64,000 nt of DNA, from contig MU004192.1 in the NCBI GenBank assembly GCA_010093605.1, forward strand, positions 1,631,464-1,695,463. The letters are read 5' to 3'. Source of the stretch: Lophium mytilinum (taxonomy: Eukaryota). Both the position numbers and the translations under genes were made by a program. Positions 1 to 64,000 of this stretch are shown piece after piece (position 1 is the first letter of the stretch; each line of letters begins with the position of its first letter). Below the pieces are notes generated by a model that saw only the letters and a list, made by a program, of their open reading frames with translations, was not told the origin of the DNA and ran no database searches.

Positions 1-993
1 TTCTATCGATATTTTCGGATCCATGTTCCTTTCGTCACGTTCGGGCCACTGGGCACGCGACACCCATCCCGACAGCAAGCTTTTTCCGATCAGCATGCGC
101 CGTGTTAGCGCGTACCACTCGCTGGCGTTTGGATGGCGAGTGTGTGGTTGCTTGGGGGTGTTCGCGCTAGTTGGTGGGAAGTGGTGTGCGGGTGGCAATT
201 AGGTTCGACGGCGGCAAGTCATCGGCTGCAGAACATAGGATGGCGCTGGTGATGGCGGGATGTGTGTCACCGGGTGGTGCATGGGCGGCTTGGGATCACA
301 TGCAGAGGACCCTGACGATCGCGGGGTTTATAGCGGTGGGTTGGACGTGAGGTGTGGTGTGTGGAAGGGTGAGGGTGTTGAGTGTAGAGCTGGGAGGGTT
401 TGCACGTGTGAGTGGTGTGGAGTGGTGTTGATGTCACGCTAGCTAAGACTGAGGGTGGGAGAGACGGGGTGGAGGCTGTGAAGATGTTAGTATGTGCTCT
501 GGGTATTCATGGGTATCTAGCTGACTGTCGTGAAGATTGTTGTACTTTGGAGAGATGACGAGAAGAAAAGAAAAGAAGAGCTTTTGGTCAAAGTACTTAC
601 TAGTAGCAGTACCTAAGCGTCAGCCACTCAGTATATATTTCCCGATACTCATCTCATCATAGCCTCTGTCTGATACGAAAGATGAAGTAGTAGTCATGGG
701 AAAAAAAGAAACGTACCTCGTTCCCCGTCGATCGTCTCGGCCCTCATTGCACCGAAGACCTGCCCCTCCTTTGGCAGCTCCACCCCACCTTCTGGACCCT
801 GGCCTCATGAGGAAGCCGACGTACCTTTCAACTCAATCCATTAGCAGCTCTTCCTACGGTAGCTTTACTTCCTAGCCAACTGTATTGTTCACTGAACATC
901 TTCAAACTACACCTACAAGAAACTGGAACCCTCACACCACCCGACCATCCCCAATTCCAGCTCCAGCAGCCATTTCCCTCCCCAAAAGGCACA

Positions 994-2297
994 ATGCTCC
1001 TAGACACCCACATCCACCTCTGGCCCACGTCCGCCTGCAATGCCTCCTCCCATACCTGGATGGCTCCTCCAGACCCCCAAACACCCCATCCCCTAGCCAC
1101 CCGGCACGGCATCTCCGACTATAACGCCGCAACATCTTCCTCCCCAACCCAGCCCTCCGCCTTCATATACGTAGAAACCGACCGCGCCCTCCCCACCCCT
1201 TCTCCACCTATCGAATCATCCGCTGCAGCCTTCAGCATCCGCCGCGCGCTAGAGAAATGGGCTGCAGAACCGCTCGAGGAACTGCGGTTTCTTCGACGGA
1301 TAATAGAAGGAAAGCCACAAGGTGAGGGCGATGGGTTTCAAGCAGGCGATGGGGATAAAATGGCTGGGATAGTTGCATTTGCGCCGCTGCATCTCACGCC
1401 GCGGATGTTCGACATCTACCTCCTTCTTGCGAAAGAGGTCGCTGGGCCGGAGACCTGGAGCCGGGTGGTAGGGTTCCGTTATTTGCTGCAGGGGATGCGA
1501 GATCAGAGAGAGTTTAGCAAGTTTGTGTGGGAGGAGTCGTGGCTGAGTAACCTGGTGGGATTGGGAAAGGTGGGTACGGGACCGGGAAATAGGGGTTGGA
1601 CGTTTGATGTTGGGGTTGATATGCGGAGTGGAGGTGTGTGGCAGCTGGAGAAGGCGGCGGAGATGGTGGAGAGAGTGAGGAAGATAGAGGCGGCAGATGT
1701 GGGAAATGGAGGACGGGGAAGTGTGAGATTTGTTCTGAGTGAGTTGCCCGCTTTTGATTGTTCTTCTAAGGGTTGAGTACGTTTCGGGTCCTTTTAGTAC
1801 ATCTTGAGACTGTGGGTAGAGGGACTGTTACTGATGCAAAGGTTTGCGTTTTAGACCATCTTTGTAAGCCCGACCTCACCCTCACCGACCCTGCCTCCGA
1901 CCCCGAGGCACAGCGGTGGTGTGCAGCAATCTCGCGCCTCGCACGACAACCGGACACGTACATGAAGCTCTCCGGCGCATTTTCAGAGTTCGGTACTACA
2001 ACACCCTCGCCCGTGGAAGTCATCGCCGAGCGGCTCCGCTGGTGGGTAAGACATGTGTTTGGCGTTTTTGGGCCTGAACAAATTATGTTCGGGAGCGACT
2101 GGCCCGTGTGTAATGTGAATGGGCCAAAAGGGGACGCAAGCGGGGACGCAAAGGGGAAGACAAAGGGGGTCGAGAGTTGGGGTGTTTGGGTGGAAGTTGT
2201 GGAGAAGCTGATGGATGAACTAGAGGTGGACGCCCTGGGAAGAGAGAGGGTCTGGTGGGGAACTGGGTGCGAGGTATATGGGGTCGAAACGAACTAA
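994..2297 (+). CDS. LRA2: L-rhamnono-gamma-lactonase-like amidohydrolase (Amidohydro_2); exons 994-1738, 1855-2297
   Basis: Motifs DTHIHLW, IYVETDR, GFRYLLQ, YMKLSG, IMFGSDWPVC. The GT..AG intron 1739-1854 (branch-like TACTGAT) joins two ORFs to give FVL-NHLCKP. Lies next to an L-rhamnose dehydrogenase. Confidence 0.85.
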
Positions 2298-2351
2298 GTG
2301 AGAGAAGGCTTTTTGAATTGCAAGGAGGTATATACTCGGTGAAGTCGCGAG

Positions 2352-3326
2352 TTATTGGAGATTCACGAAGAGACCACCATCGACAAGGAGTTGCGCACCG
2401 GTCTACAGAACTGTTAGCATTTAAGATACCAAAAGCATATAGAGTTCGATAGACGCTCAAGACCAAGCTCTTGCTCTGAGTACGATCAAAAGGAGAAGAA
2501 CTTACTACGTATCTACTCAGCTCCTCGCTAGCCAAAAACACCGCCGGGCCGGCCAAATCTCTAGGCTCTCCTGTCCTCCCCAGTGGTATCCTACCCTCCA
2601 TGTACTTCCTCTTACCGTCATCCGCCAAATCTACCTCATTCAACTGTGTACGGACGGTTCCCGGCAGCAGCGCATTGCATCGTATATTGTACTTTCCCAA
2701 TGCGCAGGCGGATGATTGCATCAAAGAGAGGACTCCGGCTTTTGTGGGTGTATAATGGCCTTGCTGTGCGCCCCCAACCAGAGCACTGATGGACGATATT
2801 CCAATTATGGAGCCACCGCGAGGCGATTGCGTGGACATAGCTCGCGCGGCGGCTTGGATTGCGTAAAATGCGCCTGTGAGGTTGGTGGAGACGGTCGAGG
2901 TAAAGAGCTCAGAAGTAATACTGGAGGAAGTGTCAATTAAGCAAACTTTGAGTGAAAGTATACGAGAAAGCAGCAGGCCTCCACGTACTCCAAGAACTCC
3001 GCAAACTGGCATATTCCCGCGTTGCTTACGAAAACATCAAGGCGTCCCCATCGCGCTACTGTTTTAGTGATGAGTTCTATAGCGACTTCTTGCGTGCCGA
3101 TGTTTCCAGGTACTTCGATCAATACGTCTTCTGCTTTTATATCCTTATTGGAGCTTGTGATTTCGGCGACCATACTCTCAAAATGTTTGGATGAGGATTC
3201 GTCGCCGAGGTGGTTGATTGCGATGCGGGCACCGTGAGAGACGTAGGCTAGAGCAATGGCACGGCCTATGCCAGTTACGCCGCCTGTTATTGCGCAAACT
3301 TTGCCTGTGAGGAGTTGAGGGGCCAT
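2352..3326 (-). CDS. LRA1: L-rhamnose 1-dehydrogenase (short-chain dehydrogenase/reductase); exons 3326-2989, 2920-2506, 2402-2352
   Basis: TGGVTGIG cofactor motif, SNAGIC, SSISALVGG, catalytic YTPTK and C-terminal TGAQLLVDGGLFVNLQ* typical of fungal LRA1/lraA. Both introns have canonical sites and keep frame. Confidence 0.9.
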
Positions 3327-3836
3327 TCTGCGTGCGTTTGGTGGATCGACAAGAAGGAATTGTAGATTCGAGAATGGGGGTTAGTGTTTCGAAAGCGCGA
3401 GTTGAGCTCTATAGATACTGTAATTGAGGTGAGACGACTTCCTGGTCAGTGATCGGTCTGTTATATAGAGCTCTGCGTGTTCCTGAAGGTTAGTTGACGC
3501 GACGTGCTCCACTTAGCCTTAGAAGCTCAACTTCGGGACATCTAGGTCCGAAGTGCAGAATTGAGTTGTATGGGGGCTTTTCTCGGCCTGGGATTCTTTC
3601 AATGCGGCTTCGCGTCGAAATGCTAACAACGATGTATTGATGCTTGAGATACAGGCCACAAAGTTGAGTTCAAGTGGGAAGTGTCTGACCGTTTCCGCCA
3701 AGAAACGCACGTGACCATCGGAAAAACTTCATCTTACCTCCGCTCTTGAGATTTATTTCTCGATGAACTTTAACAACTCCTCCGCTGAACCACCAACAGC
3801 TATGCGAGCGGACTCCTTAAACTAGGAACATACAAC

Positions 3837-6152
3837 ATGGATGTCTTCAAGCTCCTCTCGCGATCCGCAAAACCTGTGCAAGGAACCTCCCAACATCATC
3901 TTCCGTCCAGCGGCGAAGCTACGAACCCACAGCTTTTCGGGCATGCTGAAGCATCTCCTCCTACCGCGAACTCGAGTAAGAAACGAAAGCGCGGTGTCAA
4001 TGGTGGGGATCAGCCTACGGCATTGCCAGCTGAGCTGAACTTTTTCGGCAATGCGCACAATACTGGGAATGTGAACGGGGAAGAGAAGAAGCAAAAAGGC
4101 CTGCCGAGGAAGGAAAGTCGAGATGAGAGGACTGCCGCGAGGATAAAGGCTGGCGATAACGACGAGGAGGCTACGCTAGGCGCCCCGGAGCAAATGAGTG
4201 TTGTCAATTGCAAGAGAGTCCTGCGGGGCCACAAGCTCAAGATTACAATATTGGAAGAGTTCCTCGCACAAGAGCCGGACACCGCCCTGATGGAGAAGCC
4301 TAGGAAAAAGCAGAAGCGGAGAGAAGAGCCGGTTGTTCCTTTAAAGAAAGCCAAGAATGATAAAACTCAACTATACCCCGAACCACTGGCTACATTTGCG
4401 GAATTAAGGAGTCGATATGGAGTATTCAGGAGGCTAACAGAGAACCTGGAGGCACAAGGATATACCGTCCCAACGGAAGTCCAACTTGGAGGCCTTCCAC
4501 TATTACTAGGAGATCTGGAGTGTCATGCGAGGGGCGATCGAGACGAAAATCTCCCCACCAAGCCACGAAAGACCACCGCTGGGCAGGGTATCGACCTGCT
4601 AACGATTGCGCCTACTGGAAGCGGGAAAACTATTGCATTTCTAGTTCCTGTACTAAATGCGCTGATAGAAGAGAACAAGCTCCAACACGAATCCGAAGAC
4701 TCCGCCGAAGTGGGCCCGCGTGCTATTATCATTGCACCTACTAAAGAGCTAGCAAGTCAGACTGTAAATGAAGCCAGGAAGCTGTCGATCGGTACGGGTG
4801 TCAAAATAGCTCTCATGAAGAAGGGTATGGAAGTCGTAGAGAGTTTGGACGTTGAGACGGAAGTAGATGTCGAGTCTGAAGAGGGTCAATCCGAGGAAGA
4901 TGCAAGTGAAGTCGACTCGGATGATGCAAAATCTAGCTCGAAACCCTCACATAAACGACGAAGAGCCAAGACTACCAAAGCTGCCATTATCGTCGCGACT
5001 CCACTGTCACTTTTAAACGCCTTGAAGAAACGAGATGGCCAGATTGCGTCTCTTCCGAGCGTCAAGTTTTTAGTACTTGACGAAGCCGATGTCCTCCTAG
5101 ATCCACTCTTCCGTGAACAAACTTTGTCATTATGGAAGTCTTGCACGAATCCTTTACTCCGCATTAGTCTGTGGTCTGCTACCATGGGCTCCAACGTCGA
5201 AGAACTTGCACGGAAAACCATCGACGACCGGTGGGATTCGCTCTTTTCGACCAAAGCATCCCGAGGCCCTGCCCGGCGACCACTCATCCGTCTTGTTGTC
5301 GGTCTTAAAGATACTGCTATCCCCAACGTAGCTCACAAGCTTATCTACGCTGCGACCGAACAAGGCAAACTGCTCGCTCTTCGGCAACTCCTCCATCCTA
5401 CTGCAACGCCTTCCGCAGACACCACACCGACCCTCCGTCCGCCGTTCCTTGTCTTCACTCAAACGATACCCCGTGCCATCGCGCTGCATGCCGAACTCCT
5501 CTACGACATCCCACCCGAAGCAGGTGGTAGCTCCCGAATTGCCGTCCTACATGCCGATCTTCCCTCGACCGCCCGCGACAGTACCATGGCCCGCTTCCGC
5601 CGCGGTGAAATCTGGATCCTGATCACTACTGATCTTTTAGCCCGTGGAGTCGATTTCCGGGGCCTGAACGGAGTTGTGAACTACGATGTTCCCAACTCCG
5701 CTGCTGCCTACGTCCACCGAGTTGGCAGAACTGGTCGCGCAGGGAGAGAGGGTGGTATTGCAGTTACGCTCTATACCAAAGAAGACGTGCCCTACATCAG
5801 GAACGTCGCAAACGTCATCCGAGCCAGCGAGAAACTACGCGGAAAAGGTGGTGAAGATGAAGGGGAGGTCAAGCAGTGGTTGCTGGATGCACTTCCTACC
5901 CCCAGCCAGCGCGATCGCCAGAGATTGAAGAAAAGAGGCATTGAATCCAGAAGGCCGGTGGCGGGTCAAGAGGGGAAGGAAAAGTCGAGGGCGAGGATAA
6001 GTACGAAGAGTGGGTGGGAGCGGAAGATGGAGAATAATCGGAAGGGCGCTGTTAGTGGGAGTCAGAGGAGAAAGGAGGCGGAGGACGAGGCGGAGGTGCT
6101 TATAGGGGATGGCGGTGCGGACAAGAGTGATTTTGAGGGGTTTGAGGATTGA
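3837..6152 (+). CDS. ROK1: ATP-dependent DEAD-box RNA helicase ROK1/DDX52 (ribosome biogenesis), single exon
   Basis: N-terminus MDVFKLLSRS, Q-motif PTEVQ, APTGSGKT, PTKELA, LDEADVL, SAT, RPPFLVFTQTIPRA, LARGVDF, HRVGRTGRAG. Confidence 0.93.
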   Translation: MDVFKLLSRSAKPVQGTSQHHLPSSGEATNPQLFGHAEASPPTANSSKKRKRGVNGGDQPTALPAELNFFGNAHNTGNVNGEEKKQKGLPRKESRDERTAARIKAGDNDEEATLGAPEQMSVVNCKRVLRGHKLKITILEEFLAQEPDTALMEKPRKKQKRREEPVVPLKKAKNDKTQLYPEPLATFAELRSRYGVFRRLTENLEAQGYTVPTEVQLGGLPLLLGDLECHARGDRDENLPTKPRKTTAGQGIDLLTIAPTGSGKTIAFLVPVLNALIEENKLQHESEDSAEVGPRAIIIAPTKELASQTVNEARKLSIGTGVKIALMKKGMEVVESLDVETEVDVESEEGQSEEDASEVDSDDAKSSSKPSHKRRRAKTTKAAIIVATPLSLLNALKKRDGQIASLPSVKFLVLDEADVLLDPLFREQTLSLWKSCTNPLLRISLWSATMGSNVEELARKTIDDRWDSLFSTKASRGPARRPLIRLVVGLKDTAIPNVAHKLIYAATEQGKLLALRQLLHPTATPSADTTPTLRPPFLVFTQTIPRAIALHAELLYDIPPEAGGSSRIAVLHADLPSTARDSTMARFRRGEIWILITTDLLARGVDFRGLNGVVNYDVPNSAAAYVHRVGRTGRAGREGGIAVTLYTKEDVPYIRNVANVIRASEKLRGKGGEDEGEVKQWLLDALPTPSQRDRQRLKKRGIESRRPVAGQEGKEKSRARISTKSGWERKMENNRKGAVSGSQRRKEAEDEAEVLIGDGGADKSDFEGFED

Positions 6153-6262
6153 AGTGTTGCTCGGAAGCTTTGGGTAGGAAATCAAAAAATGTTTTGGAGA
6201 GTCCCCAATTGTCGTATCATGAGCGTTCCCGCGTGCGGTATCGAGCGAGCTGCGTATCATGT

Positions 6263-6713
6263 CTAGCAAACTAGTAATGTTTCAAAGCTTACGACCTTGT
6301 ACGGAGTAAGTGTAGCCTCTCGAAGCCGAAAGTCAAAACTCCCCAGCCGGATCGAATTCCCAAGACGAATTCGCACACATGGAATGAGTGATCTCCTTCT
6401 CAGAGAGTCTGCTGCCAAGCCTAGACTCACTGAAATGTATGCCTCGTCTAGTGGGCTCGTTTCAGCGCACTGGGAAGAGGTATGCGCCTGATTCTTCTGC
6501 CTCGCGCATCGTTCTCTAGATGCTATGAAAGTGGAAGCAAGCAGGTCACATGAGAGTGGTGCACGTTCCTCCCAGGGCGGTATAAAATCTTCCTCAGTTG
6601 TCAAAACGTCCTTCTTCACGGGCGGAAAAGGGAACAGCAACAGATGATACACAAGAGCTTCATGGTGTGGTGGTTTGCTGTGCAAAAGCAGATTTAGGAG
6701 TGTTCGATGGCAG
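6263..6713 (-). pseudogene. Probable 3' half of a host ORF split by the retrotransposon nest
   Basis: Open frame 6263-6712 is in register with the minus-strand ORF at 25084-25617 when the element and one TSD copy are removed. Product not recognised. Confidence 0.45.
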
Positions 6714-6918
6714 TGTGATATTTCCAATCACGTGATGTAAGAATTTAGAGGACAATAGATATTAATTCTATATAGGAATCTAGCTAGGCTATATATATAT
6801 TAGAGAGGCCTATATAGGCCTTAATTATACTAAATCTATATAGAAAAGTATTTCTATAGTAGATCTATATATTATATATATAATATCTAAATATTAACTA
6901 TATATTAAGAATTCTACA
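6714..6918 (-). repeat. LTR of outer element (TG...CA)
   Basis: TGTGATATTTCC...GAATTCTACA; matches 24849-25053 apart from C>T/G>A transitions. Confidence 0.88.
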
Positions 6919-7143
6919 CCTATGCGTTAGGGCTCTAGTATTTCGCTCCTTTAATTGGGAGCAAATATGGGGGGTTTTCTACCGCATCTACCTAAACGTG
7001 GTTCTCACTGCTGGCGCTATGCTCGGTCTGGCTCTTTGCGTCCTCGGCCTCCTGCGCATACCAACCAATAGCGCCAACTTCGAGATGGTAATGTGGATCT
7101 GCGTTGCCCCAGCAATTCCGATGGTAGCGACAATCATGCCTAT

Positions 7144-7153
7144 NNNNNNNNNN
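7144..7153. other. Assembly gap (10 N)
   Basis: Run of N; true size unknown. Confidence 1.
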
Positions 7154-8185
7154 CTAGATTTAATTTACTATTAAATTATATTTATAATAGTATATTATAC
7201 TTACTACTTTATACTATATACTATTAATATATTAGGCTATTAGCTTCTTTAGAAGCTTTAAAGCTTCTAGAGATATATAATACTATAAAAGATATATTAG
7301 TAGATAGTAATATTATAGTAATATACTTAAAAGGGGTTTAGAATTCTTTAGAGGCCTACTACTATATTAGTAGAGAAAATAATAAAGGTATTAGAATATT
7401 TAATAGCTTAATAGTAAGAAAGAATTAAAAGAAATTATAAAGTATTTATAATAAAGAGAATTATAAGGTAATATAAATATTAGTATACTAGTATGTATTA
7501 GGTTTTAATATATAATTAAAGCTATAATAGCTAATAATAGGCTTATAGAAAATCTTATAAAGTCTCTTATAATCTAGTAAGAAGCTTATAATTTTATATA
7601 GGTTTAAGAAGCTATTAGTATATTATAGAGTAGTAAGTAGTAATCTAGAAATAATAGATTTAAAAATCTAGAGTATATATAAGGCCTTCTTAATACTCTT
7701 ATACTTTTTCTTCTATATTTAACTTTCTTCTTTAAGGTTTAAGCTTCTTTTAGCTTTAAAGGTTTATTAGAGACTTTTATAGCTTTTCTTCTTATTACTA
7801 TTATTTTTCTTTATTAATTTTTTTATTAGAACTTTCTCTTTCTTAGCTTCTAGGCTACTTCTTCTTACTCTAAGTTAGCGTTATAATATTACTTAATACC
7901 TAGCTAGGTTTTATAGCCTCTAGCTTACTCTATTTAGAAAGAGGTAGAGATAGTAGAGATAATAATTCTTTAGACCTTAGCTATAGTTATAAGGTTCTAT
8001 ACTTTTATAAATTCTTAGGTATTTTAGCTTATAAAGTCTTATAGGCCTATAGTAAGTTTCTAATAATAGTTTAACTCTTTCTCTTAATAAAGCTAATAAG
8101 ATCTAGTTACTATTATACTTATATTAATTATTAACCTCTTAATAGTCTAGAGGTTCTATAATCTATACTATATATAGCTAATAGC

Positions 8186-8569
8186 TATTATAGTATAATA
8201 GTAAATTATAAGAGAAGATCTAATATTAGTATATATAGATAAAGTAGCTATAAGAAAGAGAGAAGGGCGCGGAGCGCTAGCTAAGAGGTAGGTAAGGCTA
8301 GCGCTAAGCCTAGTTATATAATAGTAATTATATGCTAGAAAGTATATAATACTATTATATATATTAGAAATATAAGAGAAGACCTAATATTAGTATATAT
8401 AGATAAAGTAGCTATAAAAGAGAGAAAAGGGCGCGGAGCGCCGGCCGAGAGATAGATAAGGCTAGCGCTAAGCCTAGTTATATAACGGTAATTATATACT
8501 AGAGGGCACATAATACTATTATATATATTAGAAATATATTATAATAGAAGTTGCGTTATAGCTATAATA
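8186..8569 (-). repeat. 3' LTR of nested element with internal 164-bp tandem duplication
   Basis: Termini TATTATAG...CTATAATA (RIP-ed TG..CA inverted ends); 8207-8370 repeats as 8371-8534; 384 bp versus 220 bp for the other LTR. Confidence 0.88.
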
Positions 8570-8580
8570 CTATCCCCCCT
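8570..8580 (-). other. Polypurine tract of nested element
   Basis: Plus-strand CTATCCCCCCT, i.e. AGGGGGGATAG on the minus strand, abutting the 3' LTR. Confidence 0.8.
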
Positions 8581-11500
8581 TTAAAAGAAACTATATATAG
8601 AGCTTCTTCTAGTATTATACTTTAGCCTTTCTACTTTATACTTACTATACATAAGTATTTCTTTCTAATTAATTAGTCCTTCTATTAATTATATAGTTTT
8701 ACTATAATTCTTCTAACCCTTTAGTCTTTTATATAGTATTATAAACTATAGGTATTATAAATTATAGATGCTGTATAGGCGTAATATAAATTAGTATAGA
8801 AGTTAAATATATAAACCTTTATATTATCTATTACCTAGTAGTCCGCTAGGGTAGCGTCTTCTAATAGAAGGAGTTAGTAATTACTTAGCTAGTTAGCGCT
8901 ATTTAGCTTTAGTAATATCTAGTCTAAGTATCTACTCCTATAGTCTTAATATAATTATAGCTAGTAGGGGTTTCTAGTACTTAGGTTTCTTAAAAGACTT
9001 ATAAGGGCTAGTAGTATTAAGGTATTAGTAGTAGTAGTCTATTATAATATTATAGTAGTTAAAGGTACTCTTATATAATTTCTACTTAGATTTAGTATTC
9101 TAGTTAGGGTAACCGGTGTATTAGATTTTATATTATAGAAGGCCCTTCTTACGCGTAGCTAAATTAATTATTACTTTATTAATTTATAAGTTAATAATAT
9201 TATTAACGTTCTATTATTTAAAACCTTTCTAGTTAACTTTAATAGAACCTAGTTTATTATATATTTAGCCTTTAAGTAGCTTATAAGTAACTCTATAGAG
9301 TAGCTATAGATAAAAGACGTTAAAAAGCCCTTTTACTATGCGTAGTAGGGCGAGCTTATAGGCGCTATTATTAATAACGCATATTATCTTATATAGCCCG
9401 AGTTATTTATAGTTAAGTAACTTATTTAGGCGTTGCGTCTTAATATTATAAGCGTCTAGTATAACCTTATTACTAACCTTAAATTCTAGCGCAGGCTTAC
9501 GTTTTAGATTTGCGTAGTAAGCTTATTATACTTAAACCTAGGTAAGCTTATCTTATAAGAAGAGACGTAGGTTATTAATCTATTTAGCTAGGGCGTTAGC
9601 TTTCTCTTAAAGTAACTTCTAAGGGCCCTTTAGTTTAACTAAGTTATCTACTAGCTCTAGCCTAGAGTATAGGTTATAGCCTTTAGTTACTATAAATAGT
9701 AATACGCCTATTATTATTTTAGCGCAGTTAGCCTTAAATTTAGTAATAGATAGAAGGTCTACCTAGTTATCCTATTTATAATTAATATAGGCGCGTAGAT
9801 ATTATTTTAAAGCTATATTTATAATTTTAGTCTAGCTATCTATTTCTAGGTAAAATAATAATAAGAGTTTAGGCAACGTGCTAATACGGGCGTAGAGGCG
9901 TTTCTAGAAATATAAGATAAACTAAGCGCCGCGGTTAGATATAATAGTATATAGATAGCCTTTCTTACACTAAACCTATTTAATAAATACTTAGATAACT
10001 AGCTTAACTTCTATAGAATTAAGTAGGATAAACTTCCTCTTCTTAAATAGTTAATTAACTATAACTATAATATACTTATATTACCTGCCCTATTATTTAT
10101 AGATAGGCAGTAGTCTAATAAAGTTAACTAAGATATTATACTAGTAGTAATGCGGAATTAGTAATAGGCGGAGAAGGCCTTACTTATCTTCTCTAGAGTG
10201 CTTTAAGTAGTAATAGGTTATATAAGCGCCTATATACTAATTAATATTAGAGGTTATAAGGGGCTAGTAGTAGTAGTTACTAAGCCTAGCGTATATAGAA
10301 GTTATTCTAGTATAACTAGCTAGTTTAGGTTTATATATAGATTAGATAATTATAGTATATAGTTTTAGCACTACTAGTATATAAAGCTTCTTCTAAATAT
10401 AGAGGAAATTATTAATTATATTATAATTACTAAGCTTAATTTATAAATAGTAGTCGCGGTAGAATTAAGCTAGTAGTTATTATTTATTATATTATTTAGT
10501 GTACTTAACTCCTTATATAATAGAATTAGCTTAAGAGGCTTTCTTTACTTATTAAAGAATTTAATTACTAGTTAGAACTAGCTTTAATGTATTATATAGC
10601 TCGGCATTAAAAGCTAGTCTATTATTAGTATAAGAATTCTTTATCTTATCTCTTACTATAGAGGTAGTTCTAGAATCCTTTATCTTATCTAGGGGCTCTA
10701 GTTATAATTATATTTATCTAGTGCGCGTAACTATAAGTTAAAGCTTATTAGTATAATTAGGTTAATTAAATTTACTAAGGTTATAAAGTATAGAGGCTAG
10801 GTCTATTACTATATATTCTAGGGCGTTATTAGTAAATATATAGGCTAGGCTAACAGCGTAGTATATATTAGGTTTATAGTTTATAGATTTAAGTATAACT
10901 TATTCTTAATACTTATAGCAAGCATTGCCTTTAGAGGGCTTATTGCCGGGTTATCTAGTAAGAAGATCTAGCTTATTATTAAGCTTTTCTAGCTTATATA
11001 TAATTTTAAAGTTAAATTCTACTAAAAACTTAGCCTATTAGGCTTAATAATAGTTAAATTATTTAGTTATTATAAATGTCTAAAGATTCTTATAATTAGA
11101 GATAACATTAATAGGGCTGCTATATTTCTAGCCTTAGCTAGTAAGTTCTAGGCGCTAGTCTTTAAACGCTAGAACTATAGTAAGTAGTTTCTTATTATAG
11201 ATAGTATAGTTAATTTACTATAGCATTATTTATTATAATATAAAGGTAATAGATTATAGGGTGCTATCTAGTTAAATCTATAATAGCACGGCCGCTACTA
11301 TATAATCTAAGAAATTATATTTAACCTATATTTTATAGTCTAGGTTCTATAGAGCTAGCTAGGGGGCGTTCTAGAAATATTTCTTAATGCGGGTAAACGC
11401 GTATACTTTATTACTATTATCTTTCTAGGGGAATTTAAATAATTTCCTGGCAGATAATATAAGTATAGAGAGAGGTGCTATAAACTTAGAGTATCTAGTA

Positions 11501-14500
11501 ATAAAATAATAGTAGAAGTTATAGAAACCTAGAAAAGCCTAGACATTTTTAAGGTTTCTAGAGGTGGGCTAGTTAAGTACTATTTAAACCTTATATAGGT
11601 CTATACGCACGCTATTAACGCCTATAATAATACCTAGGTACTTAACTTTCTAGGCTGTAAATTTAGACTTATAAATATTAAGGAAGAGGCCTATATCTTT
11701 TAGTCTTATAACTATAGAAATAATATATTTCTTATACTCTTCTAGGTTATTATTAAAGATAAGTATATTATCTATATAGGCTATATAGTACTAGTTAAGA
11801 TTCTTATATAGTATATTATTAATATAGGCTTAGAATAAGCTAGGTGCATTATATAAGCTAAATAGAAGAACTAAGAATTTAAATAGACTCTATCTTATTA
11901 AGAATACTATTTTATATTTATAACCTTCTTTAATATATAGAGCGTTAAAGGCGCTAATAATATCTAGCTTAGTATAGTATTTAGCTTTAGCTAGTAGAGC
12001 TAATATATTCTTAACTAGGGGTAGTATATTATAGCTTTTAATTATAATATTATTTAGTTCTCTATAGTCTATATAGACACGCAGGCCCCTACTAGGTTTT
12101 TTAATAATAAGTATTAGGGCGGTAAAGAAGAATAAACTCGGCTAAATAAAGCCTTTAGATTGTATTTTATTAATAAATACTTTAACTATAGCGGCTTAAT
12201 CTTATAAGAGACTATAGACCTTCTATACTAGTAGCTTACTATTAGGCGTAAGGTTAATTAAGTAGTTTATTTCGCGGTAAGGGGGTAGTATATTAGCTAC
12301 TTATAGGTCCCATGCATTAAAGAGGTAGTAGAGCTAATCTAGTAGTAGCTATTTAATCTTATTATTAGTAATAGGTAGTCTATTTATTTTATTAAAGAAT
12401 TTTCTATAGTTAGTAGGGTTAATTATAAAGAGATTAGATATAAATATAGCTTATTTCTAAGCTAGGGCCTTATTTAGCTCCTTAAGTCTATAGAGGGCTA
12501 GATTATTAGCTATAGTACTAGTATAGGTAGCCTTATTCTTATAGGCGTTAAGATAGTAAAGCTTATTAAAGTTTTTATTCTATAGTTAGATAATAGTATC
12601 TTTCTTACCTTTATAGGTAAGTTTATAATATTTAGTAAGAAAGTTATTAGCTTTATCTAGGTTAAGGCTAAGCTTATAGTAATAATTAATAATTTTATAT
12701 AAGGCGCTATTATATAGTTTCTTTTCTTTATAAGTAATATCTTAGTTATAACTATTACTTTAGACGCGCCGGTAGCTATCTATATATAGGTAGTAGCTTA
12801 TATAGTAGTTAGAGTTAAAGTCTAGAGTATACTCTCTCTATATAGAATAGGGCTTATAGCGCTTAAACTAGAGTATACTAAGAATAATATTATAGCCTTA
12901 AAGGTTAGTAATATAGTACTATAGGTATTTAATATAAGCGCTAAGTAATAGTGTAATCTAGGCTTTATATATAACTATTAGCGTAGAGTAACTATTAGTA
13001 AGCTATAGAGATATTAGTTTAGTAATTATAATAGTTATAAGTTTCTAGGCCTTTATAAATATCTATAATATAAAGGCTAGGTATAAGTAACTAGTATCTA
13101 TAAGATATCTACTATTAATAGCGCCTATAGTAGTATAAATTTAATACTTAAAGTTTAATTACTTGCCTTACGTAACTTTCTTAGAGGAATTAATAGCGCA
13201 AGTAGAGAGCTAGAGTTTATCTAGCTTAGGGGGTAGTTACTCTAGTTCTTAAATACAGGCGACTAGTATACTTAAATAAGTATCTACTAGACTCTAACTA
13301 TAACTATAGTTAGAGTCTAGGGAAAATCCTTACTATCTAAGAAATTTCCTTGCGCTATATTATTGTCGCTGCTATTATAGTTAATAGTAGCTAGAGTATT
13401 ACTAAGCTTAATATTAGATATAGAGTTATCTATATAGTAGATTATAGAGAGCTTTAAATCTAGTTCTTTCTAGAAACGGGTAAGATATTATTAGACTATC
13501 TTTTTAAAGGGAGGGGCGTTCTTTATATAGAAATAGTCGCGGTTTAATATATAATATTCTATCTTTAGGTAGTTATAGTAGACATCTTTATCTTATTTAC
13601 TAAGTACTTTAGTTACTATAGAAGGGAGATAAATGCGGCAGGTATTACTATTATAGTCTTAGCGGCGTAAGCTATTATCTATAATAGGGCGTAATAAATA
13701 TACTTTAGAGTTACGGTTAAAGTTCTAGAAGCTATAATTAGACTTCTTACTAAATAGCTTATTAGTATATGCGGATCTATTACTATTATTCTAGAATAGG
13801 CTGTTAGTGCGTTATTATTTACAGGCACGCTTGCGTTTACTAGTAAGAAAAGACACTGCGCGGTTAATAGTAGTAACTAGTTCTATTTAGAATGTATAGT
13901 TATTAGCTGCACTAAAGACCTAACTTTTAAGTTTAGGGGTAATAAGGTACTTAAGCTATTCTTTCTAATTAATAAAGTCTATTTCCTTATTAGAGTCTAT
14001 TAATATTATTTCCTAGAACTAGAGAAGAAAGACGGGCTATTTCTTATTATATTTTATAAACGCCTATTAGCTATAAAGCTTATTATTTATAGCTATAGCT
14101 TTATTCTTAATTATAAAATATAGATCTATTATTTTAAATATTTCTTTAATTATTTTAAAGTTATTATTTATAGGGCGGTTCTATTAAATATAGTTATATA
14201 TAACGCTTTTAGTAAATCTAATATAGTAAGATTTAATATATTTAAGCTTAGCTTACTTATTATAGAAATCTTAAGATTTATTCTAGAAGATAGTATAGGC
14301 GTGCGCTTTCTATAATTTATATTTAGACTAGTTATCTTAGCCTTTAAATTTCTATAGATCGCGGAACTTAGTATAGAGTTAGTGCAGGCTAGTAGTAAGT
14401 TAGGTATTTAGATTATATAAGAAGTTAGGCTAGGTAAAATAGTTATAGTTAGGCGGTTTATTATTATCGCCTTTATTAGAGAGGTAGCCGTAGTTACCTT

Positions 14501-16344
14501 AGTTAGTAGCGTTATCTTATTAAGAGCGCGCTTAGGGTTATTCTTATATAGCTTATTTATACTTCTTCTTATACTCTATACCTTAAGCGTAGAAGGTATT
14601 ACGCTGCTATTAGTATTAATTGCAGTAAAAGGTAACCTTAGCTACCTTAGTAGTAAGGCCTTTAATCTTAATACTAAGCTTAGTAATAAGAATAGCCTAA
14701 GCGTTGTTTTTCTTATACTTATTAGCTAGTTGCTTAGTAAGGTAATTATATTTATTAGTAAAGTTAGTAGTATTAACGCGTATTTTAGCTACCTAGCAAT
14801 AGAGCTTTATATATTAGTTGCAGAGATTATTAAGTTTAACTTTATTTAACGCGCTTACGGGCTATTCTTAAAGTTGCGCTATCTTATTATCTTTCTCTTA
14901 AATAGCTGCCGCTATATTTCTAATATCTTTATATAACTTACCTAGTTCTTAGTAGTAGTTAAGTAGTATAGCGTAAATACTAATATACTTATTTTAAGCT
15001 ATATCGCGAAGCTCTTCTATATTATTAATAGTAATATTAATAGATTATCTATTACTACTATAGTTAATAGTAAAGACTATACTATTATTATTATCTATAA
15101 GAAGAGACTATTAATAATTAGGCGGTTAGCTACTAGTTATAGTAGAGCTAGCGCCTGCGTTAGCTATATTAGGCTAGTCTTAAGAGGGCAGGTTAGAGTA
15201 GGTATTTAGAATTATAATAGTATTAGTAGTAGAGGTAATTAGAATTTAGAAGAAAAATAAAGTAGTTAGATTAACTAGGGGTTTAGTAAATTAGATAGTA
15301 TAAGGTATAGATGTTTTAGTAAATAACTTAAAGTCTTTTTTATCTTTATCTTTACCTTCTTATATATAGGCGTTATTATTAGTATTCTACTTAGTAGAGT
15401 TAGTAAGATTATATTAAACTTAGCTCTATAGTAGGTTAGTACTAAATTAATTTAGTAGAAGGTAAATATCTAGTTCTAGATTACTAAATTTTTTAGCGCG
15501 TGCAGTAAAAGCTTCTAGAGTTATAGTTAGTTAATATTATAATACTTCTCCGCCGCCTATCTTATAGGCGGCTTTCTTTTCTTAGTAGTTAAGCTTATGC
15601 ACTTCTTAAGAATTAGATATAAGAGTAGACTAAGTAGCTTATAAGCTAGAAAGAGAAAGGGTAGAAGTATAACTAAGGATAACTAGATGCTTATTAAGGT
15701 TACCGCTAGAAGGTAAACCTATAGGCTGCGCGCTTAGTATAGCTATACTATATAGAGTTAGAGTTTTTCTACTATAGCTTAGTATAGCTAGTCTTAGGGG
15801 TATTATTTATATCTTTACTAGTAAGTATTTATTAACTATCTAATAAGAAAGGTTAGTATAAGGTAGAGGGTATAGGTCCTCTATAAAAGCTTAAAAGTAG
15901 GCGTACTTTCTAGAGTAGCTAGTACTATACTTAGCGGCTGCCTTTAATTAGTAAATAAAAATAGAATAACTATATATAGACTAGTTAGTTATATATAATA
16001 GTAGTAAGTAGGTATATAGGGCCTGCGCGCTAGCCTATTACTAATAGGGTATATATAGTTCTTACTCTATTAGTAGAAAGTAACTATACTTATATTAGTT
16101 AGTTGCGCGTAATAGTAAGTAGGTATATAAAGCCTGCGCGCCTCTAATTAGCGGGGTATATAGAGTCCTTACTATAAGATTATAGAGCCTTCTTTTAAGC
16201 CTCTCTTATATTAATATAGAGGGTATTAGGTTTATATATTAAAATTTTAGCCTATTAAATTAGCTAGGTATATATATAGGTAGATAGGTAGGTAGAAAAA
16301 AGTACTTCTAGAAACTTCTAGAAGCTAGAAGGGTAGCTACTTTA

Positions 16345-16564
16345 TATTATAGTATAATAGTAGATTGTAAGAGAAGACCTAATATTAGTATATATAGATA
16401 AAGTAGCTATAAGAGAGAGAGAAGGGCGCGGAGCGCCGGCTAAAAGGTAGGCAAGGCTAGCGCTAAGCCTAGTTATATAATAGTAATTATATACTAGAGG
16501 GCATATAACGCTGTTATATATATTAGAAATATATTATAATAGAAGTTACATTATAGCTATAATA
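16345..16564 (-). repeat. 5' LTR of nested element (220 bp)
   Basis: Direct repeat of 8186-8569 without the internal duplication; followed by TSD ATAGC. Confidence 0.9.
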
Positions 16565-19500
16565 ATAGCTTTTAATAATTCTATTTTAATTTCTTAAGCC
16601 TTCTAATACTATACTATATCTTTTAATTATTTAAACTATACTAAATACCCTCTAAAGTTTAAAGGTAGTAGTAGAGCTTAGAGAAATATACTACTTTAAG
16701 AGTTTCTTAGTAATATTAGAAATAATAAACTAATTTTAAATAAAAACTATAGCTATACTTTATACTTTATAGAGCTTCTTAAATAGTATTTAGGCTTAAA
16801 AGTAGATTATAGTAAGAATTCTAGGGCTTCTTCTACCTATAGGGCCTATAACTACTACTTAAAAATATTTTTAGAAGGCTATTAGTTTAGTAAATATATT
16901 TAGGCTTATAATTTAAATAGTTCTTCTCTCTACTAAAAATCCTATATAGAATATTATTAGTAGAGTAGTAAGGGGACTTATCTATTTTAAGATAAGTTTA
17001 GCTTTACTTTTAAAGTATCTTAGAACTTAGCTAATACCTATTATAGAAGAATAGACTTTAATAGCTTATTAAAAGACTACTAGGGCTTATATTTAATAAG
17101 GTTACTATAATATTACTAAGTTTATATCTTCTCTTTATAACTAAGAATTTCTTAAGAATCTAGCTAAAAATATAGTATACTTAGCCTTAGCTATATAGCT
17201 ACTAATAAAATTAATTTAAAGAAAGACTACTATACTACTATATAATCTAGGTATTTCTTATACTTTTAAATCTCTAATAGCTTAATATTACCTATAGAGC
17301 TCTAGTAGTACTTCTATTTAGGCTTCTAGTTTAAGATTTAGCTTCTAGTAATTATCTATAGCTATATTAGGTTTAGAAAATATAGCTACTTTAGATTCTA
17401 GTACTTAAGGTTTAAGGTAATACTCTCTAACCTCTTCTACTTAGCCTTTAACTTCTCTAACTTCTTTAACCTCTTACTCTTCTTTAGGTTTTCTATAGTA
17501 CTTCTAAGAGCCTACTTCTAATATACTATTAAGCTACTGCTTATTCTAGTTATCTATTAGTAATAATAATAATTCTACTAGAGAGACCCCTTTAAACTCT
17601 ACTTAGTATTAGATAGGCTCTCTAAATACTATTCTCTAGAAGAATAGGGCTAGTAAGTATAGCTAAAATATATTAACTTAGAGCGCTACTTTAAAGTAGC
17701 CTTAGAAGAATAATAATAGCTATTCTAGTAGTAGTAGTAGCTATAGAAGTCCTAGTAGAAGAAGTTCTAGTAGTAGAATAGCTATCTAGAAGAACTAAGA
17801 GTATATTAGCTTAGTAGATATTAATAGAAAAGTATTAATTTTTCCTCCCCTTCTAGATATAAGAAGGGTTAAGTATAATAGAAGTATAAGCTTAGCTTAG
17901 TTAATCTCTAATATAGGTTCTTAAATTTATTATCTTTTTAATTCTCTAAAGATAAAATATAGCTAAATAAGTAATAATAAAGAATTAAACGCTTAAATCT
18001 AAATTAATAAAGAAAATCTAGGTAATAAATATATAGAGTTCTTCTAATACTCTATTAGCTTAGAATAGAAGCGCTATTTAAGCTTTCTTATATTTTCTTC
18101 TGCGTAACTCTATATTAAGAGCTTAGGTAGGTTATATTATAGTTATATTAAAATTACTATCTAAATCTAACTTATAATTACTACTAGCACTCTTATTATC
18201 TTTAATATCTATTATACTAGTATTACTACTAGAGGAGCTCTCTAATTAAATATTAGAGTTAGTATTCTTATCTAAGGACTTATTATTTATGCGCATTTTA
18301 GTATCCTTAGCTCTTAAGTTAATCTCTTTATTCTATAGCTCTATAGTATTATTAGTTTAAATAATAGTATTACCTCTTAGCTGCATAATAATAGTATTTC
18401 TATTATACTTATTATTATCTTAGTATATAGTATTAGGTAATTAGATAGTAGTATTTATATTTTTAGGTATTTTATTACTATCTTAAGCTAATTTTAATAG
18501 CTTCCTATTATTAGTATTTATAGCTAGTACTAATATATTATTAGGTTGTTCTATAGGTACTATATAATTACTAGTTCTCTATAGAATATTAAGCTTATCT
18601 TAACTTATCTCTAGCTTATATATATAAACTTTCTAATAGGTATTTATAGTAGTCTTACTTATATCTTTATATTATATAACTATAAAGCTAGTAACCTATA
18701 CTAGTATAATAGTTAATTAACCCTTCTTAGGTTTCTTTTTCTTAGTAGCTTATTAGTCTCTCTTAAAAACTCTCTTTTTAAAATCTCTTAGTATTTAATA
18801 TAGCTTTAGTTTAGGCAGTTTCTAAGTATTCTTCTTCCCTTTCTAGAAGAGCTCCGCGCCCTTATACTACTATTTTAATTAATACTTAGTAATCTTTTAA
18901 TTCTATTCTACTTTAGAAATTATAGTAAATTTAGACTATAGCTTTCTATTAGCATTATCTATATTTAATATATCTGCAATAGCGTTATTACTAGGTTTAA
19001 TTTCTTCTTAATATGCAGCACGCTCTTTATTAGTATTATTAAAATCCTCTTAGTTTTAAAGTACTTAGTTATCTTCTAATATATTATTAGAATATTCTAA
19101 GCTATATTTAGGGTCTTCTTAGTTCTAAAACTTTATATAAGTATTAATATATATATTTACTAACCTATTACTATAAATAAGGTTTTTTAATACTTAATTA
19201 GTAGGCGTTTAAAGTATATAGATACTAAAAGGATAAATAGTAATAATTTTAAATAGACTAAACTATTTTACTCTAAATTTTCTCTTAACCTTATTTTAAA
19301 GAAGTATCTAAAAACTAATCTTCTATTAAGTAACTAGATACTTCTTAGATAGAGGTTATAGATTCTATAGGCCTGCTATAATTACTTTCTTTAGTAGCTA
19401 ATCTTCTACTAGTACATGCGTATATTAAACTTTTCTAATATAGGCTAAATAATACTCTAATTTAGCTTCTTTATCTATAGTCTTATTAAGAGCCGGTACT

Positions 19501-22500
19501 AAAGTATTATTAGGTACTTAAGGATATCTACTATATATAAGATAGTAGGGAGTATAGCTATAGAAGGTATTCTAAGTATATATTATATATACTATAGCCA
19601 GTAACTAGATATTTTATATAGCTATATCTTAATTAATTATTAGCTTTATAAGAATATTCTCTAAGACTTTATTAAGCCTCTCTATCTTACTATTTACCTA
19701 AGAGTAATATAGTATTATAATATTATAGCGAGCCTTAATAAGCTTTTATAGTACTATAATAACTTTAGAAAGAAAGTTTAAACTATTATTAAAAGTAAAT
19801 ACTACTAGGGGTCTATACTAGTAGTAGATTCTTTTATAGATAAATATTACTATAGTCTTAGCTTAAGTATTAGAAAGCGCAGTAGCTTTAGGCTAACCTA
19901 TAGTATAATTAATAGTAGTAATAATCTAGCAATTTCTATAGATTAATTATAGTAATCTACTAATTAAATTAATGCCCTATTTATTAAATAGATCTTAATC
20001 TTTAACCTAATAAAATATTAGTTTATAAATAATCTTTCCCTTTTATACTAGCTAGTATAAGGTATACTTATAAGCATATTTATTAGTATTATAACTTATT
20101 ATTAGCTACTAGCTATATACTTATAGGGCCTTCTATATACTATAGTATATAAAGTAGCCTAGCTAGTAGGTTCTATTAAGAACCTATTAATAATAGAAAG
20201 GTGTAATATATAGTATAGTATTCTTAAGAGTATATAGATCTAGATTACTATTAGGTTTATAGAAGTAATAGCATAGTTCTTCTTTTAGAATTATAAAGTT
20301 TTAATATAGAAATAGATAGATTCTTTAGTAGTAAAGCTAGTGTTATTTTAATTTAGCCTCTAATAGCTATTTAGAGAGAGTAGGCTTAAGGCCTATTATA
20401 AGAAACTTCTTTAAATCTTTAATATACTCTATATTAGAATCTTTATACTTAGAGAGAGCTATAAGGCGTTTTTAGATAAAATTAGGGCGCCTACTAATTA
20501 TATCTAGTACTATTATAAGGGCTTTTAAGTAATACTATATTATAGAGTTATACTACTAGAAATTCTTAATCTATTAAGTAAGCCTTAGTAAGGCTTTCTT
20601 AGTAGTTTATAGGTATTATAATAAGTAGTAATTAGTTATAATTATTAATTCTTTCTCTTAAATATAGTATTACTAAATTCTAAGCGCTTCTTTAATTACT
20701 AGAAGTTCTTTTTTATAAACTAGATAGTTTAATTTAGCTTTATTAAGCTTCTAACCGTTAAATATAATAGGGTGCTACTTGCTATCTTCTTCTTATTAGA
20801 GAAGGACTATTCTAATAGTAAAATTAGAAGCGTCTATTTTAATCTAAAAGGGCTTTAACTAGTTAATAAGAGTAAGTATAGGGCGTTTAATAAGCTTTCG
20901 CTTAAGGGAGTTAAAAGTAATTTAATAGCTAATATTCTATATAATAGCTTAGTACTTTTTCTTTTATATTATAGTATTACTTTCCTTTAGAAGCTTATAG
21001 AGAGGTGCTAATATATAGATAAAGTTCTTAATAAACTTTTAATAGTATATTACTAGTCTAATAAACTATTAGACCTTATAAATATTAGTAGAAATAGACT
21101 AACGCTAAATAGCGTCTAGTTTATTAGTTATTAGTTTTATAGTTCCGTAAGAAACTATATAGCTATAGAACTTAATAGTTTTTTAAGTAATTAAGTACTT
21201 ATTAGTTTTAGTAAATAGTTATTTCTTATAGAGAGCTTTAAATAATAATTAGAGGTAGTTAAGATACTCTTCTAATATTTCTAAAAATACTATAATATTA
21301 TTTATATAGATAAGTATAAATTAATATAGGTATAGTTATAAGGTATTATTTATAATAGCTTAAAAGGTAGTAGAAGCATTATAGAGGCTAAAAAGTATAA
21401 CTAGAAATTTAAATTTCCCTTTAATTATATTAAAAGTAGTCTTATAGATATTTAATTAATAAACGCGCAGCTAGTAATATCTAGAGGTTAAATTAATCTT
21501 AGTAAAGAACCTAGCCTTTCTAAATAACTATAGGCAGTTATTAATATATAGTAGAGGGTAGGTATTCTTCTAGATTACTAGATTAAGTACTCTATAGTTA
21601 ATATATATTTACTACTTACTATTTAGCTTTAGAATAAAAAGAACTAGAGATCTCTAGGTACTAATAGACTCTTAGATAAGGCTCTATTCTAGTAGCTTAT
21701 AGATTTATTAAGTCTATTTTTCTATTTAATAATATAAGAGGTAGTATATAGTATTATTTACTAGCTTTATATCTCTAGTATTAATTAGATAGTTATATCT
21801 ATACTTAGGCGGTAGAATATTAGAGAGAATATTATAGAAATAAGGTTTATACTCTTTAAAAAGCTCTTAAAACTTCTCTTATATAGAAGTAGTAATATAA
21901 TTAATTAAGGGCAATAAATTCTTATCTTCTAATAGTAGATTAGTGCTAGGTTATAGTACCTAATCTAGTATTAGTTTATTAGAAGCTTTTATAATATAAA
22001 GGTAAGCGGAATTAAGCTTATCTACTAAGAGCCTCTTATACTCCTAATAGAATATTATATTAATAAAACCCTAGTATTCTAGTTTAGAAAGACTAAGGTC
22101 TATAATAGGGCTTAATATATTAAGCTAATAAGCTACTAGTTTAATCTTTAGGTTGCGGCTAACCTGCGTTTATAAGGTAATAGAATTAGTAAAGAAGTTA
22201 ATAATAGCTTAGTATTACTATAGCTAGGTTATACTAAGAATATATTAATACCCTTTAAGGTCTAGAATATATATAGTTAAAGTACCTAATAGTATATAGA
22301 TTTTAAATAGAATCTCTAAGGCTTTTATACTAATTATAGTTATACCTAAGAGAAGTTTAACTGCCTTAGGGGCTATTATTTTAATATTCCTTAGCTAATA
22401 TTAAGCATGCTTTAATAATATATAGATAGAATTAGCGCTATAGTTAATTAAAAAGGTAGTTCTTTTCTAATAGTTAGATAGTTCTAAAGTTCTCTTATAT

Positions 22501-24848
22501 TCTAAAAGATATTTACCTAAAGAGTTAAGGTAGTAGATCCTTTCTTCTATTAATTTAATAATAATTTAGTTAGAAGAATTATTAAAGGGCGGCTAATTCT
22601 TTTCTATTATAAGTTTATAAAAAGTAAAAGTCTTATCTTTTAGATTAGTTAGTTACTCTAAGGCTACTAACCCTTCTAGTTTTCTAATAGCTTTTTAGTA
22701 AGCTAAGTATAGTTACGCTTAATATAGCCCTTCTTACTATAATTATAGTACTTATATATATTAGTATTCTATTAAGTATTACCTTTACTATATCTACTAT
22801 AGCTCTAACCGCGTTCTTAAGATCTAGTAGTATTTCTACCTTTAAAGGCGTTAAGTTTAGTATTATCTTTAGTATCTAGATATTTATATTTACTAGAATT
22901 AATATTAGTTACTTAAAAGTAATTATTATCTAATTCTTTATTAGCTCTAGAGATAGTATTAAGGCGGCCCTAATAGTCTCTTATTCTCTTATACTAGAAG
23001 ATCTAATACTTATTAGTAGTAGTAACCTATACTATCTATTTATTAAAATTAGAAGGGGCCTACACTTAGGCGTTAATATAAAACTTAAGGCTAGATTTTA
23101 AACCTATATAGGTATATTAATATACTTTAAGATTAGATAGAGCTATATTAAGAGGGTATATATAAGTAGCCCTAATAAGCTTATTAAAGAACTACTAAGT
23201 ACTAGTTATCTATACTATCTTATTAAAGTAATATTAGCATTACTCTAGTATATCCGCGCTTTTATAGCGGTAACTAAAGATAGTAAAGAACTAATCTAAT
23301 ATAGTAAACTTAGTATTACCTTAGTAGTGCTATTAAATATCTTAATTCTATTAAATAGCTATAGTTCTAGCTATATAGCTACCGGCTAGCTAAATCTTTT
23401 AAGTTTCTAGTATCTACTAGTAAACCTATTAATAGGCGTCTACTTATATAGTAATAAAGTTATATATCTAAACTATCTAGATAGGGTACATATTATTATT
23501 AACTTTATCTAACTATATAGTAGAAGTTTTTATAAGAACTTTAGGTAGCACTATTAGATAAGATTCTTTTATAGCTAATATTCTCTTAAAGGCTTATTAA
23601 AGCTCTTATATAGTTTATTCTAATAGAGGCTTATTATAGTCTAGTATTAGATAATCTAAGAAAGCATTAAATAATAGACTCTAGAAGTTAGTAGCACCCT
23701 AAGAAGTAGGCTACTACTAGGGGTTATTTAATATATTCTTAATATAGGTATAGTAATTAGGGACTTTATATTATAGCTATTCTAGTATAGTAGTATACTA
23801 CTATTATATAGAAGAAGCTAATATAAAACTAAAGAGTTCTAGTTTCTAGTAATCTATTATATACTCTATTATAGAGGCTTTAAAGTATTAATAGCTATCT
23901 AAAGAAGGTATAAATAATAGCCTTTAATAGGTAAGTTCTAGATTATAGGCTAGGGCACTACTATAAATAATTAGAGGACCTTAAACTAGTAGCTTAATAG
24001 GTTCTAGGGTAGCGGCCTACTTAGCCTATAAGGCTAATATTAGATTAGATAGATTATAAGATATAGTACTAAACTAAGAGAGCCTTTAAAAGAGTTCTTA
24101 AAGGTTAAAAGGTAATCTATTAGAATAATAATATCTATTACTAGATATAAAAGAAAGCTAAGGGTTATAGAATATCTAAGAATAAGAAAGAATAGAAAAG
24201 AGTTAATAACTATAATATAATTAAAGTAAGAAGTAAGAAAAAAGTACTAAGATAGTAATATTAGATTTCTTTCTTAAATGCTTTTTAATATCTTATTAGA
24301 GAGAGAGGATTCTTAGAAGGACTTCTCTACTTTCTTCTTATAATTAACTTATAAGAATTTCTAATTACTATATAATTATTAGGCTCTATTAAGCTATAAT
24401 ATTATTCTTCTTACTATTCTACTATTAATCTTACTTTAGTAGCTAATAGAACGCGTAGTTAGTTATGTAGGAATATTAAAAGAGATAGGAAAATCCTATA
24501 GTAATATTCTAGCTAAGAGCTCTTTAAACTTATACTATTTAATTTTTATAAGAATATTTATAATAGGCAGTTATACTATAATACTAGCCTAATACTAATT
24601 AGGGGCTATTATTAATAGTTATTATTAATCTTACTAATTAGGTTAATTTTTAGAAACTATTAATATAGCTTAGTATTATTATAATAATTTAAAAATTCTA
24701 CTAATTATAGAAGCTAATATCTTCTATTATTACTAAGAGTTAATTATAAGAATATAGCCTTAGCTAGCTCTATACTATTAAGTTTAAGAACCTAATAGCC
24801 CTCTAAGAAGGCCTTAGAAGTAGCTAGAACTATAACTAAGCTACTAGA

Positions 24849-25053
24849 TATAATATTTCTAATTATATAATATAAGAATTTAGAGAATAATAGATATTAA
24901 TTCTATATAGAAATCTAGCTAGGCTATATATATATTAGAGAGGCCTATATAGGCCTTAATTATACTAGATTTATATAGAAAAGCGTTTCTATAGTAGATC
25001 TATATATTATATATATAATATCTAAATATTAACTATATATTAAGAATTCTATA
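24849..25053 (-). repeat. LTR of outer element (5' LTR in minus orientation)
   Basis: Direct repeat of 6714-6918, more heavily RIP-ed. Confidence 0.88.
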
Positions 25054-25617
25054 GTAGTATAGTATAGTTTATTTAGTCTAAGATTAATAGTAAAGATTAT
25101 TATATTCTATTAAAGCTAAGCTAGAGCTTATATAACTTCGTTCGCTTAGCGTTATTAGTCTAGAGATATAACCTTCATTAATACGATATAGATGATCTCC
25201 ATCGTTAAAGGCAAGGAACACGGCCCAACAGGACCCCGTAGTCCCTTCCAAACCGCAACCGCTCCCTCTCCATGAGGACTGGAGCATACCACTTCTGACG
25301 TTTGATTTCGGACCACGCCTAAGTCCTCCCATGACGGCTCCTCTTCTGGATGTCTTGCACAGACCGAACAACAAAGCTCCACAGGAGCTTTCTATATGTG
25401 ATATTGAACACCACGGCAAATCCTCCACCTCGAAGTCCATGAGGTTCAAGCTTCCTCCAGCCGGCGGCGAAGATTTATACTGTCGAGAAGTGGGGATCTC
25501 GTGACTTGCCATGGGACGCCGCCTCTCGCACGTGTCGCCACTCACAGCTCGCTGACACTTTAGATATTCCGAGGGACGAGTATAGACCAGAATCCACGTG
25601 ATAAGGCGCCAAAGCAC
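25054..25617 (-). pseudogene. Probable upstream part of the host ORF split by the retrotransposon; RIP leakage at the junction
   Basis: ORF 25084-25617 continues through TAA/TAG codons in TpA-rich DNA to the TSD, in frame with 6263-6712. Further fragmentary frames extend to ~26010. Confidence 0.45.
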
Positions 25618-26238
25618 GTGTGGACGGTCTAAGCTCAGACTTCTTCGGGGTATAAAAGGAGTTCTGGAGGAAAATATTGTCGGCAGCTGAATTTGTCGAG
25701 GCGATCAAAACACCAGGAAGGAGTTTGCGCGATGGTACGGGAGTGGAGACGAAGAGAGCGAGTGCGCCATGGGATCACTTCGTGACTACGAAACCTTCAG
25801 CAACTGCAGCGTTCGGCGCCTATGGAGAGGGGGAGGACTGGGGGACCGGCCAACGCTTTTGGTCTGGCTGATGATGTCAAGCATCAATGTTAGCTTGAGA
25901 TAGGAATCTTTAGGTGCGGAAGATGAGGCGTACCGTTTCTCAAAGACGATGGGAGTGATTGATGGCAAATGGAGGAGGAGATAGGCTGAGCTGGGAGATG
26001 ATATCCATTGTTTAGACTACTAAAATCTGGCGTACGACCTCTCTTCCTACTATAAGTGAGCATTGAAGCACCTCGGCGGTAGTTTCATATCTGCAGTTGA
26101 ACCCATCGCCTACGTTCTGATCTCGGAAGTTCTGGCAGGACCATGAAGAAAGAGGCTTGAAATCGGATCGACGATATTAGGATCAAAAGGCCGCTTTATT
26201 GCACCTCAGTCGACGATTTGCCCTCTTCAGTTACTTTA

Positions 26239-27372
26239 AGTTACAGATCTAACCGCGCGACTCCTTTTTAGTGGACGCGGAGGGGACGCAAAGGGGGGTA
26301 CGCAGCGTGCACATATTGCAGTTACTTTTCTGACCGTTTGCACGACCCTCTAAATCAAGCTCACGGTATAATGTTTAGAAGAGAGCGCTAGGGGTGTGTC
26401 TGTAGAGAATTTGCCTTCCTAGTTACAAGAAATTACATTTCTAACCGCGCAACTAGTTTTTTACTAGACGCGGAGGGCACGCGGAGTACTAATTTAGTAG
26501 CTACTTTTTTAACTGTTTGCCCGACCTTTTAAATTAAGCCTACGGAACTACATCTAGAAAAGGTCGCTGGGGTGTATTAGTAGAGATCCTGCCTCCTCTA
26601 GTTATAAAAAGTCACATTTCTAACCGCGTGTATTGGATTTGAATAGACGCGGAGGGCACGCGGCGTGCACCTATTACATAGTCGTTTCTCTCTAGTTTTC
26701 CGCAACCCCCTAAATCGGGCTCGAGGTATTAGGTTTAGAGGAGGGTACTGGGGCACCACCTACCTTCTTTAGTTACAAAGAGTCACATTTCTAACCGCGT
26801 AAAACGGTTTATGCTAGACGCGGAGGGTACCTAAAGGGGTACGCGGCGTGCACCTTTTATGGTCGCTTTCCTAGATGAAAGCAAGAGGCCGTAAATCGGG
26901 CTCCCTTTAAGAGACACGGTAGAATCTATGGAGCATTAACGTTAGGAACTGGAGGGCATAGTTACAAATAGTCACGTATTTAACCGCATGGATTGAAACT
27001 TCGTAGTTACCTTTCTAGACAACAGCAAGAGGCCCTAAACCGGTTGCAGTTAGAGGATTAGGAGAAGCTGCTGGAGCCACTCCGTCAAGAAGTAGATCCA
27101 TCCGGCTGTAAGTATTTACGGATTGAACCGCAGAAGAAGAAGTTCACACACACGGAGGGCACGTGAAGGGGTACGCGACGTGCACTTTTAACTGCACTTT
27201 TTCTTTCTCTCGGCAAGAGACTGGGGTCCAGATCACCGTCAAACGGATGGAAAGAACCCGCTGAAGTGTCTCTGCTGAGACTTACGATGTCCAGTTACAA
27301 GTTCTTACGGATCTAACCGCACGATACGAATCTGGTAGACGCGAAGGGCACGCAATGGGGTACGCGACGTAT
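26239..27372. repeat. Degenerate tandem array, 7 units of 144-192 bp, with conserved motif blocks
   Basis: AACCGC cores at 26251, 26443, 26622, 26793, 26982, 27126, 27315; recurring blocks AGTTACAA, GACGCGGAGGGCACG, GGGGTACGCGGCGTGCAC; no ORF >=60 aa in any frame. Confidence 0.9.
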
Positions 27373-27766
27373 GTTAAGATTTTTGGTGCAAAGAATTACG
27401 AGCGGAAACGTGTGAACCGGACTTAGGTTCACTCGTAGGGCGCTTTGCAGGTACGCCCGTACAGCATGTCGTGCTTAGCGTGCATGTGGCTGTAAGGGTA
27501 AATAACTGTACTGGAAGCTGATGAGAGAGATCTCTATTGGCTAGAATAGCCTTTGCAGGGCTAAAAAGCCTTTCGTCACGCAGCGTTCACGAAATACACT
27601 AACCACGAGATACGGCAAGATGCTCTATGCTGCGAAATGGCCTAATCAAGCCCGGGGCGGGAAGGTGCGTAACAGGTAATACTGCAGGCACCCCCGCATA
27701 TGTACGACCTATAATGTTCTTTCCTATGCATCTTCGACTCTTCAACCTCTTGTCCACATTTCCAGT

Positions 27767-29534
27767 ATGTGGTCTAGTCCGTTGATCCGTGGTGTAACGG
27801 CTGTTATCCTCTGCATTAGAAGTTTTGCCTATGAATACACCGAGCCAGAGAGTCTTGACGTCGATCATGCTCTAACAAACCTGGGAATCTCTCCAGAGGA
27901 GTATGTTCGTTTGCCGAACAACACATGTTCTTCTGCGGTCAGTCGACTCATACCTCCTAGATCAAAGCGTTGTTCACTATGTGCTTACATCCATTGCAGT
28001 GCGCATTGCTCGCGTCCGTCTTCAAGACTAAAACTATTCCGCATGGGTCGCCCGCAATCCCCGAGTGGACATCCAGCTTCTGGGCTGCCCAACAAGCTGC
28101 GGTGACGCCATTTTGCATCTTCCAACCCAGCAACAGCAAAGAAGTTGCCATAGCCGTGCTCGTATCTAGACGGTTCGGATGCTCGTTTGCTGTGAAAAGC
28201 GGAGGTCATGCAGCCTTCGCAGGTGCTTCGAATGTCGACGGTGGTATCACCATTGACCTTGCTCAGTTGAACGCAATCGAGCTTACGAGAGACCGGAAGA
28301 TCGCAAGGGTAGGCACTGGAAATACGTGGTATCAGGTTTACACCGCCCTTGAAGCAGATCAACTGGCCGTGATTGGGGGACGAGTGGCTGATATTGGAGT
28401 CGGCGGCTTAACGTTAGGAGGTATGATGATCATCCACTCTAGCTCCGTTTCGTTATCCTCTTATTCTTATCAGAATCAAGGTGGCATCTCTTTCTTCTCC
28501 GGCTCCCGCGGCTGGGCCTGCGACAACGTCGCCAACTACGAGCTCGTCACCGCCGCGGGCTCCATTCTACAAGTCAACCGAGAGTCCTACCCAGATCTCT
28601 ACTGGGCTCTTCGCGGTGGCGGCAGCAACTTCGGCATCGTAACGCGCTTCGATCTCGAGACCTTCCCGCAAGGGCCCATATGGGGCGGTAGTCGGCTCTA
28701 CAACGCCACAACATACGGTTCCGCTCTCATCAAGGCATTCGTAGGCTTCGGAAATAACCCAGACGAGCACGCGGCTACCTGGCTTTCTTTTGCTAAGTTC
28801 CAAGGCGCTATGATTATGAGCATCTTACTTATGCATTCAACCCCTGTCCCGGATCCTCCGATCTTTGGTGCCTATAAGGCAATCCCTAGTCTTACCGACA
28901 CTACTAAGATCCGAACCCTAGCAGATTTGACCGTTGAAGTAAACTCTAGCAATCCGAAAGGACTGCGGGAATCATACTGGATGCACACGTTCAAAGCCGA
29001 TGCCCAGCTCATCGAGTTCATGACTGCGACGTATCTCGAGGAGATCTCGCCCGTGCAGGACGTAGCGGGGTTGGAGTACCCCATCGCTCTGCAACTCATC
29101 ACGAAGGAGACGCTTTTGAAGATGCAGCGTAATGGTGGAAACGCGACGCCGCTTCCCAAAGAGGCGGACGAAGGCCCTTTCCTGATCATGCAGCTCTGTC
29201 CCATGTGGCTGGCGCGGCAAGATGACGAGGCGGTCATTGGGTCCATTGTGAGGATTATGGATAAGGTAGTTGAAAGAGCGAAGGAGAAGGGGCTATATCG
29301 GGAGTATATCTGTGAGTTGGTCCCAAGAAAAGACGATCTAGAATTGAGAGCGCTGATGAAGAGGCAGACATGAACTACGGGAGCGAGTACCAAGATGTGC
29401 TGGGCAGTTATGGCGATGAGAACTATGAGAGGCTGGAGAGGATTGCGAAGAGATATGATCCGAGGGGTGTCTTTCAGACGCTGAATAAGGGGTATTTCAA
29501 ATTTGGGGGATCGCCGAAGGGGAGTTCGCTCTGA
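27767..29534 (+). CDS. Probably secreted FAD-linked oxidoreductase (FAD_binding_4 + BBE domain); exons 27767-27937, 28000-28420, 28481-29311, 29368-29534
   Basis: Hydrophobic N-terminus, FAVKSGGH (His typical of covalent FAD attachment), GVGGLTLGGG, DLYWALRGGGSNFGIVT, C-terminal YMNY...KRYDP. Three canonical introns keep frame. Confidence 0.9.
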
Positions 29535-30264
29535 GTTTTCGTTTGCGGGCAAAGCGGGCAGCGCTCGACTCTGGATCGGGCAGCTAGCATAGCATGTCGA
29601 TTCAAAGATAACTTTTACCTCTAATTTCGTGCACGTTCGGCAGTCTACACTTACAGTAGAGTAACTAGGCCTAGACTGAAAAGTGTTAGGATTGCGAACT
29701 GATGTCACTTGACCGCACGTTCTCCGCTGCCTCCCTACCCCCCTTTCTCTTTCATCTCTAGGTCCTGACATCTAGATCAAACACCATCGTGGTACGGGCC
29801 CTCTCGATTGAGTCTTGATGCCCTGGAGAGAGTCCGTGGGAGTCAGGGAGTCTTCGATGGAGAAAGCTCAAGCCACGTTGCCGCACGGACCTTTTGCTCG
29901 TTAGACGATCGCTGGCTGCCTTTGCGTGCACCATCGACAATCCATCACATGAAGACGCCGTGCATATCAGAATCCATCTCTCTTCGCAGTTCAGACTGAA
30001 TCTGTTCTCTTGACATCCCAGGATTTGCCCGGCCGCGTCGTCAATATAAGCCACAGTTCGACGTAAGCTCATGTGTACGAAGTTTGTACGAGATTGGTAC
30101 GACCTTCGCACGATAGTAGAGGTTGTATATTCTTTATATCAATCAGCTCCCGTCCATACAATTGATCATTAGTTCTCTTTTCTTTGAATCACCCGAATCG
30201 TCATACCAGTCAATTCCTAAAAGTTCATTCTTGCTGCCCGCAAAAGCCACCATCCGATCCGAAA

Positions 30265-31524
30265 ATGGCGCAAACTACTCCATCCACTCAAAAGAATATT
30301 ATTATCCTCGGTGGTTCATACGGTGGCATATCCTCTACTCATTACATCCTCAAACATGTCGTTCCCGCCTTACCATCGAGTTCATCCTACCAAGTTGTCC
30401 TCGTCAGCACCTCCACGCAAGCAATGTGCCGCCCCGCCTGCCCTCGCGCCCTGATCTCAGACGACTTTTTCGACCAACAGAAACTCTTCGTTGATATCAC
30501 AAAGGGCTTTGAGCAATATCCCAACTCGAGTTTTCGCTTTGTCCACGGCACTGCCACATCACTCGACCACACCGCTCGGACAGTCTCCGTGAGCGTAGCA
30601 GCAGACAACTCCATTGAGTCCTTCGCCTACCACGCTCTCGTCATCGCCACCGGTGCATCAACTCCATCTCCTCTTTTCGGCCTGAATCAGGGCGAAACAA
30701 TTCTGCGCGAATCCTGGGCCGCATTCCGCAAAGCCCTACCCGCCGCCAAGACCATCATCATCGCCGGCGGCGGTCCCGCAGGGATTGAGACAGCCGGCGA
30801 ACTGGGCGAGTACCTCAATGGCCGCGCCGGGTGGTTCAGCTCCAATCTCGCGAATCCGAAAGTGGCCATCACCGTCGTGACAGCCGACTCGAAAATCCTG
30901 CCCGCGCTCCGGGCCAGCATCGCGGCGAAAGCGGAAGTGCAGCTTGCGAAAGTGGGTGTGACTGTGATTAAGAACGCGCGTGTCACAAACGCTGTCCCAA
31001 TTGGTGGGGCTGCGGGTGCAGACAGAGTGAGCAAGACGACGGTGACGCTATCAGATGGCCAGACGATGGAGGCGGATCTGTACATCCCTGCGACGGGGTT
31101 GATCCCGAACACTAATTTCGTCGCCAAGGAGCTCCTCACCTCCAACGGGCGTGTGGAGACGAGTTCGACTACACTGCGGGTCGAGAAAGCTGGACCGCGC
31201 GTCTATGCCGTTGGTGATGTGTCCTCGGCAGCGCGCCCAGCTATCCACATTCTGATGGAAGCCATTCCGGTCCTCTGCGCGAATTTGAAGCGCGATCTAC
31301 TCCTCGACGCTGGGAAAACAGAAAGCGAAGTTGGTGCGGAGAGAACTTTCAAAGAAGACACGAGCGAAACGCAGATGGTGGCTATTGGGACGAAAAAGGG
31401 TGTTGGGGCTGCAATGGGGTGGCAACTACCGAGTTTCATGGTGTGGTTGATCAAGGGAAGAGACTACTGGCTGTGGACGACTGGCAATCTGTGGAGTGGG
31501 AAACAGTGGACGAAGGAGACTTGA
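30265..31524 (+). CDS. AIF/AMID (FSP1-like) FAD/NAD(P)H oxidoreductase
   Basis: Two Rossmann motifs (ILGGSYGG, IAGGGPAGIETAGEL), LVIATGA, RVYAVGD, C-terminal WLIKGRDY. First ATG at 30265. Confidence 0.88.
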   Translation: MAQTTPSTQKNIIILGGSYGGISSTHYILKHVVPALPSSSSYQVVLVSTSTQAMCRPACPRALISDDFFDQQKLFVDITKGFEQYPNSSFRFVHGTATSLDHTARTVSVSVAADNSIESFAYHALVIATGASTPSPLFGLNQGETILRESWAAFRKALPAAKTIIIAGGGPAGIETAGELGEYLNGRAGWFSSNLANPKVAITVVTADSKILPALRASIAAKAEVQLAKVGVTVIKNARVTNAVPIGGAAGADRVSKTTVTLSDGQTMEADLYIPATGLIPNTNFVAKELLTSNGRVETSSTTLRVEKAGPRVYAVGDVSSAARPAIHILMEAIPVLCANLKRDLLLDAGKTESEVGAERTFKEDTSETQMVAIGTKKGVGAAMGWQLPSFMVWLIKGRDYWLWTTGNLWSGKQWTKET

Positions 31525-31859
31525 AGAATTATAATTCCCGGGAGATTCCCGCCTTTTCCAAGCTCTTTTAGGTGGCCCTGGAGAACATGCTGCTGTCCCT
31601 ATGGTTGCGCTATTGTTTTACCTCATTAGATCCGACTTTTTGCAACTTCTATGAAAGTTTCTGCGTACATGCCATTCTTTTCCTCCATATTCTCCTCCTC
31701 AAATCTGATACTCCCTTATTTCTCCCTTACCTCCGCCGCTTCGCAGCTAGCGCTGATACAACTCTTCGGAAATAAGGTGTAGACAAAACAGGTCAAGCAG
31801 ACACAGGCGCGACACCATAAAATGCTTAAAAGTGAAATGAAATCGAGGAGCCTTGTCAA

Positions 31860-34800
31860 TCATCTTGTGCCTGCTGCAACTTTCGAGAATGTCATGTTAT
31901 AGATCTCTTTTGTCAGTATCGAGCCCGATCCACTGCAATTTCCGCCTTCGTTTTCCAAGTATTCGGCCACTTCTACACGGCCCAATGCCGTCGCGATGTC
32001 CAGCGCTGTGCCAAGTCTAGAGCACACCAAATTGAGTTCCGCTCCGAGCGCAATTAGACACTTGACTGTGTCTAGCTTAGCGGAAGATACAGCCGCTACC
32101 AACGGTGTACCAAGTACGGTCCCAAGTCCGAAACATGATTTATTGATCGTCGCCCCAAGCTGATGGAGGACTTTGACCATCTTCGTATGGCCAAGAAAGG
32201 AAGCAACCCAGATCATTGGCGGGCCTGGGTCGTGATCATCCGGGTTCGCGGCGCGCGTGAGGATTGACTCGATGGTATCCTTGTGCTCATCTTGAACAAT
32301 CCTGAGCAGTGCTCGGTATGATATGAAAGAGGGACATCCGAGCTGCCCTTCCCTTTTAAGGAGAGAGCGGACTAGAGCATAATTCTTCCAATGAGCAGCT
32401 TGAGTGAACAGCGCCGATGCATCGGCGCCGTCTAACTTGAGAGAAGGCCTCGCGTCTAGTAATATTCGAAAGCACTCGACTACGTCTGCGTTGAGCAAAG
32501 ACGGGGGGGTGTGTACTATTCCGAGCATGATCACCTCATTGACGTTTGCTCCTTGCTTTAAGAGGGTTTCAAGTACCGAGAGATGTCCTTCGTGAAGGGC
32601 CCAGTCCATTGGTCGTCGTCCGGTGTCATCCTCGACATTCACTATTTCGGCGAGATCAAAGGAGTCAATAGGAAGCTGCACGCTTGACAAGGCTTCGTAA
32701 ATGCCTCGAGATAGGAATGAAAGGTACTCATCCGAAAGACGAGCGCGGTTGTAGAGACGCGCGAGAAGCGTGAAATCCATACGCTCTGGATTCCTGAAGT
32801 CTAGCTTCTCTCCTAGAACGCTCTCCTCTAGATTCCATATTGAGAATATCTTCTTGGGCGGTAGCGCTTCGAAATCTCCATCTGTCAGGTAATAGTCTGG
32901 GGTCTGAAAAGAGTCGCTCGCAGCTAGAGAGGTTGTGGGAGAATGTTTTGGGTGGGTGTACCGATAATCTTTCAAGCTACCACCCCTAGATAGGAGCAAG
33001 TCATATATCGAACTGTGTTTTCGATGCCATGCCTCACTCAAAGGGGTAGATCTATAATAGTTAGGATAGAATTCCCGCGTTTCGATCTCGGATGAGGCAT
33101 TCACCGACGCTCCTGAATCGAGTAAAATCCTGACTGCTTCTTCGTTTCCAGCCCAGACTGCCACGTGTAAAGGGGTATGGCGGTTATAATCCGACATATT
33201 CGCTCCTATGCCTGCATTGAGGAGCTTCGAAAGCATCTCATTCAGACCATAATAAGCAGCAAATTGTAATGGACCCATATTACCGATACGGCCAATGTTG
33301 AAAGCTTCCTCGGACTGCACAAGGAGAAAGGCGGTTAATTTAGGCCCAAAAGCAACATTACGTATCTCCGCAGGTGTTTGCTGTACATCTTCTAAGCACA
33401 AACGAAGAAGAAGATCCCAGGGTTTTGCTTCTCCCGCTCGTTGTGTATGCATTATAGCATAAGTAGAGGCATAGCGTGCGAAGGGCTGTTCTGAAAGATA
33501 TGACCACGCTCTTGCTCGATATACCACCGGGGCGCCTCCCGAAAATAATTGCCCACGGCGAATCTGAGTTGGAATCTGGTAGAAACTGGTTGATAGCAAG
33601 TACGTCAAGCATGTTGCGGCTATATCTGAGTGAGCTGCAGACGCTTCCTGGGGTTTTCCGTCGAAATAGGCTTGCGCGGTTTCATGTACAGGGCGAACGA
33701 CTTGAGCTTCTCTGTCTAGCTGAATCAGACCCGCACAAGCAGAAATGACGTATTCGGGTTCATCCACGCGATCTTGCTGGATATCAGTATCTCCAGCAAC
33801 AATGACCATTGCGTACTGGAAGTCCTTCAAGCTGAGCGGTTCGCGGGCAAAATAAACCCATTGCAAGGCGCGAAGAGCAAGCTCAACATCCTCTGGGTGT
33901 TGCGTCCGAATCCGTAGTAAGGCATCTCCGTAGGTCTGATCGAGGGTTTTCGGGAGCTCGGTGATAGCTTCGTTGACTGCCCATCTGCTCCGCTTAGCTT
34001 TGCGCTCCAACAAATCCATGTGCAGCCTTGCAAGCAAGAACCTAGTCTCTTGTGATCAGCACAATAGCACGGAAAAGAAGAACGAGAAAAGCTGAGTAAC
34101 CCACATTCCCCCTGAGCTGTTTTTCAGCGTGTGTTTGATCTTTTGTTCCAGTGCGGCATCGGCTTGACAATGTTTCCCGAGGTACCGGTCACGCTTGATA
34201 CGATCGGCCACATATTTGTCCACATCCTCTTCTCTAGCCCAAATCTCTAACCGAAGAGCATTCTCGATGCTTGATTCAATACTAGGAATGTCCCGAGAAG
34301 TAAGAAACAAATGCACGTTAGGAGGGAGTGCTTGCAATATCTCTAATAGATCATCTCTTGTAAGGTTTTCTTGGTCACACTCATCCAAAGCATCTAGTAT
34401 GATATACGCTCTACGGAAAGAGCGTACCTGATCAGCTAGTAGTTTAGACAACTCCTTGATGCTAGCGGCTGTGTTCTGATAAGAATTCCGCCATAGATTT
34501 TCTACGGCTTTCCAAGCTTGGGGTTGTCCGCGAGCCGCAGATGTGTGCACCAACTGTTCGATGAGACTACCGAGGAGGTTTTGAAGTGTCTGAACTTTAC
34601 GTTGTTTGTAATCGCAGTAAGCCCACGCAAGTCCAACAGAAGGAGCCTCGTCCGAGAGCATTTGGATGTGTTCGATGACGATGGATGCTAACACTGTTTT
34701 CCCCGATCCTGGGATTCCTGGACAAAATAGAACTCTCTTGGATCCGTTGAGCCAGGATTCGAATTTTGGACTTCGGAGGATCCATAGACCCGTCGCTTCT

Positions 34801-35530
34801 AGACGAGCATTCAAGGTGTCTTTCTGCTTGCTATAGAAATTAACAGGCGATAGCCACGCAGACAACTTCTCATTTTTTGCGTTCTGTTTTCGAGCTGTTG
34901 CCGATATATTAGCATAACTTTAATCATAATCTGCCGTAGAGCTTTCAGGGTAGAAAACCCGGCACAAGACAGTCTAATGGACTTCATACCCTCGGTTTGT
35001 GCACGAGCGCTCTCATTCCGCGATATTTGCTGTTCAAATGCATCCTGTATACCAGAAATACGAGCTACTATCAGTTGCGTATCGCCTTTGATTGCTTTTG
35101 ATAACGCCACATGGTCGTTATCGAGGGCGAGTGATAGTAAGGACTTTTGACGCTCGATCACGGCTATCAACTTCTCCACTTCGTGCTCCTTGAAGGGCCA
35201 GCTAAATGACTTTGTGAATTCTCTAAAGCCAGGCGAAGAGGACTTCTCAATCCCGATTTTTCGAACCGTCTCGTTGAGGGTTTGTCTCAAAAGAGCCAAA
35301 GGTCCTTCAGGATACGTAAGGCTACTGATTGTCTCGGTCCAGCCCCTCGTGCAAGCATCATCTGAGGTGTCCTGGAGAGTCTCTAGCACCCCGCGAAGCG
35401 AGCTGAGTTCGAGGATGAGCTTTCTGCGATCTTTTGTGGCCCCCGAAACGCCGCGAAGGTACTGCAGCGTTTTGGCCGACAGTTGCAGTATGGCGATGAT
35501 ACTAGCGGTCGCGCTCAGGGGGTCTGCCAT
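31860..35530 (-). CDS. Fungal NLR: HeLo-like N-terminal domain + NACHT + ankyrin repeats; exons 35530-34990, 34894-34105, 34041-31860
   Basis: N-terminal MADPLSATASIIAILQL...WPFKEHEV..IERQKSLLSLAL, Walker A GIPGSGKT, Walker B ILDALDEC, LTSR, GM|FLLARL, ankyrin repeats (TPLHVAVWAGN, RPMDWALHEGH, TPLVAAV, TALDIA). Both introns canonical and in frame. Confidence 0.92.
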
Positions 35531-36091
35531 AGAATAATCGAATGTAATTGGAACACTGCAAAGGGGCACTCTGCATTTTCTTTAGTATATTAGAGCGGCA
35601 TGAGAAAAATCGAGGAGGAGTCAGGCTAGATAAAGAGCTGCCATCACTGCTGACCGGTCAGTGGCTGTGCAGGTCAGTATGCTTAGGTAGCTGCCTGCTG
35701 CATCCGCAGGCAAGGTTGCTGCGCCTCCACGCCTCCTTGCCTAGCTGCAGCCTTCTATATTCATGGGCGGATTACACGATGCCACTTAGGAGTATGAAAT
35801 AAGAGAAAATCAGGGGCACCATCTAACTCGACTTTACTTTGAATACCAAAGCTACTTATCTAGGTCAGGATGTTGGTAATATTGGGAAGAGTCGTTTTTT
35901 CTGCCATTCTATACACCATATTCGAAGAGAAATTGATGAGAATATCCAATCGTATCATTTACAGTAGTTAGGGTCCCCAAGTTCATTTGCCCGCATTCCT
36001 TAGCTGTGCTGTGTAATCAAATTACGCTTCACTGTTTTCCTTTTCCAATTCGAAATCCAGATCGGAACAGAGCTCTAGTCCCCTAACCAGC

Positions 36092-38086
36092 TTAAAGCAG
36101 ATGCGTCGTATTGAACAAACGATTCCCAGTAGCAGTACCTCCGCGTCCCGTATACTTATTCTGCGAAACTCGTAGCGCCACCAGACTGATCCTACCATAG
36201 CCGCTGAGTCTACGCTTCAAACTGTTCGGATCTTCTGAGAGAGTCCCCTCTTGGACCACCCCCGCCACAATGACGATGCGAACAGTAGCATGCAGCTCCC
36301 GGACTCGCTTCCCAAACTCCAAGATGGAATTCCCGCTGTTGATGACACAGTCCACTAGCACGACGGTGATTTGCCCTTCTACGTGCTCCGGCTTGACATC
36401 TTTGGCCTCCTTCGCATGCAAGAATCCAGAGCTTGGGAAGGCTTCGTTGACACCAAATGCCATGGGTTCACCGCCGCGCATTAGCGGCACGATCAATGTC
36501 TGACTCTCGTGGTAGAGGCGGTATCCTATCGTTATGTTGCCTTGGACGTGCTGGATAGGGTATTCTTCCACGCCAATCAACTCCGAAAGGAATTCAGTAG
36601 CGATGTACCATCCAATGCGCAAATGGGCTTCTCGAAGAATCGGCCCAGAAAAAGCAACACACCTCGTTGCCGTCATTAAAAGCTTTGTAGTGGGCTTTTC
36701 CGTGGCGTGGAATATTCTGACATCGGACTTGGATGGCCAGAAACCGAGGGAATCGACGAACTCTGGCGAAGTGATTCGGACGAGAGGCATCTAATCTGGG
36801 CAGCACGGTGCTTGGTAAGACAACTTGGCGGGCTTTCAGACCATTTTCATCGACGGCAACCCTCAAGGCCTCATCCATGGTCTTACTTCTCGTCTCCTCA
36901 GCTCCGACGACCACGACCGCTTCATCCGCCGCTTTGAGCATGGGAATGTCGAGTGGACTATCTCCAAAGGCCCAGACCTTAGTCAACCCCATACTGGTCC
37001 TCTGCAAATGAGACACTATGGTAGCTGTTAAAGCAGGCGTCACGACGTAGCCATTCGAGACCCGGCCTCCACCGATCACCTTGACGGTATCTGATAGTCC
37101 CTCCCGTATCAGCACCTCTTCCCAGACACGACGCAGGCCTCAGCTCACGATGACCGCGCCGACGTGATCTTGTCCTGCTATGTAGTGTAGCAGGGACACG
37201 GATTCCGGATACATCGTTACCTCGTGGGCTACATCACGACATACGGTATCAAATACCTCATCGTCCACAGCCTCTTCGTAAAGCAGGGTTGCTTGGCAGA
37301 ATGCAGCATATGAGTACCCCATAGGACCACCGAACAACTCTTTCAACGGACATTCCTTCGCGCTCTCGCGTCTGACCTGGACCAGCTTCTCCCAGAACAA
37401 CGACCCCGTATCTTGGGGCGCGAAGTTCCGGTCCCCATCGATGACCAACACACTTGCCGGCGGTCCGTTAGGGAACTGGTTCTCCATCACCTCATGAAGA
37501 ACTCCTTCTACAACTTCCGTATTGTGCTCCTCATTGTGCGCCTGGAAGTCCTGAACCAACCTCACTACGTCCCCCAGCACGCCCTCCTGCCTCGAAAGCC
37601 GCGCGAACAAGATCCCATGTTTCCGACAGAGATCCCGCAACTGTCCCTTCTCCACATGCTGCCACTTCCCTAGATGATCCACCGAACACCTCAACCGCTC
37701 TCGCGTCGTATCAGCCTCCTGCCGCGCCTTGATCACGGCAGGAGGCGCGTCCAGGTACAGGTGTGCGTGTAGGTATTCAGGTCGGTCTTAGTACAGCAAT
37801 AACTCGGCCCCTTTTTCTCGGCCCAGAACATGTAGTGGCCGGCCACGGCGCCCGTTTTGCCGCTCTCGGCGCATTGTGTGCGGATTTTGTCGATGGCGCG
37901 TTTGCGGTACTCTGTCTTTTTCTCGTTCTGGGAGGGCGTGGAAGGCGGGAGGCCGTAGATTCCTATTATGGTTGGGTTGGGGGAAGGGGTGGATGAGGAT
38001 GCGGTCGATGAGGTGGGTGTTTGGGGATTGGATGATGTAGGGGGGCGAGTGGAGGTTGATGGTGCGTCTGAGGATTTAGTGGACAT
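36092..38086 (-). pseudogene. Disrupted P-loop kinase / HAD phosphatase / uracil phosphoribosyltransferase fusion
   Basis: IIGIYGLP with the rest of Walker A missing; HAD motifs VIDGDR and AFGDSPLDIPML; PRTase LMRGGEPM, VLVDCVINSG, GRGGTATGNRLFNTT. Frameshift near 37760, in-frame TGA at 37140-37142, frameshift near 36790. Confidence 0.82.
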
Positions 38087-38514
38087 AGTGGGAATGCCTG
38101 GTAAAAGATGAGTAGTAATCCACAGCTTGACGATTTGCTCGAGCCTACTGAGGTGAGATTCCGGACGTTAGATCGGTAGGAAGTTAGAAGATTGCTGCGA
38201 TGCGCTTCAATTTTAAGCTTGGCTCATCTTTGTATTTATCCGCCTGCTGTGGCAAACAAGATACGCAAGGAGGGCTTTGTGGTATGTTAGAAAGTTCTCC
38301 TATTGACTAAGAACTGCAGACAAACGGGCTAAACAGCACGGTGTCTTTCTATATAGAGCGCCTAAACTCCATTCAAACAAACCGGACATACTTCCTAACC
38401 CTTCCATCCAAAGAGAAGCCTCCCGAAACGCCCATATCCAAGATCAAATATGCCGCCATCTTCTTCCTAACTGCGTTCTTACGACATACCTCAGACTCGG
38501 AACTCCCTGGCCCC

Positions 38515-39851
38515 TCACCCCCTCTCCACTCCAACCGCTCTCCTCACAGCCCCGACTCCGTAATCGAGATACGTACTCAACCTCCGCTTGTGGCTCTTCG
38601 ATGTCTCAGCCTCTTCCTCGTTCTTGACCGTCTCAACATCGCCCTTTTCCTTCACCACCTCTTTCTCACTTTCCTTCAACCAAGCCGACTCCAAAACCTC
38701 CTGCGCCGTCGGTCTACTGGTAGGATCCGGATCCATAACCCACTTTAGAAACGCCACATCATCCTCCTGCACGCCCTTTTCTTTTAGGAAATGCCACTGC
38801 CGACCAGTCGGGTGCTCGCGATCTCTCGCTGGCAAAGTGCAATCAGCGTAGTACGGTATCGACGTTAAGTCGTAGTCGTTAGCCAGCGCATAGCGGATCG
38901 ATTGCTCCTGCTGAGAACGGAGACCGTGGCCGCTATAGAGGTCGTCGTAGAGGCCGCGGTCGGTGAAGTTGGTGCCGTTGGGCGATGGGGTCGGGGGATT
39001 GGAAATCGAAGTCGCGCTGTCGGTGCTGTTTGAGGTTTGCAGTGACGGCGGCGCGTTCGAAGGCGGCGGCGCGAGATGCGTGTTTGCTGGAGCTGAAACG
39101 AGGACGGGCGCGGGCATATTCGACCGCGCTTCGAGGAGATGGCACACTAGTAGTCCCCAGGACCAGATATCCGCGGCGGGGGTGATGCTGTGCTTGAAGT
39201 AGACTTCCGGCGCGCGGTATGTCAAAGGCTGGACAACGCCTTGAGTGGGTGGCATCACGATCCCTAGATCGCCGAGCTTGGTGACGAGGGTGTCTCCGTC
39301 TTTATCTTCACTCAAGGGATTGAAGCCGCTGACGAGGATGTTTTCCATCTTAAGGTCTGGATACTGTTAGCTTTGCGAAAATTTCATGTGCTTGGGGTAG
39401 AAGGAGAACCCATACCCGCATAAACCAGTCCTTTCTCATGCACACACACTAGCCCTTCAAGCGTATCCCGCATGATGCTCTTAATCTCACGCACGCTCAA
39501 CGGCCGCTTCGCACGCGCATCCCACACGGTCCCTTCCAGGATCTCGAGCACGATACGGGGTGGCTCGCCGTATTTCGAGGGTGGTATTTGGTCCACTTTT
39601 TGCCGGATCGCTGGGTCGTCTTTGAATAGCTCTTGCATTACCATCTCTTGCTGGAAATTGGGCCATGATGCGGCGGCGGAATCGTCCGATGCGGGTTGCT
39701 TGATGATGAAGACGGATGATTGCGTCTCGCTGTCAACGGCAGTCCAAACGTTTGGTTGGCCGAGGGGAGCCACGAGGAGGTAGTCTTTGTTGGAGTCGCC
39801 AGTGAGGGTTTGGCCTGCGTGAAGCTGATGAGATTGAGACATAGTTGACAT
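38515..39851 (-). CDS. Atypical Ser/Thr protein kinase; exons 39851-39416, 39356-38515
   Basis: FIIK (VAIK lysine), spliced catalytic loop VYA-DLKMEN, KLGDLG, QPLTYRAPE, DIWSWG, DPTSRPTA. Canonical intron 39415-39357. Confidence 0.85.
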
Positions 39852-40842
39852 TATTGAGATTGGAATACGAAATATGGGGTATAACGAAGTAGATGCAGAT
39901 TTATGAAACGCAGAGGGATAGTGAGATGTAAGACGCAAGAATCAGACGGGTGGACGTATTCACAACAGTTCCCCATAGTTATCATGCAGGGCCGTTTTGC
40001 CGGACATGAAGGCGGTTGGCTCTAGTAAAACCGGGATGAGGAGCGTCCCTGATTTAGATGTGGCGCAGTCATGTGTTTGGTTGGCCTGGGGATTCTTTGT
40101 CCTTGCTTTAGTCGGCCCGATAGCCTCCTCACTCCACTGATTCGTCCGGTGTGCCTCTCCGTAGTGCCTTCATTATGCCTGTGGCGCAGTTCGTCCGCGT
40201 GGTCGTTTCAGGGCTGATGATCGCGCGTCATACCAAGCCGTTGGAATCTGCTAAGCCGATCGATGTGACGAGCTCCACAAAACCTGCCTAGGCGAAGGAT
40301 GACAGGTCAGTGCTCAATGAGCAGAAAATAGAACAATCTCGGAATGAAATTGTATTTCCCTGTTGATAGCGTGACGTCCTCCTTTCATGAGTAAAATCTA
40401 GTAGTTGTAAGTAGAAGTGATGATGAGATATTCAAAGAAAAGCAAGTAACACTTTAGGGCATTATTCGAAGTGTGATTCATTTACTTCTTTGTGCCTCCC
40501 TCTTACCTTTCATCGCCCGATCTATTTCTGAACCTCCTCTTGCTCTTTCATCAAAGTATGTCGTCCATCATAATGCTGAATAGTTGAGTAGTTGTAGGGT
40601 GGAAGGGACGGTCAGTGCATTTTGCTTGGGAGAGGAAACGCGTGAAAGAAAGGCAGAAGATTTGAAGTGGCCAGCGTGCGTGCAATCAGCCAAACAGGCA
40701 GAATCTAGCTGCTGACGATGCTCAGTGATGCAAGAAGGGAAGTTGTGATAATGCGGAAGTAAGTTCGTAGACAATCTGAAAAGGGGAATAATCTATTTCC
40801 CCGATATCAGTACGAAACCTCAGCTTCTATGAATACCTACCT

Positions 40843-41905
40843 TCATCCCCACATCCTCGCCCCTTTCAAATACAGCCTCTCCAACTCATTCGCCGCTGTC
40901 ACGTTGCTTGCTTTCAGCTTCAACCACCGCTGCTGCTTCTCCACCCCATACACCCACTCATTAGACACATTTGGGTACACATAATTACGCCCTCCGGCCC
41001 CCTCGTACTCAAACAGCGTCCCCAGTCCCTGACACGCATACAACACAGCAAACGGGTCCCATGTCGCGCGCGAAGTATTATACCCAATATGCCATCGGTA
41101 CGCCGCCGCCACCGGGTCCGTAGCCGGGCCCTCTCGTGTCAACGCAGCGCCGGCGGTGACGTTGAGCTCAGCGCCGGAGAAAGTCATGGGGCCAGGCCAG
41201 GTGTTGACAACTAGTGCAGTGGATAGCGGGTTGAACGAATAGAAGTTGTATTCGGAGCCGGAAGGGTATTGGCCGCCCACTATGACGAGCTTGGAGACTT
41301 TGGCACGCATGAGGGCCGGCCCGGGAAGTGGGGAGTGGGCGTCCGCGGTAGAGTTGAGGAGGCCGGATAACTAGGCAGAGGAATGTTAGCTCCGTCGATA
41401 GAGATGGAAGGTGTAGCGTACGTTGTCGAAGAAGCCGATGCTGGCAATCGTGACGCTACCAATCCTTTGTGCCGCTAGTGTTTTGCGATACAATGCCACT
41501 GAATCCCACGCCTCGGTCGCGTTGCCCCATAATAATGATAGTGGTATGCCACTTTGCTCGCAAATTCCCCACGCTCGTACAGCCAGTCGTCGAAGAATGA
41601 CTCGTTTGTGATGGGGCGAAGGAGCCCGACTGGGACATCGGTGTGGCCATAATGACTGATGATGGCAGAGATAGCGAGTGCGGAGTAGGAGGATTGCGTG
41701 TTGACGTTGACGGCGAGGAGGTTGACGTTGGGGAGAGTCGAGACGAGAAGGTTTACAGGTGCAGCAATGCAGGAATGCCGTACTAAATTGCGCTGAACAT
41801 GTCAGCACCAATGATCAACTGCGTCGTCCTGTGGTGCACTCCAGTTGCGTTGGCAAGCAGCAGCGTGCTGCCAACGAGGATGGTTCTGAGGAGTCTGTGA
41901 AGCAT
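40843..41905 (-). pseudogene. Secreted inosine/uridine-preferring nucleoside hydrolase-like pseudogene
   Basis: Signal-like MLHRLLRTILVGSTLLLANA, degenerate LIIGADMFS (normally an Asp-rich DTD..D.DD motif), NLLAVNVN, TIASIGFFDN, LVIVGG..EYNF, TWDP. Stop or lost splice acceptor near 41780 and a frameshift near 41540. Confidence 0.75.
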
Positions 41906-42384
41906 GCTGCGACAGTCTCGGGCTCAGCCCATAGGCGTGGAAAGGTAACGGCATTGTGGCCGCCCCGGATATATACGTTCACCCCATCTTCTGGTCGTGA
42001 TTAGAGAGTGGGGAGAATGATCGCTGTCATGGAGTTGAGATAGACGTTGCTCTCCGGCTACTGCGGGGTCCGAGCTGTCCTGTGCTCATTCTTATTTGGC
42101 TTGAGAATGTGCGATACCGATTGAGATTAGAGATCTATTTCACTAAGATATTGATGGGGATAACTTGGTATTGTGAATTATAATCATATTAAATAAAAAA
42201 TACAAGATCCCCAGTCATCTGTTCCTTAGCATCGTTAAGACACTGGACATAATCATGATGACGGGACTGCCCGTTGTCCGTAGACCTGAACTAGGTCGAC
42301 ATAAGCCCTAGAATACCTCAAACGCCCAACTGTCACCCAATGAAGGTGATGAAAGACTTGCACTCGATGAGACCTCAACACCGC

Positions 42385-43059
42385 TCAAGCAGCAACCTCG
42401 ACAACCCCCATCCTCTTCCCACCCATCTCCACATTTCCCTCAAGCGGTAACTCCCAGAAGTTTTTGACGACCGGTGCATCGTCCCTTTTACCATGACACG
42501 GACAGCCGCTTACGTCGTTGTATAGTTGGGCCATTTCTTCGTTTCCCTTCTCCCCCGTGACCTTCTTTAGCACTTCCTGATCCGGATCGTTGAAGACAGG
42601 TTGCAGCAGATCATCCAAATCCTCATCTGATGACGAACTATCATCATCCGAGGGAACTAGTGCGGGTTCCTGTGGCGGCCTCGCACTTCCAGACGGGAAT
42701 CGCATCAATCCAAGCCCATCGTCGTCGTCGTCTTCCTCAACAGCTTCGTCCTCCGAGCTACTCTCGTCGATCCGTTGCGGCGGTGGTGACCTTCGTGCCC
42801 TCTTCTCTGCAGCCAGAGGCGATGGCTTGTGATGTGCTGATTTGACCCCGCCCGCACCTTTGAACTTAACATCGGAGGAGTGGTCACCCTTCTCGATTCC
42901 TTCTTCGATCTCAACCAGGCGTAGCATGAGATTGTCGAGCACGACGGCGTGGCCGAGCACAAAGCGCCAGTCGCGGTCTTTGCGGTCGGGTCGATTGATG
43001 GCCATGTGGAGCTTGCATTGCGCTGTGTGCGCGAGCGTGGTGGTTTCCCTCAGGGACAT
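42385..43059 (-). CDS. Small acidic protein with Ecm13-like N-terminal motif
   Basis: TLAHTAQCKL...DWRFVLGHAVVLDNL resembles the Ecm13-type motif LAHxAxxKL...LRxLVGHANxLD; followed by Asp/Glu/Ser-rich tracts. Confidence 0.7.
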   Translation of the reverse strand: MSLRETTTLAHTAQCKLHMAINRPDRKDRDWRFVLGHAVVLDNLMLRLVEIEEGIEKGDHSSDVKFKGAGGVKSAHHKPSPLAAEKRARRSPPPQRIDESSSEDEAVEEDDDDDGLGLMRFPSGSARPPQEPALVPSDDDSSSSDEDLDDLLQPVFNDPDQEVLKKVTGEKGNEEMAQLYNDVSGCPCHGKRDDAPVVKNFWELPLEGNVEMGGKRMGVVEVAA

Positions 43060-44344
43060 GGTGGTGAGGTGAGATTTGATTCTGAGTGTGTGTGTTGACT
43101 GAGTGTAATAGAATGGTTATGTCTGAGTGATAGAATTCAGTTGGAGTACTGAGAGGGGTGTTTAGTAGGTTGTTGAGACTGCAGGTTTCGGCGTAGTGGT
43201 GATGATAGGGCTCGATTTCTTAGTTCGGAGTCAGAAGTTCGATTGATGACTATTCAACCCGGATTCTAAAAGGCACCTGGGCCAAGAGTGTGGTAAAGAA
43301 AGATTGATTAACAATCACGCTTAGGCAGCACTCCGCCAGTCCCGCAGAATTCGATTTGGCTTCTGTGGGCGACGGGCAATGTGAGGTCAGCGTCGCAGGT
43401 AGGTTGTTGAGATCGAGATGGATGCAGTGAGAGGCTCGGCGATGCATTGATGCAGATGCACCATCAGTGGGGTAGTCACGTGATCCTGATCATGATCGAT
43501 GAACACCTTGAATCTCGGTTTTGGTAGTGTATAACAGGTTCTATGTATGTGTCTGCCCAGACTTCATCAGATTCCTTGTGCTTGCAGGGTCTAGAACCCT
43601 GCTAAAGATCACGTGACCAACTCCCTCCCTCCATTCTCTCATTCTCGTCTTCCATCTCTCAACCATCACGGCTTTCTCGATATAGCATAATCAGCAATAC
43701 GCCGTATCTACCTCACACCGTAAGCCGTTGATACTGAGCCTTTGCTCGCTCGCACTGTGCGATACCCGTCGCAGCTCCGCAGCCTACAGCCTCGTTGATC
43801 TCAGTACATTTTGCGCTCGCCAATTATTCTACATCCCTTCTGGCGGCGAATGTTAGGCGTTTCTCTCAGAAAACATGGCGCGCCTCTAGAAAGAGATGGA
43901 ACACTGCGGTCTTACTTCATGCTCCCAATGCATCTGCCTTACGATCGTCAATTTGGGTGTCCAATGATTCTCGAGATTTCGATTCTCGACAGCCTTACGA
44001 TTGATTGGATTTCCAGCCTGGTCCCCGGGAGCACTGTAGTCGCCTCCGGTGAGGGTATGCAGCCAAGATATGCAGCCCCTCAGATTTGACTGCGCCACAG
44101 CGCTTCCAATGTCTGAACTTATCCCGCCTTCTCCATAACGAAGCCGATATCAGTCACACATACCCATCAACGAGTTCCCTCTACTGAGCTCAGAGCGCCT
44201 TTCTTCCGTACTTTCAGTATCTTTCAAAGTGTCCCGCACTATCCCTTCCTCGTGGAAGTGTGCGCGGGATAATAAAGCCCGCTTCAGCCTGGTGGAGATA
44301 ACTCTTCTCGCGAAGATAGCTCTTCTGACGAAGAGATCGACAAA

Positions 44345-47300
44345 ATGGCCAATCGGCTGAGCTCTTTTGACGAGTCTCTTCGAAGTCCAGCGCCCGACGA
44401 CAAAGACTTCCCGGAAATCCCAGAGGAGATTCATAGAAACCCCAAACCCGAGCTGCCTAATAGCAGAATCAAACGTAACCCGCGTCCGGCATCGAAAACG
44501 CCTAAACTTCGAGAACCAAGTTCTCTGTCGGCTCGCTACAGTGACCTTCGTCGTGATAGTCCTAGTGAACCAGCAGATGAGTCGTCGAGCCATTCAACAC
44601 GAGGGCGCCTTGATCGAAAACCAACGAACAAAATAGAGTCCGCTCCTCGTGCTGTGGATCTTAACGAATCGGCATTAAACCGGTACACCCCTGTAGATCC
44701 ACACCAGCTGCGCGACTCTCCTCTGTTTCGACAACCAGATGGTCTCCCTTCCTTTGAACAATGGAAGAAGCCACGGCCCGCTAGGGACTGTGCATTATGT
44801 GGAGAACTTCATCTTACAGGGGATCTTCCGTCTCTTACGAACTGTAACCATCATCCAAAAGTGTGCAGAGATTGCTACTGTGTCTGGCTTGAGTCGGAAT
44901 TGAATTCAAAAGGCTGGAGGCAAATCAAATGTCCAGAAGTAGGTTGCAAAGAGTTTCTGAATCACGCGGAGATGCAGCAATATGCCTCACCGGAAGTTTT
45001 TGCACGATTCGACGCTCTCTCTATCCTTGATTCTGTACAGGACAATCGTAACATCCGATGGTGTCGCAATCCTGATTGCAAATCGGGCCAAAAAATTGAA
45101 CCAGACGCCTGTAGTCACCTGTCCCGGTGCATAGCCTGTGGCTTTGAATCCTACACCTTCCTTGGGGAAGGCCCACACGAAGGGGAAACTTCTAGAGAAT
45201 TTGATCTCAGAACTAGGATAGAAAATGAAAAGTCCCAGACTGCATCTGAAGCGTCAGCATCAGCAATATCTCAAGGTGTGAAGAAATGCCCTGGGCAAAA
45301 CTGTGGCTGGAATGTTGAAAAGCTTGAGGGCGACGATCACATGACTTGTAAGTCTAGCATGCCTCCCTGTGCCTAACCACAGTTTAAACAGAATGCTGAC
45401 GAAGGACGGTATCTTCAAATCTAGGCTCAAAGTGTAGACATGAATTTTGTTGGAACTGTCTAGCTGGCTATCAGGCCATCCGGAACAAAGGCAGCTCAGA
45501 GCATGCCACAAATTGCGCTCACCATCCGAATCAACGGCATGCTATCGACGATGGCGCAGTCGCGAATAGGAAAGCTCCGGCAGAAGCTGAAGTTCAAGAC
45601 ACAGCTAATAAAGCATCGACTAAGATACAACCCAGCACGCTAAAGGTGTGGAAGGAGACCCTAGGTAACCAACCCTCTGAATCACCGCAAAGGCGGAGCA
45701 CTCGTAAGAAAGGCGGCTTCCCTTGTTTGCACTCTGGGTGTGGTAGGGCGTTTGACAGGCTCCGTGATCTTCAGTAAGTTTCTTTATCTTAGATTGCAAA
45801 CTTCCCTACTAACAACTTAGACGTCATACTAAGGTGCACTTCGACAAATCCGAGCGGCCGTACAAGTGTCCGTCCTGCTCCGAGGCCTTTATCTACCCTA
45901 GAGACCTCGAGCGTCACCAGCGCACCCATCGTACCCTGCCTGTCCCACAGCAGAAGATATACTGCCCCGTGAGGGGATGCTCAAACACCAAAGGATTTGG
46001 TCAGGAGGATGTCTTCACACGACACATGCGCAATCAGCACCCCGACGCCGCTGTCGAGATCCAAGCAGAGAAACGTGCGGAAAATCATCATTTGGAAGCA
46101 ATTTCGACGGATTTGTGGGTTTACGATCGTGATTTAGAGGACGATGATTCAGTCTTGTCTGACCGTGGAAGTCAAGGTTCCGCCGTGTCTGCAGTGTCAT
46201 CCGCTACTTCCTTCGGTATCCACCTCCCGGCACTTACTGACCAGTTTGTAAGCGTGGTCCTGAAAGACGCCGGTATGAAGTCACTACTTTTCAGCGGGTT
46301 TGATGCGATGAGTAGAGACCGATTCGAGCGGAATACACGCCGTCTATTAAGGCGTTATGCTCTCAATCTTATCAAATCAGCGTCCAACGAAATCCAGATT
46401 CGAGCTGCGAAGTACATCAGAAATCAGAGTCGTCTGATAGCTAATCGCATTCTATACAACATCACACCCTTAGAGCATGCGAGTTCTAGCACGATGGATG
46501 AGCTTGTGAAAACACAAACGGCACTGCCTACGTTGACCGGTGTTCAGAAATCAGAGCGCTTCCTCGAGCAAGAAGTGCCAACGGAGGAAATGGAAGATCC
46601 AAGCCAGCCATCCAAGGAGCAGGTCCCGGACGGGCACTGGTCTGATTCCGATAACTCTGATGATGACGCCCATTCATCATCACAAGAGACTATTGACATT
46701 CAACCTCTCCTACCGTTCTTGATATACAGCGACCAGTTTGAAATGTTGAGGGAAGAACTGATGAACTTTGTCATTCCGACGCAGCTAGCAAACCATAAGT
46801 TGATGGATTGGAGCTTCCCAGCGCCTCAAAGCGCGATAGAGGTGAGACCAATCGTCCCCCTCTACCGAAGTTACTCGATATCCCATTCGATCCTAACATC
46901 ATGATAGTGCACTCACTGTATGCAGCAAGAACAGCGATGCCGTGGTTTTCCCACGGAAGGAGTAGTGTACGAAACGCTAAAGGCTGCAAAAGCCTTCCTC
47001 AGCTCATGTCCACTGCAAAATCATCTCCATTATCATTGCCTAGCCCTGATAAGTCAGTGTAAGTTCATTCGGATCTCTTTCCTCGACTTATTGGAGTTCG
47101 GAGTTGATAGAGCATAGGTCGTCGATCTCCGCTTCCAAGTGACATTAGCGAAAGTCTGATCGCCGATATCCTAGCAGTGTGTAGCTGTAGCAACCGGACC
47201 GACGTCAAACCGGATCTCATTTTTCAGATACTGAAAGGCGTGGAGCAAGGCGTGGAAAATGAGTCCACCAGAATACTACAAGAGCGCTACCAGCATCCTG

Positions 47301-48700
47301 AGTCCGCAAGCCAGACAAAGGCTGCGACAAACTCACAAACTAGTGCCCACTTGGAAAGACTACTTGAGCTGCAACAGGAAATTCAAAACTTGGTTCAACA
47401 GCCTATAGCAATGGATACAGGGGCGCCCTTGGTCACTAATATCCTTGAGGCCTACCACGAAAGCGAACTTTTCAGCCACACATCAATTAGTCCATCATCT
47501 AAGGGACTTTCCATTGATGCGACACCCTCACGATGCAAACCACAACAGGCTTTCGGAGCGCCGACGGGCTACTGGCAAATGATCGCGAAAGGCTGGAGTA
47601 AGATAAGAAGGCCGCGAGTGCCTTCAGGGATGAAGAGAATCGAGTGGACCTGTGTAAGTCAAGCCAAAAAAAAAGCGCAAAGGCTTTGGAAGCTTACAGT
47701 GCCAGGACTGCGGCCATGAGCTTTACGGTGACTTTAACGACTCGGATCCAAACGCGCTCAAGAGCTTGGAAGCTGCTCTGCAGAACTGTGACCCCGAATC
47801 GCAAAGCAACACGTCTCTAAATTCCGACTCTGGCAGCCTAGCTAGCACATCAAGTAATCCAACAACGTCGACAAACGCTGCAAGCGGTGGAGTTTCAAAT
47901 AGCCATGTTCCTACAAACCAACCATCGACTTCCCAAGTACAGAAACCCGGGGAATCGCTGGCGGAAGAAGCCCAAGCTGCCTTGCCGAGATATCTTGCAA
48001 TCTGCGTCAACACTGGAGGCATTTACGTGACTCTGTCTGAGATTTCTGTACCAAGAAACACTTCCGATGCCGCTCTATTTGATATGATCAAAATATCATA
48101 CCAGAAGCTCCGTGGGTTCCGCATCCGCTTTGCGTTTCTCTTGAGACCTATAGGCGTGGAATTCGTTTATGTAAGATGCCCTCAGAAAACGAAGCTACTC
48201 AACATAATCCGTCTACGTGGGTTGCTGACCACTGATAATAGTTCACCCTCTGGAACCTTCGCAAAGGCTACGTCTCCATCTGTGACCGACCTCGATGCGT
48301 CCCACCGGAGAGCCTCTCCGACTACGAGTTCCTCCCGCGTCCGATCGTCCCGCTCCCCCCAATGCCATCTGAAGTCTTCATCCACTACCTTCAACATGGC
48401 GATGGGGACCTCAATCCGGTTCGCAGTATCTGGGCACCTCGTCTCCCGAAGCGGCTGCACAGCCCGATCGTCAACGCTGACATGCCAAGTTACGGATGGG
48501 GAATTCACATTGTTGAAGGGACGAACCGGGTGCTTGTCTTTTGGATCTTCATGTTCACAATCTTCGCTAGTATCCTAACGACTGTACTCTGGTCTTCGTT
48601 CAAGCACGATGTTCAGGGCGGGTCGGGTCTTGGGTCGTTGATCGTGGCGCTGCCGTCCGTCGTATTGATGGCGTGGCTGTTCAGACTTGGTGCAACATAG
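44345..48700 (+). CDS. Predicted 1327-aa fusion: RING-IBR-RING (RBR) + three C2H2 zinc fingers + uncharacterised fungal domain with two C-terminal TM helices; exons 44345-45347, 45425-45773, 45821-46841, 46908-47058, 47118-47653, 47706-48170, 48242-48700
   Basis: RING1 CALC..CNH..CRDC..CPEVGC; degenerate IBR WCRNPDC..CIAC; RING2 CPGQNC..HMTC-SKCRHEFCWNC; C2H2 fingers CLHSGC..H..H, CPSC..H..H, CPVRGC..H..H. All six GT-AG introns give one continuous frame. Confidence 0.75.
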
Positions 48701-49866
48701 TCGCGTAGAATCGGGGAAGCCTTCCCTACCCGCTCTAGGCATTAAATACGCTGAAACACCTCCGATAGCGCCCAGACGGTGGGCGCGGATGTAGTAGCGG
48801 CCACATCAGACACATCACGTGTGAAATTCCGAACCATGATTTGAAGCACTCCCGACACTATTCCCCGCATGGATACATCCCTCTAGGTCTGCCTTTGAGA
48901 TCGGTTCCTAAGCCATTGAATGACATGACGCCCAATGGAGTCGCGACCGGCCAAGCACACGTGACGGCTGGATCATGCTGATCGAACCATCTTAGACTAA
49001 CCTTTCAAGGTTTTTTTGTGACACTCATCATTTTTCCAACTCCATCAACAAGAAGACCGCATTTCGACAACCATCGTCCCCAACCCGTTCAGAGCCATGC
49101 GGCATCGGCCATCTAAGCCTTGTCAACGTACATTCGACCTATGGAGGCTACCCTATTCCTAGCGAAGACGAAGCCTTGTTGTGCCTCGTGGAGGCTGCCA
49201 CCCCGCTAAAAATAAGTCGTCTCAAAGCATCTGCGTGCATTTCAGCGTGTTCTACCAGGCTAGCGCCAGCAACTTCATTCGCTGGCTACCCGCCCCCTCG
49301 CCGTCCCGACATCTCAGCTGCGGCCCGTTCCTCTACGCTTTTGGGTTTAGGGGATCGCTTACTCCGCCAAGGGGTGCTCAAGCATCATTCTTCAGCGTAT
49401 CATGTCTTCGCTAGCAACTTCATTTGTGGGCCGCCCGACTGTGCCACCCCAGCCTTCCCGAAGTCTCAGCTCCAGGCCACGGCCCGCGCGGATTCGCTTT
49501 TGAGTTTATCGAGGAGATCGACTAGCGTGCCGAGGGGGGCTACGCAGTTGACCAAAAGGACGCGGTACAGCCTCTCATCACGCCCGGCAGTTTAGCGCTA
49601 CGCTGAGTTGATACTAGTCTACTTCTTTTCTGGTGAAATAGTCAGCCGGCTTGAAGATTGATTGGCTTGTGGGTCGCTGTTCCTCTAAAGGCGTCCGGTG
49701 TTGCTGCCTTTTACGGTAAGTCTGTTGCTTGATTGCAGAGGGTGACCACCAGACAGGAAGAGAGGCTGAAACTTTGCGTGCAGTACAGATAAGGCAGCCT
49801 CGTCCCCTTCAACTGTAGCTTCTCGACTTCTCCCGGCACTCTTCCTTTAATCAAACTTTCGTCAAT

Positions 49867-51519
49867 ATGACGTACATTGACCTAGGTAGTCGTGTCTCAA
49901 CACCCTCGACAGAAAACTTAAGAGACCCATTGTCATCCTCCCTGCTACCAGACAGCGATAGCAAGCTTCCGCAATTCGACATTGCACTGGGCACGCGACG
50001 ACTCTGCTTTATCGGGCTCGCTTTCTCATATCTCCTCTCGCTAGGTCTCATCATCGGCGGCTCATGGCTGCTTGGAACAAAAGGAGGCGAAAGTGACGAC
50101 CCAATATGGATCACTATTGATGCGTTAAACTCTAGTGCCGTCATCGAGACTCTCACGCTCATCTTCAATGCCTCCGTGACAGTAATCACAGAGTGCCTGG
50201 GATACATCCACGCCACGTCACTTCGGTGGGCTTTATACCACGAGGGCCGCCTCCACCACAATTCCAACATTCGCCTGCTCACCAGTTCCCGGAACTCAAC
50301 TCCCAACGCGTGGTACATGAACGCGGTCTGGGCTATCCTACTAGTGATGGCTCAGAGCTGCGCCTCGCAAGTGCTTGTGAGAATCAGTGTCAGTGCCAGT
50401 GACTACGCTCTCTTCGGCGCTCTCGTCGGCGGCATTGTCGACGGCATGAACGGCGTCAACGACCTCGCCATGCTCCTCCTCGGTTTATGCCTCTTCCTCC
50501 TCTGCCTCCTCTCAACATGGTCTCTCCACCCCACACACCGCGCTCAAATCATATCCTGGAGCCCTGATCCACTCAACAACGCCCTCGCCCTCCACCACGC
50601 CACTCCCAACACCCTCGCAACCCCCGACCTCCCTTCCAGCCTTCCCAAGCGCCGCCAGCTCTCTTCCAGCTCCACCAGCGGCAGCATCACCGCTACTGTC
50701 GTATACCTTTGGTCAGTCGCGATCGCGTGCACCGTCGGCGCCATAGCTTGGTACACGTACATCAAGCGCTACCCCGAGTCCAACAGGACAGACAATGGCG
50801 TAACGAGCATCTTGCTGATCCCAGATTATTTCGATTCCAGCTCCGGTACCTTGGCGGCCGTGAACATATTCTTCCTCGCCGGCATGCAGGTTTTGTATGC
50901 GCTCGCGCTGCACTCAACCGAGCAGCTCGTTAACTTCTCGCGCGACGAGGCGGCATGGCGGCGTGCCGCCTCCACAAAGGGTGCCGTTGTCGGCGGTGGG
51001 TCGCTGTTTAAGGTCTTCACATCTTGGGAGGCGCTGCTACTGCTAGCGATGAAGCCGCTGAGTCATTGGATATTCGGATTAACCATCTCGACTTTTGGGG
51101 AGTACGGAGTGGAATTCTCGGTGTATGCTTTTCTGGGGCTCACGGCGATGGCAATTGTGTTGGCGATGTTTGGAACATTCCTGGCGTACAGGAGGCCGAA
51201 AGGGCCACAGCCGGCGCTTTATGGGCACTTGAGGGGATTGAGGCAGCTAGTAGACGAGTGGGGGAAAGGAGCGGGTGGAAGGATTTATTGGGGTGATAAG
51301 GGGGAGATTGAGGGGCAGGGTGGGATGAGGTTGGCGGGCACGTCGCCATCCCCCGGGGGTGTGATGCCAATTAGCTTTGCTGGGAGGGAGTATCGGGGGT
51401 TGGTGCCGGATATAGAGCTACGAGAACGGCGGGGGTGGTCTTTACCGCGGAGTTTTACAAGGATATTCAGAAGGGGGATGTCTGAGAAGGAGAAGGGTGA
51501 GCAAGAGGGGTTAGCGTGA
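49867..51519 (+). CDS. Multi-pass membrane protein of unknown function
   Basis: 550-aa ORF with about 8 hydrophobic segments and motifs GYIHATSLRWAL..EGRL..NSN.RL and GPQPALYGHL..YWGDKG. Confidence 0.8.
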   Translation: MTYIDLGSRVSTPSTENLRDPLSSSLLPDSDSKLPQFDIALGTRRLCFIGLAFSYLLSLGLIIGGSWLLGTKGGESDDPIWITIDALNSSAVIETLTLIFNASVTVITECLGYIHATSLRWALYHEGRLHHNSNIRLLTSSRNSTPNAWYMNAVWAILLVMAQSCASQVLVRISVSASDYALFGALVGGIVDGMNGVNDLAMLLLGLCLFLLCLLSTWSLHPTHRAQIISWSPDPLNNALALHHATPNTLATPDLPSSLPKRRQLSSSSTSGSITATVVYLWSVAIACTVGAIAWYTYIKRYPESNRTDNGVTSILLIPDYFDSSSGTLAAVNIFFLAGMQVLYALALHSTEQLVNFSRDEAAWRRAASTKGAVVGGGSLFKVFTSWEALLLLAMKPLSHWIFGLTISTFGEYGVEFSVYAFLGLTAMAIVLAMFGTFLAYRRPKGPQPALYGHLRGLRQLVDEWGKGAGGRIYWGDKGEIEGQGGMRLAGTSPSPGGVMPISFAGREYRGLVPDIELRERRGWSLPRSFTRIFRRGMSEKEKGEQEGLA

Positions 51520-51848
51520 GGATGTGAAGGGTTTCGTACTCTTAGACAATTTGCATCAATGAGACTCTGATGTTGTATTTGTATAATCCTGCTAGACTGT
51601 ACAATCGGAACTCAAGATCAGGACTCCACGCTTGAAGCGTTGTCCAGATCAAACAGCCTCCAGTGCACATGGGAGCATAAGGGTTGCCCAGTCACTCTGT
51701 TTCTGTATGATGCATGGAAGGATCGACACTCCAATTCGTAGCCCAAATTGACAAGCTCGCTTTATCTCTGACAATGTACCTGGATAGACGTTCAGAGACT
51801 CGTCGGAATGGCAGACCCGGCGGAGTCGGTTCTGCTGCTACTTTAACG

Positions 51849-53689
51849 TCAAAGCTCCTTCCAACCTTCGCCTTCCCGCCACTTCTTCCACTGCTCCGCC
51901 TTCCACGACGACTGACATTCCCGCACATACTTCCTGCGCACATTCCACTTCAGCCCATCCTGACCTGGGGTGTACAGCGTGATCTCGTCCCGATACATAT
52001 CCCAAAACTCGGAGAACTGCTCGGTGATTGCATCATCTTTCCGCGAGGACGACTCCAGAGCGAACTTAACATCAAGAAACAATTTGACAGTTTGTGACCG
52101 AATGTGCGACTGGAGCCCGGAAAACGGGCAGGGCACTTCGCGGGGGAACTTCTTCAAAACGTGTTCGGAACGAGCTTGGTCATACACGACCTGAGCGGGG
52201 ATCAGGTCCAATCTGTTGAGCTTGAGTGCGTGGTGAAGCCAGAAGTGTAGTCGACGGTAGGTATCCTGGTAGCCCCACCCACTCGGCTTTCCGTAAGCGA
52301 GGAAATTGCCGATGCCGAAATTCGTCTTCTCAAGGAAACACTCGAGCGGAGTATTTCCAGATATATCTCGCGCTGTGGGATCAGCCCCCGCCTCCATCAA
52401 CAGTGCCGGGTATGGTATAATGCCGTAAGCGCGCTTCCAGGAGTCCTTTGCTTCCATGACAATGTGGAGCGCCGTTTTCCCTTTGCGGTTTAGGACGTTC
52501 AGGTCCTCGCAGAGAGATAGCAGAAGTGCGAAACCGTTCGGACTCATCAGGCTGAAGTTTTTTGCGGGATGGGCGACAACCTTATGGATCGGATAGTCTT
52601 TTTCCACATACGGGATGTTGGGGTTGGCGCCGTGCTGTAGGAGTATTTCTGCAATCATTCGTCGGTCGACTATATGGCCTTGGCCCAGAGCTTCAAGGGT
52701 GCGGTTGAGTGGACTGATGGAATCGCCTGCTTGTCCGTCGTTCGGATCCATCCCTGCCTCGAGTAATGTCTTGACCATAGGGAGGTGGAAGTTGTCCACT
52801 GCGTGGCACAGAATGTTCCCGGCGTCGGAAGCCCAGCTGAGATCCACCCCATTGTTGATCAGGACCGTGAGTAGCCTTGGCGATTGCGCTCTGAACACAT
52901 GTGGGACCGGGGAAGCCAGAACGGCTTGTGTTGAAGTATCGTATGGCCACCGTATGTTGGAATTTGACAGGTGCATAGGATTCGCTCCTAACTCGAGCAG
53001 CAACTCGAGCTTTCAGCCATTAGTCTATCCTTTGAAGTCAGCGCAGCAGTTGAGAGACTCACAGTTTCGATCTCCCGGCTTCCCACTTCGTAACAGTTAT
53101 CCCATATGCGATCACGATCAGGACACGCCCCAAAACCCCAAACTTTGTCATCGGTTTCGCCTTGTATGCCGAAATAGCCCAACCAATACTGAAGCAAGTC
53201 TGTCACCTGACTACTCAGAATGTTGCGGTCTTTCGCTAGCCGCTGTGCGTGTTGCAATAGTGAGAGAAGGGTATCAGTGTAATAGTCTGAATCGGAGGAG
53301 TCTGCAGATTCCATGATTTCGATGAGCCATGGAATGGCTTGCCAGTATCCATTCTCCGACTTGCCGCTGGCATTGTGATCTAGCAGGTACTGGGTAAGGC
53401 GTCGATTTTGCTGACGCATTGCCCATATCATAGCCGGAAATGGTTCACAATCGCAGGCATCCGGCCAAGTCTCCCTGCTAGCGACAAAGACTGTTGGAAA
53501 TCGATGACGAACCCACCTGTTGCCGCTGCGTTCGCAGTCGGTCCTGTCCCGAACAGCGCGTTTATGCAACTCCGGCTGCAGGAACACATGGATTTCGGAG
53601 TGAGTTCGAATGAGGTTGTTGAGATCGGAGTCCAGGAGCAATTTCGAGATCTCCAATAGGATCTCGTTTGGGATTGTATGCAGCGCCAT
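51849..53689 (-). CDS. F-box-like + ankyrin-repeat protein, copy 1; exons 53689-53063, 53009-51849
   Basis: N-terminal LHTIPNEILLEISKLL..DLNNLIRT (F-box-like); ankyrin repeats (LLEAGMDPN, LLQHGANPN, GKTALH, GNTPL). Phase-0 intron restores frame. Confidence 0.85.
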
Positions 53690-54722
53690 CGCTGAGAATA
53701 CGCTTACCCGATGAATTCGGTTGTGGTGATAGGGAACGAGAGGAAATTCAGTGGTTAATTACCTTTAGTTTCAAACTGTTGAGTGAGCCTCTATCAGCCT
53801 CTGCCGAGAGCGACAGTGAGGTAGCACTTGAACTCTAGTGAGTCGTGGGCGAGATGAAGTGAAGAGTGAGGTCTTGTTGATGTTGATGAACAGCCCGCTG
53901 ACTCATCCAAACTAGTCTATATTAGGCTAGCTCCTGTGCACGTGCCTCGTCATTCCAGACCTCATTGACAGACCACAAGTCTAGGCACACTGGTACCCCA
54001 CTGCTTGGGGTACCCCCACCGGGTTTCTAAGACTTAAGGGCAATATCAGGTTTCAGGCAGTGCGAATTAGACTACCTCTTACCTAATTACCTGTTCAGCA
54101 ACCAGGCTCCTCCTAACAGTGATGTTGAGCGGGCAAGTTGGAGCCGAGCTGTGATGAGCCCATGCGCCCAGACTTCTGGCCCAGGACCGTAGTAGTTGAA
54201 GAAGTCTATTTGAAATATTAAATCCCGCGCATGTGCAACACTAAGGAGTGAAGTACTAAGAGAAACCTTGAAGCAAACTAGTTATAGAGATAACCTTTGT
54301 GGTCTTTCTAGTCATAGAGTTCGATAAACTAGTAGATTGATAGGTGACACTTTTAGGGTACGTATTCTCAGTGGAGCTTGAAAGAACTTGTTGCCGTTTG
54401 TGAGTGCTTATTACACAAAAAGCCTCAGGACCTTGTTGAATGCAGGCCATGGCGTGTGTTGCTAGGTAGAACGCGAAACTATGTACATTGAGAGCCCCTG
54501 TTGGCTACTAGCATTGATTGCTGCAGGTAATTGTCATAATCCAACAGACTTTAGGTATCTCTGTAATCTTTCAATTCTGCTCTATAGCATTTCGATAAAG
54601 CTTGGGTAATCCTGAGTCTATGTAAACCCAGCTTGCACATTGGATGGAGGAACCCTAGCTTCTCTATCCGCAGATGGCCCTGCAGCCCTGGGGTGTTAAT
54701 ATCCGGGCCACTCCTCTTTCAG

Positions 54723-56457
54723 CTACTCCTGCCCATCCCGCCACACCTGCCACTCCCGAGCCGTCCAGGCTGGCCAGTCCGCCCACGCCCTCTCCCAGTT
54801 TTCCTGATCAAGCCGTGAAATTGTATCCAACTCCTCATACTCCGGCGGAGTCAAAATATCGTGTTTATGCTTTTCCCAGAAAGCGCGGAACTTCAACCCC
54901 ATCGGTCCTCCCTTCCATGGAAATGACTCAAAAGCGTACATAACGTCAAGGAAGGCCTTCACTGTCGACGAATCGACGTGCTCCCGTTGATGGGCATCCG
55001 GGGGCCAGACCGTTTCTTCAATATGCTTTCCCAGGACGTGCTCCGCATATGTTTGCTCGTATACGATCCGAGCGGGCAATAGATCCAGTCGATTGAGTTT
55101 GAGTGCGTAGTTGGTCATAAAATGAAGGCGCTCGTAGACGTGAGGCATAGAGCCCGTACAGCTGCCGACGCCGAAGGTGGATGTTCCAAGAGCGCACTGG
55201 AAGGGAGTGCGTCCAGACGAGTCGGGCAAGTCCAGGTTCGCCCCCGCGTCCATCAAGATCTTCGCGCACCACAGCGAGTTGTCTTCGCAAAAGGCGTTCT
55301 TTCCGTGTTGCCCCATGACAATATGCAGTGCGGTCTCGCCTTTGCCGTTCTGTACGTTGACGTTGCTGCAACGGCTTACGAGAAGCTGGAAGTATTCCTT
55401 GTTCATTGGCAGATAGGTTTCGTCGATTTCGGTAACCGCTACATGGATTGGGTACTCCTTGCCGTGAAGCGGTGTATCGGGATTGGCGCCATATTGAAGA
55501 AGCAGCTCTACGAGCTTGGCTTGCGCCCTCTCTTCCTCATACTCGTCGCTTATCCCATGAATACTAGTGAATGCCTCGTAAAGCGGGGGGAACATCTCTA
55601 CCTGTCCGCTATCGTTGGGATCCATACCAGCTTTCAGCAGCGCCTCAACCACGGGAAAGGGAAGCCTTCCGACAGCATACTGGAGGACGTTCTCAGTCCC
55701 TGAAGAAGACCATTTCAGATTTGCCCCGTATCTGATGAATAATGCAAGAATTTCGGGCGAAGAGACCCGGAAAAGGTTAGGTATTTTAGGAAATGACTCG
55801 AACACGATTGAATGAAAAACTATATCATATGACAGTGCCATGGGATCTGCCCCCAATTGAAGTAGCATTTCGACCTGTAACCTATCAGCAATCGTCTTTT
55901 GGAGATCTTGAAGCTACTCGGTGACATACCATCTCAATATAGCTCTGCTCAACCGTCCCTTGGGTACAGAATTTTTCCTCCCTTGTCAGTCGCAAATGCT
56001 CACCCATGAGATGATTCAGAGAATTTGTCAGGAGTGTTGTGAGCTGACCACCAAGGACTTTACTGTTCTTCCCCGACTGGTGTACATGTTCCAAGAGAAT
56101 GAGAATACTGCCAAGGTAGTGATGGGGATAAACCCCGACCGTTTCGATGACGGGCCAATATCCATCTACCGTCATCCCATCAAGATTGTGGCGTAATAGG
56201 TATTGCAATAGATGACCGTTTTGGTGTCTCAATGCCCAGTGCATCGAGGAGTCTTGGCAGCCATCAGCATATGCTCCGTTGTAGTGACCAGAGTCTAGAC
56301 TGATTAGGGACCGGTCCTTCACCGCGCGCTGGTGCAGCTCAGGGTGTAGGAAATCGTAAATGTTCCGATGCGCTTGGGCAAGGTTGTTGAGGTCGGAATC
56401 CTTGAGCCACTTGAAAACCTCCAAGAGGATCTCATTGGGAACCGTGTGGAGCGCCAT
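54723..56457 (-). CDS. F-box-like + ankyrin-repeat protein, copy 2; exons 56457-55930, 55874-54723
   Basis: MALHTVPNEILLEVFKWL..DLNNL; ankyrin repeats (LLKAGMDPN, LLQYGANPD, GETALH, GRTPF). Same intron position as copy 1. Confidence 0.85.
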
Positions 56458-57490
56458 TCTCGTGGTGGGGCGGTGAGGTGTTGAGGACGGAGCAATTTAT
56501 GAAGGTTTGGTGCTTAAGCTTTCTCTTTGGCGAGAGGTAGGCCGGCCCTGGCCATAGACGCTGGTGAATGGGATGCGAGTGTGGAGAGCCGCCTCCTCCT
56601 CTCTAGCACCTTCAACCTCGTAGCCCTCCTCACGCGTTATGCCAGCTTGTCCATCCTGTATCCTGGATAGCTTCCTTCTTCGGAACACTTGTAGCTCCTT
56701 TTCCTTTCGTAAATCGACAGCGTCATGCTTTCATTCAAGTAATTCCCCTAGGCCTGACTTCTTATTGACGCACGAGGTAGGCTTGGCTTGCAATTACCAT
56801 CGTGCGTGCACCCGTGTCGCCATCCCCACTCTGGGCCTTAAGAAACGGAGAAGCAAGAACAATGATGCGTGGACCGTCTGGTGTTTTATGGGAGGAGTGT
56901 GATGGTTCAAGTAAGCAAGTTCGGGAAGAGTGGATCCAGGTGGGATACAAGAAATGGACCCCTTGCAAGCCCTAGCCGCGGCGGTGCAGGGGGTGGGGGT
57001 GAGACGCACGATGGGTGACATCTGACGTGTGTCGATCAGGAAATCCCTGCTGGGTTTGAGGAGATGATCTTCGGAGGAGTTGGGAAGGTGTTTGCAATTT
57101 ATGAGGGGGTTTGAAGCAGTCACGTGGCCGATTAAGTTGATCAATGGGAGGGAAGGTAAAATGTGAACAAGAAGAAAGTATATTGGATATCATGTCAAGA
57201 TCGCTGACCGCCAGACTAAAAAAAAGCACATGGTCTCGTAAATGCCAACACACATCCTGCACGCCGCCCTATTCCACACAGGCTGTTAAGAAGCCACGAA
57301 AACACCCAAACTCCTCCCTATTTCGCACAGGTGGAAATCCAACTCAAGCACCCAGACTCCTCCCTATTTTGCATAGGTGGGGAACTCACTCCAGTACCCA
57401 GACGCCTCGTGAATGCGCTGCAATAACGCTAAGCTCAGTAATATCGGCAACATAGAAAAACAGCAGCAATGGCCAACTCCTTCATCCGCT

Positions 57491-58611
57491 TTATGCCTTC
57501 TTCTCCTCATCTTCGTGCTTGTCTTGAGTGACCGATATGCGCGTCGTCTGCAGGATCGCATCTTTCCCATACGGCGCGAGCTTCAGGCTTTCCGCGCCCG
57601 ACGAACTCCGGCGCACGCTGGGCGGGGCCACGATATTGATCTCGCTTGTGTTGGAGTAGGTGTTGAGGCGCACATCATGGCGCGGGGTCGATCTCCACCG
57701 GCTCTCCCCCTCCTTCTTGCTGGCGCCATGATCGGGAAGCGAGTGCGAGCCGTACGTGTTGTTTCCGCGGACCGACTGCACGAGGCGGTTGAGGATGGAG
57801 AATTCGACGCGCAGCTTGACGCCGTACACGCAAGGCTTGAACGCGGACTGGACATAGAAAAAGTGCGAGTAGGAGAGGCCGAGGAGGGCGATGTCGAGGC
57901 ACACGACGAGCAAGTTCGTGAGGATGAGGTGCTGCATGACGGTGCGTACCATTTTGTCGGTCTGGCCGAGGGTTGCGCGGTTCTCCAGCACCCGCCGCGT
58001 TTCAATGATGTATAATACGGAGATGATGGTTTCCTGCACGAAGAAGACGGTGACTTGGACCTTATCCCAGACTTTGTTCGCGGCGAGGAGTTTGGCGTCG
58101 CCGGAGCCTTGCGAGGCGATGCCGAGACCCATTGTGGGCAGGGCGATGCAGGTGGCGGTGAAGCAAATCATATAGAGGACGTAGCGGTGGATGTTGGGGT
58201 TGGCGATGACCAGGTGGAGTCGCGAGTAGAGCACGACGGACTGCGGAATCACCATCATGAACCAGCTGATGTAGATCAGGGTCAGGCCGGCGTAGGGGTT
58301 TGTGACTTGGTCGAAGTCTACGAGGACCTGATGAATGGTGAGCTCGGCGCATTTCAATGTGCGTGTAGGCGTCGAGTGTTGTCCCAATGCGCCGGGAAAT
58401 TGAAGAAATTGGGAATTACCATGAACAGCGGCTGCGTCATGACGCCCCATGAGGCCACACAACACGCCCAGAAATAGAGACCCTTCTTGCGCAGAAAGGC
58501 AAACCATAGCCGTATGTTCAGCTCGACGCACAGGTACCAGGCCACGCCCATGAAGGCGGCCATGGTCATGGCGGTAGGCAGGTCAGCCTTGAGATCTTCG
58601 GCAACGCCCAT
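57491..58611 (-). CDS. Fungal integral membrane protein (~7 TM, receptor-like); exons 58611-58420, 58327-57491
   Basis: GLYFW, W..MVIPQSVVLYSRLHLV, QVTVFFVQETIIS..YI, YGVKLRVEFSILNRL; about 7 hydrophobic segments. Phase-0 intron 58419-58328. Confidence 0.85.
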
Positions 58612-59057
58612 GGTGGTGGTGGGTGTGGGGACTGTCTTAGATGTCGGGGAGGCGGAGAGGCGGAGGGGATCTCCACGCGTGGTGGGTGGGACGACAGTGG
58701 GCAGGAGGCAGCGGGCGTGGCATAAGTTATGTGATGTCGAGGTTGCACAGACTGGTGGCGCCCATGTTCCGAACGGTGAGCGATCGTTGACAGTGCTGGG
58801 AGCGCAGAGGAGAGGAGCAGCGGCTGGGATGCGGCATTTTGGTTTAGCAGCGCGGATCGGGGCCCTGTTTGGCAGCTCTGTTATCTTGGCTCGCAGTTCC
58901 TGGGACAGCCGGGGGCTCTCGCTGGCCACCTCAGCCGAGGGAGAAAACAGGCTCGCTATCTGGGGGCATCCGAGTCGGTTTTCGAGGACGGCCCCTGATT
59001 GGGTACCAGCCGCCCCTGGCCCGGGGTAGGTCCCGCTGTAACCGGACAATAGTCTAT

Positions 59058-59644
59058 GATGCCTGCGAAATACCCCTGTACGATCCACGATGCCTGCGAA
59101 ATATCACACGGACGTTAGTGGCTTTGCTCCAAGCTGAAAATAGCCGTAGCTCCAACCGGCCATGTCTATGCAATATTTTGAAGGCATGCACAACTCACGT
59201 AGAGGTGCCTGTAAGGTGCAAGATAGAGGCAGAGAGGGCGGGTAATAGGAGAAGATAAGGAGTTGAGCACGTGTATGGCACGTGCTTATAGTGTTGGCAG
59301 AGCAACTACACTATAACATAACATTTAGCCGGCCCTAATCCTCTTCTCTCTCTTACACACCTTGCCAGCGCACAAGAACGATACCCAACCAAGGTTGGGT
59401 GCCTTTTGCGTATATTTTCGGACGTTTACTTTATTGCCTTGGGGTTATGTGCTAGTCCAACATCCTTTACCGAGCAGCTCCTTATTGCTGTCTAGAGCTA
59501 GGTAAGGTAAGTTGTGCATGCCTGCGAAACGCTGTATAGATGTCGTTGTCCACCGCTCCAACTATTTCTGGCTTGGAGCGAGGACTACGGCGTCCGGGTG
59601 GCGTTTTTAGGCATCGTAGATTACAGGGGCCTATTCGCAGGCAT
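59058..59644. promoter_or_regulatory. Four copies of ATGCCTGCGAA in a divergent intergenic region
   Basis: Forward at 59059, 59090, 59518 and reverse complement at 59634-59644. Function is inferred only. Confidence 0.45.
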
Positions 59645-59745
59645 TATAGACTATTGTCCGCTGTAACCTTAGAGGAAAACCCCCCGGGCGGGATGTGGAC
59701 CTTAATTCGTTGGCAGGCGCGGGACATAGCCGCTAAGGTAAAGGG

Positions 59746-59821
59746 CTTGTACCTCCAGAGCTTAGCGAATCATTTAGGGGTGAGGTACTTGTACTTCTAG
59801 AGCTTAGCGAATCATTTAGGG
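59746..59821. repeat. 34-bp direct repeat, 42-bp period
   Basis: CTTGTACCTCCAGAGCTTAGCGAATCATTTAGGG and CTTGTACTTCTAGAGCTTAGCGAATCATTTAGGG, differing by two C>T changes. Confidence 0.85.
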
Positions 59822-60402
59822 CTCCTGCGGGAGCCAGGACCCGACGGGGATCACGGATCGCGCGTGGGGGAAATGCAGGCCTCCCTTTTCGAGTGCGCGG
59901 GTCCGGAGACGTCCACAAGCATCTTGAATCGTGAACCGTTCCCTTTATCTGCCTGGGCAGTGCTGGCGTCGTCACAGCGTTCATCGTGGCGTGATAGTGC
60001 AGATATTGAGGACTCTGCTGAACAATTTCACAGCCGTCATGAAGAAAGTGGTGTAGAGTGCAATTCTTCAATGGACTGCTATTTTTTGCCATGTCGTGCA
60101 ACGATGAGTGGCGCTGAGTGAGCTGTAAATCGCATGCACCACGCCGCTTGCGCAATATGACAACCCCATGCAGTAATCGCGGTCGGTTAGGTAAAGCCTG
60201 CCCGCCTCCCCGGGTCCCAGCCACCGCAAATGAGCTTCTGCCGCCCTCTCAAATACCACCTTGTGCGCCCCAGCAATCGGGGCCCGACACCCTCCTGCTT
60301 GCTGCTCTCACCTGCACCGCGTCAAATCTGCCCAATTGTGCTTTTCCCCAGCCTAGCATCGCCCCAGATCGTCCTATATAGCCCCCCTCGTGTGTAGCAG
60401 CT

Positions 60403-61047
60403 ATGTTTCACCTCCCCCTGCTCGCCCGCCTCACGGCCCTGCTGGCTCTGGCAACGGTCGCTCCCGTTATCAATGCCGCCCCAGCCAACGTCGAGGATCA
60501 TGCCCTCGCCCTGGCTGAGAGAGGCGCTCCCGTTGGTTACGCGGGGAACACCCACCACTACACCGCCGCCGATGTCGTGAAGAAGCTCGGCCTCGTCTCA
60601 AACCCGGAGAAGGGCTACTACGCCCAGACCTTTGAGGACTCCCTCCAGTTCAACGCCACCCGCTCCGCCAGCACCGCCATCTACTACCTTATCGAGGGCA
60701 AAGTCGGCTGGTCCTACTGGCACCGCATCGATGCCGCCGAGGTTTGGCACTACTACGCCGGAGCCCCGCTGGCCCTCGAGCTGTCCTACAACAACGGCAC
60801 CAAGACGGTGAAGAAGACGCTGGGCCCGGACATCTTCCACAGCCAGGCACCGCAGGTCGTCATCGACCACTGGCAGTGGCAGCATTGCAAGAGCCTAGGC
60901 GAGTGGACGCTGGTTGGCACGACGGGTACGTACTTTTAATCTCTCGGGGCTTATTCTTGTAGACTAACACAGGTCGCAGTTGCACCGGGATTCAGCCCCA
61001 ACGAGTATGAGATCGAGGATGGAAGCTGGCAGCCGAGGAGCAAATAG
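60403..61047 (+). CDS. Secreted DUF985 (Cupin_5, Cff1/YML079W-like) cupin; exons 60403-60925, 60980-61047
   Basis: Signal peptide MFHLPLLARLTALLALATVAPVINA; LGLVSNPEKGYY, STAIYYL, WHRIDAAEVWHYYAG, PQVVI..WQ, TLVGTT-VAPGF after splicing. Confidence 0.88.
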
Positions 61048-62858
61048 ATTGCTTGACGCAGGGTAATGCTTCTTCGTGCGTCTCGGTGTATGACGGTACG
61101 CTTTCGATGGGACGGGAGTCCCGTACCGCAATCCATGAGCAGGGCACTATGCTACGTGTCTAGTGGTGTTGCTGACTCCTTATTCTCTTTAATTGAAGCG
61201 ATGATAGCATCAGATGACGAACCGGTCGCTATCCTATCTGCATTGAATGGCGATCATCACCTGCATTAGACCGCGATCACTATTGCATTCAACAATCTCA
61301 GAAGCATGGCGGAAAAGTAACTTTCGACTGTAAATACTCCGACAATTCAAACTCCTGGCATTGGCTATATGCCTACCGATCACGACCTCATCTCCAAGTT
61401 GCTCTCCGAATCGCTCATTATCTCATGTATCACTGGCCATCACTCAATCTGCTACTCCCCGAAGTCTATATTTCCTTTCTCCGCCGCTGTGCCGTGCAAC
61501 CCACTCCTTTTCCATAATCCCCAAAGCTTCTCAAGACGTGGGCCTCGGGTGGCCTCGCGGAAGATCCACTCAACAGAAGGTCCTAAACGTGATAACAGCT
61601 AACAGTATGATACGGCATTGCTTCTATATGAACGCGATGTCCATAACTCGTAAGTCGGTCACATGATCCGCCACGTGTGCCAACGGGCAAACCAAACACC
61701 TTTTCCGTAACCTCATCCCAACCACTACTGAATTTTCTCATCTTCTATCACTCACCCCAAACTCACAACTACTGCACTACCTCTCTGCTTTTTCATAATC
61801 AAGTCCTCCCGCACCTTCCCATCCCCAGTCCTCTTCGTCGCCTTCGCCGCCCTCGCCGCCACCGGACCCAACTGCTCCCCTCCCTGCTCATGAATCTCAC
61901 AAAGATCCCTCTTTCCCCTCGGTTTCCCCCTCGTACCAAAGTTGCCGCCAACATGAGCAAAACGCCTGCGGTAGTGACTCTTCAGCGCCACGGGCTGCTC
62001 GTCATCAATCGAAGACTCAATATTATTGCTTTGCTCCTGCCCCAGTGAAGCATTGTAGCGTTGATTTCGCGATTTTTGGCCGTGGGGTCGATGGAAGCGA
62101 GAATGGCAATTTGGGTCTTTGGGTCTTGTATCAGCTCATTCCTTGGAACTAATGAGTAGTCGTTGCGAGGATGCGGTTGCTTGCTATCTCGCTAACGTAT
62201 GCGGGATGGTTTGTGCATAGATGGTGTGACCTCGTAGTGGGAACCTTGGTGAGTTTGGCAAACGAGATGACAAGCGTTGTTAGATTTGTGGCGTATTTAA
62301 GATTTAGGGTTCGGATCTATCTCTTGATGTTGTATCCTGCGGTGATAGACTGGACTTCACTACGTCACAGGTACTCTCTTCAAAAGCCTTCGGGCATATA
62401 TACTAATCCCGCCGATACTAAGGAAATGAAGAAGGGAGGGAGAGATTCAGAGGAAGTCAAGACTCCGAGGACCACTCGTTGCACATGGGTACGGTAGGGA
62501 TCGTCGAGGCCCGCCCTCATCGCCGTGGCAATCCAAGTTGGTAAGAAAAAAGAAGACCGACTCATAAGCCAGAGCAGCCTCCCCTGATCCCTCGGAATGG
62601 GAAGCCGGTGTTCTCAAGGCAACACGTGTGCAGGGCCATATGAGTGAATGTTGTGTGTTGTCAAGAGGCCGTCAACACTCGAATCTAGAACCGTCGACAT
62701 CCCTTGCCAGGCTTGAGCCGCTTGCCACGGACGTCGCGTATAAAAACGTCCTCGAACCCAGGACCGACCTCCAGGAAACTTGTCCTCAAATCAGTATTTT
62801 CACCATCGCCACCACCACCAATACCTCCGCAAATCACATTCCCCTCGATACTCTACCA

Positions 62859-64000
62859 ATGGCGCTTCACACTATTCCAAACGAGCTTCTTCTAGAGTTC
62901 TCACGATGGCTTTCGGATCAACAGCTCAAGAACCTAGTTCAAACCCACCCGAATATACACATCTTTCTACAACCCGAATTGCACAAGCGTGCTATACGAG
63001 ATCGGTGCCAATGTGACCACGATTCCGCAGACTACCGAGGGGCATACGATCTAACCTGCGAGTATGAGCCGCCGTATGCACACACGTTCAAGCCAGCCCT
63101 GCATTGGGCAATAGCATGGGAGCGGCGTCGGCTTGTGGAGTATTTGGTCCGTCACAAGGTCGGTTGCAGAGTGGACGACGGACACTGGCCAGCCCTGGAC
63201 TGCCTAATCGACTCGATTGAACATCCAGCTTGCATGTCCGAAAACTACCCCACTGAGATTGTCATCTCGGTCTTGCAACACGCACAGCGGTTAGGCAAGA
63301 ACAGGAATATTTCGAAGAGCCAATTCACACGCTTGCTGGAAGACTGGTTGTGCCGCCACTGCCTATACCCACATTTTATAGGTTATTCCAGTTACATTCC
63401 GAAGCTTGAAGTCAAAGTTGTACGTCATTCTGAAGCTTGGCAAGGCATCGAACTATGATCGCTAATGTTCTGTAGGTGAAAATGTTGTTCCAGCTCGGAG
63501 TCCACCCGATGGATCCATCAAACTCAGGCGCGCATATGCCGTTCGCACCCCGGGTATCCACTACGTCTCCCATCCCTCACATGTTCAGAGTCCAGAACCC
63601 ACGGCTTCTGAGAATATTCATCAAGCATGGCGCGGATCTCAACTGGACCACGCCAGAAGGCGAAAACATTCTACACTTTGCCGTGAAAATGATGGACCAC
63701 GCCATGGTCAAGGCTCTTCTAGAGATGGGTATGGATGCAGATGTAGGAGGAAATAACAACCTTTTCAACCCACTGCATCGAGCGATCACAGGCGAGGACC
63801 ACGACAACTCTATTGAGAAACGGCGAATGATTGTGGAGCTGCTACTTGAGCACGGTGCCAACCCAAACATACCTTCACCGAGTAAGGAATTTGCGCTCCA
63901 CAAGATTCTAGCGAAATTCTACGGCGATAGCTACAAGGGGCTGAACCGGGATCATTTCGACGTCCTCGTGGCCCGATGCCAGCACATCAACGCACGCGAC
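62859..64000 (+). CDS. F-box-like + ankyrin-repeat protein, copy 3 (runs off the window); exons 62859-63419, 63476->64000
   Basis: MALHTIPNELLLEFSRWL..LKNLVQTH..FLQPELHKRA; intron 63420-63475 at the same position as copies 1 and 2; exon 2 VKMLFQLGVHPM...LLEMGMD...LLLEHGANPN. Confidence 0.85.

Follow-up and report, generated by a model that had tools for sequence, protein, structure and literature searches.

A C2H2 protein of Lophium mytilinum that is probably a membrane-tethered regulator and bears a non-catalytic RBR head

RBR ubiquitin ligases work through a thioester formed on a cysteine of RING2 (PMC11354881; PMC9834252). In a window of 64,000 nucleotides of DNA from the fungus Lophium mytilinum, an open frame of seven exons starts with an RBR fold in which this cysteine is replaced by Asp, and continues into C2H2 zinc fingers and a hydrophobic C-terminal hairpin. 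Several questions are raised by this locus. Is it a single gene? Is the RBR head a ligase at all, and where does it come from? What would such a head do in a protein that is probably held in a membrane? The analysis described here indicates that the product is most likely a C2H2 regulator tethered to a membrane, with an RBR head that no longer catalyses.

Gene structure and transcripts

The gene occupies 44345-48700 on the + strand as seven exons in one frame that is free of internal stops; its 3984 nt encode 1327 aa and a stop codon. The six introns, 77, 47, 66, 59, 52 and 71 nt long, are all of the GT..AG type. The first in-frame ATG is at 44345, and an in-frame stop lies just ahead of 44276. 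The transcript is divided as follows.

43999..44344, + strand: 5′ leader; record 1 of the run X1 contigs is colinear with 43999-45347
44345..45347, + strand: exon 1, aa 1-334 and the first base of codon 335, with a disordered N-terminus, RING1, IBR and the first half of RING2; from the frame and the contigs
45425..45773, + strand: exon 2, with what remains of RING2, then a polar linker of 42 aa and the opening half of finger 1
45821..46841, + strand: exon 3; open frame and X1 contigs
46908..47058, + strand: exon 4; open frame and X1 contigs
47118..47653, + strand: exon 5, ending with the first half of a conserved EWTC/DCG motif; contig record 3 covers it to 47412
47706..48170, + strand: exon 6; the public model P0001 uses an alternative acceptor at 47700
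48242..48700, + strand: exon 7, closed by the stop codon (48698-48700); open frame and X1 contigs

The label of run X1 as RNA is a guess, and the run has been treated as transcript-derived because its contigs skip GT..AG introns. They splice five of the six modelled introns (45348-45424, 45774-45820, 46842-46907, 47059-47117 and 48171-48241), all GT..AG, the third being given by the contig comparison as 46840-46905 ("cut +2"). A single contig extends from 43999 through the RBR part and the linker into finger 1; the junction of RBR and fingers is inside exon 2, which contig record 1 crosses up to 45769. Short upstream ATG frames, for example 44057-44089, can be read from the sequence of the leader. 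The preliminary description of this DNA had proposed one spliced gene of 1327 aa, and this model is borne out by the open frame, by the spliced contigs and by homologues in which the middle and tail parts are colinear (see below).

Intron 5 (47654-47705) is absent from the contig joints; depth is low at 47664-47847, and a gap in the depth bins is read at about 47612-47788. This intron splits the EWTC/DCG motif, which is unbroken in homologues. Since the homologues read EW.CDCG, the acceptor at 47706 is favoured over that at 47700, which adds two residues.

The public annotation breaks this 1327-aa gene into pieces: for Lophium mytilinum it contains only the C-terminal 334-aa piece P0001, whose start Met is inside exon 5. 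Within the same exon, 154 open codons precede this Met. A shorter tail-only product may also be made from an internal start. When exon 1 was used as a query against proteins of 586-2000 aa in the collection, none of 1768 candidates passed, and exon 3 against proteins of 596-2000 aa gave 13 matches, all of them owed to the fingers; the named ones are animal proteins, and no fungal relative was among them. Outside these size ranges, the RBR part may have a short public model of its own.

The RBR head and its origin

The head comprises the following parts.

44789..44947, + strand: RING1 (aa 149-201), with all eight zinc ligands (C149, C152, C167, H169, C174, C177, C196, C201) in columns held by 64-66 of 66 relatives; also from the ARIH1 alignment
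45062..45193, + strand: degenerate IBR (aa 240-283), with zinc site I kept and site II lacking three of four ligands (Y270, L273, S283)
45287..45516, + strand: RING2 (aa 315-365), split by intron 1; from the alignment to relatives
45332..45334, + strand: codon GAC of Asp330 at the position of the catalytic Cys; from the frame, the X1 contigs, the ARIH1 alignment and the relatives

A phmmer search of the PDB aligned VEKLEGDDHM with IEKDGGCNHM of ARIH1, which places the first Asp on the catalytic Cys. Among the 150 best relatives, 122 of the 124 that cover this position have Cys, as do all 66 in the alignment used for conserved columns. Asp331, the neighbour of Asp330, is the usual residue of the family (GCDHMTC). 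The X1 contig over codon 330 contains no letter that differs from GAC, so the codon is taken as real; the substitution read in the preliminary description thus stands, and TGC is not seen. Two other accounts of this codon were discarded: an assembly or sequencing error, because independent transcript contigs agree, and A-to-I editing that restores Cys, because the genetic code does not allow GAC to be converted to a Cys codon in this way.

The IBR retains five of eight zinc ligands (C240, C245, C262, C265 and H278). The residues Y270, L273 and S283 stand where C, H and C occur in 65, 65 and 66 of 66 relatives, respectively, and the Pfam IBR model still passes on this part (26.7 bits against a cut-off of 24.3). 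RING2 has kept all eight structural ligands (C315, C320, C335, C338, C343, C346, H361 and C365) and also His332. The loss of IBR ligands beside an intact RING1, pointed out at the outset, is therefore confirmed, with three of eight ligands lost in the one and none in the other. At 38 columns conserved in at least 90% of the 66 relatives the head differs six times (F237I, C270Y, H273L, C283S, C330D and N358S); the median relative differs at none, and only two of the 66 reach six. Asp in place of the catalytic Cys, together with the loss of IBR site II, leads us to infer that the head cannot form an E3~ubiquitin thioester and is thus a pseudo-ligase. A metagenome scan with the RBR part gave 93 pattern matches, none of which was confirmed, and literature searches found no description of RBRs without the catalytic Cys or of an RBR expansion in Pezizomycotina.

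The head shares the order and spacing of RING1-IBR-RING2 and the RING2 motif EK..G.xHM with ARIH1/HHARI and RBCK1/HOIL-1 (PDB 5udh, 4kbl, 8eaz; phmmer E 5.2e-5 for ARIH1 and 1.1e-4 for RBCK1, over aa 145/164-333). However, it differs from them in having Asp at the catalytic position, in having lost IBR site II and in being fused to fingers and a membrane tail. Its direct sequence family is that of the Pezizomycotina RBRs with RING2 IEKxxGCDHMTC (1907 matches at E≤0.001, 24 of them at ≤1e-30). An intron after HMT appears to be common to the head and these RBRs, as many public models turn to junk after GCDHMTC. In contrast to the N-terminal head described here, the RBR of these relatives forms the C-terminus of proteins 400-770 aa long, and not one of the 150 best has the finger, middle or tail part of the Lophium gene. 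In the Lophium protein, no further RBR-associated domain was matched by Pfam.

In a tree, the head forms a clade with P0040 of Mytilinidion resinicola (support 100/99), which is sister (99/94) to the Lophium paralogue P0046 (BU16DRAFT_221230), named in UniProt as an RBR-type E3 ubiquitin transferase. The branch lengths are 0.32 for the stem plus 0.24 for the head, compared with 0.11 for P0046. Judging from this tree, the head arose by duplication of a canonical RBR paralogue followed by faster evolution. Mytilinidion, whose gene models are incomplete and broken up, has the head beside the same tail: P0040 shares a contig of 118,330 bp with P0002, the tail protein, and their accessions are two apart. 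P0040 ends at aa 287, short of position 330, and has Arg in place of the RING1 ligand C167. Identity between the two fungi is 97/139 (70%) in the head, 35/62 and 32/60 (53-56%) in linker segments and 138/153 in the core of the tail.

Fingers, middle region and membrane tail

Downstream of the head, which takes up about the front quarter, the remaining three quarters of the protein have the following features.

45724..46040, + strand: three C2H2 fingers (aa 435-457, split by intron 2; 467-487; 499-524); motif scan
46068..47302, + strand: conserved middle region (aa ~534-903, exons 3-5) without a Pfam family; blastp and alignment A2
47570..48697, + strand: C-terminal module (aa ~993-1327), to which 39 of 39 Pezizomycotina proteins align (E 4.5e-99 to 6.6e-31)
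47979..48526, + strand: beta-grasp-like core of the module (aa ~1112-1270); AlphaFold model of P0001, pLDDT mostly 83-90
48527..48697, + strand: two-helix hydrophobic hairpin (aa ~1271-1296 and 1299-1326); hydropathy, and the P0001 model (helices 278-303 and 306-333)

Pfam zf-C2H2 (PF00096) recognises finger 2 with 29.3 bits against a cut-off of 25.2, and the motif scan (C-x2-4-C-x12-H-x3-5-H) gave three matches, of which finger 3 has a longer spacer. The fingers may bind DNA. The middle region is 33% identical to P0029 over aa 591-903 and is also matched in P0013, P0025, P0010 and P0008. It appears as a second blastp HSP in these five of 39 tail homologues, colinear with the tail in each, and its motifs are also seen in kinase-headed members (alignment A2). 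An Atlas search with exon 3 yielded nothing beyond generic C2H2 clusters (0.89-0.91), for which recognition stayed under the threshold, and Pfam found no family over the middle region or the tail in exons 4-7 and 17 tail homologues.

The likeness of the module core to the beta-grasp fold is weak, with VIA-align Z of 3.2-4.5 to beta-grasp/ubiquitin-like chains over P0001 residues ~119-277 and TM of 0.21-0.26 in Atlas rows; Foldseek found no match in the PDB to the tail model at E≤0.001 (best E 0.038). The hairpin contains the only 19-aa windows of the protein with a mean KD of at least 1.6, as two segments within the last 60 residues, and it superimposes on Vma21p (Z 7.2, rmsd 1.8, 56 aligned). 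In a wider VIA-align search the top 50 rows were all on the helical hairpin (best Z 7.3) and were uninformative. From hydropathy and the model, the hairpin is predicted to be a membrane anchor. The fingers and C-terminal anchor noted in the preliminary description are thus found again by Pfam, motif scan, hydropathy and the P0001 model, the anchor as a prediction.

What else does this tail carry? Among 17 tail homologues scanned with Pfam, the heads are NDT80 in three (P0013, P0025 and P0029, which have both the middle region and the tail of the Lophium gene), Myb in two (one just below the cut-off), kinase in two, ankyrin in two and none in eight; short tail-only models also occur in other species (P0004, P0006, P0007 and P0012). 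The predicted structure of the tail is found in Atlas clusters of 88 members, automatically named C2H2 transcription factor, and 87 members (kinase). As far as these comparisons go, the middle region and tail are a widespread, unnamed Pezizomycotina chassis with interchangeable NDT80, Myb, C2H2, kinase and ankyrin heads. The occurrence of NDT80 and Myb DNA-binding heads on the same chassis strengthens the earlier suggestion of a membrane-tethered regulator. However, because the chassis also bears kinase and ankyrin heads, its use extends beyond transcription factors, and the label "tethered transcription factor" may be too restrictive. The architecture had been called unrecognised; this holds for the addition of the RBR but not for fingers plus tail, since the cluster of 88 members exists in Ascomycota.

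Tethering of a DNA-binding part is known elsewhere. In Mga2/Spt23 and SREBP/Sre1, helices at the C-terminus or in a hairpin keep it at a membrane, and it is released through ubiquitin ligases, Cdc48 and proteolysis. The Lophium gene resembles these in the logic of its predicted tethering and has no sequence relation to them; no bHLH, IPT/TIG or MYRF domain was found by Pfam in the Lophium protein or the 17 homologues. A paper of 2026 proposes fungal proteins with NDT80 and a conserved transmembrane domain, but without the MYRF autoprocessing domain, as a new class of membrane-bound transcription factors (PMC13294678). Its orthogroup ENOG502D42H is like P0013, P0025 and P0029 in combining NDT80 with a membrane tail, a likeness of description, whereas the Lophium gene has RBR and C2H2 in place of NDT80; neither ENOG502D42H nor the example accession of the paper occurs in one of its supplements.

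The role of a dead head

The explanation that we consider reasonably likely is one chimeric gene, in which a dead RBR head of duplication origin has joined the fingers of a membrane-tethered regulator of an unnamed family. The process would be outlined as follows: an RBR gene was duplicated before Lophium and Mytilinidion split, and the duplicate was fused in frame to a finger gene and then evolved at a higher speed. Replacement of the catalytic Cys by Asp and loss of the second IBR zinc site would have abolished the E3~ubiquitin thioester. The hairpin would anchor the protein in an internal membrane with the remainder on the cytosolic or nuclear side, so that the finger-bearing part would be a latent tethered transcription regulator needing release, for example by proteolysis.

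Could the locus instead be two or more genes, an RBR/finger gene followed by an independent 334-aa tail gene starting at the exon 5 Met? The public model P0001, the tail-only models in other species, the lack of a collection protein in the size ranges searched with exons 1 and 3 and the absence of a bridge from exon 5 to exon 6 among the X1 contigs listed are all on this side. However, the 154 open codons ahead of the Met are conserved in Mytilinidion P0002 (32/60) and P0029, contigs link this part to exons 4 and 3, long homologues hold the middle and tail in one protein, and there is no room for a promoter or terminator, which makes separate genes very unlikely. Even less credible is a decaying pseudogene whose frame is open by chance: conserved RBR positions are indeed lost and the Mytilinidion models are broken, but 1327 codons run over six precisely spliced introns, the locus is transcribed and the tail core is identical at 138/153 positions between the two fungi. 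A head that is still active, whether RING1 makes it a simple RING-type E3 or another nucleophile is used, would fit the intact RING1 and the retained His332; it too is extremely doubtful, since RBR catalysis proceeds by way of the RING2 thioester (PMC11354881; PMC9834252), position 330 is Asp, Asp331 is the normal family residue and IBR site II is lost.

A different possibility, which goes back to the preliminary description, is that selection has kept the dead head as a decoy or scaffold that binds E2~ubiquitin and controls the tethered fingers, for example through recruitment or sequestration of a ubiquitin-like partner or an E2. In its favour, the losses are not scattered and fall mainly on the catalytic Cys and a single zinc site. 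The head is also better conserved across the two genera than the linkers, and the beta-grasp-like domain of the same protein, a weak match, could be the ubiquitin-like partner. The 16 retained RING1 and RING2 ligands with His332, and the higher identity of the head, count against a purely neutral remnant. On the other hand, Arg at C167 in Mytilinidion should harm the E2-docking domain and makes a docking function kept in both fungi less probable; the module should be less stable without IBR site II, and the head lineage has evolved several times faster than the paralogue. We regard a selected decoy as rather unlikely. UEV variants of E2 show that a fold can outlive its catalytic Cys and act by binding; they form an ancient, conserved class whose partners are proven. 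The head resembles them in the replacement of Cys; unlike UEVs, it has been seen in two genera only and is also losing zinc ligands. Within the chimeric gene, the present head may be a binding surface or a tolerated remnant, with a slight lean to the remnant.

A more far-reaching proposal is that the middle region, beta-grasp-like domain and hairpin are a general Pezizomycotina device that holds signalling heads (NDT80, Myb, C2H2, kinase, ankyrin and, in Mytilinidiaceae, a dead RBR) at a membrane until release, with the pseudo-RBR of the Lophium gene as a sensor in cis of ubiquitin, a ubiquitin-like protein or E2 that gates release of the fingers. This is an unlikely reading as a whole; if true, a membrane-tethered transcription factor would carry its own regulator, made from a ligase fold.

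The chimeric gene offers a clean natural case of an RBR fold that has lost a catalytic Cys kept by nearly all of its relatives and that is nevertheless in frame, transcribed and spliced. It also draws attention to a large unnamed family of Pezizomycotina in which one predicted membrane-anchoring tail is combined with many types of regulatory head, so that its head-swapped members are natural experiments for study. If these members are membrane-tethered regulators, they would represent an unexplored layer of signalling in filamentous fungi.

Gene model and transcript support

The gene rebuilt from the window consists of seven exons:

44345-45347 (+), exon 1
45425-45773 (+), exon 2
45821-46841 (+), exon 3
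46908-47058 (+), exon 4
47118-47653 (+), exon 5
47706-48170 (+), exon 6
48242-48700 (+), exon 7

The joined exons amount to 3984 nt, or 1327 codons followed by a stop codon, without internal stops, and all six introns (77, 47, 66, 59, 52 and 71 nt) have GT..AG ends, in agreement with the single 1327-aa frame of the preliminary description. The stretch is covered by one public sequencing run (X1), nine contigs of which map to the region at ≥99%. The RNA label on X1 is only a guess; its contigs skip introns 1, 2, 3, 4 and 6 exactly, each with GT..AG ends, which argues that the run is transcript-derived, and five of the six introns are thus spliced as modelled. The joint of intron 5 is absent among the contig joints, and the contigs, judged from depth bins, leave a gap at about 47612-47788. 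A single contig extends unbroken from 43999 to 45769, including the start codon, the RBR module, spliced intron 1 and the linker, and therefore RBR and finger 1 share one RNA; their junction falls in the interior of exon 2 rather than at an intron. Over the region, the X1 contigs show no letters that differ from the window, so the GAC at 45332-45334 noticed earlier is not an assembly error, and the alternative TGC was not seen. The transcript leader (43999-44344, at least 346 nt) has short upstream ATG frames, for example from ATG 44057 to a stop at 44087-44089, a possible means of translational control.

In a protein search with exon 7, the public annotation was found to have just one 334-aa model for the locus, BU16DRAFT_513669 (P0001), which begins at a Met inside exon 5. 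Searches with exon 1 and exon 3 found no protein of 586-2000 aa and 596-2000 aa, respectively, containing them. However, a split into a separate tail gene is disfavored by several findings. Exon 5 has 154 open codons in frame before the annotated start, and this upstream part is linked by an X1 contig to exons 4 and 3 and is conserved in both the Mytilinidion tail protein P0002 (32/60 identical) and a 1272-aa Pseudogymnoascus protein (P0029). Intron 5 splits a motif that homologues have uninterrupted, EWTC/DCG, and the middle region and the tail are on one chain in the long homologues P0029 (33% identity, aa 591-903), P0013, P0025, P0010 and P0008. It is thus very probable that the sequence from RBR to tail is a single gene, alongside whose full-length product there may be an extra tail-only transcript. 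The annotated acceptor of intron 5 (47700) inserts two residues relative to 47706, so that P0001 reads WTCCQDCG where homologues read EW.CDCG; these homologues favor 47706, the acceptor chosen initially. Intron 5 (47654-47705) contains a run of nine A at about 47668-47676, and it is read through in frame in a related Logan protein (P0003).

The RBR head and its origin

The head matches the Pfam IBR family (26.7 bits; cut-off 24.3) and, in a phmmer search against PDB, ARIH1 (E 5.2e-5) and RBCK1 (E 1.1e-4). VEKLEGDDHM is aligned with IEKDGGCNHM of ARIH1, which puts Asp330 on the catalytic Cys of RING2, as had been proposed. phmmer, run exhaustively against 1.84 billion representatives, revealed 1907 relatives at E ≤0.001. 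Among the best 150 of these, position 330 is covered by a blastp HSP in 124 and uncovered in 26, and it is Cys in 122 of the 124, the remaining two being an Arg (P0062) and an apparent Lys that is a one-residue misalignment beside a Cys. The RING2 motif of the family is IEKxxGCDHMTC. In 66 relatives with an HSP spanning RING1 to RING2, 38 columns are at least 90% conserved; the head deviates at six of them (F237I, C270Y, H273L, C283S, C330D and N358S), a number reached by just two of the 66 relatives, with a family median of 0. IBR zinc site II has lost three ligands out of four (C270Y, H273L and C283S), and the catalytic Cys is gone too, as suspected from the first inspection, which had also found RING1 intact: RING1 ligands (8/8), RING2 structural ligands (8/8) and His332 are all kept. 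RBR ligases depend for catalysis on thioester formation at the RING2 cysteine (PMC11354881), and since position 330 is Asp, the head would be unable to ligate.

Another member of the family, P0062 (ENA, 206 aa; from a 1352-bp contig), likewise lacks the catalytic Cys: its motif reads GRDHMTC, with Arg instead, which may reflect either a further pseudo-ligase or an error. P0041-P0044, P0047, P0048 and many other public RBR models have unrelated residues directly after GCDHMTC, the site of intron 1 in the Lophium gene. A conserved phase-1 intron seems to be often missed in public models of the RBR family, and RING2 is consequently truncated in many database entries.

The RBR of relatives forms the C-terminal end of 400-770-aa proteins, and the finger, middle and tail parts are all absent from the best 150 of the 1907; likewise, none of 39 tail relatives aligns to aa 1-533. 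The top match to the head is P0040, a partial 139-aa model of Mytilinidion resinicola, 70% identical to aa 149-287. P0040 and the tail protein P0002 are encoded on one 118,330-bp Mytilinidion contig, with accessions two apart at the locus KAF2801266-KAF2801268, and therefore the RBR-plus-tail arrangement, seen in these two genera only, is older than the Lophium/Mytilinidion split. In a maximum-likelihood tree of RING1-IBR (the head and the 45 best-ranked of 132 eligible matches), the head groups with P0040 (support 100/99), and the pair adjoins P0046, a paralogue from Lophium (99/94). Branch lengths are 0.32 (stem) plus 0.24 for the head versus 0.11 for P0046. With midpoint rooting only, the head reads as a product of duplication followed by faster change. 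The Mytilinidion RBR has lost RING1 C167 (to R) and, in common with Lophium, IBR H273 (to L), and it keeps C270 and C283.

Identity between Lophium and Mytilinidion by segment
RBR head: 97/139, 70%
Middle-region segment (aa 874-933): 32/60, 53%
Linker segment (aa 1051-1112): 35/62, 56%
Tail core: 138/153, 90%
Hairpin: 50/61, 82%

The lower identity of the head than of the tail core and hairpin suggests that the head is less constrained than the tail, yet its constraint is not obviously nil. The head might be a binding module, in line with a fold retained through its RING1 and RING2 ligands, or a tolerated remnant, in line with decay as seen in the RING1 loss in Mytilinidion and the long branches.

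Fingers, middle region and tail

Pfam and a motif scan identified three C2H2 motifs, which are ordinary:

aa 435-457 (+), C2H2 motif
aa 467-487 (+), C2H2 motif
aa 499-524 (+), C2H2 motif

Thirty-nine Pezizomycotina proteins have matches to the tail (aa ~993-1327; E 4.5e-99 to 6.6e-31). In the gene and 17 homologues scanned, no Pfam family covers the tail or the middle region; the heads of these homologues are NDT80 (three), Myb (two, one scoring just under the cut-off), protein kinase (two), ankyrin (two) or none (eight). ESM Atlas clusters with the same tail structure include one of 88 members, to which the name C2H2 transcription factor was given automatically, and a kinase cluster of 87. 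Two long helices close the chain in the AlphaFold prediction for P0001 (37 aligned relatives; mean pLDDT 72.3, pTM 0.69), which otherwise comprises a small unit of beta-hairpin type, a linker that is disordered and a core of mixed alpha/beta structure. The core weakly resembles beta-grasp or ubiquitin-like chains (Foldseek best E 0.038, VIA-align Z 3.2-4.5), and the helical hairpin is like that of Vma21p (Z 7.2, rmsd 1.8, 56 aligned) and other small membrane hairpins. Strongly hydrophobic 19-residue windows occur in the two C-terminal helices and nowhere else in the protein. The fingers and transmembrane tail described initially correspond to the three motifs and a predicted two-helix hydrophobic hairpin. 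Three tail Cys are nearly invariant, C.C of EWTCDCG and the Cys of LALCVN (P0001 residues 18-38 and 127; aa ~1013-1031 and 1120), and might coordinate a metal or be disulfide-bonded.

Three neighboring open frames, all on the opposite strand and the ankyrin-repeat ones downstream, are as follows; ankyrin is also among the heads on the tail module elsewhere.

38518-39366 (-), C-terminal half of a protein kinase domain (Pfam Pkinase E 1.4e-12)
51852-53012 (-), ankyrin repeats (Pfam Ank_4 E 5.7e-10)
54726-55913 (-), ankyrin repeats (Pfam Ank_4 E 2.2e-13)

Proposed working and relation to known proteins

The protein most likely works as follows: the hairpin would anchor it in a membrane, most of the chain lying on the cytosolic side, the fingers would belong to a latent regulator needing release, and the head would be catalytically dead. 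In 2026, fungal proteins with NDT80 plus a transmembrane segment were independently proposed to make up a new membrane-bound class of transcription factors (PMC13294678); these and the NDT80-headed members carrying the present middle region and tail (the chassis) may or may not be one family. As kinase and ankyrin heads also occur on it, the chassis may serve more generally to anchor proteins in membranes. It is unnamed, and literature searches, aimed elsewhere than at the tail module itself, found no description of it beyond the NDT80 subset (PMC13294678). The head descends from the RBR family, and we do not file it as a functional RBR ligase because it lacks two defining features. The present work supplies a corrected gene model for the locus; the gene is, as read from its sequence, a neat natural pseudo-ligase, and it draws attention to an unexplored chassis family.
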